A DNA stretch of 64,000 nucleotides, taken from assembly GCA_019057865.1 (NCBI GenBank), contig JAHLWP010000011.1, positions 32,674 through 96,673 of the forward strand, read 5' to 3'. How positions within the stretch are numbered: the first letter of the stretch is position 1; each line of letters opens with the position of its first letter. Under the pieces are notes generated by a model, which was not told the origin of the DNA, made no database searches, and worked only from the letters and a program-made list of their open reading frames with translations. The stretch is from Promethearchaeota archaeon. Its GTDB lineage: Archaea > Asgardarchaeota > Lokiarchaeia > Sigyniarchaeales > SOKP01. The position numbers and the translations under genes were made by a program. Shown here in pieces: positions 1 to 64,000 of the stretch.

Positions 1-2
1 CC

Positions 3-1037
3 CCATATCCACATCCAATCTTTCTTTCTTACGAAACTCCCCTTAGGATCAAATCTATTTTGACTCACTTTGAAAATAGAAAAATTTTCGAAAATGAAAA
101 TGTAATTAAATTAAAACCTAAACTAATAGATGAATCGATAATTAACTTAGCTCATACAAAATATCATATTGATTCTATTAAAAATCTCTCAAATTTAGGT
201 AGTGGCTTTCTTGGCGAAGAAATCTACATCACAGAAGACACCTTTTTACTAGCAAAAAAAGCAATTGGAGGTACTATACAAGCAATTGAGAGTGTAATAA
301 ATCAAGATGTAAATCAATCGTTTGCTCTTATAAGACCACCAGGACACCATGCTTTGAGAGAAAAGGCTTCTGGATTTTGTATATTTAATAATATAGCAAA
401 TTCAGTCATATTTTTACGGGAAAAACTCAATTATAATAAAAAAGTAGCAATTATTGATATTGATAGTCATTTTGGTGATGGATTAGTACAATATTTTTAT
501 GATGATCCAAATGTTCTTTATTTTTCTATTCATGAATTTGATTTTGTAGAGGGAGAAATTGGTTTTATAAATGAATTAGGTGAGGGTGATGGTCTAGGCA
601 AAAGTATTAACTTTCCAATACCAATGCACTGTACAGATGATACATTTTTAGAATTTATGGACATACTTGAACCTATATTAAATGAATTTTGCCCTGATCT
701 AATAATTATTGCTGCTGGATTTGATATGCATTTCTCAGATCCAATAGGAAACTGTAGTTTAACATCTAATTCTTATTTCAAATTCACTAAGAGAATTTTA
801 AAAATATCAAATGATATATGCATGGGCAAATTAGTATTTGTTTTAGAAGGTGGCTATAATTTAATAGCATTACCATTCTGTGTCCATGCTGTCATAAATG
901 CACTTTTAAATGAAGAATATGAACCACCCACTTTTGAGAATATTGAATTCTTAGAAAAGAGTAAAATTGAAGATATAACTAAAATAAAAAATTCTTTAAA
1001 AAACTTATTAGCTAATTACTGGACTTCGATAAAGTAA
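3..1037 (+). CDS. Histone deacetylase family (class II/AcuC-like) protein, 5'-truncated by the window edge
   Basis: Motifs RPPGHHA, GFC, DIDSHFGDG, AGFDMHxxDP, LEGGY. The frame is open back to position 3 (PYPHPIFLSYETPLRIKSIL), so the true start lies upstream of the window. Confidence 0.92.
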   Translation, partial: PYPHPIFLSYETPLRIKSILTHFENRKIFENENVIKLKPKLIDESIINLAHTKYHIDSIKNLSNLGSGFLGEEIYITEDTFLLAKKAIGGTIQAIESVINQDVNQSFALIRPPGHHALREKASGFCIFNNIANSVIFLREKLNYNKKVAIIDIDSHFGDGLVQYFYDDPNVLYFSIHEFDFVEGEIGFINELGEGDGLGKSINFPIPMHCTDDTFLEFMDILEPILNEFCPDLIIIAAGFDMHFSDPIGNCSLTSNSYFKFTKRILKISNDICMGKLVFVLEGGYNLIALPFCVHAVINALLNEEYEPPTFENIEFLEKSKIEDITKIKNSLKNLLANYWTSIK

Positions 1038-1055
1038 GAAAAAATTAAGAAATTA
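980..1055 (+). repeat. Direct repeat copy 1 (3' end of HDAC gene plus downstream bases)
   Basis: 76 nt matching 5379-5454 with 4 mismatches. Confidence 0.95.
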
Positions 1056-1154
1056 TCGTCCTCAATATTTCGTATTAACTTATAGGAATAATTAATAATC
1101 AGTTAATTCATTTTTTGTTTTTTACATTTCTGTAAGTTAAGATATCGAAATCTC

Positions 1155-4100
1155 CTATCTTGTACTTTGAATAAACAATCTTTCTCTATTTTGCTCTTTT
1201 TCCCATTTTTTGCGCTCTGAACGTAATTTGAAGAGGTCAATATCTTTATATATCAAGCCTTCTTCTTTTGCTGGAATGTTTCTTTCAGTACGATCTTTCT
1301 CGGGGGTATAGATTAGCGAATCACCAAATTCAGCGACATTGGCGAAGAAGCAGTAAGCATATATAGATCTACGTGCATCAAAATGAGCTGCTTTAAAGTC
1401 AGCGGTAACAGGAGTAAATGCTGGATTTAAAATAATGTCTACAGCAGGTTCGAAATTCTTTAATTCTACTCTTAAATCCATATCTAAAAAGTCTCGACAT
1501 ATAGCGATAGCAATTCTTCCGTATTCAGTATTACAGACTAGTATTTTTCGAGGTCTTGAGGTGGTTTCTATAGCTTCTTTAAATTTTTTATCTTTAAAGT
1601 GAATTATAGCTGGAATATGTTTTTCTTGTTTCCATAGAATTCTTTCAGGAGAGATAACCATACTTATATTTTGTTTTGTTTCTTGGTCGTGATAGGAACC
1701 TGGAATGATATACATATTATATTTCTTGGCGAGATTTGATATCTCTTCCAAAAATTCTATATAGTTTAAATCTATAGTCATTTCTGGAAAAATTAGAACA
1801 TTAATTTTATGTTTACCAGCATTATCAACCATTTTTTTAACATTACTTATCACAGTTTTTATTTTATCTTTTTTAAATCCCAACAGACCAGAAGATTTCT
1901 CTTCAAAAAATTCTGTTATAATTTCACCAGTTTTTGATAAACCAATTTGAGCAATACCTATTCTAAATTGACTTTTTTGGATTTTAAAGTCCTGATTAAG
2001 AAAATCTGTATATATTATTTCATATTTTTTCCTTTCAGTTTTCTCTTCTACAAATCTTCTTAATATATTATCTGTGATTTGACGTACTTCACTTAATCTA
2101 GGAGGTTGACTGATTTCTATAGGACAAGCCGGAGCAATTATACCAGTTGTGCTTCCAGAAATCTCAGGTTTTTTAATTGAATTTAAAGCAGAAAACAAAA
2201 TCTTTTCTTCCTTTTCAATCAATCCAATACGATTCAATACTTCATTTTGTTTATCTTCGTAACCTGCTTTACCGAAAAGATCTGCTGTTGATTTTAGAAT
2301 TTGCTCTCCTAATTTAAGAAGTCTTTCTTTCTCTTTTAATTCCATCTCTTCATCTGCTTTAATTATATGCCATACACCATCAAAATAAGTAGAAGTAGCT
2401 ATAGCCCAATTTGCACCATTTTTAAAACCTCCCTTCTCATAAGAAGTTGCAGCTCCTCTTAACATTGCTTTAATGTTTGGATACAATTTTACTTTAGTTT
2501 CTGAGTCATAAGACTCATCAAATTTACATCCTAGTTTTAAAGCATTACAGAAAGCAGAATTCCCAGACGCTAGCAATTTCATTTTATTATCAGGAAAAGT
2601 TTGGCTTGCTTTTGAGAATAGATCTGCTGCTTCTGCATATCTTTCTGGTTCTAAATAATTTTCAGCGAATTCCATATTCTCCCAGGCTTTACAGAGATAA
2701 TAAACTGCTTTAAGTTCCTCTCGTTCTCGTTTAATTATAAATAGAGTGCAAATATCTCTAATTTGAGAAGCTGCTGAGGAAAATTTTTCTGCAGCATCAA
2801 TATGTTCTCCTTTTTTTCCTAAGATCTTTGCTTTTTCAAGGTTTATTCTGGCTGAGCAATAATTCATCCTTATTTTGGCTATATTCTCGAGTTTCTTGAT
2901 TCTTTCTTTTTCAATTTTATCTTTAGATTGTATAAAGGATTTTTCTAGCGTCTTTATAGCGTTATAAAAGATTTTTTTGGTTTTTTCGAAACTCTCAATG
3001 GCTTCATTATATTTTTCTTGTTTACTGAGGTGCTCTGCTTCCTCTTGTGATATCCATGCAGAAAAGTAGAGTGCTTCGTAATTGTACCTTGGTATTCTTT
3101 TTAGAATTTCACACGCTTTTTCGTAACATTCTTTAGCTTTTAAGTGACTTTCTCTTTTATTGTATGATTTTGCCTTTTCGATTAGATTCCAAGCATGGGC
3201 ATATTCAATTTTTTCATTGACCCTTTTTTTCAAGAGTTTGTATTCAATGGTTTCAAGTGACTTTCCGTAAGCTTTTTGAGCTCTTTTATAGTGTTCCGCA
3301 GAAGCCGTGTGATTGCCCAGTCGATCTTCTATGCGTGCTATATATTCATGAGCAGCAGCAGCACAAAAATCATATCCCCTTTCTATACTTTGATTTATAA
3401 CTTCCTGTAAGGTTGTTTTTGCTTCTGAAAGAAAAGAAATATCTTTGGTTAAAATGCTAAATTCTTCGTAAAATAAACCTAACCTTAATTGCGTTGTAAG
3501 AATTCCAGTCCTAGATTCAACATTACTTTGCATATATTTTTTAATAGAATCTATCGCAGAAGAAAGCATATTTACTTTTTTATCAATGGGTTCTACAATC
3601 TCTGCGAGTGTTTTATATGCTTTATATAAAGATGCAGAACCAGCATTCTTGACCCAACCTCCTTCATATTTTTCTGCAATAGTTTCTGCTTTCTTTGCAT
3701 ATTCAAGTGCAGTCTGGGCATGTTTTTCTTTTTCTGTTTTATTTTTACTCAAAAGTGCTAGTCCGCAGTACGACAAAGTTAGCATTTGGCACAACCAAGC
3801 TGAAAATGGTTCAAAAACAATTGTTTTTATAGCATTAGAAGCAATATTAATCCCTCTTTCAGCATATGACTTCCTATCTGATAATTTAAAAAATTTACTT
3901 TGTGCAAAATTACCATAAATCATAGCTGGTAAGAAACTAGTATAAAATTGCCAATTTGTGAAAGAATTTGAAAACTTTTTACCATGTTCTAAAAATTCTT
4001 CTAAGTCATTAAAAATTCTCTTTTGAATATAATCAATTTTACCTCCAAGAAAGGTATGCCAATCCAAACAAAAAATACTTTCAATTATTTCAGAGAAAAA

Positions 4101-4988
4101 AAAAGATTGCCGTCCAAGTTCTATACTTTTTTCAACCAAATCTATTTCTTTTTCTATAAATTCATTTTGATCAGTTTCATCTTCCAAGAAAAAAAGACCA
4201 TACATACCATAACAAAAGCCAACAATGAAATAAAGTTGACTAAGAATTCTTTTGTCTTCGCATTCTTTACAGTATTCAAGACTCTTTTCACACCTTTTAG
4301 TTTCTTCTTTCACATATTTTTCCCAAAATGGATCCATACGATAATTTTTAATACAGGATATCATGAATACGATTCTTCCTTCAGCAATTAAAGATTCTGT
4401 AATTATCTTACAATTCTTTAAATCAAAAGAAATTTCCCATGCTTTCTTAGCAAAATTTAATCCTTTTTGACTTATTTCATCAATTTCTTTAGGATCTCTG
4501 TGAAGATATAATATAAAGGAAATTGTCATAGCAGCACGACTTAATGCTAAAGCAATTTTTTCTCTATTATTTTCTTTTGAATAATCCTTATACGCATCAA
4601 GAAACAAATCACATGCTTTGCTTAATATTTTTTTTCCGGAGCGTTCTGAGTCCGCCAATAAGCCTTTAATAAATAAAGATTCCGCGTTACATTCTATTGA
4701 TTCAACAGTATTTTTAAGTTTTAAAAACATTTTATTGGCTTTTTGAAATGCATCAATTGCATTGTTTTGCATTTCGATGTATTTTTCACGGCTGTCAGTC
4801 TTTTCTGAAGCCTTATCAAATAGATACCCAAGTTTCTTATATAAATTAGCAACTCCTTCAAAATTATTTTTTTCTAAATAATTTGTAATTAGTTGTTGGT
4901 AAAGTTTTATTGCCCTCAACCAATTATAGTTTTTTTCCTCAACCTTTACTCTTTCTAAGAGAGATACTTCTGTTTCCTCTATCATCAT
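1155..4988 (-). CDS. Large TPR/alpha-solenoid protein with C-terminal carbon-nitrogen hydrolase (nitrilase superfamily) domain
   Basis: About 950 aa of Ala/Tyr/Glu/Lys-rich helical repeats. The C-terminal domain has IGIAQ, IFPEM (Glu), QEKH (Lys) and IAICRD (Cys), matching the E-K-C triad. Confidence 0.85.
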   Translation of the reverse strand: MMIEETEVSLLERVKVEEKNYNWLRAIKLYQQLITNYLEKNNFEGVANLYKKLGYLFDKASEKTDSREKYIEMQNNAIDAFQKANKMFLKLKNTVESIECNAESLFIKGLLADSERSGKKILSKACDLFLDAYKDYSKENNREKIALALSRAAMTISFILYLHRDPKEIDEISQKGLNFAKKAWEISFDLKNCKIITESLIAEGRIVFMISCIKNYRMDPFWEKYVKEETKRCEKSLEYCKECEDKRILSQLYFIVGFCYGMYGLFFLEDETDQNEFIEKEIDLVEKSIELGRQSFFFSEIIESIFCLDWHTFLGGKIDYIQKRIFNDLEEFLEHGKKFSNSFTNWQFYTSFLPAMIYGNFAQSKFFKLSDRKSYAERGINIASNAIKTIVFEPFSAWLCQMLTLSYCGLALLSKNKTEKEKHAQTALEYAKKAETIAEKYEGGWVKNAGSASLYKAYKTLAEIVEPIDKKVNMLSSAIDSIKKYMQSNVESRTGILTTQLRLGLFYEEFSILTKDISFLSEAKTTLQEVINQSIERGYDFCAAAAHEYIARIEDRLGNHTASAEHYKRAQKAYGKSLETIEYKLLKKRVNEKIEYAHAWNLIEKAKSYNKRESHLKAKECYEKACEILKRIPRYNYEALYFSAWISQEEAEHLSKQEKYNEAIESFEKTKKIFYNAIKTLEKSFIQSKDKIEKERIKKLENIAKIRMNYCSARINLEKAKILGKKGEHIDAAEKFSSAASQIRDICTLFIIKREREELKAVYYLCKAWENMEFAENYLEPERYAEAADLFSKASQTFPDNKMKLLASGNSAFCNALKLGCKFDESYDSETKVKLYPNIKAMLRGAATSYEKGGFKNGANWAIATSTYFDGVWHIIKADEEMELKEKERLLKLGEQILKSTADLFGKAGYEDKQNEVLNRIGLIEKEEKILFSALNSIKKPEISGSTTGIIAPACPIEISQPPRLSEVRQITDNILRRFVEEKTERKKYEIIYTDFLNQDFKIQKSQFRIGIAQIGLSKTGEIITEFFEEKSSGLLGFKKDKIKTVISNVKKMVDNAGKHKINVLIFPEMTIDLNYIEFLEEISNLAKKYNMYIIPGSYHDQETKQNISMVISPERILWKQEKHIPAIIHFKDKKFKEAIETTSRPRKILVCNTEYGRIAIAICRDFLDMDLRVELKNFEPAVDIILNPAFTPVTADFKAAHFDARRSIYAYCFFANVAEFGDSLIYTPEKDRTERNIPAKEEGLIYKDIDLFKLRSERKKWEKEQNRERLFIQSTR

Positions 4989-5328
4989 TCGAATATATTG
5001 AGTATGTTATATTTCTACCCTTAGGTTTTCTAAATATATTTTAGATAATGATTAATAAACAGTTATTTCTGTTTTTATTTTTTTTGGTAGAAGATCTAGT
5101 GAAAATCAATTTACTAAAAAAAAAGATAGAATTACCTTTTAATAATAAAATTATCAAAAAGATTATAAATCATTTAAGAGAAAAATATTGTTTTTGGAAC
5201 TTTTTTAAATTAATCATTTAACAACAAAATCTTAAGAATGATTTTTGCGAAAAAAATTAAGAAAGTCATAGAATTTCTAAATTTAACCTTCGAGTTTTAA
5301 TGCAGTCTGTTGGACTGCAAAATAACTA

Positions 5329-5436
5329 TCCTTTGAATATTTAGATTTTTCAAATAATTCTAAGGAATTAGAAATAAATAAAATAAAAAATTCTTTAAAA
5401 AACTTATTAGCTAATTACTGGATTTCAATACAATAA
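5329..5436 (+). pseudogene. Orphan 3' fragment of the HDAC gene (35 codons plus stop), overlapping direct repeat copy 2 (5379-5454)
   Basis: Translates SFEYLDFSNNSKELEINKIKNSLKNLLANYWISIQ*, which aligns ungapped to the HDAC C-terminus TFENIEFLEKSKIEDITKIKNSLKNLLANYWTSIK*. Confidence 0.88.
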
Positions 5437-5451
5437 GAAAAAATTAAGAAA

Positions 5452-5853
5452 TTAAACAAGACTAGTTAATTTTTGGGCGTACTCTTGAACAACAAATAAC
5501 GTATCCCTAGGTCCCACTTTTGGATTTATATAGCAAATTAATGCTCCTGTTCCCCCGATAGGAATGGGACAAATAATAATATGCCCTTTTCCTGTTATAT
5601 TCGTTCCTATTTTTCTTTCTTCTGTGTTTTCTACGATCATATATTTTATAGCCTGAATAGTAATATTTGTCATTCCTTTTTGACCAAGCTCTAGTTTAGT
5701 ATTAAGCAACTCGTTAATCTGATCTAGATCGTTAGAAACATCCCAGTTTTCAGTTTGAGTGAGTAGAATACCATCTTTATTTAAAATCGCAATCCCAAAA
5801 ATATTTTGCTCTTCATTTAATAACTCATCAATAATTACTTCTATTTCAGACAT
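5452..5853 (-). CDS. Asgard (Loki-type) profilin
   Basis: TQTENW, IKYMIVENTEERKIGTNITGKGH, CPIPIGG and GPRD closely match my recollection of characterised Loki profilin. The ATG at 5853 is the likely start. Confidence 0.92.
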   Translation of the reverse strand: MSEIEVIIDELLNEEQNIFGIAILNKDGILLTQTENWDVSNDLDQINELLNTKLELGQKGMTNITIQAIKYMIVENTEERKIGTNITGKGHIIICPIPIGGTGALICYINPKVGPRDTLFVVQEYAQKLTSLV

Positions 5854-5957
5854 TATAATTACCAAAATATTATATTAGCAAATTATTATTTAATAAATAA
5901 ATTATAAATTTAAATATACGTTTAAAAATAATTTTAAATTAATGACGGTGAAATTGA

Positions 5958-6500
5958 TTGGCATTCAGAATGTGGAAAAAGGCAATACTTCTTTCATTGC
6001 GTGAAAAAAGGATATTCACAGTTTTTGTATTGATATATACTATTTTAATATTTTTATCAAGTTTATTCATAGAATTGGGAATTGGGGGTCAATTAGGAGA
6101 ATCTGCTATATACTATATCTTGATTTTTTTTAGTACTAGTTTAATTCTTTCTCTACTCTATGCTTGGATTTTGGTGTCTAGAAGAAGACGAGTTTGGGCT
6201 ACATTCAAATGTATTGGTTATACAAATAAAAATATAATTATATTGGTATCAGGAATTATATTATTTACTACATCAATGGGATTTTTTATTGTAATTGAAG
6301 TTCTATTTCATTATGCTGCTATTGTCGCTTATTTAAATTCAGCAGAAATCAATTTAGATATTACAATTTTAATAGGATTAGTCCCAGTTATTGTAACTAG
6401 TGTATTATTCATATTTGTTCAACTAATTGCCCTTATTGTTGTTTATAGAAAAGTGTTAAAAGTAAGACCAATAATTGCATTAAAAAGAGTAGGAGTGTAA
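5958..6500 (+). CDS. ABC transporter permease, minimal FtsX/MacB-like domain
   Basis: Four TM segments, RRRxWATFKCIG motif, C-terminal PIIALK, adjacent to a LolD-type ATPase. Confidence 0.75.
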   Translation: MAFRMWKKAILLSLREKRIFTVFVLIYTILIFLSSLFIELGIGGQLGESAIYYILIFFSTSLILSLLYAWILVSRRRRVWATFKCIGYTNKNIIILVSGIILFTTSMGFFIVIEVLFHYAAIVAYLNSAEINLDITILIGLVPVIVTSVLFIFVQLIALIVVYRKVLKVRPIIALKRVGV

Positions 6501-6513
6501 GGAGGAAAAAGAA

Positions 6514-7206
6514 ATGGCATTTGCAAAAGATATTATGATTGAGGCAATTGATATAAATAAGGAATATAGACGGGCAGGAGCCATTATTAGAGCATTAGTA
6601 GATATAAATTTAAAAGTAAAATCTGGGGAGTTTGTAATAGTGCAAGGACCAACCGGATGTGGAAAAAGTACTCTCCTTAATGTATTATCAGGTTTAGATT
6701 TACCAGATTCGGGTAGAGTTATTTTTGATGGTGAAAATATAGCACGAGCAACAGAAGATAGATTAAGTAGAATTCGGCGTCAAAAAATTGGTTTTGTATT
6801 CCAAGATTATAACCTTGTTAATTCATTAACAGCAATCGAAAATATAGAAGCATTATTATGGCCGACAGTCTTAAGTAATAAAGAAATAGAAAATAGATCA
6901 ATTGCAGCATTAAGAGATGTTAATCTTCTTGAACGTAAAGACCACCATCCTGTTCAACTAAGTGGTGGTGAAAAACAAAGGGTTGGATTAGCGAGGGCAA
7001 TTATTCATAGACCTAGGGTTATCTTAGCAGATGAACCAACTGGAAATTTAGATCCTGAATCAGAAACACATGTAATGGAGTTATTAAAGAAAATTAATAA
7101 GGACAGAGAAACAACAGTTATAGTAGTTACTCATCGTACGCACTTGAATAAATTTGCTGATAAAGTTATTAAAATGGATAAGGGAAGAATTATTAAAATT
7201 GAATAA
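6514..7206 (+). CDS. ABC transporter ATP-binding protein (LolD/MacB-like)
   Basis: GPTGCGKS, LSGGEKQRV, ILADEPTGNLD, VTH. GGAGG SD upstream. Confidence 0.95.
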   Translation: MAFAKDIMIEAIDINKEYRRAGAIIRALVDINLKVKSGEFVIVQGPTGCGKSTLLNVLSGLDLPDSGRVIFDGENIARATEDRLSRIRRQKIGFVFQDYNLVNSLTAIENIEALLWPTVLSNKEIENRSIAALRDVNLLERKDHHPVQLSGGEKQRVGLARAIIHRPRVILADEPTGNLDPESETHVMELLKKINKDRETTVIVVTHRTHLNKFADKVIKMDKGRIIKIE

Positions 7207-7451
7207 TATCTAATTCTATTTTATTATCATTTTTTTTGCTTGATTTTCTCATTCTATACATTTATCTATCAAATTTTTATACTCCTCTGAATATAGATAA
7301 AGATTTTTTTCTTAAATTATTGCAAGTATGGTATAAATTATATACTTAATAAGATAGATGGATTTTCAAAACAAAAATATAAATATATTAAGAGTTTTTG
7401 AAATACTATTAACTAAACTAAAATCAAAGTCTAAATTAAAAATTAGGTAGG

Positions 7452-8216
7452 GTGTTAAAAATCGGAAAAAAGCGTGTGATTCTGTCAGGTTGTGCTGGAA
7501 TGTGTTGTCTCTTACCAATGGCATATATAAGTTTTCGGTTTCTAAATTTAACAGGAGGAGTTACTGGCGGATTATTAGAGAATTTTGAGGATGCTTTGAG
7601 TTCAATAACAGATCTCATAGGTTTTGGTGGACCCTTTTTAGAAATTGTAGCGGGGGGTTTTATTGGAATGGCTATGATTTTTTTATTTCCTATTCATTGG
7701 TGTATATATTACCGCCCTGAAGATGTAGGGTTAATTATTGCGGTTACTGTTCCTTGGATTTTATGTTGTGCCATCACGAGTGGCTTATTTGCTCATTCTC
7801 CTCGAGGTGGTATTAACACTAGTCTTGCTATTGGTTTTGGATATATGATTCCACTATCGATTATTTATCTAGTATTAGCTGTTGCATTTCCATTAGGTTC
7901 AGCAGTTTTAGATGGGTTATTATTGGGATTGGCAGACTTACCATTTTTACTTGCTATACTTACGTCAATCTTTGAGGGCTGCTTGGTGGGGGCAGTTTTT
8001 GGAGCGTTTATTGGTAGCTTGAAATATAAACCCGGGAAAGCAAAACCAAAGATTAAAAAAGTTAAAGACAAAGAAGCCGAAATTTCTGAACCTACTTTTG
8101 AAAAATTAGGAAAAGCAGAAGAGGCAGAAAGTATTTCACCTTTTTGTACGAACTGCGGAGCTAAACTTACTCCATCTGATGATTTTTGCACTAATTGCGG
8201 GCAAAAAAGAAAGTAA
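7452..8216 (+). CDS. Polytopic membrane protein with C-terminal zinc ribbon
   Basis: 5-6 Gly-rich hydrophobic segments, then CTNCG...FCTNCG. Confidence 0.8.
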   Translation: MLKIGKKRVILSGCAGMCCLLPMAYISFRFLNLTGGVTGGLLENFEDALSSITDLIGFGGPFLEIVAGGFIGMAMIFLFPIHWCIYYRPEDVGLIIAVTVPWILCCAITSGLFAHSPRGGINTSLAIGFGYMIPLSIIYLVLAVAFPLGSAVLDGLLLGLADLPFLLAILTSIFEGCLVGAVFGAFIGSLKYKPGKAKPKIKKVKDKEAEISEPTFEKLGKAEEAESISPFCTNCGAKLTPSDDFCTNCGQKRK

Positions 8217-8451
8217 TTAATATCGGACATTTTTTTAATACTTTTTATTTAAATAAATGACCGTTTGAATAAAGATTTTGACTTGAATCAAACAAAGATA
8301 AAGTAAATATATAAAAAAAAAATCCAATGTATATGTCAGCACCTAAAGGGTTAAGGTTTAGCATGATTTTGTTTTTTCAATTTTACTCATTTATCTTAAT
8401 TCTTTAAAAAATAAAAAAAAATATTTATTTAATTTTGGATTCTTATAAATT

Positions 8452-8496
8452 TTATTCTTCCTCTTCTACTTCTTCTTCCTTTTCTTCTTTAGCCAT
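8452..8496 (-). CDS. Candidate 14-aa acidic micropeptide MAKEEKEEEVEEEE
   Basis: ATG...TAA with AAGGAG SD-like motif about 10 nt upstream. Co-oriented with the three upstream minus-strand genes. Confidence 0.4.
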   Translation of the reverse strand: MAKEEKEEEVEEEE

Positions 8497-8571
8497 TATT
8501 TTCAAACTCCTTTTTTAGCAGTTTTATTATTTATCGGTTCTCTCGAAGTGGGGCATACTTACAATAAAAAA

Positions 8572-8775
8572 TTAAAAAATTTTATTTTCTTTTTTTCTAT
8601 TCTTGATAGTAAATGTCACCATCCAACCAATAGAAAATACTAATCCAAATAATATTGAGAATTTAAGACCCTCTAGTAGGTCTCTTTCTAATATTAAATC
8701 GTAAATCAACCCCAGAATGATCGCAATTGGAAAAGCTCCTAATCCAACCAAAGAAACTTTTTTATTATGTTTCAT
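8572..8775 (-). CDS. Small two-TM membrane protein
   Basis: Two hydrophobic helices, basic C-terminus, purine-rich SD-like upstream sequence. Confidence 0.7.
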   Translation of the reverse strand: MKHNKKVSLVGLGAFPIAIILGLIYDLILERDLLEGLKFSILFGLVFSIGWMVTFTIKNRKKENKIF

Positions 8776-8929
8776 TTCCTAACCTTCTTTATTTTATGTT
8801 TTATGGTAGAAATTTTTGATTTTACTTTAATTTTTTTGAGTTAGAACAATTCTTTATGGAAATTAACAGAGATTAATAGTAAATTCTATTTTTATTCATA
8901 TAATCAATTCTTTAGTATGTATTATTAGC

Positions 8930-9418
8930 CTACATGAAAGGTCTGAAGTCTCTCTTCTTGCCCAATCTGTACATTATATACGCTGCGAGGCTATATGAGG
9001 GCATAATAGTTAAGATAAATATTATGTCCTTCAATGTTCCTTGACTCTCATAAAAAGGAGCCCATGGGGCCACAATAAAAAAATAACTAATGAACATCCA
9101 AATTGGCCATCCTAAAGACAGCCCTCCACCTACAATCCATATTCCCTTATAGATATTTCTCTGATATTTTGATTTTCTGATATAGTAGAGAATGAATAAT
9201 ATTATTGGTGTTATAAAAGTAACCCCCATTGCAACCCATAAATTCATGCTTCCAAGAAAATATTCTAACCAGCTTATCATCGTTGCCCCGATATATGATC
9301 CAATGCTAACCCATAACCAATGTTTTTTAAACGCACTCCAAAAATTTTTGATTTTATCCTTTATTTTCAGAATAACCCTCTCTTTAACAAATTTAAGGAC
9401 ACCATTTAAAATATTCAC
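8930..9418 (-). CDS. Four-TM membrane protein (candidate immunity protein)
   Basis: Trp/Tyr-rich TM segments. Overlaps the stop of the upstream gene; exact start uncertain. Confidence 0.75.
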   Translation of the reverse strand: MNILNGVLKFVKERVILKIKDKIKNFWSAFKKHWLWVSIGSYIGATMISWLEYFLGSMNLWVAMGVTFITPIILFILYYIRKSKYQRNIYKGIWIVGGGLSLGWPIWMFISYFFIVAPWAPFYESQGTLKDIIFILTIMPSYSLAAYIMYRLGKKRDFRPFM

Positions 9419-10787
9419 AGGCTATAGAACAACTAACATGAAGAACATCAATGTAATTCATTATCCATATGCATAGAGGACAAAATACAGGATAGAACAA
9501 GCATGCAATAATACATCCAAGTAAGAGAGCTACTCCACATCCTACTTCACAGAAAAAACATCTTAATGGGTCTGATGGTGGTGGTGGTGGCGATGGTGGC
9601 GGTGTGTAACCCCCGCCATTGTCGGTATATATATCCGCTAAAACTGCAAAACTCTCAAGAATTTGCCAATCGTATTTTAAGAGTTGTTCTTTTACTAATT
9701 CGGAAAGAGATGCAATTCCTTCTTTTATATCAATGTAAGCATAATAAAGTTCCATTATGTCTAAACCCTCTGATTTTTTATAAATTTTTGCCATTTCTTC
9801 CGCAATATCTGCTAAAATGTCGTATTGTTGGGATAATATAACAGACATATTGAATTGTACAAACTCCATTGAAGTTATAGCTTTTTCGTTAACAGGAGTA
9901 TATTTTAGATTTGTAAATGAACTATTATAAGTCTCTGAATTTAAAGGATCAAGGCGAGTATAAATCGTTAATTTATAGTTATTATGGTAAATTAAATACT
10001 CTAATTGATAATATTGCAAATAGTAATTTTCTGAAGTGATTTCTGTCGAAATAAAATAAGCAGATTTATTGATTGTACTTGTAAATTTATTATAACTCCA
10101 TAATATAGTGTGAGTATGAATAAATTCGTAGACTGTACCATTAAGTTCAAATCTATTGAGAATTGTTATATGGTCTTCTTGTTGTTCTAATACCTTAGAT
10201 GTTATGTTTATTGATTCACTCTGACTTGGGCATTCTTGATTTTCATTACAAGATAGACAACCTGAATAATATAAAAGTAGTGGTTCTATTAGTAATTCAA
10301 ATTTTGTATCAGCTATTTCATTTACCGTAATATAGTGATAACTTGTCCAGATTGGGTAATTTGCATCAATCCATGCCAGTATGCCACCAAGTATATTATA
10401 TACTTTTGTAAAGCCATACTCAACAAGTATCTCACTTGCTAATTGACTCCTATAGCCAGACTTACAGTAAACAATAATCTCAGTATTCTTATATTCTTCA
10501 AGTTCATTTATTCTAATTTCAAGTTCATCATGAGGTATTAAAATAGCGTTGTATAGGTGACCCTTTTCATATTCGCAGGAGGTTCTAACATCTAAAATAA
10601 CAAGGTTCGGATATTTATTTTCATGTTTTATCATATAATTGGCAGTATCTATAGTAATATTTTGATATATTTGTTCTTCAGCAGTAACCATTATTATTAA
10701 ACTGAAAGACGGTAGTAAAAATGCAGTTATAATGAAAAGAGCGATTGTCTTATGACTTATATGTTTTAAACTATTTTTTAAATTCAA
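9393..10787 (-). CDS. Exported rhodanese-domain protein with Pro linker and C-terminal 10-Cys halocin-C8-like peptide
   Basis: N-terminal signal/TM. Rhodanese motifs LDVR, GHLYNA, VYCKSGYRS, GGILAW. Then GGGYTPPPSPPPPP and a hydrophobic tail with 10 Cys ending in CP. Confidence 0.8.
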   Translation of the reverse strand: MNLKNSLKHISHKTIALFIITAFLLPSFSLIIMVTAEEQIYQNITIDTANYMIKHENKYPNLVILDVRTSCEYEKGHLYNAILIPHDELEIRINELEEYKNTEIIVYCKSGYRSQLASEILVEYGFTKVYNILGGILAWIDANYPIWTSYHYITVNEIADTKFELLIEPLLLYYSGCLSCNENQECPSQSESINITSKVLEQQEDHITILNRFELNGTVYEFIHTHTILWSYNKFTSTINKSAYFISTEITSENYYLQYYQLEYLIYHNNYKLTIYTRLDPLNSETYNSSFTNLKYTPVNEKAITSMEFVQFNMSVILSQQYDILADIAEEMAKIYKKSEGLDIMELYYAYIDIKEGIASLSELVKEQLLKYDWQILESFAVLADIYTDNGGGYTPPPSPPPPPSDPLRCFFCEVGCGVALLLGCIIACLFYPVFCPLCIWIMNYIDVLHVSCSIACEYFKWCP

Positions 10788-11069
10788 AATTTTACCTTTT
10801 TATATTTTATTTTTTTTTAAATTGATTGATTTATACAAGTTAAATATAGCAATATGAAAATTTAACTGTTATATTTCTGCAATCATATTTATGAGATATT
10901 AAAATGATTAATTAATTATCTATTTTTATACACTTATTTTATTTATTATTAGAATTGATTTCCATAAATTTGTATTAGATACTTATATTTTAATTCCAAA
11001 AAAAAATAGATTAATTATTAAGTTATATTATTATAATAATAATGAAAATTCAAACTATAAGATGATATT

Positions 11070-12101
11070 ATGCCGAAAGAGGTAAAAGGGGTATTATTTA
11101 GCCGTTTGGTTGTTTTGATTTCTATTGTTCTTATCCCTATAATCACATTTTTAATCTATAATTTTGCTGGTTTTGAATTATGGTTTTCAAATGATCCAGA
11201 TTTGGAGTTTTTGATTATTAACCTTTTATGTCCCTTAGTTTTTAGTATTTCATGGTTATTTTTCATAATTTTATTTGCTAACCGTTTTGCTGAAACTATC
11301 GATTCTACAGATAGAGTGGTGGGGGTAATTCCCTTAAGATTGAAATTGTTTTATGGTATAAATGCCGTTTATATACTTCTTATTTTTGTATTTCCGTTAA
11401 TCACACCTGTTGTTTCAGTTTTAACTTTTGCTTCCTTTGGGTGGCAATTAACAACCATTAGAAAAGAACGATGGGAGGAGGACACAAAAGTTTCTTTATT
11501 AACTAAAATTGTTATGATTCTAGCTTCAATAATCCCTGTCTTCTGTGGAATAGTTATTATACCAGAATATATAAAGTTATCAATATTTTTATTATGGGAT
11601 ATTTGGATTCCATTGCTTGATCCGATTTACAAAATCTCGTATTGTTTATGTACCGCTCTAGCAATTGGGTCTTTATTTATTTTATTTGCTAATTCAGGCA
11701 TAAGTGAATATGAGCAAATATTTGTAGATACTACAAAAACTAAAAAGATGATGCAAATTAAAATTTTGGAAGTAGTTTTATTCGTTTTCTTCTTATTTTT
11801 AGCATTTTATGAATTTACTGTAATAGATCTATTCTATAATGCGGGATTTATAATTGTTCTTATAGTGTCAATTGTCAACTACTTTAGTGGGAAACAAAAA
11901 ACAAGTAAATTTCGAGGTCATGTGATGGGATATATTCTAGCTGCCATTTTTATGGGCTCCAATTTAATATTCATTTCAGATACAGAATTCTCAGATTTTA
12001 TGAAAGTCTCGAGTCTTATCATCTCTGGAATATTGTTTATTTTAGTATTTTTGTATACATTCATTCACCTAGAGGAACCTGAACTAAAATATAATCACTA
12101 A
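11070..12101 (+). CDS. Polytopic membrane protein, unknown function
   Basis: About 10 hydrophobic segments in a long ORF. Confidence 0.8.
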   Translation: MPKEVKGVLFSRLVVLISIVLIPIITFLIYNFAGFELWFSNDPDLEFLIINLLCPLVFSISWLFFIILFANRFAETIDSTDRVVGVIPLRLKLFYGINAVYILLIFVFPLITPVVSVLTFASFGWQLTTIRKERWEEDTKVSLLTKIVMILASIIPVFCGIVIIPEYIKLSIFLLWDIWIPLLDPIYKISYCLCTALAIGSLFILFANSGISEYEQIFVDTTKTKKMMQIKILEVVLFVFFLFLAFYEFTVIDLFYNAGFIIVLIVSIVNYFSGKQKTSKFRGHVMGYILAAIFMGSNLIFISDTEFSDFMKVSSLIISGILFILVFLYTFIHLEEPELKYNH

Positions 12102-12416
12102 TTTTTTTTTTTGATTTTTAATTTTAAGTTAACCCTGATATATTCATGTTAAAAATTAAACTGATTTCCTGAATATATTAAACTAGATTAAAAAATTATT
12201 ATTTTAGAATAAGCGAGATTAATAAAGATATTGATTTTATTAAAATTCGCATCAAACAGTAAGAATTCGTTGATTAAATATTTTAATTCGATATGAGTTA
12301 AATTATCCTAAAATTTTCTACTATATTAGAATATAAATTATTAAAAAGCTAAATTTTATTTATAATTTTAAGGTTAAAATTAAAATTTATTAAAAAAAAA
12401 TAAGGGTTAGAAAAAA

Positions 12417-14474
12417 ATGAAAATTATAAATGCTAAATCCTTAATGGTTCTTTCTTTGTTTCTTACCTCAATGATTGCAATGCCAGTTATGGTATCTGCT
12501 GACGACGATAATAAATTTGACTTTGATCAGTGGGGAGGTAGCGAGGGTTTTGTTACTGGTTTTCAGGGAGGCTTTGGAAGTATTTTTGGAGGATTAGGTT
12601 ATGCAGGAAATCTGTTAGGACATGTTTTTCAAATGTTATTTGTTCAAGCATATGAGAGTTTTGATAGTAAAGAGATGCTACCAGGCGTCTATGTTTTAAG
12701 TGCATTTAATGAAACGAAAACTCCAGTTAAAGTTAATGATTATGGACCTGTTGGTGTTAGTGAATACCATCTACTACCGGAGGATTATGCTGCAGGACTT
12801 CCACCAGATACGACAGCTTACTGTGAAGTAGTAAAGAGTGGTTCATATGAGTATAATATGACTGTTGGGGCAGGAGTCACACTTATAATTTGGGATAGCG
12901 ATAATTCATTCATTAAAGCAGTTAAAAAGTTAATTAGCTTTTTCAAAGAAATAGAAGCGATCGAAGGAGAAGAGATTCCTGAGGATCTTATTAGAGAAGG
13001 AGTAGAACTAATTGTTTGGTTTTTAATCCATATAAATGATATTATCACTGGCGATGAACTTTTTATATTGAATCCCATTACCTGGCAGAAATTAGAAATT
13101 ACTCCAACTACTTTTCAAATAACAAAAACATGGTATCTTTCTGCTACTGAGAATATAATTGATCCTAGTGGTGATGATGTTCTTAACGCAATAACATATC
13201 CAATAATATACAATCAATTGAATACAAATGCCAGTAACAGAAAAGATATTTATATGCAATGGTTATTGAGAGATACAGAAATTATACCCAATGAAAAATT
13301 ATACTGGACAGCATTTACCTTCGATTTAATTGAATTATGGATGAAAAATTTTGAAATTCATATTGACATAGCAGAACTTATTGACATTGGAAGTGGAGAG
13401 GGAGGCGATCCTGCGAAAGCTTTTCAGGGATGTGATATTGAATTTTACCTATTTACCCATCATTTAGCTGGTGCTTTCCTCTATAATGATTTAAATCTTG
13501 ATCGTGAACTTTCTGTGAACTATACAGATACAACAGTAACAATTGATGGTGAGGATAAAGATATATCATATCCAGTGAGTTCTGAACTTACTCACAGATT
13601 AATTTTAAGATATGTGGACAATTACAATTTTATACCTCCAACTAAGAATGATGATAATACTATTTCATGGGGATTACAATTACAAGATGTTAATATCTCT
13701 GCAGTTCCTGTTGGCATTGATTTAGATTCCTATCTAGCAGCTCCTCAAGAAAATCTAGATTATGTTCATTTTGGATTTACTTTTGATCCAGAAAAGAACG
13801 TACGAGGAGCAGATGCCGTAGGGAAAATAAAACTAGACCAATACTTTGCTCCATGGAATAATGATACTGATCCCTACGCAAATGCTGATATTACAGATTT
13901 GGATATGGCAATAATTTATGTGTCAACTATATTACATTTTCACTTAAATGTAGCAACTTCTGGTGTTGTTGAACCTCCTGATGCAAACATAGATGATTTT
14001 TATGATGATGATCCAAATGATGACGATTATGTTAAAGAGACTCATGAATTAAAGGTTGGAAATTACCTTGGCGGCTCAGAACCACTGGATTTCGTTGATA
14101 TTGCCGGACCATATTATGATTATGGTAATGAAACCCTCCCTAGAGGACGTGATAATGCGAGTACTGCTATCATCCCTCTTGCTGTATGGACTGGTGAAAT
14201 GGAAAGACATGATACATTTGTACCACCAAGTGAAACAGATGTACAACCTTTTGCTACTGATATTAGGGTTAATATAAGTTTTACTGTAGTAGCTTACGCG
14301 GTATGTTATCCTGAATTTGAGGATGGCACCGGAATTTGGCACGACCCTACTTTCTCAGTTTTCATGACTTTTCAAACTCCAGAATTCTGGGCTTTAATTG
14401 TATTGATTGCTGGTATTGGATTAGTCGGTGTTGCAACGATATTGATAAAAAGAAGAAAGGACATGAGAATCTAA
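12417..14474 (+). CDS. Acidic cell-surface protein with signal peptide and C-terminal membrane anchor
   Basis: Signal peptide ending VSA, Asp-rich body, several N-x-S/T sequons, WHDP motif just before a TM helix and KRRK tail. Confidence 0.8.
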   Translation: MKIINAKSLMVLSLFLTSMIAMPVMVSADDDNKFDFDQWGGSEGFVTGFQGGFGSIFGGLGYAGNLLGHVFQMLFVQAYESFDSKEMLPGVYVLSAFNETKTPVKVNDYGPVGVSEYHLLPEDYAAGLPPDTTAYCEVVKSGSYEYNMTVGAGVTLIIWDSDNSFIKAVKKLISFFKEIEAIEGEEIPEDLIREGVELIVWFLIHINDIITGDELFILNPITWQKLEITPTTFQITKTWYLSATENIIDPSGDDVLNAITYPIIYNQLNTNASNRKDIYMQWLLRDTEIIPNEKLYWTAFTFDLIELWMKNFEIHIDIAELIDIGSGEGGDPAKAFQGCDIEFYLFTHHLAGAFLYNDLNLDRELSVNYTDTTVTIDGEDKDISYPVSSELTHRLILRYVDNYNFIPPTKNDDNTISWGLQLQDVNISAVPVGIDLDSYLAAPQENLDYVHFGFTFDPEKNVRGADAVGKIKLDQYFAPWNNDTDPYANADITDLDMAIIYVSTILHFHLNVATSGVVEPPDANIDDFYDDDPNDDDYVKETHELKVGNYLGGSEPLDFVDIAGPYYDYGNETLPRGRDNASTAIIPLAVWTGEMERHDTFVPPSETDVQPFATDIRVNISFTVVAYAVCYPEFEDGTGIWHDPTFSVFMTFQTPEFWALIVLIAGIGLVGVATILIKRRKDMRI

Positions 14475-14609
14475 AAAATATATTTTTTTAAAATTTTATT
14501 TTTTTTTATTTTTATTTTCTTGAAACTTTATCCTACAAAGTTTTAAATTTTGATATATCTAAATGATATAAAGAGAAAAAAATTTTACAAGTATCAGTGA
14601 GAAGAAGAA

Positions 14610-16400
14610 ATGCCAATTAAGTTAGATGATACCTATCAAGTAGATGAAAATGAACGATGGTTTAAGAAATGGTGGCCTGAGGGAATCCCTTTTAATACTA
14701 CATTTGAAGAAAAAACTACAAATGAATTTTTAGACGAGCAAGTGGCGAAGCATTCTAATGAAAATTTAATTTGGTTTTTAGATACTTGGATTTCTTATAA
14801 ACAATTTCAAGAGTATGTAAAATCATTTGCTACGGCATTAGCTGATTTAGGCATTAAAGCCGGGGATGTTGTAGCAATCCACATGCCTAACTGTCCTCAA
14901 TATATAGTAGGATATTATGCTATTACTAGAATAGGAGCTATTGCTAGTGGAATTAATCCCACTTACCAACCTATGGAAATATTACATCAACTTGACATTA
15001 TAAAGCCTAAAATGTTAATTGTATTAGATGCTTTATATAAGACTTATATTAAACCTATTATTGAGGAATCAAGTGTAAAAATAATTGTTTATACTAATCT
15101 AGCAGATCTAACTGATATGATTAGTGTAAAAAAGATTGTTGGCAAATTTGTAAAGAAGATTCCTACAGGGAAAGTTGATTATCCTAATGCATATAGATTT
15201 AAAGATCTTCTTAAAACTAAGCCAAATATTCCAGAAATTAAAATTAATGTTAAGACCCATCCTGCAACTTATATAATGACCGGTGGAACAACAGGTTTGC
15301 CAAAAGCATCAGTTTTAACGCACTTTAATGTAGTATCCAATGCTAAACAATGCAAATTATGGTTGGGTGGAGAAAGACCATGTATAGGAAATATTGGGAT
15401 ACTTCCATTATTTCACAGTTTTGCTCATACAGTAGTTATGAATACTACTATAGCAGTTGGAGGTTGGATCATGCTCTTTCCAAGTCCTCCTTCACAAACA
15501 GAATTATGTGAAGAAATCGAAAAATTACCATGTACAGAAGGATTAATTTATGCGGGTACTGAAATGCTATTCAAAAGGCTAGCTGAACTCAAAAGAATAA
15601 AAAAAAGATACCCAGGAGTAATGGGAAAATTAATATTATGTGTTTCAAGTGCCGGTCCATTGCATAAAGCGGTACATGATGCCTTTATTGAAAATACTGG
15701 TGGTAGAATTGTGGAAGCTTATGGATTATCAGAAGCCAGCCCTGCTGTAAGTGCTGGTAATTTATTTGGTGAAAGTCCAGTTGGCAGCATAGGTGTGCCA
15801 TTCCCAGGAACAGAATGGGGCATCTGGCCAACAGACAATTTCAATTTAGGTCCTATATGTTTAGGAAATCCAGATGATAAAAATTTTGGTATTGAACATT
15901 CTGGAGAAATTTGTGTTGCTGGTCCCCAGATCATGTTAGAATATTTAAACGAACCAGATGAAACTGCTGATACAATTTTAGAATACAAAGATAAATTATG
16001 GTTATTAACAGGAGATATTGGTTTTATGAATGAAGATGGCACAATCGTAATTAGGGATCGAAAGAAACAACTTATTAAACATAAGGGTTATTCTGTATTT
16101 CCTAAAGAAGTAGAAGAACTCCTAATGAAACATCCAGATATTGCCGAAGCGGCAGTAGCAGGGTTACCACATGAGGAATATGGAGAAGTTATAAAAGCAT
16201 GGGTTTCAATAAAAGAAGATTGTAATTTATCACCCCAGACGATAAAAGAATGGGCTACTGAAAATATGGCACTTTATAAAGTACCTTATTCTATTGCTAT
16301 TGTTGGAGAATTGCCAAAAAATATCATAGGAAAGGTTCAGCGTAGAGCACTTCAAATTAAAGACCCGTTATATATTGAAAAATACGGAGATTCTCAATGA
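14610..16400 (+). CDS. Long-chain fatty-acid-CoA ligase (AMP-binding family)
   Basis: MTGGTTGLPK, EAYGLSEASP, TGDIG, DRKK, PKNIIGKVQR. Confidence 0.93.
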   Translation: MPIKLDDTYQVDENERWFKKWWPEGIPFNTTFEEKTTNEFLDEQVAKHSNENLIWFLDTWISYKQFQEYVKSFATALADLGIKAGDVVAIHMPNCPQYIVGYYAITRIGAIASGINPTYQPMEILHQLDIIKPKMLIVLDALYKTYIKPIIEESSVKIIVYTNLADLTDMISVKKIVGKFVKKIPTGKVDYPNAYRFKDLLKTKPNIPEIKINVKTHPATYIMTGGTTGLPKASVLTHFNVVSNAKQCKLWLGGERPCIGNIGILPLFHSFAHTVVMNTTIAVGGWIMLFPSPPSQTELCEEIEKLPCTEGLIYAGTEMLFKRLAELKRIKKRYPGVMGKLILCVSSAGPLHKAVHDAFIENTGGRIVEAYGLSEASPAVSAGNLFGESPVGSIGVPFPGTEWGIWPTDNFNLGPICLGNPDDKNFGIEHSGEICVAGPQIMLEYLNEPDETADTILEYKDKLWLLTGDIGFMNEDGTIVIRDRKKQLIKHKGYSVFPKEVEELLMKHPDIAEAAVAGLPHEEYGEVIKAWVSIKEDCNLSPQTIKEWATENMALYKVPYSIAIVGELPKNIIGKVQRRALQIKDPLYIEKYGDSQ

Positions 16401-16542
16401 GGTTTTATTAAAAACAAGTATTAAAAATCTTAATGATTAAATTAATCCAAATACGTAATTTTTTTTATTTTTCAAGATATTTTGAAATATCAAAAAATAA
16501 TAAATAATTTTAAAAATTATATTAAGATAAAGGATTGCATAG

Positions 16543-16574
16543 ATTCTAGTGTATAATTTCTAGTACACTAGAAT
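16543..16574. promoter_or_regulatory. Perfect 11-bp inverted repeat, candidate operator
   Basis: ATTCTAGTGTA-N10-TACACTAGAAT about 70 nt upstream of a wHTH gene. Confidence 0.55.
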
Positions 16575-16643
16575 AGTAATTAATAAAAATATAAGTTTTT
16601 TTTAATAAGATAATAAATAAATAAAACTTAGAGAGACAATATT

Positions 16644-17570
16644 TTGTCAGAAAAACCAGAAATAGAAAAACTTGAAATAGAGGCTGCGAAACTAGAAGGA
16701 GTAAAAGTAAAAGATAACGAGCTTTTATTAATTGATGAATTAGTTCAAGATTATGCTCCAGAAATTGCTCACATTTATGATTTTAGAGAGGATGAATCAG
16801 AAGAACAACAAATTAAAACAGGACGCCTTCATGAAAACCGTATCTTAGGTATTATCCTAAAATTTTACCTAAAAGGTAAAAAGAAAATTACTACAACTCA
16901 AGTTGAGCAAGAGTATAAAAGATATTATAAAGAAATTGCTCGTTCTACAATTTCGACTTACTTAAATATGCTAAAAAAAGAATCCACATTATATAAAGAA
17001 AGAGATGGTAGAGTAGTTTATTACATTTTTTATGAAGATCCTCCAAAAGATATTAAGCCATTTTGGTTTACTAGAATTTTTTGTATTGTTCCAGCTTACT
17101 TTGATAGAGCAATGTATTTTTCGAAATTGTATCTAAAGTCTGAATTATATACTCAAGAATACATTAAACGAACCAACAATGGAAATAAACAAATATTAAA
17201 CAAGAATTTCAAATTTCTGACTGGTTTAATTGTTTTAAATATTTTAAAAAATAGAAGTTCAAAATGTGTATTTTGTCAATTTAGTAAACGAGAAATTTAT
17301 AATACTTTACAGGAGGCAATATCGGTTGCAATTAAAGACCGATCTGATGTTTTACCTGAAGAATTGTTAGATTTTCTAATCAATGAGTATTCAGAAATCC
17401 CTATATTTAATGGGATCAATATTGAATGTCAAGAAACAGAAAAACTAATACTTGAAAATATCTTTAAATTTGCTGACAATTATAAAAAAGATTTAGAATT
17501 TCAGATAATGGTTTCAAGTAGAAGACAAGATATAAGATTAAAACAAAAAGAAATTATGGAACAAGAATAA
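16644..17570 (+). CDS. Winged-helix DNA-binding protein / putative transcriptional regulator
   Basis: IARSTISTYLNMLKKE...YKERDGRVVYY recognition helix and wing. C-terminal domain contains CVFC. Confidence 0.7.
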   Translation: MSEKPEIEKLEIEAAKLEGVKVKDNELLLIDELVQDYAPEIAHIYDFREDESEEQQIKTGRLHENRILGIILKFYLKGKKKITTTQVEQEYKRYYKEIARSTISTYLNMLKKESTLYKERDGRVVYYIFYEDPPKDIKPFWFTRIFCIVPAYFDRAMYFSKLYLKSELYTQEYIKRTNNGNKQILNKNFKFLTGLIVLNILKNRSSKCVFCQFSKREIYNTLQEAISVAIKDRSDVLPEELLDFLINEYSEIPIFNGINIECQETEKLILENIFKFADNYKKDLEFQIMVSSRRQDIRLKQKEIMEQE

Positions 17571-17644
17571 ATACAATCCATAAGATAAACAATAATTTAT
17601 TTCTTTACTTATAAAATAAGATTTTAAGTGTTCTTTGATAAACA

Positions 17645-18175
17645 CTAAAGCAGATTAGATTTTTGCATCATTAAGCTTGTTAGTGCTTCAAATGTTTCTT
17701 CTACATTTTCTCCTGTTTTAGAACTACACTCAATAAAACCGTCTACTCCTCTTGATTTTGATATATTAATTCCTTCCTCTCCAGAGATTTCACGATCATC
17801 AATTAAATCTGCCTTCCCGCCAACTACAATAACAGGAAATTGATCTTCTGATCTAATTTCTTTTTTAACAATTAATAACCAATCATCTATGTGAGCCAAA
17901 CTCGAGTAATTTGTGACATCGTACATGAAGAGCGCCCCATTTGCACCCCTAACATATGTTGGCAACAGGAATCTAAACCTTTCTTCACCTCCAAAATCCC
18001 AGATCTGAAGTTTTACTTTCTTTTCATTAATTTCCAAACTTTTTACTTCAAAATCCACACCTATTGTCATCTTAGAATCTGATTTAAACAAATTAGTAAG
18101 GAACCTTTGGGTTAAGGTAGTTTTCCCTGTTCCCGCATCACCGAATATTACTACTTTGTATGTTGCGTCGTACAT
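17645..18175 (-). CDS. Rab-like small GTPase (atypical G3/G4)
   Basis: GDAGTGKT, TIGVDF, WDFGGEERF, GGKAD, SSK. Confidence 0.95.
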   Translation of the reverse strand: MYDATYKVVIFGDAGTGKTTLTQRFLTNLFKSDSKMTIGVDFEVKSLEINEKKVKLQIWDFGGEERFRFLLPTYVRGANGALFMYDVTNYSSLAHIDDWLLIVKKEIRSEDQFPVIVVGGKADLIDDREISGEEGINISKSRGVDGFIECSSKTGENVEETFEALTSLMMQKSNLL

Positions 18176-18634
18176 TAACTTCCTCTTCCGAAACTTTATT
18201 TTAGTTTAATTTTTATACTTAAGGGAGGTATTTTTTATCTTTTTTAATTATATAGATATTTTACATTTAAATTTTATTTTTAAGGATTTATGTTTTAATA
18301 GATGGTTATTCTTTTAAGATTTCTATGTTTATTATGTAATTCATATATATAAATGTTTTAAAGCATTATAAATAAAATATCGAATTATAATTTATAATTT
18401 TAATGTAATAATTTTGAAACTTATGTTGTAAGAACCATTTACTATTTTCAATTTGTTATATAAGTTAATAATTCTGTTTTTTCTATAATTAGTCATGAAA
18501 ATATGACAAGTAAAGTTTCTTTAAATAATCTTGTAATGAAAGAGATTGACAATAAAAGTTAAATGTATATTAAACTTTTACAAACTTAGAAGTTTTTTAA
18601 CTACAAATGGGGAGTAAATTCTCTAAAAAATCGA

Positions 18635-19016
18635 ATGAGAGTGAGGATAATAACTGAGGTAAAAGATAAATGTGGGAAGTGCGGAGCAAAAATATCTCCT
18701 GATTATGATTTTTGCCATTCATGTGGTACCAAATTCAGTAAAATAGCAGCAACAACAAGAAAAAGAGAAAAAAAAAAATCATTATACTAAAAAAATAGTA
18801 GGTTCTAACCTTGATCGAGTTGAACGTTTAGAGCAATATATGAAAAGGAAACATAAAGTTCAATTAGCAATTGCTATTATAGGAGCAATCATAGGCGGGA
18901 TAATAGGTGGGATCTGATGGGTAAACCTAGGAAAGATTGAAAATTGGTGGATTATCCCTCTTGGAATACTCATAGGTGCTGTCGGTCCCTTTTTCATATA
19001 TGATATGTATATGTAA
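18635..19016 (+). pseudogene. Disrupted zinc-ribbon plus two-TM protein gene
   Basis: CGKCG...FCHSCG, then a frameshift in the A11 run (18768-18778), then a hydrophobic frame interrupted by TGA at 18915 and ending TAA at 19016. Confidence 0.7.
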
Positions 19017-19107
19017 ATCTCAAAAAATAAATTCTTTTACTTATTTTTTACTTTAATCTATACTTAATGTATTAGTCTATTTTTAATAACTATATGGTAA
19101 TAAGATA

Positions 19108-20223
19108 ATGAGTAAAGAAAAGAAAAGCCCTTATGAAATTGATGAGACAATTTACCAGCGATTTGAAGAGAAAAACAATATGATTTATCGCCGTTTATGG
19201 GATAAATCTTTACCAACTTATGGTCAAATGTTTTTTACTAATATTCAAAAGCATATTGATTCTAAAAAAGAAGGATATTCCCGTATTGATTTTAATCTTG
19301 TTAAATCAGGTTGGACAGTCTATGAAAAATTTCCATTTGCATTTGCGTGGGAAAGAAAGGATCATTATACAGGAGATTATGGGAAGAAATGGACAAAATC
19401 AAAATTTAAAGTTGAAAATCTTGAGGATTTTACTGAAATAATAAAAAAGACTGCAAAATTTTATGGTGCATCATTGGTAGGAATTGTTGATATTGATGAG
19501 AGATGGATTTACAAAACAGGATTTATCAGACCAGAAAATAAAAGTGAAGAAGATTCTAAAGGGAAAGTAAGGGAGGGTGTACAAAGTGTTTCTATTCTTC
19601 AGCAGCCAATTAATTTGCCAGAGGGTATAAATAAAGTTATTGTAATGGCAATTGAAATGGATAAAGATGCTATCTCTACGGCACCTGCTCAACCTGCAGC
19701 CGCAACTGCAGCTGTAGTTTACTCCAAAATGGCTTTTACAATAGCATGTGTAGGTGAATTTATAAGGAACTTAGGATATAGAGCAATACAATGTGGAAAT
19801 GATACCGCGTTGAGTATACCCCTAGCTATTGATGCAGGATTAGGTGCATTAGGGAGATTAGGTTTGTTAATAACCCCCGAGTTTGGTCCAAGAGTAAGAA
19901 TTTGCAAAGTATTTACAGATTTACCATTAAGAACGGATAAACCTAATCTTGAATTTATAAAAAAAGTTGAAAACTTTTGTAAGAATTGTTTTAAATGTGC
20001 TGAAGCATGCGAAACAGAAGCAATTACTAAAGATAAAGAACCTAAATTTAAAAGTGAATCAATAAGTAACAATTCTGGCGTAAAAAAATATCATGTTAAT
20101 GTGGAAAAATGCTTTGAATTTTGGATTGAAAATAGTAGTGACTGTGGGGCATGTATTGCAGTTTGCCCATTTTCAAAGATTATTAATTATCTAACTCCTA
20201 ATGAGTTCTGGAAATTAGATTAA
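19108..20223 (+). CDS. Reductive dehalogenase-like cobalamin/2x[4Fe-4S] protein (RdhA family)
   Basis: AKFYGASLVGI, DAGLGALGRLGLLITPEFGPRVR, FCKNCFKCAEAC, CFEFW...CGACIAVCPF. No twin-arginine signal. Confidence 0.82.
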   Translation: MSKEKKSPYEIDETIYQRFEEKNNMIYRRLWDKSLPTYGQMFFTNIQKHIDSKKEGYSRIDFNLVKSGWTVYEKFPFAFAWERKDHYTGDYGKKWTKSKFKVENLEDFTEIIKKTAKFYGASLVGIVDIDERWIYKTGFIRPENKSEEDSKGKVREGVQSVSILQQPINLPEGINKVIVMAIEMDKDAISTAPAQPAAATAAVVYSKMAFTIACVGEFIRNLGYRAIQCGNDTALSIPLAIDAGLGALGRLGLLITPEFGPRVRICKVFTDLPLRTDKPNLEFIKKVENFCKNCFKCAEACETEAITKDKEPKFKSESISNNSGVKKYHVNVEKCFEFWIENSSDCGACIAVCPFSKIINYLTPNEFWKLD

Positions 20224-20329
20224 ATAGAATAATCAAAAATTTTATGAGCTATTTTTGATATATTTAACAAAACAGATAAAAGTTTCAATCCTTTATTATT
20301 AGATAATTTGATTATTTTATTTCTGAAAA

Positions 20330-22045
20330 ATGAATATTGTTGATAAAAAAACAATCGCAGAATTTTTAGGTGAATATGTAACCTATATCTCAGTAGAAGA
20401 ACTTGAGAGTATAATTGAAATTCCTCCTCCTGAAATTAGTTATACATATGCATTTCCATGCTTCCAATTAGCTAAGTGGGAAAAAAAAGCTCCAAATATT
20501 ATTGCAGAAAACTTACAGAAGAATTTATCTTTAACAGATTACTTAGAAAGTATTGAAGCAATAGGTCCTTATCTCAACTTCAAAATTAAATCTTCAATAA
20601 TTTTGCAGAATATTTATGAACTTGGGGGAGATTATGGTAGAATTTATGAAGAAGCAAAGAAAAAGAAATCTAAACCGTCAAAAATAGTAATAGAATACCC
20701 TGCTCCTAATACAAATAAACCTCTTCATTTTGGTCATATTCGAAATATACTTTTAGGTCGTTCTATTTCAAATCTTTTGAGATATAAAGGGGATAACGTG
20801 TTTGAAGTTAATTTATATAATAATAGAGGGATTCATATCTGCAAATCTATGCTTGCATATAAGAAATGGGGTAAAAAAGAAGAACCAAATGTAAAAAGTG
20901 ACCACTTTGTAGGAGACTATTACGTTAAATATGTTCAAACGGAAAAGAAAGATAAACAGTTAATAGATGACGTTTATGATTTGCTAAAATTATGGGAGAG
21001 TGGAGATAATGAGACCAGAGAGTTATGGACAAAAATGAATAAATGGGCGATTGATGGCTTTAAAGAAACCTTCAAAAAATTCAATATAAATTTCGATAAA
21101 GAGTATTTTGAATCGGAAATATATGAAAAAGGTAAAGAAATTGTTCTTTCGAACCTTGAGAAAGGTATCTTTGAAAAAACCGAAGACGGAGCTGTTTTTG
21201 CTAGTTTAAAGGAAAAATATAATTTACCTAATAAAATTTTACTTAGAAGAGATGGAACTTCAGTCTATATTACGCAAGATATTTATCTAGCATTCCTTAA
21301 AAAACAAGATTTTGATTATGATAAGTCAATTTATGTTGTTGGAAATGAGCAGGATCTATATTTTAAACAACTTTTTGCTGTTTTAGATTTGATTGGATTT
21401 AAAGAAGATAAATATCATCTTTCTTATGGAATGGTTTCTTTACCAGAAGGAAAAATGAAAAGTAGAGAAGGTATTGTTGTAGATGCAGACGAGATAGTAG
21501 AAAAAATGGAAATGCTTGCTTATGAAGAAGTCAATGAAAGATATCCTGAACTTTTAGAAGAAGAAAAAATAAAAAGAGCTAATGTTATAGGTATGGCAGC
21601 TTTAGTATTTTTCATTTTGAAATTTAATCCAAAATCAGATTTCATATTTAATCCAAAAGAAAGTATATCATTTGAAGGGGAAACAGGACCATATATTCAA
21701 TATTGTTATGCAAGAATAGAATCCATAATCTCTAAATCAAAAGAGAGGATTAGCTCTAAGATTAATTGGGCTTTATTAAGCCATCATTTAGAGCAAAATT
21801 TAATTAAACAGTTAAGTTACTTCCCCGAGATTGTGGACACTACAGCTAAAAATTATAGTATACATTTAATACCTCAATATCTTCTAAACTTATGCCAAAT
21901 TTTTAATTCTTTTTACAGTGTTTGTCCTGTTATCTCAGATAATAAAGAATTAGAGAAAGCGAGATTATTATTAATAAAATGTGTACAGATTGTAATAAAG
22001 ATTGGATTAGATATTATGGGAATAGAAATACTCAATAAAATGTAA
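20330..22045 (+). CDS. argS: Arginine-tRNA ligase
   Basis: PNTNKPLHFGHIRN (HIGH), KMKSREG, GETGPYIQYCYARI, C-terminal ...KM. Confidence 0.97.
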   Translation: MNIVDKKTIAEFLGEYVTYISVEELESIIEIPPPEISYTYAFPCFQLAKWEKKAPNIIAENLQKNLSLTDYLESIEAIGPYLNFKIKSSIILQNIYELGGDYGRIYEEAKKKKSKPSKIVIEYPAPNTNKPLHFGHIRNILLGRSISNLLRYKGDNVFEVNLYNNRGIHICKSMLAYKKWGKKEEPNVKSDHFVGDYYVKYVQTEKKDKQLIDDVYDLLKLWESGDNETRELWTKMNKWAIDGFKETFKKFNINFDKEYFESEIYEKGKEIVLSNLEKGIFEKTEDGAVFASLKEKYNLPNKILLRRDGTSVYITQDIYLAFLKKQDFDYDKSIYVVGNEQDLYFKQLFAVLDLIGFKEDKYHLSYGMVSLPEGKMKSREGIVVDADEIVEKMEMLAYEEVNERYPELLEEEKIKRANVIGMAALVFFILKFNPKSDFIFNPKESISFEGETGPYIQYCYARIESIISKSKERISSKINWALLSHHLEQNLIKQLSYFPEIVDTTAKNYSIHLIPQYLLNLCQIFNSFYSVCPVISDNKELEKARLLLIKCVQIVIKIGLDIMGIEILNKM

Positions 22046-22072
22046 GATTTAAATTAATAAAAAAGATTTATT

Positions 22073-22984
22073 ATGAATTTTTTTGATTTCGGAGAATTGA
22101 TAGATAAAGACACTGAATTTGTCATTTTTGGAATACCTTGGGATTACTTAACTTCAATAGAGGGCCCAAACTCTGCCATTGCTCCTCAAAAAATACGTGA
22201 TGTTACTGAGAATTTAGCTCTTACATCTGAAATGGGCTTTAAGATTCCTAATTTAAAAGTTATTGATATTGGAGATGTTAATATCGAACCCAAAAACGTA
22301 GAGAGGAATCTCAAAGAAATTGAAAATTTTGTCAAAAAGATATTTGAAGAGAAAAAAGAGATAGTCTCTGTAATGATTGGAGGAGATCATTTCTGTACTT
22401 ACCCTGTAGTTAAAGTAATCGGGAATAATTTTGATAATAAAGATAAATTTGGATTTTTAGTTTTTGATTCTCACTTAGATCTTTACGAAGAATGGGATAA
22501 AGGTGTTTACTCACATGCAACAATCTCCCATCGAATTTATGATATGGAATTTATTAATAATAAAAATTTATTAGTTGTGGGGACAAGAGATATTGATATT
22601 CCTGAGTTAGATATAGCAAATAAAGAAAAAATTGCATATTTAGATGCCTACAAATTAGCTGAAATTGGATTAAGTGAATATATTAATATAATAATTGATT
22701 TTTTTAATGGTTCTGATATCAATAACCTCTATGTATCCATTGATATTGATGCTTTAGACCCTTCTATTGCCCCTGGTACGGGTTTTGCTATCCCTGGAGG
22801 ATTTTCTTACCGTGAGATATGGATTATTTTAAGAGAATTAACTAAAAATTTTAATATTAGGGCATTTGACGTGGTTGAGGTTGCTCCAAATTTGGATAAT
22901 GCTAATAATATGACTTGTAATTTAGCAGCTAAGTTAATTATAGAATTTATATCATTTATAGCTGAAAAAAATGGTAAGATTTAA
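22073..22984 (+). CDS. speB: Agmatinase (ureohydrolase family)
   Basis: GGDH, DSHLD, SIDIDALDPSIAPGTG, DVVEVAP. Confidence 0.85.
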   Translation: MNFFDFGELIDKDTEFVIFGIPWDYLTSIEGPNSAIAPQKIRDVTENLALTSEMGFKIPNLKVIDIGDVNIEPKNVERNLKEIENFVKKIFEEKKEIVSVMIGGDHFCTYPVVKVIGNNFDNKDKFGFLVFDSHLDLYEEWDKGVYSHATISHRIYDMEFINNKNLLVVGTRDIDIPELDIANKEKIAYLDAYKLAEIGLSEYINIIIDFFNGSDINNLYVSIDIDALDPSIAPGTGFAIPGGFSYREIWIILRELTKNFNIRAFDVVEVAPNLDNANNMTCNLAAKLIIEFISFIAEKNGKI

Positions 22985-22987
22985 ATA

Positions 22988-23935
22988 ATGGATAACAATT
23001 TTAAAGAAAAGTTGAAGAAAGTAAACCAATTTAAAGTAACAGACGAAATAGACATAATCAGCCTTATTCATTCTTTAAAAGAGACTGGTTTTAATGCTAA
23101 AAGATTAGCTTTAGCTTGTCACATCTATAAAGATATGATTAACGATAAAGAATGTACGAAATTTTTTGGCTTGGCTGGTGCTATGGTTCCTGCTGGAATG
23201 CAAGGAATTATTCATGATTTTGTTAAAGAGGGATTTATTGATGTGTTAGTTTCTACTGGAGCAAATTTAACGCATGATCTTGCTGAGTGCTTAGGTTTTC
23301 ATCATTTACAAGGTGAAATTAATCCTAATAATATTGACGATGCTAACTTACTTAGCGAAGAGATGAATAGAATTTATGATGTTTTTTTGCCAAATAAAGT
23401 CTATGAGGGAATAGAGGATTTTATATCTCAGCTGAAAATCCCAGACAATACCATGTCAGTAAGCTCATTTTTAAAATTTTTAGGAGAGCATTTACCTAAA
23501 AGTTCAAATTCAATTTTAAGAATCTGCGCAGATAAGAATGTCAAGGTCTTTTGCCCTGCTTTTACTGACTCTGGATTAGCGATGCAGTTAGGTTTTCATC
23601 ATAAAAATTTAAATTTAAACCACTTCAAAGATATGCTCGAAATGGTTGATATTGCATGGGATGCTAAAAAAGCCGGAGTTTGCATAGTTGGAGGGGGAGT
23701 TCCTAAAAATTTTATAATGCAATCATTACAATTTTGCCCAAATTCGGCTAGCTATGCAATTCAAATAACTATGGATAGACCAGAACCAGGTGGATTAAGT
23801 GGTGCTACATTAAGAGAAGCAATATCTTGGGGGAAAGTTAATAAAAAGGCAAAATATACAACACTTATATCAGATGCCACAATTGCTTTACCACTAATAT
23901 TTTGGTTTTTGAAAAAATCAAAAAATAACAAGTAA
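22988..23935 (+). CDS. dys: Deoxyhypusine synthase
   Basis: STGANLTHD, CPAFTDS, GGGVPKNF, GGLSGATLREAISWGK (catalytic Lys present), DATIALP. Confidence 0.95.
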   Translation: MDNNFKEKLKKVNQFKVTDEIDIISLIHSLKETGFNAKRLALACHIYKDMINDKECTKFFGLAGAMVPAGMQGIIHDFVKEGFIDVLVSTGANLTHDLAECLGFHHLQGEINPNNIDDANLLSEEMNRIYDVFLPNKVYEGIEDFISQLKIPDNTMSVSSFLKFLGEHLPKSSNSILRICADKNVKVFCPAFTDSGLAMQLGFHHKNLNLNHFKDMLEMVDIAWDAKKAGVCIVGGGVPKNFIMQSLQFCPNSASYAIQITMDRPEPGGLSGATLREAISWGKVNKKAKYTTLISDATIALPLIFWFLKKSKNNK

Positions 23936-23968
23936 TTATTTAAATTGTCTTAATTATAGAAATCTTTA

Positions 23969-24430
23969 TTATAATATCCCTTTTAATTTTTGATCAATAG
24001 TTTTTGTATCAGTTCCAAAAATTTTATCAAGATTTTGCTTAAAATTCCTAAATTGAGAAACTTCTGATAAATTCTTACCAGTATTAAGCGATTTAAATTC
24101 TTTTAAGATTTTATGTAATGATGGTTGAACTATTTTATGAATATACTTGTCAATCTTCTTCTCTTTATCTAATATGGCGTAAGAAATCAGAAGTTCAGGT
24201 TCATTACTATTATCAGATAAGATTTTATCCCCAATAAAAGCGATAATAAATTTTTTTCCTTCAAAATATTCAACTAAACCCTGTGAAAAGGCACTTTCTG
24301 CAAAATTTAGGAAAGCAGTTAATAATCCACTTCTTAAATCTACATCGATTTTTCCAAGACTAGTTTTATGATAACTTTTCTTTACTACAGTAAATCCTCT
24401 AAACAATAATCCCGCTTCCCGGATAACCAT
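23969..24430 (-). CDS. Hypothetical protein, possible longin-like fold
   Basis: DLRSGLLTAFLNFAE helix and beta/alpha pattern seen in Asgard longin/roadblock-like proteins. Confidence 0.55.
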   Translation of the reverse strand: MVIREAGLLFRGFTVVKKSYHKTSLGKIDVDLRSGLLTAFLNFAESAFSQGLVEYFEGKKFIIAFIGDKILSDNSNEPELLISYAILDKEKKIDKYIHKIVQPSLHKILKEFKSLNTGKNLSEVSQFRNFKQNLDKIFGTDTKTIDQKLKGIL

Positions 24431-24674
24431 ATTGAGATTTAAATCTATTGATTTTTTTAACTAATTGAAGAATTTCCAAAAAGTAATTTATTTAATAATT
24501 TAAATATAACAATCCAATTTAATAAAATCTTTCCTCATTAAAAAGAATTAAAGATTCATTATGTTTACCTACTAAAAAATATATAATCTTATAAATTAAT
24601 CTATTTCCAGTCAATTCCAATTTTTAAGAGGTTAAACAACAAGAATTTTTATATTTAGTATATTTCTTAAAACT

Positions 24675-25862
24675 ATGATTACCAAAGATAAAGTTAAATT
24701 ATGCGCTGAAAATATTGCCCGAAGTATAAGTATAAAAAAAGAAGGCGAATTCGTTTTTATAAGAGGAGGTGCTTATTCTCAAGAATTAATAGAAGAGATA
24801 GGATTAAGCATTTTAAGAAAAGGAGGAATTCCTCATATCTCATATACATCGGATTACTATACAGAAACTATTTTTCAAGATGATCAAATTAAGGTTAAGA
24901 CATTAGAAAAAACTCCTCAACATTATTTAAAAATGATTGAGAATATAGATGCATATATTGTAATTGAACCCCTCGAAGATCCTTCAATTACCACCAAAGC
25001 ACCAAGAGAAAAAGTAGATGCTGTTGCTAAAGCTAGAGCTCCTATTAGAGAAATTCTTTATGGTTTTAAGGAAGAATATGCACCTGGCAAAAAATGGTGT
25101 TATGCTGCCTGGCCCTCAAAAAAAGCAGCAGAATTCTATAATATAGATTATGACTTTTATGAAAGGTTTATTGTTGGAGGAATGAGTGTTCCTTATAATG
25201 AGATGAATAAAATTACAAAAAATCTAGGAAGATTCTTCGATAAAGCTAAAAAAGTGTATGTTAATGATGAATTTGGGACTGATTTTTGGGTTTCAATAGA
25301 AAATAGAAAAAAAATTCTTGATGATGGAATCATTTCAGATGAACAAATTGAATCAGGAGATTTAGGGGGTAATTTACCGGCTGGAGAAGTTTTTTTCCCA
25401 CCTAACGAAAAACAAGGTGAGGGCAAACTCTTTTGTCCTTTAACTAAAGATAGATTCACAGATAAAATCATAAGAAATGTTGATTTAGGTTTTAAAGAAG
25501 GAAAATTATTAATAGATAAAACAACTGCCGATACCAACTTAGAAGATTTAATTGCTTCTTTTAAAAAATGTGAAGAAATGGATAAAGAGAATAAAGTACC
25601 TGAACTTAGAACTTATAATGTTGCTGAACTTGGAATTGGGTGTAATCCGGAAATTACGAGAGCAATTGGATATATCCTTACTGATGAAAAGATTATTGGG
25701 AGTGTACATTTAGCATTTGGATTTAATAAAAGTTTTGGGGGAACTTCCGCATCCCAGATGCACTGGGACTTTGTAACTGCTCCTAAAGCTAATATTACTG
25801 TTGAATATCTAGACGGGTCCAAAAAATTAATAATGGACAATGGTAAATTAATTGATAATTAA
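24675..25862 (+). CDS. Aminopeptidase, M29 (thermophilic metalloprotease) family
   Basis: NLPAGEVF, AELGIG, DEKIIGSVHLAFG, HWDFV. Confidence 0.92.
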   Translation: MITKDKVKLCAENIARSISIKKEGEFVFIRGGAYSQELIEEIGLSILRKGGIPHISYTSDYYTETIFQDDQIKVKTLEKTPQHYLKMIENIDAYIVIEPLEDPSITTKAPREKVDAVAKARAPIREILYGFKEEYAPGKKWCYAAWPSKKAAEFYNIDYDFYERFIVGGMSVPYNEMNKITKNLGRFFDKAKKVYVNDEFGTDFWVSIENRKKILDDGIISDEQIESGDLGGNLPAGEVFFPPNEKQGEGKLFCPLTKDRFTDKIIRNVDLGFKEGKLLIDKTTADTNLEDLIASFKKCEEMDKENKVPELRTYNVAELGIGCNPEITRAIGYILTDEKIIGSVHLAFGFNKSFGGTSASQMHWDFVTAPKANITVEYLDGSKKLIMDNGKLIDN

Positions 25863-25878
25863 GTGTATTAGTGAAAAG

Positions 25879-26352
25879 CTAAATTAATTTTTCAATATAT
25901 TGGAGTACTTTTTCTAATACCTTCTTTTTAAATGTAATTCGATCTGTCTTGAAATTGTATTTCTCCACAATAGTTTCTTTTTCATTTGAAAACCCAATAA
26001 AAACCAGCCCTACTGGCTTTTCTGGTGTCCCACCAGTCGGACCTGCTATACCACTAATACCAATACCTATGTCTACATTTGATTGTATTCTAATATTATT
26101 GGCTAACTGTCTTACAATTTCTTCAGAGACAGCACCATTTTCTTCAATTGCTTTAGGATCTACATTTAATAAATCTATTTTTGCCTGATTGTTATAGCAT
26201 ACAATACCTCTTTCAAATACATTCGAAGCTCCCGAAACATTGGTAAACATATTCGAAATATAACCTCCCGTGCATGATTCTGCGACAGCTATTCTAATAT
26301 TTTCTTTAGTAAAATTTTTAATTATCTTCTCGATTCTGTTTAAAAGAGCCAA
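25879..26352 (-). CDS. CinA C-terminal domain protein (NMN deamidase, PncC-like)
   Basis: AESCTGG, GAVSEE, SGIAGPTGGTPEKPVGLV. Confidence 0.93.
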   Translation of the reverse strand: MALLNRIEKIIKNFTKENIRIAVAESCTGGYISNMFTNVSGASNVFERGIVCYNNQAKIDLLNVDPKAIEENGAVSEEIVRQLANNIRIQSNVDIGIGISGIAGPTGGTPEKPVGLVFIGFSNEKETIVEKYNFKTDRITFKKKVLEKVLQYIEKLI

Positions 26353-26361
26353 ATTACATCA

Positions 26362-26826
26362 TCACCTTTGTATCTCAAATTTTTTGCCACATGACTTGCA
26401 ATATTGTCCTTTTTTACTCATAGGAGTACCACAATAAAGACAAAACACTTTTGTAGCAGGTTTTTTAACAGGGGCTAGGGATTTAAATATTTCTGGTTCT
26501 TTTTCCCCAAAAGGTTGATATTGCAAATTTTTTTCAACAACTTTCTGAAAACATCTAGGACAATTCTGCTTTTTCTTAATACCATAATAGAACACATAGG
26601 GATTGAGTGCCATAAAAAACCACATATAATATAAAAAGAGAATAATCCCTGAAAAAATAAAAGAAGTTATAACGGTAATAGTTATTAAAGTCATTAATAT
26701 AATAACTGCAAAAATACCAAATAATTTAATATTAAATTTTGGTCTTGATGGAAAAACATTCATTTTGCAGCTTTCACAGAACTTCATTTCGTTTATATCT
26801 TGACTCATATCTCTCCATGTAAACAT
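26362..26826 (-). CDS. Membrane protein with zinc ribbons
   Basis: CESC and CPRC flank two TMs; C-terminal CLYCG...CKSCG. Confidence 0.8.
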   Translation of the reverse strand: MFTWRDMSQDINEMKFCESCKMNVFPSRPKFNIKLFGIFAVIILMTLITITVITSFIFSGIILFLYYMWFFMALNPYVFYYGIKKKQNCPRCFQKVVEKNLQYQPFGEKEPEIFKSLAPVKKPATKVFCLYCGTPMSKKGQYCKSCGKKFEIQR

Positions 26827-26974
26827 TTAAAACAATTTGCTATTATTATTAAAAATACCATAAATATAAATTAATAACAAATAAAAATAAATAATTAAAT
26901 AATATCTTATACTTTTGAAATTTTAAAGCAATAGTATTATTATTCGGAAAAAAAAATTTTACAGAGTGATTTAA

Positions 26975-27514
26975 ATGAGAAATAATGAAGACAAGAAAGG
27001 ATTTGTGTTTAAGATTACAGTTATTGGAGATGGAGCAGTAGGAAAAACCTCATTAATCAAAAAATACACTCAAGGGAGTTTTCAAAAAGACTACATTAAA
27101 ACCTTAGGAGCACAATTTTCAAAATACGATGAGGAAATTGAAGGAGATAATTGTAAATTATTTTTCTGGGATATTGCTGGCCAGGATGAATTCAATTTCA
27201 TGCGTCCTACCTTCTATAAAGGAAGTAAAGCAGCAATTATAGTATTTTCACACACTGATGATGATAGTTTTGAACATATCTCCCAATGGCATGATGATAT
27301 TATAAAATATTGCGGTGATCTCCCAATAGTTTTATTCGGAAACAAAATTGATTTAATCAATAAAGAGGATTTAGATGATGGGAAGGCTAAAGAAATTGTA
27401 AAAGAAAGAAATTTTCTTAAATATTATAGAACAAGCGCTAAAACAGGAAGTGGTGTATACAAAGCATTTCAGGCAATAATTAAAGAATTATATTATAGAT
27501 ATAAAGAAGACTAA
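26975..27514 (+). CDS. Rab-like small GTPase
   Basis: GDGAVGKT, WDIAGQ, GNKID, SAK. Confidence 0.95.
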   Translation: MRNNEDKKGFVFKITVIGDGAVGKTSLIKKYTQGSFQKDYIKTLGAQFSKYDEEIEGDNCKLFFWDIAGQDEFNFMRPTFYKGSKAAIIVFSHTDDDSFEHISQWHDDIIKYCGDLPIVLFGNKIDLINKEDLDDGKAKEIVKERNFLKYYRTSAKTGSGVYKAFQAIIKELYYRYKED

Positions 27515-27518
27515 TAAA

Positions 27519-27818
27519 ATGCATGAAGATTTCGAGCAAGATTATCCTAAGATAATATTTTTTTCTTCGAATCATTGCGCTCCTTGTAAGCCAGTTGAAG
27601 AAATGCTGAAAAAAATAAATATTTCATTGTTTGGAAAAAAATTAAAAATAGAAAAAATTTTGATTGATCTTGAAGAAAACCGAGGATTTACTCGAGAATA
27701 TCGAATCACCTCTGTGCCAACATTAGTTATAGCTGAAAAAAAATTAGCAGTAAACATTCAAGAAGAAGATATAATTGACGCAATTTTATATGCGTTTATA
27801 GCATCTGTAAAAATATAA
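27519..27818 (+). CDS. Thioredoxin-fold protein
   Basis: CAPC active-site motif and SVPTLV cis-Pro motif. Confidence 0.85.
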   Translation: MHEDFEQDYPKIIFFSSNHCAPCKPVEEMLKKINISLFGKKLKIEKILIDLEENRGFTREYRITSVPTLVIAEKKLAVNIQEEDIIDAILYAFIASVKI

Positions 27819-27881
27819 TTTTAAATAAAAAATACTAAAAAGATATGAATAAAAAAAAGAATAAATTTTAAGTGAATTTGT

Positions 27882-28361
27882 ATGGATCGACCATTACTAT
27901 CTAAAATTTTGGCTCAAATGAAAAAGAATTTAAAAGAAGGAAAATCAATAGGAGATATGAAGGTTGGTGCTTTATTAGCTTTAGGACACCAACTAGAAGC
28001 GATTTTTTATTATTTAGGACACGAGTTAGGGACAATTCTAAAAGTCAAACAAATTGCTGATGTAAATAAAATACCTGATGAATTAAAAAAGACGATCTCT
28101 GAATATAATCTAGGAGATATTGAAATTACGGATAGTTCAGATGAAGTAGTACAATTAAAGTTGAAAGGGCATTCATCCATCAAGGATTTAATTAATAAAG
28201 GAATCAAAACAACTGGTAGTTTTTGTTCATTCGAAGCGGGATTGCTAGCTGGAGTTGTAGAAAAAATAAGCGATCATCATTGCTTTGCCCAGGAATTAGA
28301 ATGTAGTTTGCAATCAGATAAGGGATACTGTGAATTTATGATAGTTTTTCAAAAAGAATAA
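27882..28361 (+). CDS. V4R-domain protein (Bet3/TRAPP-related fold)
   Basis: FYYLGHELG, FCSFEAGLLAG, ELEC...GYCEF. Confidence 0.85.
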   Translation: MDRPLLSKILAQMKKNLKEGKSIGDMKVGALLALGHQLEAIFYYLGHELGTILKVKQIADVNKIPDELKKTISEYNLGDIEITDSSDEVVQLKLKGHSSIKDLINKGIKTTGSFCSFEAGLLAGVVEKISDHHCFAQELECSLQSDKGYCEFMIVFQKE

Positions 28362-28464
28362 GTTCAATTTATTCGAATATTTAACAAGAAACTTGAGTCG
28401 AAAATTATTAATAAGTATAAACTATATTGTGAATATAAAATAAAACTGTAAGTTTTGATCAACA

Positions 28465-28992
28465 ATGAGCGACCCAAAATATATAATAAAAATAGTTCTT
28501 CTTGGAGACGCTAATGTAGGTAAAACTTCGTTACTTTACATGTGGATCGAAAATAAATTTAGAGAAAATTACAAATCAACCTTAGGAGTTAATCTTCTAA
28601 AAAAAGATTTGAATATAACTGGATATGGTGAGGTTTCTGCTCAAATTTGGGATTTAGGAGGTCAAGAATCTTTTAAATCTCTCAGAAGATTATACCTAGA
28701 GGGAGCTAATGGAGCTTTATTATTATATGATATGACAAATAAAGAATCATATGAAAAACTTGATGAATGGATACAAAGCTTTAAAGAAGATCGAGAAAAT
28801 GAACCTATCATTTTAATTGGGAATAAATCAGATTTAAAAGATAAAATTAAAATTACTGATAAAGACATTAATGAATTCGCAAAAAGAAATAAAGTGGATA
28901 TAATTATTACATCAGCTAAAACAGGGAAAAATGTGGAAAAATCATTTATTGAATTGACTACAAAAATCTTAAAGAAAATTTCAAAAGAATAA
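28465..28992 (+). CDS. Rab-like small GTPase
   Basis: GDANVGKT, WDLGGQ, GNKSD, SAK. Confidence 0.95.
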   Translation: MSDPKYIIKIVLLGDANVGKTSLLYMWIENKFRENYKSTLGVNLLKKDLNITGYGEVSAQIWDLGGQESFKSLRRLYLEGANGALLLYDMTNKESYEKLDEWIQSFKEDRENEPIILIGNKSDLKDKIKITDKDINEFAKRNKVDIIITSAKTGKNVEKSFIELTTKILKKISKE

Positions 28993-29234
28993 AAGTCTAA
29001 GAATATAACCAAACTAAATTATTTACATCTTTAATTTTTACAAGGATATTTCAAAGTGAAAATGTAAATATCAAAATTTGGTGATTTTAGCACATATCTT
29101 TTTTAAATCAACTATGTCTTTTTAAATAAATTTAAATAAAAACCTTTATTTAAATAAAATTATAAAAAATACCATGAAAGAAAGAATATATTTTTTTATT
29201 AAATTTCAAATCACAATTATCTTTCCTAATTATT

Positions 29235-29927
29235 ATGTCAGAAGAAAATAAAGAATTTGATAAGGATTCTGAAGAAGAATCCAAAGAGGAAATTGAAGAG
29301 GAAGAGGAGGAATTCGAAGGGGATTATGATTATGAATCTAATTTAGATTATAAAATAGAGAATGTTGTAGCAACAGTAGTTGTTGAAATTACAGAAAAAA
29401 TTGATCTAAATCAGATTGCACGGCGCCATGCAGAGGTTGAATATAATCCAGAACGGTTTCCTGGTCTTGTAATGCGGATTGAAAAACCACGTGCGACTAT
29501 TTTAATATTTTCTACTGGAAAAATGGTTGTAACGGGACTTAGAAAAGCATCTGAAGCTGAACGAGTCGTTGATAAAGTTGTAAAAAACATAAGAAAAGCA
29601 GGAATTAGAGTAGCTAATCCAGAAATAACGATTCAAAACATTGTGGCTTCAGGTGATCTACATACAAATATAGATCTCAATATGGCCGCTATTGTAATGG
29701 AATACGCAATGTATGAACCAGAGGTATTTCCTGGGTTAATTTATCGTATGCAGGAGCCAAAAACTGTTTTCCTAATCTTTTCAACTGGTAGAATTGTTTG
29801 TACAGGAGCAAAAAGAAAAGAGATTGTTAGAGAAGCAGTTTTAAAATTAAATCAACAAGTTCGAGATTTAGGTGTTGCTAAAAAAGATATAGGAGACTCA
29901 GAATATCAAGATATAACTTTCATCTAA
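29235..29927 (+). CDS. tbp: TATA-box-binding protein
   Basis: Two repeats: IENVVA...YNPERFPGL...LIFSTGKMVVTG and IQNIVAS...YEPEVFPGL...LIFSTGRIVCTGAK. Confidence 0.98.
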   Translation: MSEENKEFDKDSEEESKEEIEEEEEEFEGDYDYESNLDYKIENVVATVVVEITEKIDLNQIARRHAEVEYNPERFPGLVMRIEKPRATILIFSTGKMVVTGLRKASEAERVVDKVVKNIRKAGIRVANPEITIQNIVASGDLHTNIDLNMAAIVMEYAMYEPEVFPGLIYRMQEPKTVFLIFSTGRIVCTGAKRKEIVREAVLKLNQQVRDLGVAKKDIGDSEYQDITFI

Positions 29928-30027
29928 ATCTCTTATCTTTTTTAATTTTTTAATCCATTTATTGTAATATTCAAATTGTATTATTTAGATTCTTATAATC
30001 TTTCAGACAATATATTTAAACTTATAT

Positions 30028-30366
30028 TTAGATGACTTTCTTTTCATTAATAGCATTAATAGAAACAATATATTCATCATATAAAGCTTGTAATAACTTG
30101 GATTCTTTAGCTTTATTAAATGCTAAAAGAAAAAGTCGGTTTAATGATTTTTCATTATTGATTTCATAAATATCATCATCAATTCCTAAGTGATCACTAT
30201 TTTGATCAAGAAAATTACACAAAATGTATCTATTTTCTCTTCTCAAATTCACTTTATTCAAGGCTCCAAACATTTTTAAAATTAAAGGTCCTTGATATTT
30301 AATTTTCTTATGATTGATTGATTGAAAGAATTTAAGGTATTCATTTCTTTTTATAGGAACCGACAT
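30028..30366 (-). CDS. Hypothetical protein
   Basis: ATG-initiated ORF filling the gap, with typical composition. Confidence 0.65.
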   Translation of the reverse strand: MSVPIKRNEYLKFFQSINHKKIKYQGPLILKMFGALNKVNLRRENRYILCNFLDQNSDHLGIDDDIYEINNEKSLNRLFLLAFNKAKESKLLQALYDEYIVSINAINEKKVI

Positions 30367-30498
30367 AAATAATGAATTTTTAAAATAGTTATTGAAAAGA
30401 AGTAATATTAGGATAATATAATATAGAAATAGTTACAAGATTACTTATTTAGCTTTAAGCTATTGAATTAAAAACAAGTATTAAATTAAAAAAATACT

Positions 30499-30771
30499 TT
30501 AAAATGCATATTCAAATCCTTTAAATTCATTTTTAGACCCTTGCAATTCATAATCAACTTTTTCTACGTGAGCATATTTGGGTCCTTTTTTTGAAAATTC
30601 TAATAATTCAAATAACTCATTTTCAGGACCTTCTGCTTCAATAAGTACACTCCCATCAGGCATATTTTTAACATATCCAGTTAAACCTAATTTCCGAGCA
30701 ACTTTTCGAGTGGTATATCGAAAAAAAACGCCTTGAACAAGCCCATATACTTTAATTTTAATTCTTTTCAT
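30499..30771 (-). CDS. acyP: Acylphosphatase
   Basis: GLVQGVFFR, GYVKNMPDGSV. Confidence 0.95.
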   Translation of the reverse strand: MKRIKIKVYGLVQGVFFRYTTRKVARKLGLTGYVKNMPDGSVLIEAEGPENELFELLEFSKKGPKYAHVEKVDYELQGSKNEFKGFEYAF

Positions 30772-30817
30772 ATAAAAAGCAAATAGATATTTAATTTTTT
30801 TAATTTTGTTAACTCAA

Positions 30818-31465
30818 TTATAATTCTAAGTAGTAGGTATCCTTATTTGGGTTGTATCCTATAACTTTATTTTTAAGCAGAGTTTCAATAACACTCATTA
30901 ACCACTTGTTACTCGTATGAATGTTTTTTTTTAATTCACTTAAACTTAAATCTTCATTTATAGCTAAAAGAAACAAGATTTTGCTCTTAACATTTAATTG
31001 ATTAGAATTTGTGATTTTATTAAATTTTACTTCAAAATCATATTCTCTTGTTTTTAGATATACAACTTCATTGCTTAGTTTAATGATAACTTCCTCAGTA
31101 GTTCGAAAGGCATTTAGACTATAATGAAACTTACTTTCTAATTGTTCTTTTAGATTCTCTTCCATTACTTCTTTATCAAGTTCTTTGTTAAATTCTTCGA
31201 GGAGTTCTAAATAGTCTTTGCCAATATCATATTCGGTCAAAACTAAAACAATTATCATTTCTTTGTTTTCATTATAACATGAAACAGAATTCCACTCTCT
31301 TTCTTCAGTGATAATATGAGATTCTGTAAAATTATGCGAAATTTGTAATTGTTGGACAATAGAAATTGGAATTTCTAGGTCTTCAGGATATTTCATATAA
31401 ACAGTGCCGCCTTCAACCTCATCCCATTTAATTAAGCAAATCCCTTTAGGCATCCCTATTAGCAA
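30818..31465 (-). CDS. Hypothetical protein: uDENN/longin-like N-terminus, coiled coil, C-terminal winged helix
   Basis: LIKWDEVEGGTVYMKYP resembles the uDENN 'FD..GP....YP' opening. C-terminal LSLSELK...IETLLKNKVIGY is wHTH-like. Confidence 0.55.
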   Translation of the reverse strand: MLIGMPKGICLIKWDEVEGGTVYMKYPEDLEIPISIVQQLQISHNFTESHIITEEREWNSVSCYNENKEMIIVLVLTEYDIGKDYLELLEEFNKELDKEVMEENLKEQLESKFHYSLNAFRTTEEVIIKLSNEVVYLKTREYDFEVKFNKITNSNQLNVKSKILFLLAINEDLSLSELKKNIHTSNKWLMSVIETLLKNKVIGYNPNKDTYYLEL

Positions 31466-31609
31466 CCTAGTCTTTAATTTTAAAATAAAGTCTTTTACTA
31501 TAATAATTTAAATTTTCATTTATTTAATTAAGCAAATATGATATCCTAATATTTATATTTGACTGCAAACCAATGACATTGAACTAAAAAAATAAATATA
31601 ACAAAACCA

Positions 31610-31903
31610 ATGTGTTATATAAGAAATATGCCTGTTTATTATGTGTATATTCTGGAGACCATTGGAAAAAATAAAAAGAAAAGATTCTATACCGGATATA
31701 CAAATAATCTTTATAGAAGATTATCAGAACATAAAAATGGAACAGGAGCTAAATTTTGTCGTGGTAAAAATCAAATTGAATTAAAATATTTTGAAACATT
31801 TACCAATAGAAAAGAAGCAATGAGAAGGGAAATAGAAATTAAGTTATTATCTAGACAAAAGAAAAAAGAATTAATTAGTACTATCAATATTAATTTGGTT
31901 TAG
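31610..31903 (+). CDS. GIY-YIG nuclease family protein (UPF0213-like)
   Basis: YYVYIL...FYTGYTNNLYRRLSEH..G.GAKF, EAMRRE. Confidence 0.92.
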   Translation: MCYIRNMPVYYVYILETIGKNKKKRFYTGYTNNLYRRLSEHKNGTGAKFCRGKNQIELKYFETFTNRKEAMRREIEIKLLSRQKKKELISTININLV

Positions 31904-32716
31904 TTGAATAATTTGTCAAATGAGCAAAACTTTTTAATCTGCCTGGCTGGATTACCGGCTTCGGGAAAATCTATTTTTGCTAATGAATTAAGGGAGATTC
32001 TTGAAAAGAAATTTACTAATTTTAAGGTTAAAATTATTGATCCAGATAAGATAAGGCAAACAATAACCCAAAACAAATTTGTTCATAAAAAAGAACACCT
32101 AGTTAGAGAAAAGAATCTTCAGATAATAAAAAGAGAATTAAAAAAAAGATCTGTAGTTATTAGTGATGATTTAAATTATTATTCGAGCATGAGACATGAT
32201 TTAAAAAAAATTGCAGATGAGTTAGATGTCAATTTTTTTATAATTCACATCTCTACTCCACTTGAAGTTTGCCTAAAGTGGAATGAAAAGAGAGGAAAAC
32301 CCATTCCAAATAAAATAATTAAGAGAATTAATAAAAAATTCGACGATTTTAATAAATATAATTGGGATACTCCATATGCGGTATATAATATGAACCAAAC
32401 ACTAGATTTGAATGATTGCCTTATAAATTTTGCTAATCGCTTACATTTAAATGTAAAACAGTCTAAAAAAATATTTGAAAGAGAAGCAGAATTTAGACAT
32501 GATTCCAATCTTTATAAAGAAAAATTGGATAAAATCACTCGAAATTATGTAGGAATACTATTACTAAATTCCAATTATATTCCTCTAAAAAATAAAATTA
32601 TTAAATTAAGAAAGGAATTTTTAAAAACCAAAAAGAATGAATTTTTAAGCGAATCAGAAATTCAAAATTCATTTCAGACATTTTTAGAGGAATCCTTAAG
32701 CATCAAAATATTATAA
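31904..32716 (+). CDS. pstK: O-phosphoseryl-tRNA(Sec) kinase
   Basis: GLPASGKS, DDLNYYSSMRHDL, WDTP, and C-terminal LDKITR...LRKEFLK as in archaeal PSTK (KTI12-related). Confidence 0.85.
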   Translation: MNNLSNEQNFLICLAGLPASGKSIFANELREILEKKFTNFKVKIIDPDKIRQTITQNKFVHKKEHLVREKNLQIIKRELKKRSVVISDDLNYYSSMRHDLKKIADELDVNFFIIHISTPLEVCLKWNEKRGKPIPNKIIKRINKKFDDFNKYNWDTPYAVYNMNQTLDLNDCLINFANRLHLNVKQSKKIFEREAEFRHDSNLYKEKLDKITRNYVGILLLNSNYIPLKNKIIKLRKEFLKTKKNEFLSESEIQNSFQTFLEESLSIKIL

Positions 32717-32783
32717 GAACTGGTTTATTTGATTTTTATTAAAAATAAAGAAAAAGAAAATAAACCATAATTACTTTAATAAC

Positions 32784-35111
32784 TTGAAAAAAGATATTTT
32801 TATTTCTATAATTAAGATATTACTTGAAATTATGATACAAGAAAATAATAATAACAGAATCGCTAAATTGAGAATTGAACGATTGGAAAAAAGCAGAAGT
32901 GGACGTTCTTTATGTTATATTGACCAACAAATAATGAGCGAATTAGCATTAAATACTGGTGATATAATTGAGTTAAGAGGGAAAAAGAAAACTACTGGTA
33001 TTGCTGTTGCGAGTGCTACAGATAGGGGAAAAAATATCATTAGATTAGATGGGCTTCAAAGGCTAAACGCAGGTGCTACTATTGGAGAATTTGTATCCGT
33101 TCAACATGCAGAAGTGTATCCAGCCATTGAGATTGTTCTGACCCCTACTAGACCAAACATTGATTTAAAAAGGCAAGCAGAAGCAATTAAAGGTAAACTC
33201 ATTGATAAACCTGTAGTTCTTGGTGATATTGTTGATGTCTTAGGAACTTTTGTTCAAAAAGATAGCTCTGATAACCCAATGAATGAAATTATGAAGATGC
33301 TTCCATGGGGTAGCAAAAAAAGAACAACATTAGGAATATTAAGATTGATAGTAGAAAATTTAAAACCCTCAGATAAAGTTGTAAAAATTACTCGTGATAC
33401 TCTAATAAAGGTTAATAAAAGAGTTGCTGTTTTAAATGTTTCAGGTGGAGTTGTTACTTATGATGATGTTGGAGGGTTAACTGATGAAATTCAGAGAATA
33501 AGAGAAATGGTTGAGTTACCTTTGAAACATCCTGAACTTTTTCATCGATTAAATATTGACCCTCCTAAAGGTGTTTTATTTTATGGACCTTCTGGAACAG
33601 GAAAAACATTGATGGCAAAAGCAGTATCTCAAGAATCTAATGCGTATTTTATCACGATTAATGGTCCAGAAATTATGAGCAAATTTTATGGAGCAAGCGA
33701 AGGGCGTCTTAGAGAAAAATTTAGAGAAGCAGAAGATAATGCACCTTCTATCATTTTTATAGATGAAATTGATTCAATTGCTCCAAAAAGAGGAGATACT
33801 TCTGGAGAAGTAGAAAGACGAGTTGTTTCCCAATTACTCGCTTTAATGGATGGTTTACAAGGAAGAGGTGAAGTAATTTGTGTAGGTGCCTCAAACAGAA
33901 TCAACTCTATTGATGAGGCATTGAGACGTCCAGGACGATTTGATAGAGAAATTGAATTTGGAGTTCCTAATGTAAATGGTAGGAAAGAAGTCTTTCAAAT
34001 TCATACAAGAGGAATGCCACTCCTCGAAGATGTCAATCTCGATAACTATGCTGAGATAACTCATGGATTTGTTGGTGCTGATATAATGGCAGTATGTAGA
34101 GAAGCTGCAATGTTTTCTTTAAGGAGAATCTTGCCAAAAATTAATTTGGATGAGCCAATTCCAAGTGAAGTTATTCAAGAATTAAAAATTAAAGATGATG
34201 ATTTTGTTAAAGCAATTAATATGATTGAGCCATCTGCCATGCGAGAAGTTATGGTTGAGATCCCTAATGTAATTTGGGAAGATATAGGTGGTTTAGAAGA
34301 TATTAAACAAGAGTTAAAAGAAGCAGTAGAATGGCCATTGAAATATCCAAAATTGTTTGAAAGAGCAGGAATACGTCCTTTAAATGGAATCCTTTTATTT
34401 GGACCACCTGGATGTGGAAAAACACTATTAGCTAAAGCAGTTGCAACTGAAAGTAAGTCAAATTTTATCGCAATAAAAGGACCTGAGATCTATTCTAAAT
34501 GGGTTGGAGAAAGCGAGAGAGCTGTTAGAGAGATATTTAGAAAAGCGCGTCAAGCAGCTCCTTCAATTATATATTTTGATGAAATCGATGCAATAACTTC
34601 TGGTAGAGGAAATTTTGAAGGAACTCATACATTTGCTTCAATTGTAAATCAAATCCTGGTAGAAATGGATGGTGTGGAAAATCGAAAAGGAATCATAGTC
34701 GTTGCTAGCACTAATCGTCCAGATATTGTAGATCCTGCATTTTTAAGACCGGGACGGTTTGATCGCTTAGTATATGTAGAATCTCCCGATTATGATGCTA
34801 GATTAAAAATCTTAGAAGTTCATACCAAAAAAATGCCATTAGTTAAGGAAATTTCTTTAGAGAGAATCGCCCACATTACTGAAGGTTATAGTGGGGCAGA
34901 TTTAGAAAATGTATGTCGTGAAGCAGGAATGCAAGCAATTAGAGAAGAATTAGATAAATTAAAAGAAATAAAACAGAAATATTTTGATTTTGCACTATCT
35001 AAAATTAAATCAACTTTGCCTAAAGAAGTAATAGAGAGATATGAGAATATGGCAAAAAAAATAACAGAATCTCGAAATATAACAGAATCTCAATCTGATT
35101 TATATAGATAA
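32784..35111 (+). CDS. cdc48: CDC48/p97 (VAT) AAA+ ATPase
   Basis: N-domain, two AAA modules ([23 protein letters not shown]), C-terminal LYR (HbYX). Start is probably the ATG at 32832. Confidence 0.97.
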
Positions 35112-35197
35112 CTAAAATTTCATTATTTAGCTTTTTATTATGTATAATTCTTTTTTAATTTCTTTCTTATTTTAAAGTTAAAAAAAATGGACTAAAA

Positions 35198-36349
35198 TTA
35201 CAACTCTTTAATATATTCTTCAATTCTATCCATACCTTCTTTAAGTTTATCTATAGCAGTCGCATAAGATATTCTTACCATATCTTTTGAGAAAGAACCA
35301 AAGGTCTCACCTGGTATAATCGCAACGCTTTTCTTTTTCATCATTTCAGCTGAAAATTCTGATCCTGTCATATTAAACTTTTTTAATGAAGGCATTATGT
35401 AGAAAGCACCACGAGGTTTAACAACATCAAATCCCATTTCTTTTAATCTTTCATAAACAAGTGTTCGCCTTTCATTAAATCTTTTCAAGATCTTTTCGAA
35501 AAATTTAATATCCATCTTTAAAGCTTCAATAAAACCATATTGAGCTGCATGATTTGTACCAGCAACAGTGTATTGATGAAATTTTTCCATCAAATCAATT
35601 ATCTCTTTTGAAGCTACAACATAGCCTAACCTAAATCCAGTGGCAGAAAATAATTTTGACATTGCATTGATTGTAATAGTGCGATTAATCATTCCATTAA
35701 AAGAAGCAGGACTTAAATGTTTCAAACCATCATAAAGATAATTTTCGTAAACTTCATCTGATATTATAAATAAATCATTATCTTTGACTATATCGACAAT
35801 TTCATTAAGTTCGTTAGAACTAAATGCATATCCTGTGGGATTATTGGGTGAATTAATAATAATTGCTTTAGTTTTTTCTGTAATTGCCTTTTTCAATTTT
35901 TCTAAATTTGGGCTAAAATCGGGATTTCTTTGAATTTCTACTACTTTTACACCAAAAAAAGATGCGATGTAGAAATATGAAAGGAAGTTCGGAGAAAACA
36001 AAATTAACTCATCTCCGGGATTGAAAAGTGAGGCATATGCAAGGCAAAGAGCTTGGCTCCCACCATTAGTTACTATGATATTTTCTTTCCAATTTGTTTC
36101 TATATTATTAAATTTTTTTAATTTGTTTTCAATTAATTCTAATAATTCAGGAAGACCTCTCGTTGGGGCATAGGAGGTAACTCCTTTTCTTAAAGCTTCA
36201 ATTGTTCCTCGAATTGCTGGTTCGGGAGTTGGAAAATCAGGTTGACCAATTCCAAGGCTTATTACATCCGATCTTCCTAATGCTATATCAAATAATTCTC
36301 TTATCTTAGATTTTGGAGCTTTAGATAGATTTTGAGATAGTTCTTTCAT
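35198..36349 (-). CDS. PLP-dependent aminotransferase class I/II
   Basis: GQPDF, NSPNNPTG, SDEVY, SKLFSATGFRLG. Confidence 0.95.
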   Translation of the reverse strand: MKELSQNLSKAPKSKIRELFDIALGRSDVISLGIGQPDFPTPEPAIRGTIEALRKGVTSYAPTRGLPELLELIENKLKKFNNIETNWKENIIVTNGGSQALCLAYASLFNPGDELILFSPNFLSYFYIASFFGVKVVEIQRNPDFSPNLEKLKKAITEKTKAIIINSPNNPTGYAFSSNELNEIVDIVKDNDLFIISDEVYENYLYDGLKHLSPASFNGMINRTITINAMSKLFSATGFRLGYVVASKEIIDLMEKFHQYTVAGTNHAAQYGFIEALKMDIKFFEKILKRFNERRTLVYERLKEMGFDVVKPRGAFYIMPSLKKFNMTGSEFSAEMMKKKSVAIIPGETFGSFSKDMVRISYATAIDKLKEGMDRIEEYIKEL

Positions 36350-36440
36350 AATTTATTCACTTATTTAATCTTTTTTAAATAGTTCGCTTTTTATAAGAAT
36401 GCTTAATAATAAGAAAATAAGATTGAACTATTGAGATTTT

Positions 36441-37001
36441 CTAAACCTTTACGCCATGATTTTTCAAAATTTGGTGAACCAGAAGTGAGAATGCTTCTTC
36501 GATATTTTCCCCTAACTTAGCACTTGTTTCTACAAAATCACTAGCATTAATTTCTTCTGCAAATATTTTTCCTTTTTCAGTGGGGACAGCTCTCTGCTCT
36601 TTTAAATCTGTTTTATTTCCAATCAAAATATATGCTCCTTCTTTCTTCACATATCTTTTAAAATCTTTTAACCACTTTGTTCCTATTGAATAAAAAGTTG
36701 CCGCACGGGTAATATCAAATACAATTATACATCCACTAACTCCCTGAAAATACATTGATCTTATAACATTGTATTTTTCTTGTCCGGCTAAATCCCAAAT
36801 TATAAGTCGAACTCTTACGTTTAAATTGTCTAAATTAATATCTTTACGTATAATATTTGCTCCTAAAGTAGGTTTATAATCTTCCTGAAAAGTTTCTTCA
36901 CAATATCTACTAATCAATGAAGTTTTACCTACTGCAGCATCTCCAAGCATAGTTATTTTAAATACAAATTCTCGTAATTCTTTAACTTCTTCTGTTGTCA
37001 T
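36441..37001 (-). CDS. Rab-like small GTPase
   Basis: GDAAVGKT, WDLAGQ, GNKTD, SAK. Confidence 0.95.
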   Translation of the reverse strand: MTTEEVKELREFVFKITMLGDAAVGKTSLISRYCEETFQEDYKPTLGANIIRKDINLDNLNVRVRLIIWDLAGQEKYNVIRSMYFQGVSGCIIVFDITRAATFYSIGTKWLKDFKRYVKKEGAYILIGNKTDLKEQRAVPTEKGKIFAEEINASDFVETSAKLGENIEEAFSLLVHQILKNHGVKV

Positions 37002-37032
37002 TTTGCAATTTATATATTGTTTTTATCTTTAT

Positions 37033-37614
37033 TTAAAACTTTTTTTCAATTTTTAATTTTAAAACAAAATTATTATGTTGAGGATCATTTACATCTTCGC
37101 TCTTTCTATAGTAATTTATTCGAGAATCAGTTGTTAATGTTTTTTCTAAGGAATGAATAATAAATCCTTTAAATAAATCACATGATACACCAATTTCAGA
37201 ACAGAAAATACATTTTTCGACTTTAACTACAAACAAATTATTAGATTTTTCTATAATTTCAACTTTCCAATCTGTTAAGATTAATTCATTTATTTCACTT
37301 ATTATCTCTTCAAAATTTTTTCCGTATGGAAATAAATAAAATGAGAATTTCTTTCCAATTTCAAATAGTAGTTTGTTAGAATCAAATAATAGACAATTTT
37401 GAGCAGCAATAATTTTTTTAAAAGAAAAGAAATCAATAGTACCGTTAGGATCGACATCTCTCATATCCTTCAGATGTATCAAACCTGCTTCTTTTAGAAT
37501 TGATTTCATTCCATCATAATCAAGATTGTCTAAATAGGACTGTAATAAGGCGGTGACTACTCTATTTTTTACAATACCTCTATATTCACCAATTATATCT
37601 GAATTATCCGACAT
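37033..37614 (-). CDS. V4R/H-NOX-like domain protein
   Basis: ILKEAGL, LLFEIGKKF, CIFC...CDLFKGFI pattern. Confidence 0.65.
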   Translation of the reverse strand: MSDNSDIIGEYRGIVKNRVVTALLQSYLDNLDYDGMKSILKEAGLIHLKDMRDVDPNGTIDFFSFKKIIAAQNCLLFDSNKLLFEIGKKFSFYLFPYGKNFEEIISEINELILTDWKVEIIEKSNNLFVVKVEKCIFCSEIGVSCDLFKGFIIHSLEKTLTTDSRINYYRKSEDVNDPQHNNFVLKLKIEKKF

Positions 37615-37638
37615 TTTTTTGATGAAGTAAGTTCTTAT

Positions 37639-38073
37639 TTAAATATTTAATAGGAATAAATTAAATTGAGGGTCCAACGAACGGTTTAATTTTTTATCAA
37701 TCTCAAGGATATAAATTTCACCTGTTACTGAAATAATACTTGGTTGGCTAAGGTGCCCCCCAATAATACTAAAATCAGGTCTTCCAACAGAGACATGAAC
37801 ATGAATTATGGGTTTTCCATTTTTATAAGCAATATTTCCAAGACAAGAGACTAATTCAACATTTTCATCGAAAGTTTTCAGTTTATATTTTTTTTTTTCA
37901 AGATCAAAATATCCAATGGTGAATTTTTTAAAGGCACCTATGCAATTTAAAAGACCAGCTTTAATATTGTAAGTTTTTACCAGTTTAGTGATTGCATCAA
38001 TAAGATCCTCATCAGGCTCAACTTTCCCAACTATTACTCGGCTAACTTTAGCATCTATACTTTTCAAATTCAA
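37639..38073 (-). CDS. DUF296 (PPC domain) protein
   Basis: ELVSCLGNI, HVHVS, GGHL, TGEI. Confidence 0.9.
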   Translation of the reverse strand: MNLKSIDAKVSRVIVGKVEPDEDLIDAITKLVKTYNIKAGLLNCIGAFKKFTIGYFDLEKKKYKLKTFDENVELVSCLGNIAYKNGKPIIHVHVSVGRPDFSIIGGHLSQPSIISVTGEIYILEIDKKLNRSLDPQFNLFLLNI

Positions 38074-38261
38074 TCATTAAACAATTATTAACAAATGAGT
38101 TAGGTATACTCAATTAATCCATAAATTTTTATATCTTTAGAGTATTTGAAACTTTTAAGCTTTTCTTATTTAATTTTTTTTGTCCTTTCATGATGAACTG
38201 TTTAATTATATCTTTTTATGTAACAGTGTTTCTGTTTTTTTGAAAAAAAATTTATTCTTAA

Positions 38262-39194
38262 TTGTTTATTTATCATTTGATTATGGTAGAAAAAGTAGTT
38301 ATATTCGATGTAGAATTAATTTTATCTGAACCCGCTGATGTTGATATGGAATGGGTCGGTAATGATGATCTCATAAATGAATTAAAAGCTGCTTGGTTGA
38401 TTGTTGATGAGAACGATCTTCCGTTGAATCCAAGGATTTTAGGAAAACCAGGAGTAGGTAAAACAACATTGGGTTATGCTGCTGGGAAACGATTAGGTAA
38501 AGATGTTTATATGTTTCAATGTACTATGGATACTCGCCCTGAGGATCTATTAATAAGTCCAGTAATAGCTTCTGATAAAAAAATAGCATATGTAGCAAGT
38601 TCTCTTGTGTCTGCCATGATTAAAGGGGGAGTCTGCCTTTTAGACGAAGGCAACAGGATGAGTGAAAAAAGTTGGGCTTCTTTGGCACCTTTAATGGATA
38701 AAAGACGCTACGTTGAAAGTATTATTACAGGTATTAGGATTTATGCTCATCCAGAATTTCGATTATGTGTAACAATGAACAGTGATAGTAGTACGTATGA
38801 AATACCCGAATATATCCAATCCCGTCTGCAACCAAAGATTTTTATAGATTTTCCAAATAAAATCGATGAATTGAAAATATTAAAATATAATTTACCCTTC
38901 GCACCAGAAGAAATTTTAGAATATTGCGTTGATTTCCTCCAGAATGCTCACATACATGACGATTATACTGTTAGAGAGGGCATCAATATATTAAGGCTTT
39001 ATATGAAATCAAGAGAATTAAAAGGAAAAGATAAAGGTATGTTAAATAAAAATGAATTTAAAAAAGCAATTGTACATATTTTAGAAGAACATGCAATAAA
39101 TTACTGCTCTGATGAATATGAAAAATTTCTGAAAAGACAACAAGAAAAATATGTTAAAGATGATTTTTTGATTTTTAAGAAATTAGATGAATAA
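38262..39194 (+). CDS. MoxR-like AAA+ ATPase
   Basis: GKPGVGKT, LLDEGNR, HPEFRLCVTMN, SRL. Confidence 0.88.
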   Translation: MFIYHLIMVEKVVIFDVELILSEPADVDMEWVGNDDLINELKAAWLIVDENDLPLNPRILGKPGVGKTTLGYAAGKRLGKDVYMFQCTMDTRPEDLLISPVIASDKKIAYVASSLVSAMIKGGVCLLDEGNRMSEKSWASLAPLMDKRRYVESIITGIRIYAHPEFRLCVTMNSDSSTYEIPEYIQSRLQPKIFIDFPNKIDELKILKYNLPFAPEEILEYCVDFLQNAHIHDDYTVREGINILRLYMKSRELKGKDKGMLNKNEFKKAIVHILEEHAINYCSDEYEKFLKRQQEKYVKDDFLIFKKLDE

Positions 39195-39208
39195 AATTTA
39201 ATACTAAA

Positions 39209-48718: not shown

Positions 48719-50710
48719 ATGGATGAAAGCCCTTATATCAAGTACAAAAATATTCATGTGATACCTACTTTTCATTCGCGAATTGAATTCGCTAAGTTAG
48801 CACGTACTGCCTTATTTAAAGTATTTCCTGATGTTATTGCTGTAGAATTGCCTAATAATATACGAGATGAGATAATAGAAGCTATTGAGAGGTTACCGTT
48901 TTTATCATTGATTGGATATGCGGATACATTGAATCCAAAAAAATTGAATTTTATTCCAATAGATCCTGGCGATTCTATTATAGAAGGAATACGTTTAGGA
49001 CTTGAACATAATATCCCAGTTGATTTTATTGATCTTTCTGTTAAGGATTATGATCCTCCAAATATTATGCTTCCAGATGATTATTCTATAAATCGAGTTG
49101 GTTTAATTGAATTTTATAAAAAAATTTCGGAATATTTTGAGAAAGATTTCAAAAAAAGGAAAAAAAAAATACGAAATGAAGTAAATTTAGAAGATTTTCT
49201 TAAAAATCAGGGTGATCCCGAAAAAATTTTTGATTTTCTTGAAAAGGATATCCTAAGAGAAAAATATATAGCTGCTCATCTTTTAAAGATGATGCCCCTA
49301 TATCATAGGATCTTATTTATAGTAGGAATGGCTCATTGGGAAAATGTTAAATATTATTTAGAAAATCCACAAAATATTAAAGATGTTGAGCTAAACCTTA
49401 TACCTCATAAATATATAAAATTATATAATATAAAGAGTTCAGATTCGAGATTTTTGCTTAGAGAAATCCCTTATCATACTTATCAATGGCTGAAATTCAG
49501 AAAAAAATATTCTAAGGATGTGTTAAATACAATAGAAACACCTAATGAATTATACAAGGTATTAGATTCATATAATAAACTGGATCACATAAAAAATATA
49601 TTCCTAAAAGCTAAATATGCTTATGAAGAAGAATTCAAAGAATTTGTAGACCTCCATAAATTGAAAACGCTTTTCCAATATTCAAGAAATCTCTCTCTTA
49701 CAGAATATAGGCTGTTACCAAATTTATATCAGTTATTAATATCTTCAAAAAATATTGTTGATGACGATTATGCATGGAAAGTAATGGAAAAAGCCACAAA
49801 ATATCCTTATGATGATGAGAGCGATAAGTATGAAACTCTTAAGCTCCGTGTTGAAGGGGGATATGACCCTAATGGAAAATATATAAAATTAAGACGACAT
49901 TATCCCTATAATTATGAAAAAGAAAGAGAGGTTCCTCTTAAGAAAAAGCCACAAGAAAAATATCCTGGAGAATGGAAAGATAAATGGGAAGAGGGTAAAT
50001 GGGAAACAGTATCATGGCCTCCAGAAGATATCATCGAGGAAGATTATTTTGCTTTCATTCGAAAAAAAGCAATTAAGAATTTAAAAAATCAAAGAATCAA
50101 AATTGAAGAATTCAAGTCAAGTTTAATGGACGGAATTGCGATAAAAGAAACGATAAGAAATTGGGCATTTAAGAAAAAAATCTATGTGCAAAACATACAA
50201 CAAATTCAAGGTAAAATTGATACAATCGTAGTGATATTTGATAAAGATAATGGAGAAACAGAAAAATATCCTTATAAGTTAACCTGGTGGGCAGAACATG
50301 ATAGAGAAAGCGACATGGCATTTTATGCTACAAACCCAGGTGAATATATTATTGGTCCAGGTATAACTCATGTTGAAATTGGAGGGTTATTATCTATTTT
50401 TCCTGCTAGATTTTTAAGATCAATTTTTAGCCCATACATGGATTTTGAGTTTAGAGATGTAAAAAATAAGGCAGAAAAGCTCTTAAAGGCAGCTATCCTT
50501 TATTCGAAGGAACGATACATAGCTTATATAGCATCGGAACCACCTCGAAATTACTTTTATTCACTTGCAGGCGTTAAAAATCGTGAGTTGGTTTATATCC
50601 CTCTCGATAATTTCAGTAAAGAGTCCCTTAAAACTATAAAACATCTTCATATCCTCGCTGGAAGGGATAAAAGAGAAATAGCACACAATTACATTTTATT
50701 GAACAAATGA
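48719..50710 (+). CDS. Conserved hypothetical protein with TraB/GumN-like N-terminal domain, probable MoxR-associated
   Basis: PDVIAVELP, RE..IA..L, VGMAHW, later SWPPED. Confidence 0.65.
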   Translation: MDESPYIKYKNIHVIPTFHSRIEFAKLARTALFKVFPDVIAVELPNNIRDEIIEAIERLPFLSLIGYADTLNPKKLNFIPIDPGDSIIEGIRLGLEHNIPVDFIDLSVKDYDPPNIMLPDDYSINRVGLIEFYKKISEYFEKDFKKRKKKIRNEVNLEDFLKNQGDPEKIFDFLEKDILREKYIAAHLLKMMPLYHRILFIVGMAHWENVKYYLENPQNIKDVELNLIPHKYIKLYNIKSSDSRFLLREIPYHTYQWLKFRKKYSKDVLNTIETPNELYKVLDSYNKLDHIKNIFLKAKYAYEEEFKEFVDLHKLKTLFQYSRNLSLTEYRLLPNLYQLLISSKNIVDDDYAWKVMEKATKYPYDDESDKYETLKLRVEGGYDPNGKYIKLRRHYPYNYEKEREVPLKKKPQEKYPGEWKDKWEEGKWETVSWPPEDIIEEDYFAFIRKKAIKNLKNQRIKIEEFKSSLMDGIAIKETIRNWAFKKKIYVQNIQQIQGKIDTIVVIFDKDNGETEKYPYKLTWWAEHDRESDMAFYATNPGEYIIGPGITHVEIGGLLSIFPARFLRSIFSPYMDFEFRDVKNKAEKLLKAAILYSKERYIAYIASEPPRNYFYSLAGVKNRELVYIPLDNFSKESLKTIKHLHILAGRDKREIAHNYILLNK

Positions 50711-50975
50711 AAAAAGAAATTAAATAAAAATAAGTATTTTATAGATATAAAAAAAATTTATGGTTGAAAAAGATCAAGATCATGGGGCATATTTTGCTAA
50801 ATCATGAAACTTCCATTAGATGTTTATCTTTTATTTCTTGATGAAGGCGCCAAATTCAATTTTGGATTTGCAAGTATAAGGATATTAAAACGATTAGTGA
50901 ATCCAAAATGAACGATAAATTTAAATACTTTGTATTGATTGAGAACTATGGCATCTTAATATCAAAATTTTAGAA

Positions 50976-51816
50976 GTGAGGCAAATAATAACCATTCTTA
51001 AAAATCCCAATCAATCTGAAATTGAACATGCAATTGAGTTCAATGCATATGAAGCCATGAAGGCTATGTGTACTATCGATCTCGAAGATATCGAATATGA
51101 AGAGACTGATGAATTCATCAGATACTCGACGGGGATCCCATTTTTTTTAGTTAATGGGGTGGTAGATAGTCACATTCCCTCAGAAGTTGCCATTAAAAAG
51201 ATAAAGGAAAACATCACTTTTTTTGAAAAGAGACAAGTTCCCTTTCTTTGGATGATTGGCCCATCAAGTAGTCCTAAAAATATGGGAGAGTTATTAATCA
51301 AAAGTGGGTTCGTCCTTGACAAACAGCCAGGGATGGCTTACAACCTAAAAATTTTGGGTGCAGAAAGGGAACTTTTAAACAAGGTAGAGATAATAAAGGT
51401 TGAAAATGTTGAAACTTTAAAAGTATGGAATGACATTGTTTTAACTGGTTTTGCATTTCCAAAAGAACTTCTATCTGATTTTTTTTTACAATGCTTTCTC
51501 ATTTATGGTTTTGAACGATACGCCCTCTGCAAGTGCATTCTTAGCATATTATGATGGAAATCCTGTTGCCTCTTCATTAGTATTTTATGAAGCAGGTGTT
51601 GCAGGTATTTATAGTGTTACTACATTAGAAGAAGCACGTGGTAAAGGGATTGGTACTGCGATAACTCTTGCTCCACTAAACGAGGCTAAGAAATTAGGAT
51701 ATGAGATTGCAATTCTTCAATCATCTGATATGGCTTTAAATATGTATAAACACATGGGTTTTAAGGAATACTGCAAAATTGAATGGTTTGTATGGCAACC
51801 CGGTTCAAAAGAATAA
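50976..51816 (+). pseudogene. GNAT acetyltransferase split by a single-base frameshift
   Basis: Removing one T from the T9 run at 51479-51487 fuses the two ORFs. The C-terminal half has the acetyl-CoA motif VTTLEEARGKGIG. Confidence 0.85.
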
Positions 51817-52168
51817 GTTAGATAAAAAATATTTGCCAATTAATAGAAAACGCATGGAGTCGTTATCCTGACCAAAGATTGGGCCAATTTCTAATCAATC
51901 TTGTTTTTGGAAGTTAAAACTGTAAATTAAAATGAAATAAAATAAAATATTAAATTATAAAATATACTTTAGAAACAGATTTTAATACATAAAATTACTT
52001 ATTCTAATTCAGAAACTAGTGAATTTTTAAATTTATTAATACATCTTTAGATGTATTTCAGGAAAAAAAGACAATATATCAAAGTTTCTAAGAGAATTAT
52101 ACTAGATTTTCATAAAAAATTGAAATATAATAGAAAAAACTGAAAATAGAGAAATAAAATAAAATTAA

Positions 52169-53908
52169 TTATTCTTTAACGGTTTCTAAAAGCTCCTCTA
52201 TTTCGGCTTGAATTACTTCGGGATTCTTTGCCTGTTCACCTTGAATCGCAAGTGCCTTCTCTATACGCTCTCGATGGATGGTGTTCATGGCACAAAATGG
52301 AATCTCTAAGACCTTGCTATTATCCGATGGATCTATCACGCCGTAATGGACTAAGCATCTTTTCATTCGCTCCAAATCGAAATTGTAAGCGTCTTGGAAG
52401 TGCATGGCTGAGATCATAAGATTACGGCTGTGCAAAAAGTTTGCCGCTGAATTGTAGTTAGGAGACGCAACTAGGCGGACGAATCCTTGAAGAGTTTTAC
52501 TTGTTAGAATTTTTTCAGGGTTTTTTATAAATTTTAATGCCCCACCAAAGTAATATGCTTTCATCATTTGCCTGTACCCTAGATTTGTTATTTCATCAAC
52601 GAATTTACCTATGGTACTTGCAATTGCTCCGAAATCCTCTAAGTTAATACCCTTCAAGAAACCTGTGGGTTTAGGAATTTCTTTACCTTGAACCATGTCA
52701 TAGACTTTATTAGACCATTTAATTAATCCTTCTGTATCGAAATATTTTTCGATTTGGTCCCATTCACCTTTCTCATTTACAATGCATATAGTACAAAAAC
52801 CACAATCATGATGGCTCGTCATACCAAAGTCAGGCTGGTTATCAAACCACGCTAATAGTCTCGTCATTTTAGCTGTGGTTGCGATTGGGTAGAATTTGCC
52901 TAATGCGTTATTTGTACATTCATTTATGGCATCTTTTAAATCAGAGGTAGTATATCGTATATCCATCAATTCTTCAAAACTAATACGACCACATAGAGCA
53001 ACTGGTTGAAATATTACTCCTGATATAACATCAGTATTGTCTTTAGCATAATTCATAATATTACCAATCTGGTGGTCGTTAACACCTTTGGCAATTACAG
53101 GAACTAGCATAACACCAAAAAATCCAATTTTTCGACAATTTTCAATAACTCTTTTCTTCAATGGCCATAAATTAACACCTCTGATTTTTATCCAAGCCTC
53201 TGGATCATCGGTTGCATCAAATTGGAGATAAATGGCATTCATTCCAGCATCCTTACATTTTTGAAGAAAATCAATAGATTTTGCGAATCTTATACCATTT
53301 GTAGTGACCATTATTTCAGTAAATCCTAATTCTTTCCCTTTACGAATGATGTCAGGTAGATCATCTCTTATTGTTGGTTCTCCACCAGATATTTGGAACA
53401 TGACAGGAGGGACAGGTTTCATGGATCTAAAGTGTTCCATGATCTGAACTACTTGATCATACGTAGGTTGCACTATATATCCTTTAGCACTTGCATTTGC
53501 GAAACAAATAGGGCAAGTTAAATTACAGCGATTAGTTATATCTATAAGACAGATATTTGGAGCACTTAGGTGATTATCACATAGTCCACAATCATAAGGG
53601 CAACCCTTTTTTATTTCTTTAATCCCTGAGGATATATATTCTGGCTTAGTAGAGTTATTTACAGTAGAACCAATATCATCTGTAAATGACATTTGCCATT
53701 TATAATCTTCTGGGTGAATTGAGAGCTTATCTTTGAAATCTCCATGATCTTCGCATGTTTTTCGCATCATCACCCAATTAGTTTCTGAATCAACATAAAT
53801 CTCGGCTGGAATTGGTTGTAAACATTCTGGACATAAGCTAGTAGTTGTTCGAATAATTTCTTCTTCTCTTTGAACTTCTTGAGTTAATCCTTCAGTCATA
53901 AGAATCAA
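52169..53908 (-). CDS. tes: Tetraether lipid synthase (GDGT-MAS), radical SAM
   Basis: TSLCPEC...KTCEDHG, CPYDCGLCDNH, CNLTCPICFA, MHFQDAYNFDLER..RC, IPFCAMN. Confidence 0.9.
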   Translation of the reverse strand: MILMTEGLTQEVQREEEIIRTTTSLCPECLQPIPAEIYVDSETNWVMMRKTCEDHGDFKDKLSIHPEDYKWQMSFTDDIGSTVNNSTKPEYISSGIKEIKKGCPYDCGLCDNHLSAPNICLIDITNRCNLTCPICFANASAKGYIVQPTYDQVVQIMEHFRSMKPVPPVMFQISGGEPTIRDDLPDIIRKGKELGFTEIMVTTNGIRFAKSIDFLQKCKDAGMNAIYLQFDATDDPEAWIKIRGVNLWPLKKRVIENCRKIGFFGVMLVPVIAKGVNDHQIGNIMNYAKDNTDVISGVIFQPVALCGRISFEELMDIRYTTSDLKDAINECTNNALGKFYPIATTAKMTRLLAWFDNQPDFGMTSHHDCGFCTICIVNEKGEWDQIEKYFDTEGLIKWSNKVYDMVQGKEIPKPTGFLKGINLEDFGAIASTIGKFVDEITNLGYRQMMKAYYFGGALKFIKNPEKILTSKTLQGFVRLVASPNYNSAANFLHSRNLMISAMHFQDAYNFDLERMKRCLVHYGVIDPSDNSKVLEIPFCAMNTIHRERIEKALAIQGEQAKNPEVIQAEIEELLETVKE

Positions 53909-54092
53909 AACACTTGATTTAATTTAGTTAAATGATTAATTGTTTTAATAAATAACCCTTCAAGCTATTTAAGTATTTTAATAATCTCGATATTATTATC
54001 AATATTATTAAAAAATAGCTGAAATTTTATTAAAATGTTATTTAGATGTTTTAATTTTCACCTTTTTTAAATATTATCCTTTAGATTTAAAA

Positions 54093-54216
54093 GGTGACTC
54101 CTGCCAACAAGACCTAATACAAGGTCGAAAATAAAATAGGGGGAGGAGGGCGAAATCAGAGTGTAAAGATTTACACTACCAAAAGACAAAAATCCAGGGT
54201 GTAGGCAGGAGTCATG
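54093..54216. ncRNA. Candidate structured non-coding RNA (~120 nt), family unknown
   Basis: Locally GC-rich island. Perfect 11-bp closing stem TGACTCCTGCC (54095-54105)/GGCAGGAGTCA (54204-54214). Internal hairpins GACCT/AGGTC (54111-54126) and AGTGTAAA/TTTACACT (54160-54177). Confidence 0.65.
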
Positions 54217-54485
54217 GATTTTTAATGAATTTTCTATCCTATTTTATTTTTAATATGATATTAGGAATTTAATTTTTATCTTATACTTACTATATGTTTT
54301 AGAGTTTATAAATTAAATCTATAGTCAATTAATAAGATCTACTTATTTAAATCATTAATTTTAAATTTTCTTAAAATTAAAAAGTAATAATAGATGTTTT
54401 AAATCAAGTAAAAAATTAGAGAAACTAAACTTTTGGAAGTTCTCGTTTTTATAGTAATTTCATTTTGAATTAGTGGAATAAAACT

Positions 54486-54884
54486 TTGTTGATTATTATG
54501 GAAAACATGAAAAAGAAGCAAAAAGTTGGAAGACCTGAGCCAGAGTTCAAATTTGATATAGGGACTGTAGTATGTATCATTATAGGATTTGTCATATCCT
54601 GGATAAATATGTTAGTTATTTATGATTCAATGGAAATCTGGTCATATTTATCAATAATATTCACATCAATAATACCGGGAGTATTAATTGCAATAAAGAA
54701 TAGATATTGGGGTTATGGATATATATTTGGGTTCTCAGCAGCAGGCATACCCTTTTTGATTTTAATTGATCCTTTTATTGGAGGTTATACTTTTGTAACA
54801 GCGCTATTAATTTTTATAATATTATGGCTAATTTTTTGGAAAGCATGGCGCTCACTTTCTTCAATTAAGAAGACAAATTTGTAA
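54486..54884 (+). CDS. Four-TM membrane protein
   Basis: Hydrophobic segments; the start is likely the ATG at 54498 or 54507. Confidence 0.75.
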   Translation: MLIIMENMKKKQKVGRPEPEFKFDIGTVVCIIIGFVISWINMLVIYDSMEIWSYLSIIFTSIIPGVLIAIKNRYWGYGYIFGFSAAGIPFLILIDPFIGGYTFVTALLIFIILWLIFWKAWRSLSSIKKTNL

Positions 54885-54902
54885 AAAAAGAAAATTTAAA
54901 AA

Positions 54903-55124
54903 TTAAATCAAAATTATCTGTTTACATTTTACACAATATTTCCCTTCATTTCTTGCTTCTTTAGCACATTTTAAACAATATTTTGTTTTACATTTAGGAC
55001 AAGAATAGATCTCTCCTTTTATATGACCTTTATGGAAGAGGCAGAAATTATCCATATTTTTAATTTGAATACTGGGGGGTAATACTGGGGGTGGTGGTAT
55101 TTTTTTATCACTCATAATATCCAC
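54903..55124 (-). CDS. Small RING-like zinc-finger protein with Pro-rich N-terminus
   Basis: PPPPVLPP, then CLFH...CPKC....CLKC...CVKC (8 potential Zn ligands). Confidence 0.7.
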   Translation of the reverse strand: MDIMSDKKIPPPPVLPPSIQIKNMDNFCLFHKGHIKGEIYSCPKCKTKYCLKCAKEARNEGKYCVKCKQIILI

Positions 55125-55246
55125 AATACTATATTTTTGTTTTAAATATGCTTCCTTTTAACAAATCCAATAACATTATAATGGTCATGTGTTAAACATT
55201 AACCACATTTTCTCATTAAACAATCTGATTTAGTGTAAAATAGTCT

Positions 55247-55714
55247 CTACAAAAATGGTATATCTTCTATTAAAACATTTATTACTTTTGCTACAGACAT
55301 GAATTTATTTTTAAGTGTTTCAACATTTAATTGTCCTGAATCTATTGTATCTCCAGTTAAATAAGTCTCATAAAAACATTTTTCCATCTCGTAGCATAAA
55401 CCGGTTGTGTGTAATATGTCTTTACTTAAATTAAGTTCATTTAACACATTGGAGATCCCTTTCACGAGATCTGGTGAGAATTCTTTCAATTTAATAAGAA
55501 TTTTTTTAATATTATTCTTTTTTGTAGGAAAACAGCTAATTTTAACAACATCTTCTCGTGAAATAAAAATTAGCAAATAATAGGGCAAACTTAAAATCTC
55601 TTCTTTAATTTCTGAAGGAAAAATACGGTTATTATTTAATTCTTCATTAGTAATAATCATACCTACAGAGATTTTGTTTTTCTCCTCGAATTGTTCTGCT
55701 ACCATAATAATCAA
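55247..55714 (-). CDS. Hypothetical protein, possible C-terminal ACT-like domain
   Basis: Beta-alpha-beta-beta-alpha-beta pattern, ILHTTGLC. Confidence 0.55.
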   Translation of the reverse strand: MIIMVAEQFEEKNKISVGMIITNEELNNNRIFPSEIKEEILSLPYYLLIFISREDVVKISCFPTKKNNIKKILIKLKEFSPDLVKGISNVLNELNLSKDILHTTGLCYEMEKCFYETYLTGDTIDSGQLNVETLKNKFMSVAKVINVLIEDIPFL

Positions 55715-55963
55715 AAATTTTGGAGTAATTAAAAGTAATTATTTAGTAAAAATATATATATGTTTCTATTTATAAACCTTTAGTTATAAACATTTAGTTA
55801 AAGACTAAGTTATAATCCAATTCTACCAAATATTAAACCTATATGAAAAGAAGATAATTTAGATATTACATTGATAACATTTGTATTTTATATTTAAGTC
55901 AATTTTTCAATATTTAACATCAAATTCTAAATAACAATTTACATCAAGTTTGAAGGAGGAATT

Positions 55964-56461
55964 ATGTATATAAGAGATAATGCACATCATAATGAAAAGC
56001 AATTTGGATTTGCATTAGAAAAGATAAGTAATAACAATTATGGGTTTCATGCTATTTACTTTGTTGATAGTTTTAGTGGCTCTCTTCTTTTAAGTAAAAG
56101 ATATACTGCTAAATCAAGTCTATTAAGTGATGATCTAATTAGTAATTTTTTAATTGCTCTCAATTTATTTATCAAAGAAATCAATGAAGATAATAATGAA
56201 GAAATTCAAGATATCAATTTTAGAGAGACGAGAATATTATACGAAAGAAGAGGGAGATTGATTGTTATTGCTATTACTAAAAAAACAAATCTTCAAATAG
56301 AAAGAGGTATTTTACGAGAAATTGTTGAAGATTTTTATATGAAATATAAGAATTATATAAATACCTTTAAAGGAATAATATCTCCAGCGCTTCTAAAATA
56401 CAAAGAAAAATTAGAAAGTATGAACTTGAACTCTTTATTTAAGTTAAAAATTAATTTTTAA
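55964..56461 (+). CDS. Longin-like domain protein
   Basis: IYFVDSFSGSLLLSKRY...DLISNFLIALNLFIKE...ILYER...IVIAIT pattern; GGAGG SD. Confidence 0.65.
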   Translation: MYIRDNAHHNEKQFGFALEKISNNNYGFHAIYFVDSFSGSLLLSKRYTAKSSLLSDDLISNFLIALNLFIKEINEDNNEEIQDINFRETRILYERRGRLIVIAITKKTNLQIERGILREIVEDFYMKYKNYINTFKGIISPALLKYKEKLESMNLNSLFKLKINF

Positions 56462-56546
56462 TTTAATCTTATGGTTTCAATTAGATATTAAATTTTCTCT
56501 CTCAATTTATTATATTTAACTAAGCTAATTATTCGATTTAATTGTT

Positions 56547-57938
56547 CTATTCCTCTTCTTCTTCTTGACTTTTTTTAATTTTTCCTACCTTATCTTCAAA
56601 TTTTTCAACAATATCTCTAGCTTCTGTTTTTATTTCAATCTTGCGAGTGTCTAGTTCGCGTTGTTTTTCTATGCGTTTAGCATGCTTTTCCACAGTATCA
56701 AAGATTTTTTTTCTTGTGACTTCTATATCAGGTTTTAACTCTTTCATCTTTGCATCACTTTCCTTCTGACGGTCTATCATAAAGGCTTTTTCACCAACAG
56801 ATTTTTCTATCTTCTCGGCCGTCCCCTCTATATCAGGGTGTATTTCTTTTAATTGAGCAGCACTATCTTTTTGACGACTGATTATAAAGCTTTTTTCTTC
56901 AATTGATTTTTCTATCTTCTCGGCAACTCCCACTATATCTGGACGTATTTCTCTTAGTTGAGCAACACTATCTTTTTGTCGGTTAATCATAAAAGCCTTA
57001 TCCTTAATTGATTTCTCAATTTTTTCTGTCACACCTTCTATATCAGGTCTTAACTCTTTTCTTTGTGCAATACTCTCCTTCTGGCGATCAATTATAAAAA
57101 CTTTTTCTCCAATAGTTTTCTCAATTTTTTCTGCTACACTTTCTATATCAGGTTTTAGCTCTTTTCTTTTTGCAAGACTTTCTTTCTGGAGATCTATCAT
57201 AAAAGCTTTTTCTCCAATAATTTTCTCAATTCTTTCTGCTGTACCTTTTATATCAGGTTTTAACTCTTTCATCTTTGCAGCACTTTCCTTCTGGCGATCT
57301 ATCATAAAAGCCTTATCCTTAATTATTTTCTCAATTCTTTCTGCTGTACCTTCTATATCAGGTTTTAACTCTTTCATCTTTGCAGCACTTTCTTTCTGAC
57401 GATCTATTATAAAAGCCTTTTCTCCAATCGATTTCTCTATCTTTTCACCAGTTCCTTTAATATCGGGATGTAATTCCTTTAATTGAGTCGCACTTTCCTT
57501 TTGTCGATCTATTATAAAAGCCTTTTCTCCAATCGATTTCTCGATTTTTTCACCTGTTCCTTTAATATCTAGGTGTAATTCCTTTAATTGCGTAGTACTT
57601 TCCTTCTGTCGTTCAATAATAAAAGCTTTTTCACCAACGGATTTTTCAATTTTTTTAGCTACTCCTTCAATATCTGTTTTTATTTCTAATCGTTCAACAT
57701 CTTTTTCTCTCTTCTTTTCAATTATAAAAGCTTTTTCCTCAATCAAATCCATAATAAGTTCTTTACTTTCTTCGAAGGATTTTTTTCTTTTTTCCTCTGT
57801 ATCTTTTAAATAGGCATCTCTCTCTTCCTTTTCTTTCTTATAGAGTTTATCAAAAATTTTCTTTTGTCTTTCTATTTCTTCACTAGTTAAGGGTTTTTCA
57901 TCATCTCCCATTATTCTCACTTTCGCAGAAATAATCAC
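56547..57938 (-). CDS. Charged helical protein with ten tandem 35-aa repeats
   Basis: Consensus KAFIIDRQKESxAxxKELxPDIEGTAEKIEKSIGE. The start is probably the ATG at 57911. Confidence 0.88.
   Translation of the reverse strand: MIISAKVRIMGDDEKPLTSEEIERQKKIFDKLYKKEKEERDAYLKDTEEKRKKSFEESKELIMDLIEEKAFIIEKKREKDVERLEIKTDIEGVAKKIEKSVGEKAFIIERQKESTTQLKELHLDIKGTGEKIEKSIGEKAFIIDRQKESATQLKELHPDIKGTGEKIEKSIGEKAFIIDRQKESAAKMKELKPDIEGTAERIEKIIKDKAFMIDRQKESAAKMKELKPDIKGTAERIEKIIGEKAFMIDLQKESLAKRKELKPDIESVAEKIEKTIGEKVFIIDRQKESIAQRKELRPDIEGVTEKIEKSIKDKAFMINRQKDSVAQLREIRPDIVGVAEKIEKSIEEKSFIISRQKDSAAQLKEIHPDIEGTAEKIEKSVGEKAFMIDRQKESDAKMKELKPDIEVTRKKIFDTVEKHAKRIEKQRELDTRKIEIKTEARDIVEKFEDKVGKIKKSQEEEEE
56685..57734 (-). 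repeat. 105-bp coding tandem repeat x10 (plus one degenerate unit)
   Basis: Ungapped 35-codon periodicity. Confidence 0.92.
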
Positions 57939-58053
57939 GTTATTTTTAAATATAATATCAAAACAAGTATTTAATTATTTTTAAGTTTAAGTTAAGATTT
58001 TAGATTTTAGATTTAATACTATTATAAGAATTAGTACTAAATTCTTTGATATA

Positions 58054-58803
58054 TTACTTGATTGGGATTGGTTCCAATGAATCATCTGAAGTTAAAATTG
58101 TAAGGCTTATTAAGGCTAGCTTCATTGAAAGCATTTCCAAAATTTCCATTTGTAATCTTTTGTAAATTTCATTATTTTGATTTATATTATATTTAAAAAC
58201 TAAGCTATCAAATTCATGTTTTAAGTGTTCTTTTACTTCTTCTTGGTTATCTAAGTTAATATTCCGAGATCTTAGCCAATTATCGATTTGTTCTTTTATT
58301 TGAATTTCTGCTTCATTATCTAAAATATACTTAACTTCAGTTTCTTTGATTTTATCTAGATGATCGAGATATTCTCGATCTTGATACATTGGTTTAAGGA
58401 GTAATCCAAGATTAATGATTAAAGGTTGAACTTGAAGTTTTTCTAATGAATCTGATAAAAATCTTAAAATTTTTCTTTTATGGGTTAGTTGTGAATAGTC
58501 AATATATTCTTGTACAAAGTGCAAAATTGAATTTTTAATTAATAATTCTTCAAAATCCTTCATTGAATCTGTTGTAAATTCAATGGTATTATTAATACAA
58601 TTGTAAAGAGAATTCATAAATGGTCTAATCTCTTTAAACATTGAAAAGTAATTAATAAAACTTAAAATATCAGCTAAAAGTTCCAGTTTATTCTCATCTG
58701 GCTCTGATTTAAAATAAAGGTTAATAGTTTTCTCTAAATCAAAGTTTTCATCTGAAATTGATAAGAATTGTTTTATGTCAGAATAAACTGAACTTAAGTT
58801 CAC
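58054..58803 (-). CDS. Hypothetical alpha-helical protein
   Basis: Long ORF with no recognised motif. Confidence 0.7.
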   Translation of the reverse strand: MNLSSVYSDIKQFLSISDENFDLEKTINLYFKSEPDENKLELLADILSFINYFSMFKEIRPFMNSLYNCINNTIEFTTDSMKDFEELLIKNSILHFVQEYIDYSQLTHKRKILRFLSDSLEKLQVQPLIINLGLLLKPMYQDREYLDHLDKIKETEVKYILDNEAEIQIKEQIDNWLRSRNINLDNQEEVKEHLKHEFDSLVFKYNINQNNEIYKRLQMEILEMLSMKLALISLTILTSDDSLEPIPIK

Positions 58804-58874
58804 AATAATTTTATTTGTTATTATTCTTTAAAAAAATTTCTTTATTTTAATGTAGAGAAAAAAATTTACTTTTT

Positions 58875-60212
58875 TTAGAGTGCAGTAGTGATTAATGCCT
58901 TGGTGCCATGTTTTTGAGCTTCTTGAAGTAATTTAATTGCTTCTTCATATGATAAAGGAGTTATATCAAATGCATTCATGCCAGCTAATTTAAGTTCAGC
59001 AGTAACAGTTTCAGCTAGATTATTGCAGTCACCTGAAAAAAATACATTTCTCCTACCAAATTCTTTTCTAAGTTCTTTTCCAACTTCTTCAATCGCACAA
59101 TAACCTGCTACTAATCCTTTCGTATATCCTTCTGATTTCAATTGTTGGATTAGATCATCATCATGTCCTTTTCCCATTATTATAAACCATCCCCCTTTAA
59201 ACTTTTCTGGATTATCAAAAGCAAAGCTTTGCAATACTGTTAAAGGGTTATTCTGACATCCTTCTCTACATAATAAATCTTTTCCTTTCACAATTTTAAC
59301 ATTTTCAGGAAATTTTTGAAGCAAATCCCACTCGTAGATTTCTTTATATTCTTCCAAATCCTTTCCAACAACTTTAATTTTGCTTAAATCACCTTCTCCT
59401 AGCCCTCGTTCATGCGCTAATTTTAAATGTGGAATCTCATCAATATTTAATCCAAATATCCTTGCCCCTACGACATCGACCGCTAAAGTATCTCTACCGC
59501 CAATTAATATATTAAACGGGACGACATGTGTATCTTCCCATGCTGTAGGTGGATAATGACCATAAATAGTTCCTTCAGTTCCATCTATGAGAGTTAGATC
59601 TGGTTGAATAAATTCATACATATCAACGAGTTTTGAATGAAGATTGTAATTGTGATCTTTTCCACGGTCAGCATGTTGAGGAAAACCCCATTGATTTTTA
59701 ATACCTAGTGTCACAACCGCCATACTGTGAGTTTTTAATTTTGGTAAATTTATATATGTCATGGAATCTCTATTTTCCATAATTTTAACTATTGTCATTG
59801 GTAATCTGAAAGTCATCAAATTATATCCTTTGGGATCATCTTTTACCGAAGGTTTACCTTTAAATTCATATGTTTTTGTGTCCTCTTCATCCAAGTAAAT
59901 AATTTTTGCTCCCGTTTTTTCGCACACTTCTTTATATCCAGTGATAGCAAAAACAATCCTAGTGAAATTTGCCTGTGTGCAGTTTTCCATTACATAAACA
60001 TCTGCTCCTATTTCTTTTAAATACAGAATAACGGCTTCTAAAACTTCTGGAGAGGTATAAGTGTGTTTCTGAAAATGAATACCATTCACTTTAATATAAA
60101 CTTCTTTTGAACTTTTGAGAATAGATTGGCCACTTTTCTGAATGCGTGAGAAAATTTGATTTACGGCTGATTTAATCCCTTGATCTGTATCTTCAATATA
60201 AACTTCTGTCAT
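58875..60212 (-). CDS. DUF362 family Fe-S protein
   Basis: IKVN, INLPKLKTH...TLGIKNQWG, AVDVVGARIFG, CREGC, GDC. Confidence 0.85.
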   Translation of the reverse strand: MTEVYIEDTDQGIKSAVNQIFSRIQKSGQSILKSSKEVYIKVNGIHFQKHTYTSPEVLEAVILYLKEIGADVYVMENCTQANFTRIVFAITGYKEVCEKTGAKIIYLDEEDTKTYEFKGKPSVKDDPKGYNLMTFRLPMTIVKIMENRDSMTYINLPKLKTHSMAVVTLGIKNQWGFPQHADRGKDHNYNLHSKLVDMYEFIQPDLTLIDGTEGTIYGHYPPTAWEDTHVVPFNILIGGRDTLAVDVVGARIFGLNIDEIPHLKLAHERGLGEGDLSKIKVVGKDLEEYKEIYEWDLLQKFPENVKIVKGKDLLCREGCQNNPLTVLQSFAFDNPEKFKGGWFIIMGKGHDDDLIQQLKSEGYTKGLVAGYCAIEEVGKELRKEFGRRNVFFSGDCNNLAETVTAELKLAGMNAFDITPLSYEEAIKLLQEAQKHGTKALITTAL

Positions 60213-60478
60213 AATTTTTCACATTCATTAATAATAATTTCTTAGAGTTAATACTTAATATTAGTTTTTTTGATTTCCTTGATAATATAATAGCGGTAGT
60301 AGATCTCGATTAAATAAAAGGAATTTACCATCCGTACGACATAGGTTAATTCAGGTTCTCTATGGACTTAAGAATTAAATTGGGATGTTAGAAGTAGCTT
60401 TTTATGTTTATTTCAGGAAAGTATATTTATTTTAGGAATTATTGTCTGAATTATCCATTTGAAAAATGATTAGAATTA

Positions 60479-60982
60479 TTAAAAGTTTGTATCACTCGTA
60501 GGGGGGTCTGAATCTCCTCTATATTTTTCATGTAATTGTATAAAGATATCATTGAAGCTATTTTTTCTCTGTAGCCAATGATCTTTATCCTCGTTTTTAT
60601 TCCTTACTAATAGGAGCCTCCATTGTGCTAACCTATAATTACCCTTTCTATCTAAAAGTAATTTTCCCTTTCTATCTAAAAGTAATTTTCCCTTTTCTCG
60701 TTTTTTCACCTTTATTATTACCTTACCGGGCTTTTTAGGAAGTATCTCATAAAGATCGTGCCATCTTATCCACATATTAGTTCCTATTCTCCATTTCCAT
60801 GACCCTGGAGTCCATCTAATTCTCCATGCGAAACCTCTATCGGTGGCTAATAACACACCATTATCGTCGTTACGTTTACATTTTGAAGTAAGGATTAGAT
60901 CCCCTACATCGTACATGCTCTTAATTTTTTCAAAAAACGTTTTTCTATCAGGTGACATTTCCCATCCTGGCAATATGGGCAT
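60479..60982 (-). CDS. Hypothetical basic, Trp-rich protein (possible PH-like fold)
   Basis: GVLLATDRGFAW...IRWHDL; GAGGTG SD upstream. Confidence 0.7.
   Translation of the reverse strand: MPILPGWEMSPDRKTFFEKIKSMYDVGDLILTSKCKRNDDNGVLLATDRGFAWRIRWTPGSWKWRIGTNMWIRWHDLYEILPKKPGKVIIKVKKREKGKLLLDRKGKLLLDRKGNYRLAQWRLLLVRNKNEDKDHWLQRKNSFNDIFIQLHEKYRGDSDPPTSDTNF
60642..60695. repeat. Perfect 24-bp in-frame tandem duplication
   Basis: CCCTTTCTATCTAAAAGTAATTTT x2, encoding KGKLLLDR x2. Confidence 0.95.
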
Positions 60983-61170
60983 AAAAACACCTCTTTTTTG
61001 ACTAAATTGTCTATTACATAGATATTTGATAAATTAATATATAAAGATATGTGTAGTTTGAGAAATTAAAGAGACTTAAAGATTAAGTAATATTACTAAT
61101 ATGGTTTTGGCATTTTTTTATTATGAATGGTATTATCTTTAAGAGTCATACATGGACATATGTTAGATCA

Positions 61171-61214
61171 CAATAAAGTTTAAATAGGCGTTTTCATTAT
61201 TTGATCATATGATC
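61171..61214 (+). promoter_or_regulatory. Candidate BRE/TATA promoter with palindromic operator
   Basis: TTTAAATA at 61179-61186, perfect palindrome GATCATATGATC at 61203-61214, AGGTGA SD before the PadR gene. Confidence 0.5.
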
Positions 61215-61251
61215 TATTTGGACAACAATCTCAATTAAAGGTGAAAAAGAA

Positions 61252-61974
61252 ATGTTTAAAAGAGATAGAGATCAGTTTAGGTTTGAGAATGGACCACATA
61301 GATTTATGGGACAAGGTCCCCCTGAACATCGTGGTCCTCCACACCTCCCACCACATGGTGGTCCGCCACATTTTGGATTAATGCCACCATTTTTCAAATC
61401 TCCATTACCATTTGGTAGAGAATTATTTCAAGAGATAAGGGATTATTTAGTTTTATTAATAATTTCTGAATATTCTGACGGTATAACTGGTTATCAATTA
61501 CAAGAAAAATATAAGTTTCCAAGAGGAACACTTATTAGAACTTTACAAGATTTAGAAGTAAGAAAATATTTAGAAACAAAAGAGGAAATAATAGATGGAA
61601 GGGCAAATAAATTTTATATGATAACCGAATTAGGAAATAGCTTTTTGGAAGAATTGAAACTAAAATGGGCAACTGTATTTGGAATGATGGGTGAAATAAA
61701 TCCCCCTATGGGATTAAAAATGATGGTTTTTGAAAAAATAAAAGAATTTGAATCTAAGGATGATGCGATTGATTTTTTCAGAGGTATAAGATCCTGGATG
61801 AAAAGTATGCTACAACGTATAGAATCGAGAATTGAGAAATTAAAAAAAAGTAAAGTCGATTTAGATGATTTAATTGAAGAAATCGAAAAAATGGACTCTT
61901 TAAACAAAGATAAGATTAAAGAATTAGTAAATAAATCAATTAAAAAAATGGAAGAGTATGAAAAAAATGAATAA
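61252..61974 (+). CDS. PadR-family transcriptional regulator with Pro/Gly/His-rich N-terminus
   Basis: GITGYQL...RGTLIRTLQDLE...KFYMITELG; C-terminal coiled coil. Confidence 0.85.
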   Translation: MFKRDRDQFRFENGPHRFMGQGPPEHRGPPHLPPHGGPPHFGLMPPFFKSPLPFGRELFQEIRDYLVLLIISEYSDGITGYQLQEKYKFPRGTLIRTLQDLEVRKYLETKEEIIDGRANKFYMITELGNSFLEELKLKWATVFGMMGEINPPMGLKMMVFEKIKEFESKDDAIDFFRGIRSWMKSMLQRIESRIEKLKKSKVDLDDLIEEIEKMDSLNKDKIKELVNKSIKKMEEYEKNE

Positions 61975-62989
61975 AAAAAATCAAGAAATTTTGATACAAC
62001 TTAAAAATCTGACCAAAAAATTTGGAGATTTTTATGCCGTGAAAGGTGTTAATTTAGAAATAAAGCATGGTGAAATCGTAGGTTTTCTGGGACCAAACGG
62101 AGCCGGCAAAACTACTACCATGAAAATGATGGCATATTTACTAAATCCTAATGAAGGTGAAATATGGATACGAGCTAACGGTGAGCTTAAGAAATTGACA
62201 AGAAGTAATAGAGATTATCTATTAGATAATATTGGCTTCCTTATAGAAATTCCTGCTTTTTATGGAAAAGTGACTCCTAAAGAAATTCTAAAATACTTCG
62301 CAAAATTGAAAGGTTTTCCACGTAATAAGCTTGATAATAGGATTGATAATGTTCTTAATATGTTAGGAATGTTAGAATGGAAAGACAAAAAAATTGGCAC
62401 TTTTTCTAAAGGAATGCGCCAAAAAATTGGTATTGCTTCAGCAATTATTCACGATCCCGATATAATTGTCTTAGATGAACCTCAAACAGGCTTAGATCCC
62501 GGCGCGAGGAAACAAGTCCGTGATTTCATTTTAAAGTTGAAGAAAATGGGAAAAACAGTGTTTCTTAGCAGTCACTTACTTTACGAAATCAGCGAAGTGG
62601 CAGATAGAATTGCTATAATCAATCATGGACAATTAATTGCATTTGATACATTAGATAATTTAGAAGGGAAAGCAAAAAAAAGTGTTATCCATTTTGAGTT
62701 ATTGAATCCCCCAGATGGCAATGTTGATGATTTTATAACACAATTAAAAGCTTTTATTACTCCACTAACAGGAATAGCAGAAGAAGAAAGCTGGATAAAA
62801 TATGATGTTGATAACAAAATTTTCCAAATATTTTTTAACGGAAATCCTAACAATCAATCAGATATTCTAAGAAGTCTTCTTGATAATAAATATAAAATTA
62901 TAGAGTATTCGGTGCCTAAAGCAGGTTTACTTGAGAATTTATTTATTGAACTAACTGGAGTAAATGAAATAGGAGGTGTTTATAAATAA
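61958..62989 (+). CDS. ABC-2 type transporter ATP-binding protein
   Basis: GPNGAGKT, FSKGMRQK, LDEPQTGLDP, SSH. Confidence 0.95.
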   Translation: MKKMNKKNQEILIQLKNLTKKFGDFYAVKGVNLEIKHGEIVGFLGPNGAGKTTTMKMMAYLLNPNEGEIWIRANGELKKLTRSNRDYLLDNIGFLIEIPAFYGKVTPKEILKYFAKLKGFPRNKLDNRIDNVLNMLGMLEWKDKKIGTFSKGMRQKIGIASAIIHDPDIIVLDEPQTGLDPGARKQVRDFILKLKKMGKTVFLSSHLLYEISEVADRIAIINHGQLIAFDTLDNLEGKAKKSVIHFELLNPPDGNVDDFITQLKAFITPLTGIAEEESWIKYDVDNKIFQIFFNGNPNNQSDILRSLLDNKYKIIEYSVPKAGLLENLFIELTGVNEIGGVYK

Positions 62990-63879
62990 TGACCTTAGAA
63001 AGTGAAGAAATCAAAACAGGTATAAGTCCAATAGAAAAACAGAGAGCAGGATTAAAGAGAAATTTCACTCAAATTAGTGATACAATTACTTTTGAATTTA
63101 AGAAAAATTTGAAGAATTTTATCCTAGTACTTCTAATATTTTTAAGTGTTTTTATTCTTTTCTTAACTATTCAAGAGCTGCAAGCTCTACAAGGTAAAGA
63201 ATTGCCAGCTGACCCTGTTAATTATCTTCAGGATTATTTAACAATGTTCGGATTTATGGTCATAATAAGTACTGCCTTATTTGGGGGTTCGATTATTGCC
63301 GAGGATTTTCAAAAGCAAACAGGAAATTTATTATTCCCTAAAATAAGTAAAACACGTTTATTAATTGGTAGAGTCATTTCACGATACACTTTAAATGCAA
63401 TATGCATTTTCTTTTATTACGTGCTAATTGGAGTAACCGCGTTTATAAAATATGGAGAGATTCCCATAGTTTTATGGGGATCAATGGGTTGGGCTCTATT
63501 ATACACTTTCACACTATTAACATTTGTAACTTTTATGAGTAGCATAATGAAAAGTTCAACTGCAACCATCATCGTCAGTATACTTTTTCTGTTGATAGTG
63601 TTCCATATGATCAGTATGATTTTAACATTTACAGGCTTAGATTTTGAACCCCTTTTCATACTTACTTATTATGAGGGAATCATATCATGGAGTTTGGCGA
63701 TGCCTAATCCTAGATACATTTATATGGATATGCAACCTCCACAGGCAGAAGAACCTATATTTTATAAAAACTGGCTCACCCCAACGGGAACTGCTGCATT
63801 TATTGGAATGTTGATTTACATAACTATATTTCTAACCTTAGCATACTTTCTTTATAAGCGAAGACAAAGTAAAAATTAA
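62989..63879 (+). CDS. ABC-2 type transporter permease
   Basis: Six TMs, SIIAEDFQKQTG...PKISKTRLLIGR; coupled to the ATPase. Confidence 0.9.
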   Translation: MTLESEEIKTGISPIEKQRAGLKRNFTQISDTITFEFKKNLKNFILVLLIFLSVFILFLTIQELQALQGKELPADPVNYLQDYLTMFGFMVIISTALFGGSIIAEDFQKQTGNLLFPKISKTRLLIGRVISRYTLNAICIFFYYVLIGVTAFIKYGEIPIVLWGSMGWALLYTFTLLTFVTFMSSIMKSSTATIIVSILFLLIVFHMISMILTFTGLDFEPLFILTYYEGIISWSLAMPNPRYIYMDMQPPQAEEPIFYKNWLTPTGTAAFIGMLIYITIFLTLAYFLYKRRQSKN

Positions 63880-64000
63880 TAAATAACCAATTTTTTTTAA
63901 TTGTTTTTACTACCAAAATATCTTTATGAAATAAAATGAAAAATTATTTTTCTAATTAATAATTTAATTTGATAGGAAAATGACGGATAATATAATTGAA

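Follow-up and report, generated by a model that had tools for sequence, protein, structure and literature searches.

What is the GC-rich island that lies between tes and a small membrane-protein gene in this Lokiarchaeial genome? The window—the 64-kb stretch of DNA analyzed here as a whole—holds a folded element at this place, with a GC content of 0.42 vs. 0.13–0.21 in its flanks. Genome comparisons show the element to be one gene copy of an uncatalogued, lineage-restricted, multicopy family of structured small RNAs, found in one GTDB family of the Lokiarchaeia. Literature searches returned no published description of this RNA family. Asgard archaea are the closest prokaryotic relatives of eukaryotes, and to our knowledge almost nothing is known about their noncoding RNAs.

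The core small-RNA gene (54089-54223, with the minus strand favored) consists of a closing stem (P1), two hairpins (H1 and H2), two invariant linkers, and short conserved tails; it is supported by covariation and by a covariance-model score of 148–164 bits, and the core RNA is about 125–135 bases long. In the folded body (54095-54214), an 11-bp closing stem and a 3-bp extension surround the two hairpins and two long, unpaired linkers. The P1 arms, TGACTCCTGCC (54095-54105) and GGCAGGAGTCA (54204-54214), are perfect complements over 11 bp, and an A/A mismatch separates them from the extension, in which ACA (54107-54109) pairs with TGT (54200-54202). H1 (GACCT/AGGTC, 54111-54126) is followed by linker A (54127-54159), which is nearly invariant over 12 genera and carries both a conserved GGCGAAAU and the purine tract GGGGGAGGAGGG at 54139-54150—CCCUCCUCCCCC when read on the minus strand. 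H2 (AGTGTAA/TTACACT, 54160-54177) is followed by the essentially invariant linker B (ACCAAAAGACAAAAATCCAGGG, 54178-54199). On the minus strand, linker B reads CCCUGGAUUUUUGUCUUUUGGU, a "U-box" that includes the Sm-site-like GAUUUUUGU and is followed by a second U4 run.

Beyond P1, both edges of the element carry short signals that read differently on the two strands. The conserved 7-nt flank AAARGGT (54089-54095) equals the genome's Shine-Dalgarno (SD) consensus AAAGGTGA on the plus strand and forms a 3' tail, ACCYUUU, on the minus strand; its positional profile is 0.75–0.79 for A and 0.73–0.75 for G, and homology between copies ends abruptly here. At the opposite edge, 4 nt past P1, a T5 run (54219-54223) is terminator-like on the plus strand and, on the minus strand, an A-run at the 5' side of the RNA. 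On the plus strand, TTTAAATA (54066-54073) lies upstream of the element. A competing 9-bp hairpin (54058-54066 with 54089-54097) overlaps the end of the stem and is probably not a family feature, because it is retained in the nearest relative only. An earlier sequence-only reading of this DNA had described the GC-rich island, the 11-bp stem with 3 bp after a mismatch, the two hairpins, and the skewed linkers, together with TTTAAATA, the T-run, and the competing hairpin; each is present where that reading had put it.

Is this fold under selection? The predicted structure is more stable than 200 of 200 shuffled sequences on both strands (z = −4.9 on the plus strand and −6.0 on the minus strand), and the covariation among homologues indicates that it is evolutionarily real rather than a product of chance. 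In 82 homologues, 90.8% of the cells are standard pairs, compared with 32–42% when the pairing partners are slid by 1–3 columns; compensatory cells number 339, vs. 75 ± 11 in shuffles, and 26 of 29 pairs have changed on both sides. A test for covariation was among the checks that the sequence-only reading proposed, and these counts show covariation. Compensatory changes occur at all 24 pairs of the three helices: 12/12 in P1, 5/5 in H1 (where 96% of the cells are paired), and 7/7 in H2. Even within one genome, paralogues have closing stems that differ in sequence yet compensate. The two hairpins are absent from the mini copies described below, and in some genera H2 is swapped for longer inserts. 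Both hairpins can also be enlarged, in variants of 155–167 nt. By these comparisons, H1 and H2 are covarying but dispensable, whereas the linkers are almost invariant and unpaired.

How widespread is this element? The source genome (4.26 Mb, 99.7% complete) contains four full copies with 86–91% identity, on contigs C9 (the window copy), C64, C36, and C43, as well as two mini copies made up of P1, GGCGAAAU, and linker B only. By BLASTN, 129 of the 135 genomes in the source genome's GTDB family carry the element; they represent 12 of its 13 genera and include all 36 high-quality genomes. A covariance model built from 43 diverse copies recovered it in 119 of 126 family members in a class-level sample, in 1 of 13 genomes of the sister family, and in 0 of 11 from the rest of the class; in a phylum-level sample it matched 25 of 25 genomes in the family vs. 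0 of 126 genomes of other Asgard families. Closed genomes of the sister family, 4.3–4.4 Mb in size, contain no copy, and the cultured Asgard strains appear to fall outside the family that has the RNA. Genomes with the element carry 1–18 copies each; the copies are dispersed, sometimes only 3–6 kb apart, and several lie at contig ends. In all, the analysis assembled about 300 loci. A metagenome scan yielded many further homologues but did not reveal where transcripts begin or end. A 20-mer of linker B has exact matches on more than 118 contigs from genomes and on more than 110 from metagenomes, mostly labeled Promethearchaeota. Submitters assigned a few of these contigs to Hermod-, Hod-, Thor-, or Odinarchaeota or to Patescibacteria, at scores that match those of close relatives; given the GTDB-based tallies, we read these labels as labeling or binning problems.

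On one side, conservation extends beyond the element. On the flank with the T5 run, we found two motifs, one complementary to each invariant linker, a feature that is new here. Over all of its 13 nt, flank motif 1 (CCTATTTTATTTT, 54238-54250) is complementary to 54128-54140 in linker A. A complement of this type, at least 10 nt long, is present at 20 of 86 unique loci and covaries with the linker: a T>C change in the linker is accompanied by an A>G change in the flank at four loci (L095, L086, L105, and L264), and mismatches at three others (L014, L108, and L140) are wobble pairs on the minus strand only. Flank motif 2 (ATTTTTATCTTA, 54272-54283) complements AAAGACAAAAAT (54182-54193) of linker B at all but two positions, one of them at an end and the other being C·A on the plus strand and G·U on the minus strand. 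In the form TTYATCYT, it occurs on this flank at 35 of 101 loci, vs. 4 loci for the opposite flank and 3 for the reverse orientation, and the motif is also present in nonsyntenic paralogues. Its duplex energies with the linker exceed those of controls on the minus strand only. The motifs are recognizable in about a quarter to a third of the loci; the two flank–linker pairings cross each other, and nested folding does not display them. With one such motif for each invariant linker, the flank suggests self-masking: a longer transcript could cover both boxes. Neither flank motif 2 nor TTTTATCTT is a general promoter element.

Which strand encodes the RNA? We infer its strand, ends, and transcription from comparative signals, and these favor the U/C-rich minus strand, in the same direction as tes, as the one that is probably read. 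The first signal is an asymmetry in wobble pairs. In unique helix haplotypes that contain no more than two non-Watson-Crick pairs, 73 such pairs are G·U on the minus strand only vs. 30 on the plus strand only (binomial P = 2.7e-5), a further 80 being other mismatches; the asymmetry is repeated in metagenome-only haplotypes (23 minus vs. 12 plus). The second comes from paralogues in five genomes, where extra flank homology extends on the plus-downstream (minus-upstream) side in 13 pairs vs. 1 pair with the opposite arrangement. Together with the sharp stop after ACCYUUU, this is the pattern expected of an upstream promoter and leader with the RNA 3' end at ACCYUUU, and it favors the minus strand. 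The third is that G·U pairs between flank motifs and linkers arise on the minus strand only. Folding energies discriminate less: the full minimum free energy favors the minus strand in 99 of 109 sequences, a value biased by U-richness, and the consensus-helix energies alone are nearly equal for the two strands. RNAalifold preferred the minus strand in two datasets and the plus strand in one, the metagenome set. No positioned TATA box was found on either strand, and TATA-like matches are about twice as dense on the minus-upstream side. A k-mer scan upstream of 2040 long open reading frames (ORFs) gave no promoter consensus while recovering the SD consensus.

The best surviving of the competing explanations, and one that we consider unlikely, places the RNA on the plus strand: a purine-rich transcript of ~130 nt would start at AAARGGU and stop at the oligo-T past P1. 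Its exposed AAAGGUGA and GGGGGAGGAGGG would then act as SD mimics that bind 16S rRNA at its 3' end, or else sequester another pyrimidine-binding factor. The oligo-T directly past P1 is indeed the better terminator-like signal and favors the plus strand. Within 20 nt past P1, a run of at least four T is found at 77 of 109 loci and a run of at least five at 55 of 109, vs. 21 of 109 for the latter when the other flank is read on the minus strand, and the run resembles those that follow the tRNA genes of the source genome (13 tRNAs, found with ARAGORN, too small a set for building a promoter matrix). The 5' flank of such an RNA would equal the genome's SD consensus (AAAGGUGA/GGAGG): AAARGGT plus the GA of P1 reproduces it, with AAAGGT peaking at −16 and GTGAAA at −12. 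A-rich loops, which this strand would carry, are typical of structured RNAs, and the RNAalifold result for the metagenome set points the same way. Against the plus strand, however, stands the wobble asymmetry of 30 vs. 73. Moreover, nothing is conserved upstream of the 7-nt flank, but at least 110 nt past the supposed terminator are conserved among paralogues, and the pairing of flank motifs with linkers runs into C·A mismatches on this strand. The sequence-only reading had left both orientations open; of the two, the minus-strand reading, with its U-rich Sm-like box and CCCUCCUCCCCC tract, is the better supported, the Sm-like role being putative.

Does the element belong to one of its neighbors? 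On the minus strand, ~190 nt past the end of the RNA, lies the start of tes, a tes-like radical SAM gene and tetraether synthase candidate (52169-53899, minus strand; Pfam Radical_SAM and Zn_ribbon_HMPTM); it is syntenic in 15 of 43 loci. On the other side, a membrane protein of 128–132 aa without a Pfam family (54498-54884, plus strand) adjoins one RNA copy in most genomes. A conserved block, present once per genome, runs tes (minus), RNA, the 128- to 150-aa membrane protein (plus), a 73-aa zinc-ribbon protein (minus), and a 155-aa protein (minus). One "master" copy of the RNA gene is retained between tes and a family-specific membrane-protein gene. The neighbors of the remaining copies are unrelated from copy to copy.

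This arrangement raises the possibility of a cis-regulatory leader—a riboswitch, attenuator, or thermosensor—acting on the membrane-protein gene if read on the plus strand or on tes if read on the minus strand, an explanation that we regard as decidedly improbable. It would account for the order tes–RNA–membrane protein, which is kept in at least 8 genera (20 of 43 loci; 52 of 179 loci overall), and for the shared phyletic range of the membrane protein and the RNA (the protein is found in 24 of 25 genomes in the family vs. 0 of 126 outside). Covarying stems with invariant junctions would also resemble an aptamer, and P1 followed by a T-run would resemble an attenuator. However, the membrane-protein gene is not downstream in 127 of 179 loci, and the distances from RNA to gene vary widely, from 90 to 390 nt for the membrane-protein gene and from 170 to 600 nt for tes. 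Nonsyntenic copies have no orientation preference, and some are convergent with their neighbors. Overall, co-oriented downstream neighbors number 71 against 33 opposed ones on the plus strand, and 73 against 30 on the minus strand. On each side, about one third of the neighboring genes run counter to the element when it is read toward them; the syntenic copy explains the excess of co-orientation, and orientation at the remaining copies looks random. A GC-rich P1 of 11–14 bp is also too stable for a ligand-gated switch, and tes is widespread in archaea whereas the RNA is confined to one family. Because nonsyntenic copies have neither a conserved neighbor nor an orientation preference, we interpret the element as an independent small-RNA gene and its adjacency to tes as synteny rather than regulation. 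The earlier suggestion of a cis-regulator of tetraether synthesis is not supported, given 1–18 dispersed copies per genome whose nonsyntenic members show no preferred orientation to their neighbors.

Could the element instead be mobile DNA? A nonautonomous, MITE-like element or DNA-level repeat, with terminal inverted repeats that merely resemble an RNA stem, would explain 1–18 dispersed copies per genome, several of them at contig ends and some only 3–6 kb apart, and the sequence-only reading had named multiple copies with target-site duplications as the mark of such an origin. The multiple copies are real, but a mobile origin is very improbable. There is no target-site duplication at the element ends. 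Paralogues in the same genome have different yet complementary terminal stems; such varied, compensated ends are therefore not inverted repeats recognized by a transposase, as one transposase could not recognize them all. Furthermore, the internal hairpins covary, the unpaired loops are invariant over 12 genera, one copy is syntenic across the family, and where two copies are separated by 4.7 kb, none of the intervening ORFs encodes an integrase or transposase. The absence of Rfam, tRNA, and 5S matches, of target-site duplications, and of a conserved neighbor at nonsyntenic copies argues jointly that the element is neither a MITE nor a tes riboswitch.

Most improbable of all is an unrecognized member of a known RNA class—a strongly diverged 5S rRNA, a Y RNA, or a vault RNA—which would fit the ~120-nt length, the closing stem, the three-way layout, and the lack of any Rfam 5S match in the source genome, but which is contradicted by the absence of any Rfam family match even at E ≤ 10, by separate weak 5S-like loci in relatives (with a homologous stretch on source contig C63), by the 4–18 divergent copies per genome, and by the lack of a TROVE/Ro60 gene. 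The searches behind this statement were as follows. Rfam 15 at gathering thresholds gave no matches in the 64-kb window, and at E ≤ 10 on 53900-54500 it gave only a chance match to RsaOG beside the element (18.7 bits, E = 2.5). ARAGORN found no tRNA or tmRNA in the window. The 5S rRNA model RF00001 found nothing on the element or genome-wide; because the weak 5S-like loci of relatives lie elsewhere and their source counterpart is on contig C63, the element is not the 5S rRNA. TROVE/Ro60 (PF05731) is absent from the 99.7%-complete genome, with matches obtained in control genomes; the MVP repeat (PF01505) had no match in the source genome, nor in any control genome. The proposal of a novel structured RNA of the Asgard lineage, unlike tRNA or 5S rRNA, is thus upheld by the lack of an Rfam match and by the family of covarying Lokiarchaeial homologues. 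The suggestion of a Y- or vault-like architecture fails on its Y RNA part, as there is no TROVE/Ro60 gene and the closing stem covaries freely.

How might a minus-strand RNA of this kind work? Our preferred mechanism, which we put forward tentatively on the basis of sequence comparison, is a trans-acting, particle-forming small RNA whose U-box docks a protein, whose C/U tract pairs with ribosome-binding sites, and whose leader masks both. Read from the minus strand, its unpaired parts would be the U-box CCCUGGAUUUUUGUCUUUUGGU, the C/U tract CGCCCUCCUCCCCCUAU, and the 3' tail ACCUUU, and it would act in trans as a stable, stem-closed RNA within a particle. The protein docked by the U-box would most plausibly be one of four LSM-domain (Sm-like) proteins. 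Such proteins are common in archaea, and the source genome has four ORFs with the domain, on contigs C31, C5, C69, and C75, all above the Pfam cut-off, the weakest only just. The source genome contains no second site near-complementary to the U-box; because there is no long antisense target in the genome, the U-box is more probably a site for protein binding than a seed for pairing.

The C/U tract and the UCACCU-like 3' end, for their part, would pair with purine-rich ribosome-binding sites of the AGGAGGUGA type in target mRNAs. GGAGG, GAGGT, and GGTGA are enriched five- to sixfold at −22 to −3 of the source genome's genes. The minus-read RNA ends in GUCACCUUU, and this end, like the CCCUCCUCCCCC tract, resembles the 3' (anti-SD) end of 16S rRNA. 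A purine-tract scan for targets at ribosome-binding sites returned 17 weak candidates without a pattern. In a longer primary transcript, two upstream leader segments could cover these boxes: the reverse complement of 54272-54283 can pair with the U-box, and that of 54238-54250 with the edge of the C/U tract. The RNA may thus stay self-masked until processed or remodeled. A more ambitious version of this idea, in which an snRNA-like Asgard ribonucleoprotein—an RNA bound by an Sm ring, with a U-box and an anti-SD mimic that are both masked by the leader—would, once unmasked, compete with ribosomes for ribosome-binding sites on mRNAs as a global, switchable regulator of translation, is an improbable one on present comparisons.

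How does the element compare with RNAs described elsewhere? The Sm site has the form purine-A-U(4–6)-G-purine and is single-stranded and flanked by helices, and it is in terms of this general description that the element resembles the Sm-class snRNAs (U1, U2, U4, U5, and U7) and the sRNAs bound by Lsm, Hfq, or SmAP proteins: on the minus strand, an invariant AU5G-type box, GAUUUUUGU, lies between helices of a compact RNA, with P1 and H2 on either side, in a genome that encodes four LSM-domain proteins. However, there is no homology in sequence or structure, the element's box ends in U rather than in a final purine, and, being limited to a single archaeal family, the element is no ancestor of the snRNAs. 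A second likeness is to bacterial C/U-rich sRNAs with C-rich motifs of the RsaE/RoxS type, in that the exposed, invariant CCCUCCUCCCCC is complementary to GGAGG-type SD sequences, which are enriched upstream of genes. In contrast to the element, those sRNAs have no tail like the rRNA 3' end flanking the tract; the organisms and folds are unrelated, and no convincing target set has emerged for the element.

Other parallels concern gene setting and architecture. The HgcC/E/F/G class (Klein et al. 2002) reportedly comprises GC-rich small RNAs found in AT-rich archaea. The element shares their signature, a GC-rich structured island in AT-rich intergenic DNA that forms a stand-alone gene, but has no Rfam match, is multicopy, and is restricted to Lokiarchaeia. 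With Y and vault RNAs it shares a length of ~100–130 nt, a long stem that closes the 5' and 3' ends, and a U-run at one end; no Rfam Y_RNA or vault match was obtained for it, and where Y RNAs conserve the Ro-binding stem, the element's closing stem varies freely in a genome lacking a Ro60/TROVE gene. Like the multicopy sibling sRNAs Qrr1–5, it occurs as diverged paralogues with identical unpaired boxes and drifting, compensated stems, the difference being its copy number of 1–18.

Overall, these findings describe a strongly constrained RNA, with invariant 20-nt boxes over 12 genera. About 95% of genomes in a large, uncultured Lokiarchaeial family carry it, and it is abundant in marine-sediment metagenomes. 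As read from these comparisons, it is not a specific regulator of tetraether lipid synthesis, nor is it ancestral to eukaryotic RNAs. Its covariance model would clear a recurrent "unknown GC island" from annotations, and the RNA itself would give experiments a way into RNA-based regulation, and possibly into the function of Sm proteins, in this Lokiarchaeial family.

Two mini copies of the RNA in the genome that carries the window (GCA_019057865.1), on contigs C27 (10706-10807) and C54 (about 2060-2140), lack hairpins H1 and H2 and are reduced to the closing stem, GGCGAAAU and linker B, which is invariant. This retained set defines the minimal conserved core of the RNA. The competing 9-bp hairpin at the end of the stem (window 54058-54066 pairing with 54089-54097) is kept in the closest relative (locus L014) only and not in other genera, and is probably a local feature.

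Copies are occasionally paired on one contig, lying 3-6 kb apart (loci L107, L077, L133 and L150, and contig C76 of genome G035). In L107, the interval between the copies encodes proteins of 335, 511 and 393 aa, the second of which appears radical-SAM-like, judged by eye only; there is no integrase among them. In the window's own genome, a recurring flank segment of ~70 nt (TTTCATATTTTTCTTTTTCTATTCTATTGTAAGA...; L002:1760-1830 on contig C64 and L004:1420-1490 on contig C43) lies on the downstream side of one paralogue and on the upstream side of another, and contigs end within 260 nt of two paralogues. The true copy number or arrangement in this genome, possibly tandem, may be under-assembled.

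Copies were also found on genome contigs labelled by their submitters as Odin-, Thor-, Hod- or Hermodarchaeota or as Patescibacteria (L118, L099, L092, L076 and L150, the last with two copies). Their scores are like those of close relatives of the Lokiarchaeial family, and the labels likely reflect taxonomic mislabelling or mis-binning.

The single-copy membrane-protein gene beside the RNA is restricted, like the RNA itself, to one archaeal family (24/25 inside the family versus 0/126 outside). This gene (window 54498-54884, + strand) encodes a four-helix protein of 128-132 aa that matched no Pfam family, and in most genomes one RNA copy lies 90-390 nt from it. A functional link between the membrane protein and the RNA is possible.

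The Rfam 5S model has no match anywhere in the window's own genome, which is 99.7% complete, and in its relatives matches reach only 25-29 bits. Outside the window, contig C63:32315-32434 (L332) is the homologue of the relatives' 5S-like stretch. It contains recognizable 5S blocks whose order appears permuted, with GGAAGTTAAAC...GGGAAA first, a hairpin with GGTCAT next and CCCGGTCCCATCCGAA last. In the Lokiarchaeial family that bears the RNA, this locus is a candidate 5S rRNA gene that has been rearranged or circularly permuted.

What the first reader, a model, noticed from the sequence alone, without database searches (positions are those of the whole stretch)
56547..57938. Ten exact-period 35-aa repeats: candidate nebulin-like filament ruler in an actin-bearing archaeon
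Seen: ungapped 35-aa units, each with one Pro (PDI) followed by a long amphipathic helix and a conserved (G/K)(E/D)KAF motif. There is no TM or signal, so it is cytoplasmic. Known: nebulin modules are ~35 aa, bind one actin protomer each, and have a P(D/E)-hydrophobic motif about 13 residues before SDxxY. Here PDI lies 14 residues before GEKAF. Lokiarchaeia have actin filaments. Inference: a side-binding ruler or stabiliser for Lokiactin or another polymer. The resemblance is by eye and may be convergent or coincidental (35 is also five heptads).
Basis: partly seen in the sequence, partly recalled or inferred. Interest (0 to 1): 0.7.

Follow-up and report, generated by a model that had tools for sequence, protein, structure and literature searches.

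The report
Asgard 35-residue helical repeat protein
This is a real, unnamed gene of one branch of Loki-type Asgard archaea. It encodes a string of about eleven interchangeable 35-residue helices, grown from a small older Asgard protein; it resembles the muscle protein nebulin in layout but not in sequence, and what it binds, actin or anything else, is still untested.

Summary
Window 56547-57911(-) encodes about 454 aa: a conserved head, ten units of exactly 35 aa and one degenerate unit. The gene is single-copy, syntenic and under protein-level selection. It occurs in 109 of 134 other genomes of this lokiarchaeal family, with genus-typical counts of 8-12 units; 731 of 742 spacings are exactly 35. 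More distant relatives use 32 or 37. Jordarchaeia (11 of 11 genomes, e.g. Freyarchaeum WXG41426.1) carry only the 65-aa head, so the array probably arose by repeating the head's last motif. It is not a nebulin: no SDxxY in 515 units, no PF00880 match, and Lokiactin has Met where nebulin's Tyr contacts actin K68. It was not found in L. ossiferum, the organism in which Lokiactin filaments were seen. AlphaFold and covariation point weakly to one long helix per unit with no self-packing. Best reading: an extended, multivalent binder of a repeated protein partner (about 0.5). Actin is the best named candidate, on spacing alone (about 0.2); a second FtsZ is a weaker one. This scan has already met this family in at least 17 other genomes, with the same verdict.

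The parts
56547..57911 (-). Repeat-protein gene, about 454 aa from ATG 57911 (open frame extends to GTG 57938, 463 aa)
   Evidence: orthologue starts; orthologues in 109 of 134 family genomes
57711..57911 (-). Ancestral head module (aa 10-76): short Pro-containing leader, then a ~50-residue helix with an 11-residue-type stripe (invariant Arg, two near-invariant Lys), ending in the first I..xI.EKAF motif. Stands alone as a 65-77-aa protein in Jordarchaeia
57678..57782 (-). Unit 1 (aa 53-87), divergent, overlaps the head
56733..57677 (-). Units 2-10 (aa 88-402): nine interchangeable 35-aa / 105-bp units; near-invariant I10, E16, K17, A18, F19, E26
56628..56732 (-). Unit 11 (aa 403-437), degenerate, position-specific end unit lacking the Phe
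56550..56627 (-). C-terminal half-unit and charged tail (aa 438-463)
58054..58803 (-). Conserved upstream neighbour, 249-aa helical protein of no known family; missing from some orthologous loci, so not an obligatory partner
55964..56461 (+). Conserved convergent neighbour, 165 aa, faint longin-domain match (E 0.096)
52169..53908 (-). Tes-like radical SAM gene (432 bits, cut-off 450). Lies near the gene both in this family and in Jordarchaeaceae; supports orthology, not shown to share function

Best explanation
The protein is an extended string of about eleven equivalent helical binding modules with no fold of its own. Each module is a ~32-residue helix with a short break at the H/K-P-D linker. 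It carries a conserved ~20-residue core (I..xI.EKAF..E..E) that docks on one copy of a partner protein. The core comes from the end of a 65-aa single-helix protein still found alone in Jordarchaeia; one Lokiarchaeia lineage amplified it in tandem. This turns a one-site binder into a multivalent one that lies along consecutive subunits of a polymer or other periodic assembly and stabilises or organises a stretch of about 50-60 nm. Shown: the gene, the period, interchangeability of units, the distribution, and homology to the 65-aa protein. Inferred: direction of evolution (no tree was built), the extended helix, binding to a repeated partner, and stabilisation. The partner is unidentified; Lokiactin fits on spacing only.
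For: 731 of 742 spacings in the family are exactly 35; the only recurring indel is -3, in the polar half. Internal units have no positional identity (0.58 same position, 0.57 other position between genomes; 0.67 within a genome), yet counts stay modal per genus: 11, 12, 8, 9. The most conserved residues include exposed polar ones and a Phe opposite the hydrophobic stripe, which suggests an external partner. The core survives while linkers change to give periods of 32 and 37 in distant members. AlphaFold gives one helix per unit, pTM 0.23-0.30. Top covariation pairs are at separations 1-4 and 7-8, with no hairpin ladder. A conserved 65-aa single helix cannot fold alone and needs a partner or itself (inference). 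Net charge per unit is about zero, which argues against nucleic acid.
Against: No partner is identified. The models are low-confidence (pLDDT 60-71) and the covariation depth is small (effective 176), so self-association is not excluded; contacts between copies would be invisible in monomer models. Neighbouring genes are not cytoskeletal and are not kept in distant members. Periods of 32-37 weaken the case for one fixed lattice spacing. A profile built from the five Jordarchaeia sequences alone did not find the gene back.
Confidence: 0.5

Rival explanations
1. A special case of the best explanation, and the first reader's idea: the partner is the Lokiactin filament, one unit per protomer along a long-pitch strand. 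This would be a convergent nebulin-like stabiliser.
For: Lokiactin rise is 27.9 A per subunit (PMC9834061), so 55.8 A per strand step; a 32-residue helix plus a 3-residue break spans about 55-58 A (calculation). Nebulin units are 31-38 aa and start their helix at a Pro (10.1101/2021.10.06.463400). All five genomes checked for actin, three of them carriers, and the window's own genome have it.
Against: No SDxxY, no PF00880 match. The K68 position of actin is Met or Val. The gene was not found in L. ossiferum or Harpocratesius, nor in sampled Heimdall-, Thor- or Odin-type genomes. It is never next to an actin gene in the loci examined.
Confidence: 0.2
2. A self-associating rod or fibre. The Ile stripe of each unit packs against another copy (right-handed or irregular coiled coil, or a helical bundle), giving a spacer or scaffold whose length is set by the unit count.
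For: Near-invariant I10 with I3, I14 and I21 on one face; the head has a 96-98 degree hydrophobic period, typical of 11-residue right-handed coiled coils. The best PDB sequence matches are designed coiled-coil bundles (E 0.002-0.007). The -3 indel is the size of a stammer.
Against: Heptad core positions are held by conserved K17, Q24 and R31; there is a Pro every 35 residues; the second half of each unit is polar; +2 insertions (period 37) do not keep a coiled-coil register.
Confidence: 0.25
3. Another special case of the best explanation: the partner is the second FtsZ (probably the FtsZ1 type), and the protein is a Z-ring stabiliser or bundler.
For: Every carrier tested that is more than 85% complete has two FtsZ genes. 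About 18 Lokiarchaeia genomes with only one FtsZ all lack the gene. In Jordarchaeaceae the 65-aa gene lies beside a ribbon-helix-helix gene that resembles CdrS by eye.
Against: The pattern is only nested. Two genera of the same family, three other Loki genomes and the other Asgard classes sampled have two or more FtsZ/tubulin genes but no match. Few independent events underlie it. The FtsZ repeat of about 43 A (established knowledge) fits 35 aa less well.
Confidence: 0.1
4. An apolipoprotein-like membrane or lipid binder made of Pro-punctuated amphipathic helices, linked to tetraether lipid synthesis.
For: Weak profile match to ApoA-IV (E 0.028). A Tes-like gene is nearby in two Asgard classes.
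Against: Hydrophobic moment only 0.17-0.31 and mean hydrophobicity at most 0.2; no 11/22-mer period; the Tes link is lost in other carriers.
Confidence: 0.08
5. A self-contained alpha-solenoid (PPR- or TPR-like).
For: 35 aa is the PPR period. Faint matches to designed PPR proteins, E 0.5-4. End units are position-specific, like capping repeats.
Against: No mid-unit turn is predicted, no hairpin covariation, no PPR/TPR family among the Pfam matches listed, and unit number drops to 1 in Jordarchaeia.
Confidence: 0.08

Closest known systems
Nebulin simple repeat (PF00880; nebulin, nebulette, LASP, N-RAP)
   Same: About 35-aa tandem units; a helix starting at a Pro-acidic-hydrophobic motif; one conserved aromatic per unit; highly charged; no globular core; length tolerance in the low-to-high 30s.
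   Different: No SDxxYK, Phe instead of the invariant Tyr, no HMM match, no 7-unit super-repeat, 1-14 units rather than more than 150, a longer helix and shorter loop, and the actin K68 contact is not kept in Lokiactin. An origin from a 65-aa Asgard protein points to independent ancestry.
Beta-thymosin / WH2 single and multi-repeat proteins (thymosin beta4, ciboulot)
   Same: The same evolutionary pattern: a small single-module helical protein in one lineage, tandem copies in another, with an amphipathic helix followed by a short conserved motif.
   Different: No LKKT/V motif (8 of 515 units match even loosely) and no Pfam match. Units are predicted to be fully helical.
Stathmin-like domain, GvpC
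   Same: Long charged helices with ~33-35-aa internal repeats that lie along polymer subunits (own knowledge).
   Different: No sequence match. The genome has two FtsZ genes and no third tubulin-family gene, and no GvpA was found (control silent).
Unnamed Promethearchaeota family (hypothetical proteins such as MHA1148452.1, MDO8111383.1, WXG41426.1)
   Same: This protein is a member. A 55-member, 356-aa archaeal ESM Atlas cluster, commonest Promethearchaeota, may be the same family (not verified).
   Different: No name, Pfam family or paper was found.

Membership tests
Nebulin repeat | Tandem units of 31-38 aa | tested here: met
   35 in 731 of 742 spacings; 32 and 37 occur
Nebulin repeat | SDxxY(K) motif with fully conserved Tyr | tested here: not met
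   0 of 515 units; only 40 contain any Tyr; definition
Nebulin repeat | Match to PF00880 | tested here: not met
   No match in own genome at E<=10; none at the family loci of five more carriers; not among the listed families for 110 fragments
Nebulin repeat | Two helices with a kink, then a loop | tested here: inconclusive
   AlphaFold gives one ~32-residue helix and a 3-residue break, pLDDT 60
Nebulin repeat | Seven-unit super-repeat | tested here: not met
   The unit identity matrix is flat or decays with distance; with 11 units the test has limited power
Nebulin repeat | Actin K68 available for the cation-pi contact with the Tyr | tested here: not met
   Met in Lokiactins, Val in Jordarchaeia actins
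Nebulin repeat | Binds F-actin, one unit per protomer | not testable with these tools
   Needs an experiment
Beta-thymosin/WH2 | Amphipathic helix followed by LKK(T/V) | tested here: not met
   8 of 515 units match a loose pattern; no Pfam match
PPR/TPR solenoid | Helix-turn-helix unit with inter-helix contacts | tested here: inconclusive
   Not seen in the model or in covariation, but both are weak
PPR/TPR solenoid | Profile match | tested here: not met
   only E 0.5-4 to designed PPR proteins
Exchangeable apolipoprotein | 11/22-mer repeats with a broad hydrophobic face | tested here: not met
   Period 35, hydrophobic moment 0.17-0.31
GvpC | Gas vesicle gene gvpA in the genome | tested here: inconclusive
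   None in 5 genomes, but no control genome matched either
A-type ATPase subunit H/G (for the 65-aa head) | Stands in for subunit H of the ATPase operon | tested here: not met
   Own genome and Freyarchaeum each have a ~100-112-aa subunit-H-like gene next to the ATPase genes; no V-ATPase G match

The most novel reading that the evidence does not exclude
An Asgard-born family of actin-filament binders: a thymosin-sized single helix in Jordarchaeia that one Lokiarchaeia lineage expanded into a mini-nebulin lining Lokiactin one module per protomer. It would be the first prokaryotic filament side-stabiliser of this design, convergent with nebulin, and a third class of Asgard actin regulator beside profilins and gelsolins.
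Probability: 0.2. Interest if true: 0.8.

Novelty: new variant of a known kind. Interest (0 to 1): 0.45.

Why it matters
Known Asgard actin regulators are mainly profilins and gelsolins (PMC13716822); I found no report of a side-binding stabiliser. A conserved, unnamed, Asgard-only family with a natural one-module form and 3- to 14-module forms is an easy series to test: small, soluble, and with valency built in. If it binds Lokiactin or FtsZ, it would show how a filament stabiliser can arise by motif amplification. If it only self-associates, it is a lineage-specific scaffold of modest interest. It was not found in the sampled lineages closest to eukaryotes, so it is unlikely to be the ancestor of nebulin.

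Tried and rejected
ESM Atlas feature searches were blank. Foldseek on PDB found nothing. VIA-align gave only generic long helices, Z at most 6.6 with rmsd mostly above 20 A; tropomyosin at rank 1 is tied with dozens of unrelated coiled coils and means nothing. Pfam and NCBIfam hits (sulphotransferase, UBA, thioredoxin, SMC) are artefacts of summing weak scores over repeats or of composition. Non-Asgard hits in the 1.8-billion-protein search (a TPR protein, an OmpA-like protein, a repeat junk frame) lack the motif. A by-eye nebulin-like 'SD' in Sigynarchaeota members got no Pfam support. Rejected: ATPase subunit H substitute. No GvpA was found, but the control was silent. No paralogue in the genome. 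The sigma-70 promoter scan was below chance. A profile-profile comparison with nebulin was not run because no tool supplied nebulin sequences. No phylogenetic tree was built.

Full report
Observation. The - strand ORF at 56547-57938 is intact. The likely start is ATG 57911, matching called orthologues. Ten K[AVS]F anchors are spaced exactly 35 aa apart; lag-35 identity is 0.58 against at most 0.18 in 1000 shuffles, and TRF finds the 105-bp array. An eleventh, degenerate unit and a charged tail follow. Differences between units concentrate at third codon positions, so this is a selected protein repeat, not a DNA repeat read by chance. Eight units begin with Pro. Only the first half of a unit is amphipathic, and weakly.

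Host and distribution. The genome is lokiarchaeal, with four actin homologues and two FtsZ genes. The gene is single-copy. It is found in 109 of 134 other genomes of the family, in a conserved gene block. Two genera of the family gave no match (0/7 and 0/2). In the rest of the order it was found in 3 genomes; the closed genomes of L. ossiferum, Harpocratesius repetitus and one more member of that family gave no match with any profile tried. A search of 1.8 billion representatives returned true members only from Promethearchaeota, where named, all 'hypothetical'. No Pfam, NCBIfam, PDB or literature description was found.

Origin. A profile of the N-terminal region found standalone 65-77-aa proteins in all 11 genomes of two families of another class. 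One is WXG41426.1 of Ca. Freyarchaeum deiterrae, so the class is Jordarchaeia. They align without gaps to the head and end at the first EKA motif. A profile from Loki rows only scores them 37-50 bits, against at most 10.7 for 2000 shuffles and about 0 when reversed; the narrow reverse profile failed to find the gene. In Jordarchaeaceae the small gene lies close to the same Tes-like radical SAM gene that neighbours it here. The head's last 22 positions match the repeat core (hhalign probability 94.5). The simplest reading is that the array arose by amplifying the end of an older single-helix protein; no tree was built, so the direction is inferred. Sampled Heimdall-, Thor-, Odin- and Hel-type genomes gave no convincing match.

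Behaviour of the array. Within the family 731 of 742 spacings are 35 and nine are 32, with three residues lost from the polar half. Distant members use 32 or 37 by changing the linker while keeping the core. Internal units have no positional identity between genomes (0.58 same position, 0.57 other) and are more alike within a genome (0.67), which indicates turnover. Even so, counts are modal per genus: 11 (19 of 28; most of the seven 10s have the same length, with the degenerate unit under threshold), 12 (18 of 30), 8 and 9. Outliers run from 4 to 14, and some short ones may be assembly errors. Units are therefore equivalent, their length is strictly kept, and their number is loosely kept.

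Structure. AlphaFold predicts long helices for the whole protein (pTM 0.30). For a 110-sequence four-unit alignment it predicts one ~32-residue helix per unit, broken at the Pro linker (pLDDT 60, pTM 0.23). Covariation on 674 unit pairs (effective 176) shows intra-helix separations and no hairpin pattern. Heptad core positions hold conserved Lys, Gln and Arg; the conserved Phe lies opposite the Ile stripe; net charge is near zero. Fold searches return only generic helices. This argues, weakly, against a PPR-like solenoid, a canonical coiled coil, a lipid belt and a nucleic-acid binder, and for a helix that presents conserved residues to a partner.

Nebulin. Its defining features were taken from 10.1101/2021.10.06.463400. 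Unit length and the Pro-initiated helix match. SDxxY is absent from all 515 units, PF00880 does not hit these loci, no super-repeat is seen, and actin K68, which contacts nebulin's Tyr, is Met in Lokiactin. It is not a member. Whether it works like one is open. The Lokiactin strand step is 55.8 A (PMC9834061), which a unit could span, but L. ossiferum builds dynamic Lokiactin filaments with no detectable copy of this gene, and the Lokiactin co-IP there found a profilin, gelsolins and an ARF GTPase (PMC13716822). Eleven units cover about 60 nm, too little to rule long filaments.

Other partners. All well-assembled carriers tested have a second FtsZ, and about 18 Loki genomes with a single FtsZ lack the gene; but many genomes with two FtsZs lack it too, and few independent events are involved. 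The ATPase-stalk idea was rejected and the gas-vesicle test was inconclusive.

Verdict. A real, undescribed Asgard-only family. Most likely it is an extended multivalent binder of a repeated protein partner (0.5, which includes actin at about 0.2 and FtsZ at about 0.1); otherwise a self-associating rod (0.25). No binding is shown. Other agents of this scan reached the same reading on other genomes; that is repetition, not independent support. Interest 0.45.

Noticed in passing
Lokiarchaeia genomes G257-G263, G267, G269-G271, G273-G277, G279: The second FtsZ is missing from most of the L. ossiferum/Harpocratesius family and from the neighbouring orders, but kept throughout this window's family. 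It may be FtsZ1: its closest Jordarchaeia counterpart, L100, sits by a spt5-like gene.
   Followed up: partly
L103:9593-9769 and L109:9895-10074: A 59-60-aa ribbon-helix-helix gene resembling the cell-division regulator CdrS (by eye) lies between the 65-aa gene and the Tes-like gene in Jordarchaeaceae.
   Followed up: no
L051:1498-2640 (G000:C31): Lokiactins have Met, and Jordarchaeia actins Val, at the position of eukaryotic actin K68.
   Followed up: yes
window 50976-51816: An apparent GNAT acetyltransferase split into two overlapping ORFs (50976-51554 and 51451-51816), probably a frameshift.
   Followed up: no
window 60642-60695: An exact 24-bp tandem duplication inside the 167-aa ORF at 60479-60982, duplicating eight residues.
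   Followed up: no
window 54903-55124: A small conserved protein with a poly-Pro N-terminus and a Cys/His zinc finger (faint IBR match), syntenic across the family.
   Followed up: no
L056:1153-2055 and L057: Sigynarchaeota members switch after three EKAF-type units to a different, Ser-Asp-containing C-terminal repeat; no Pfam match for L056.
   Followed up: partly
L059:415-1056 and L159:3607-4233: The two divergent members with 37- and 32-aa periods both lie next to a metallo-beta-lactamase-fold gene.
   Followed up: no
window 52169-53908: A Tes-like tetraether synthase scoring just under the NCBIfam cut-off (432 against 450), with an inositol-3-phosphate synthase at 47369-48526; the same two genes flank the 65-aa gene in Jordarchaeaceae.
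   Followed up: partly
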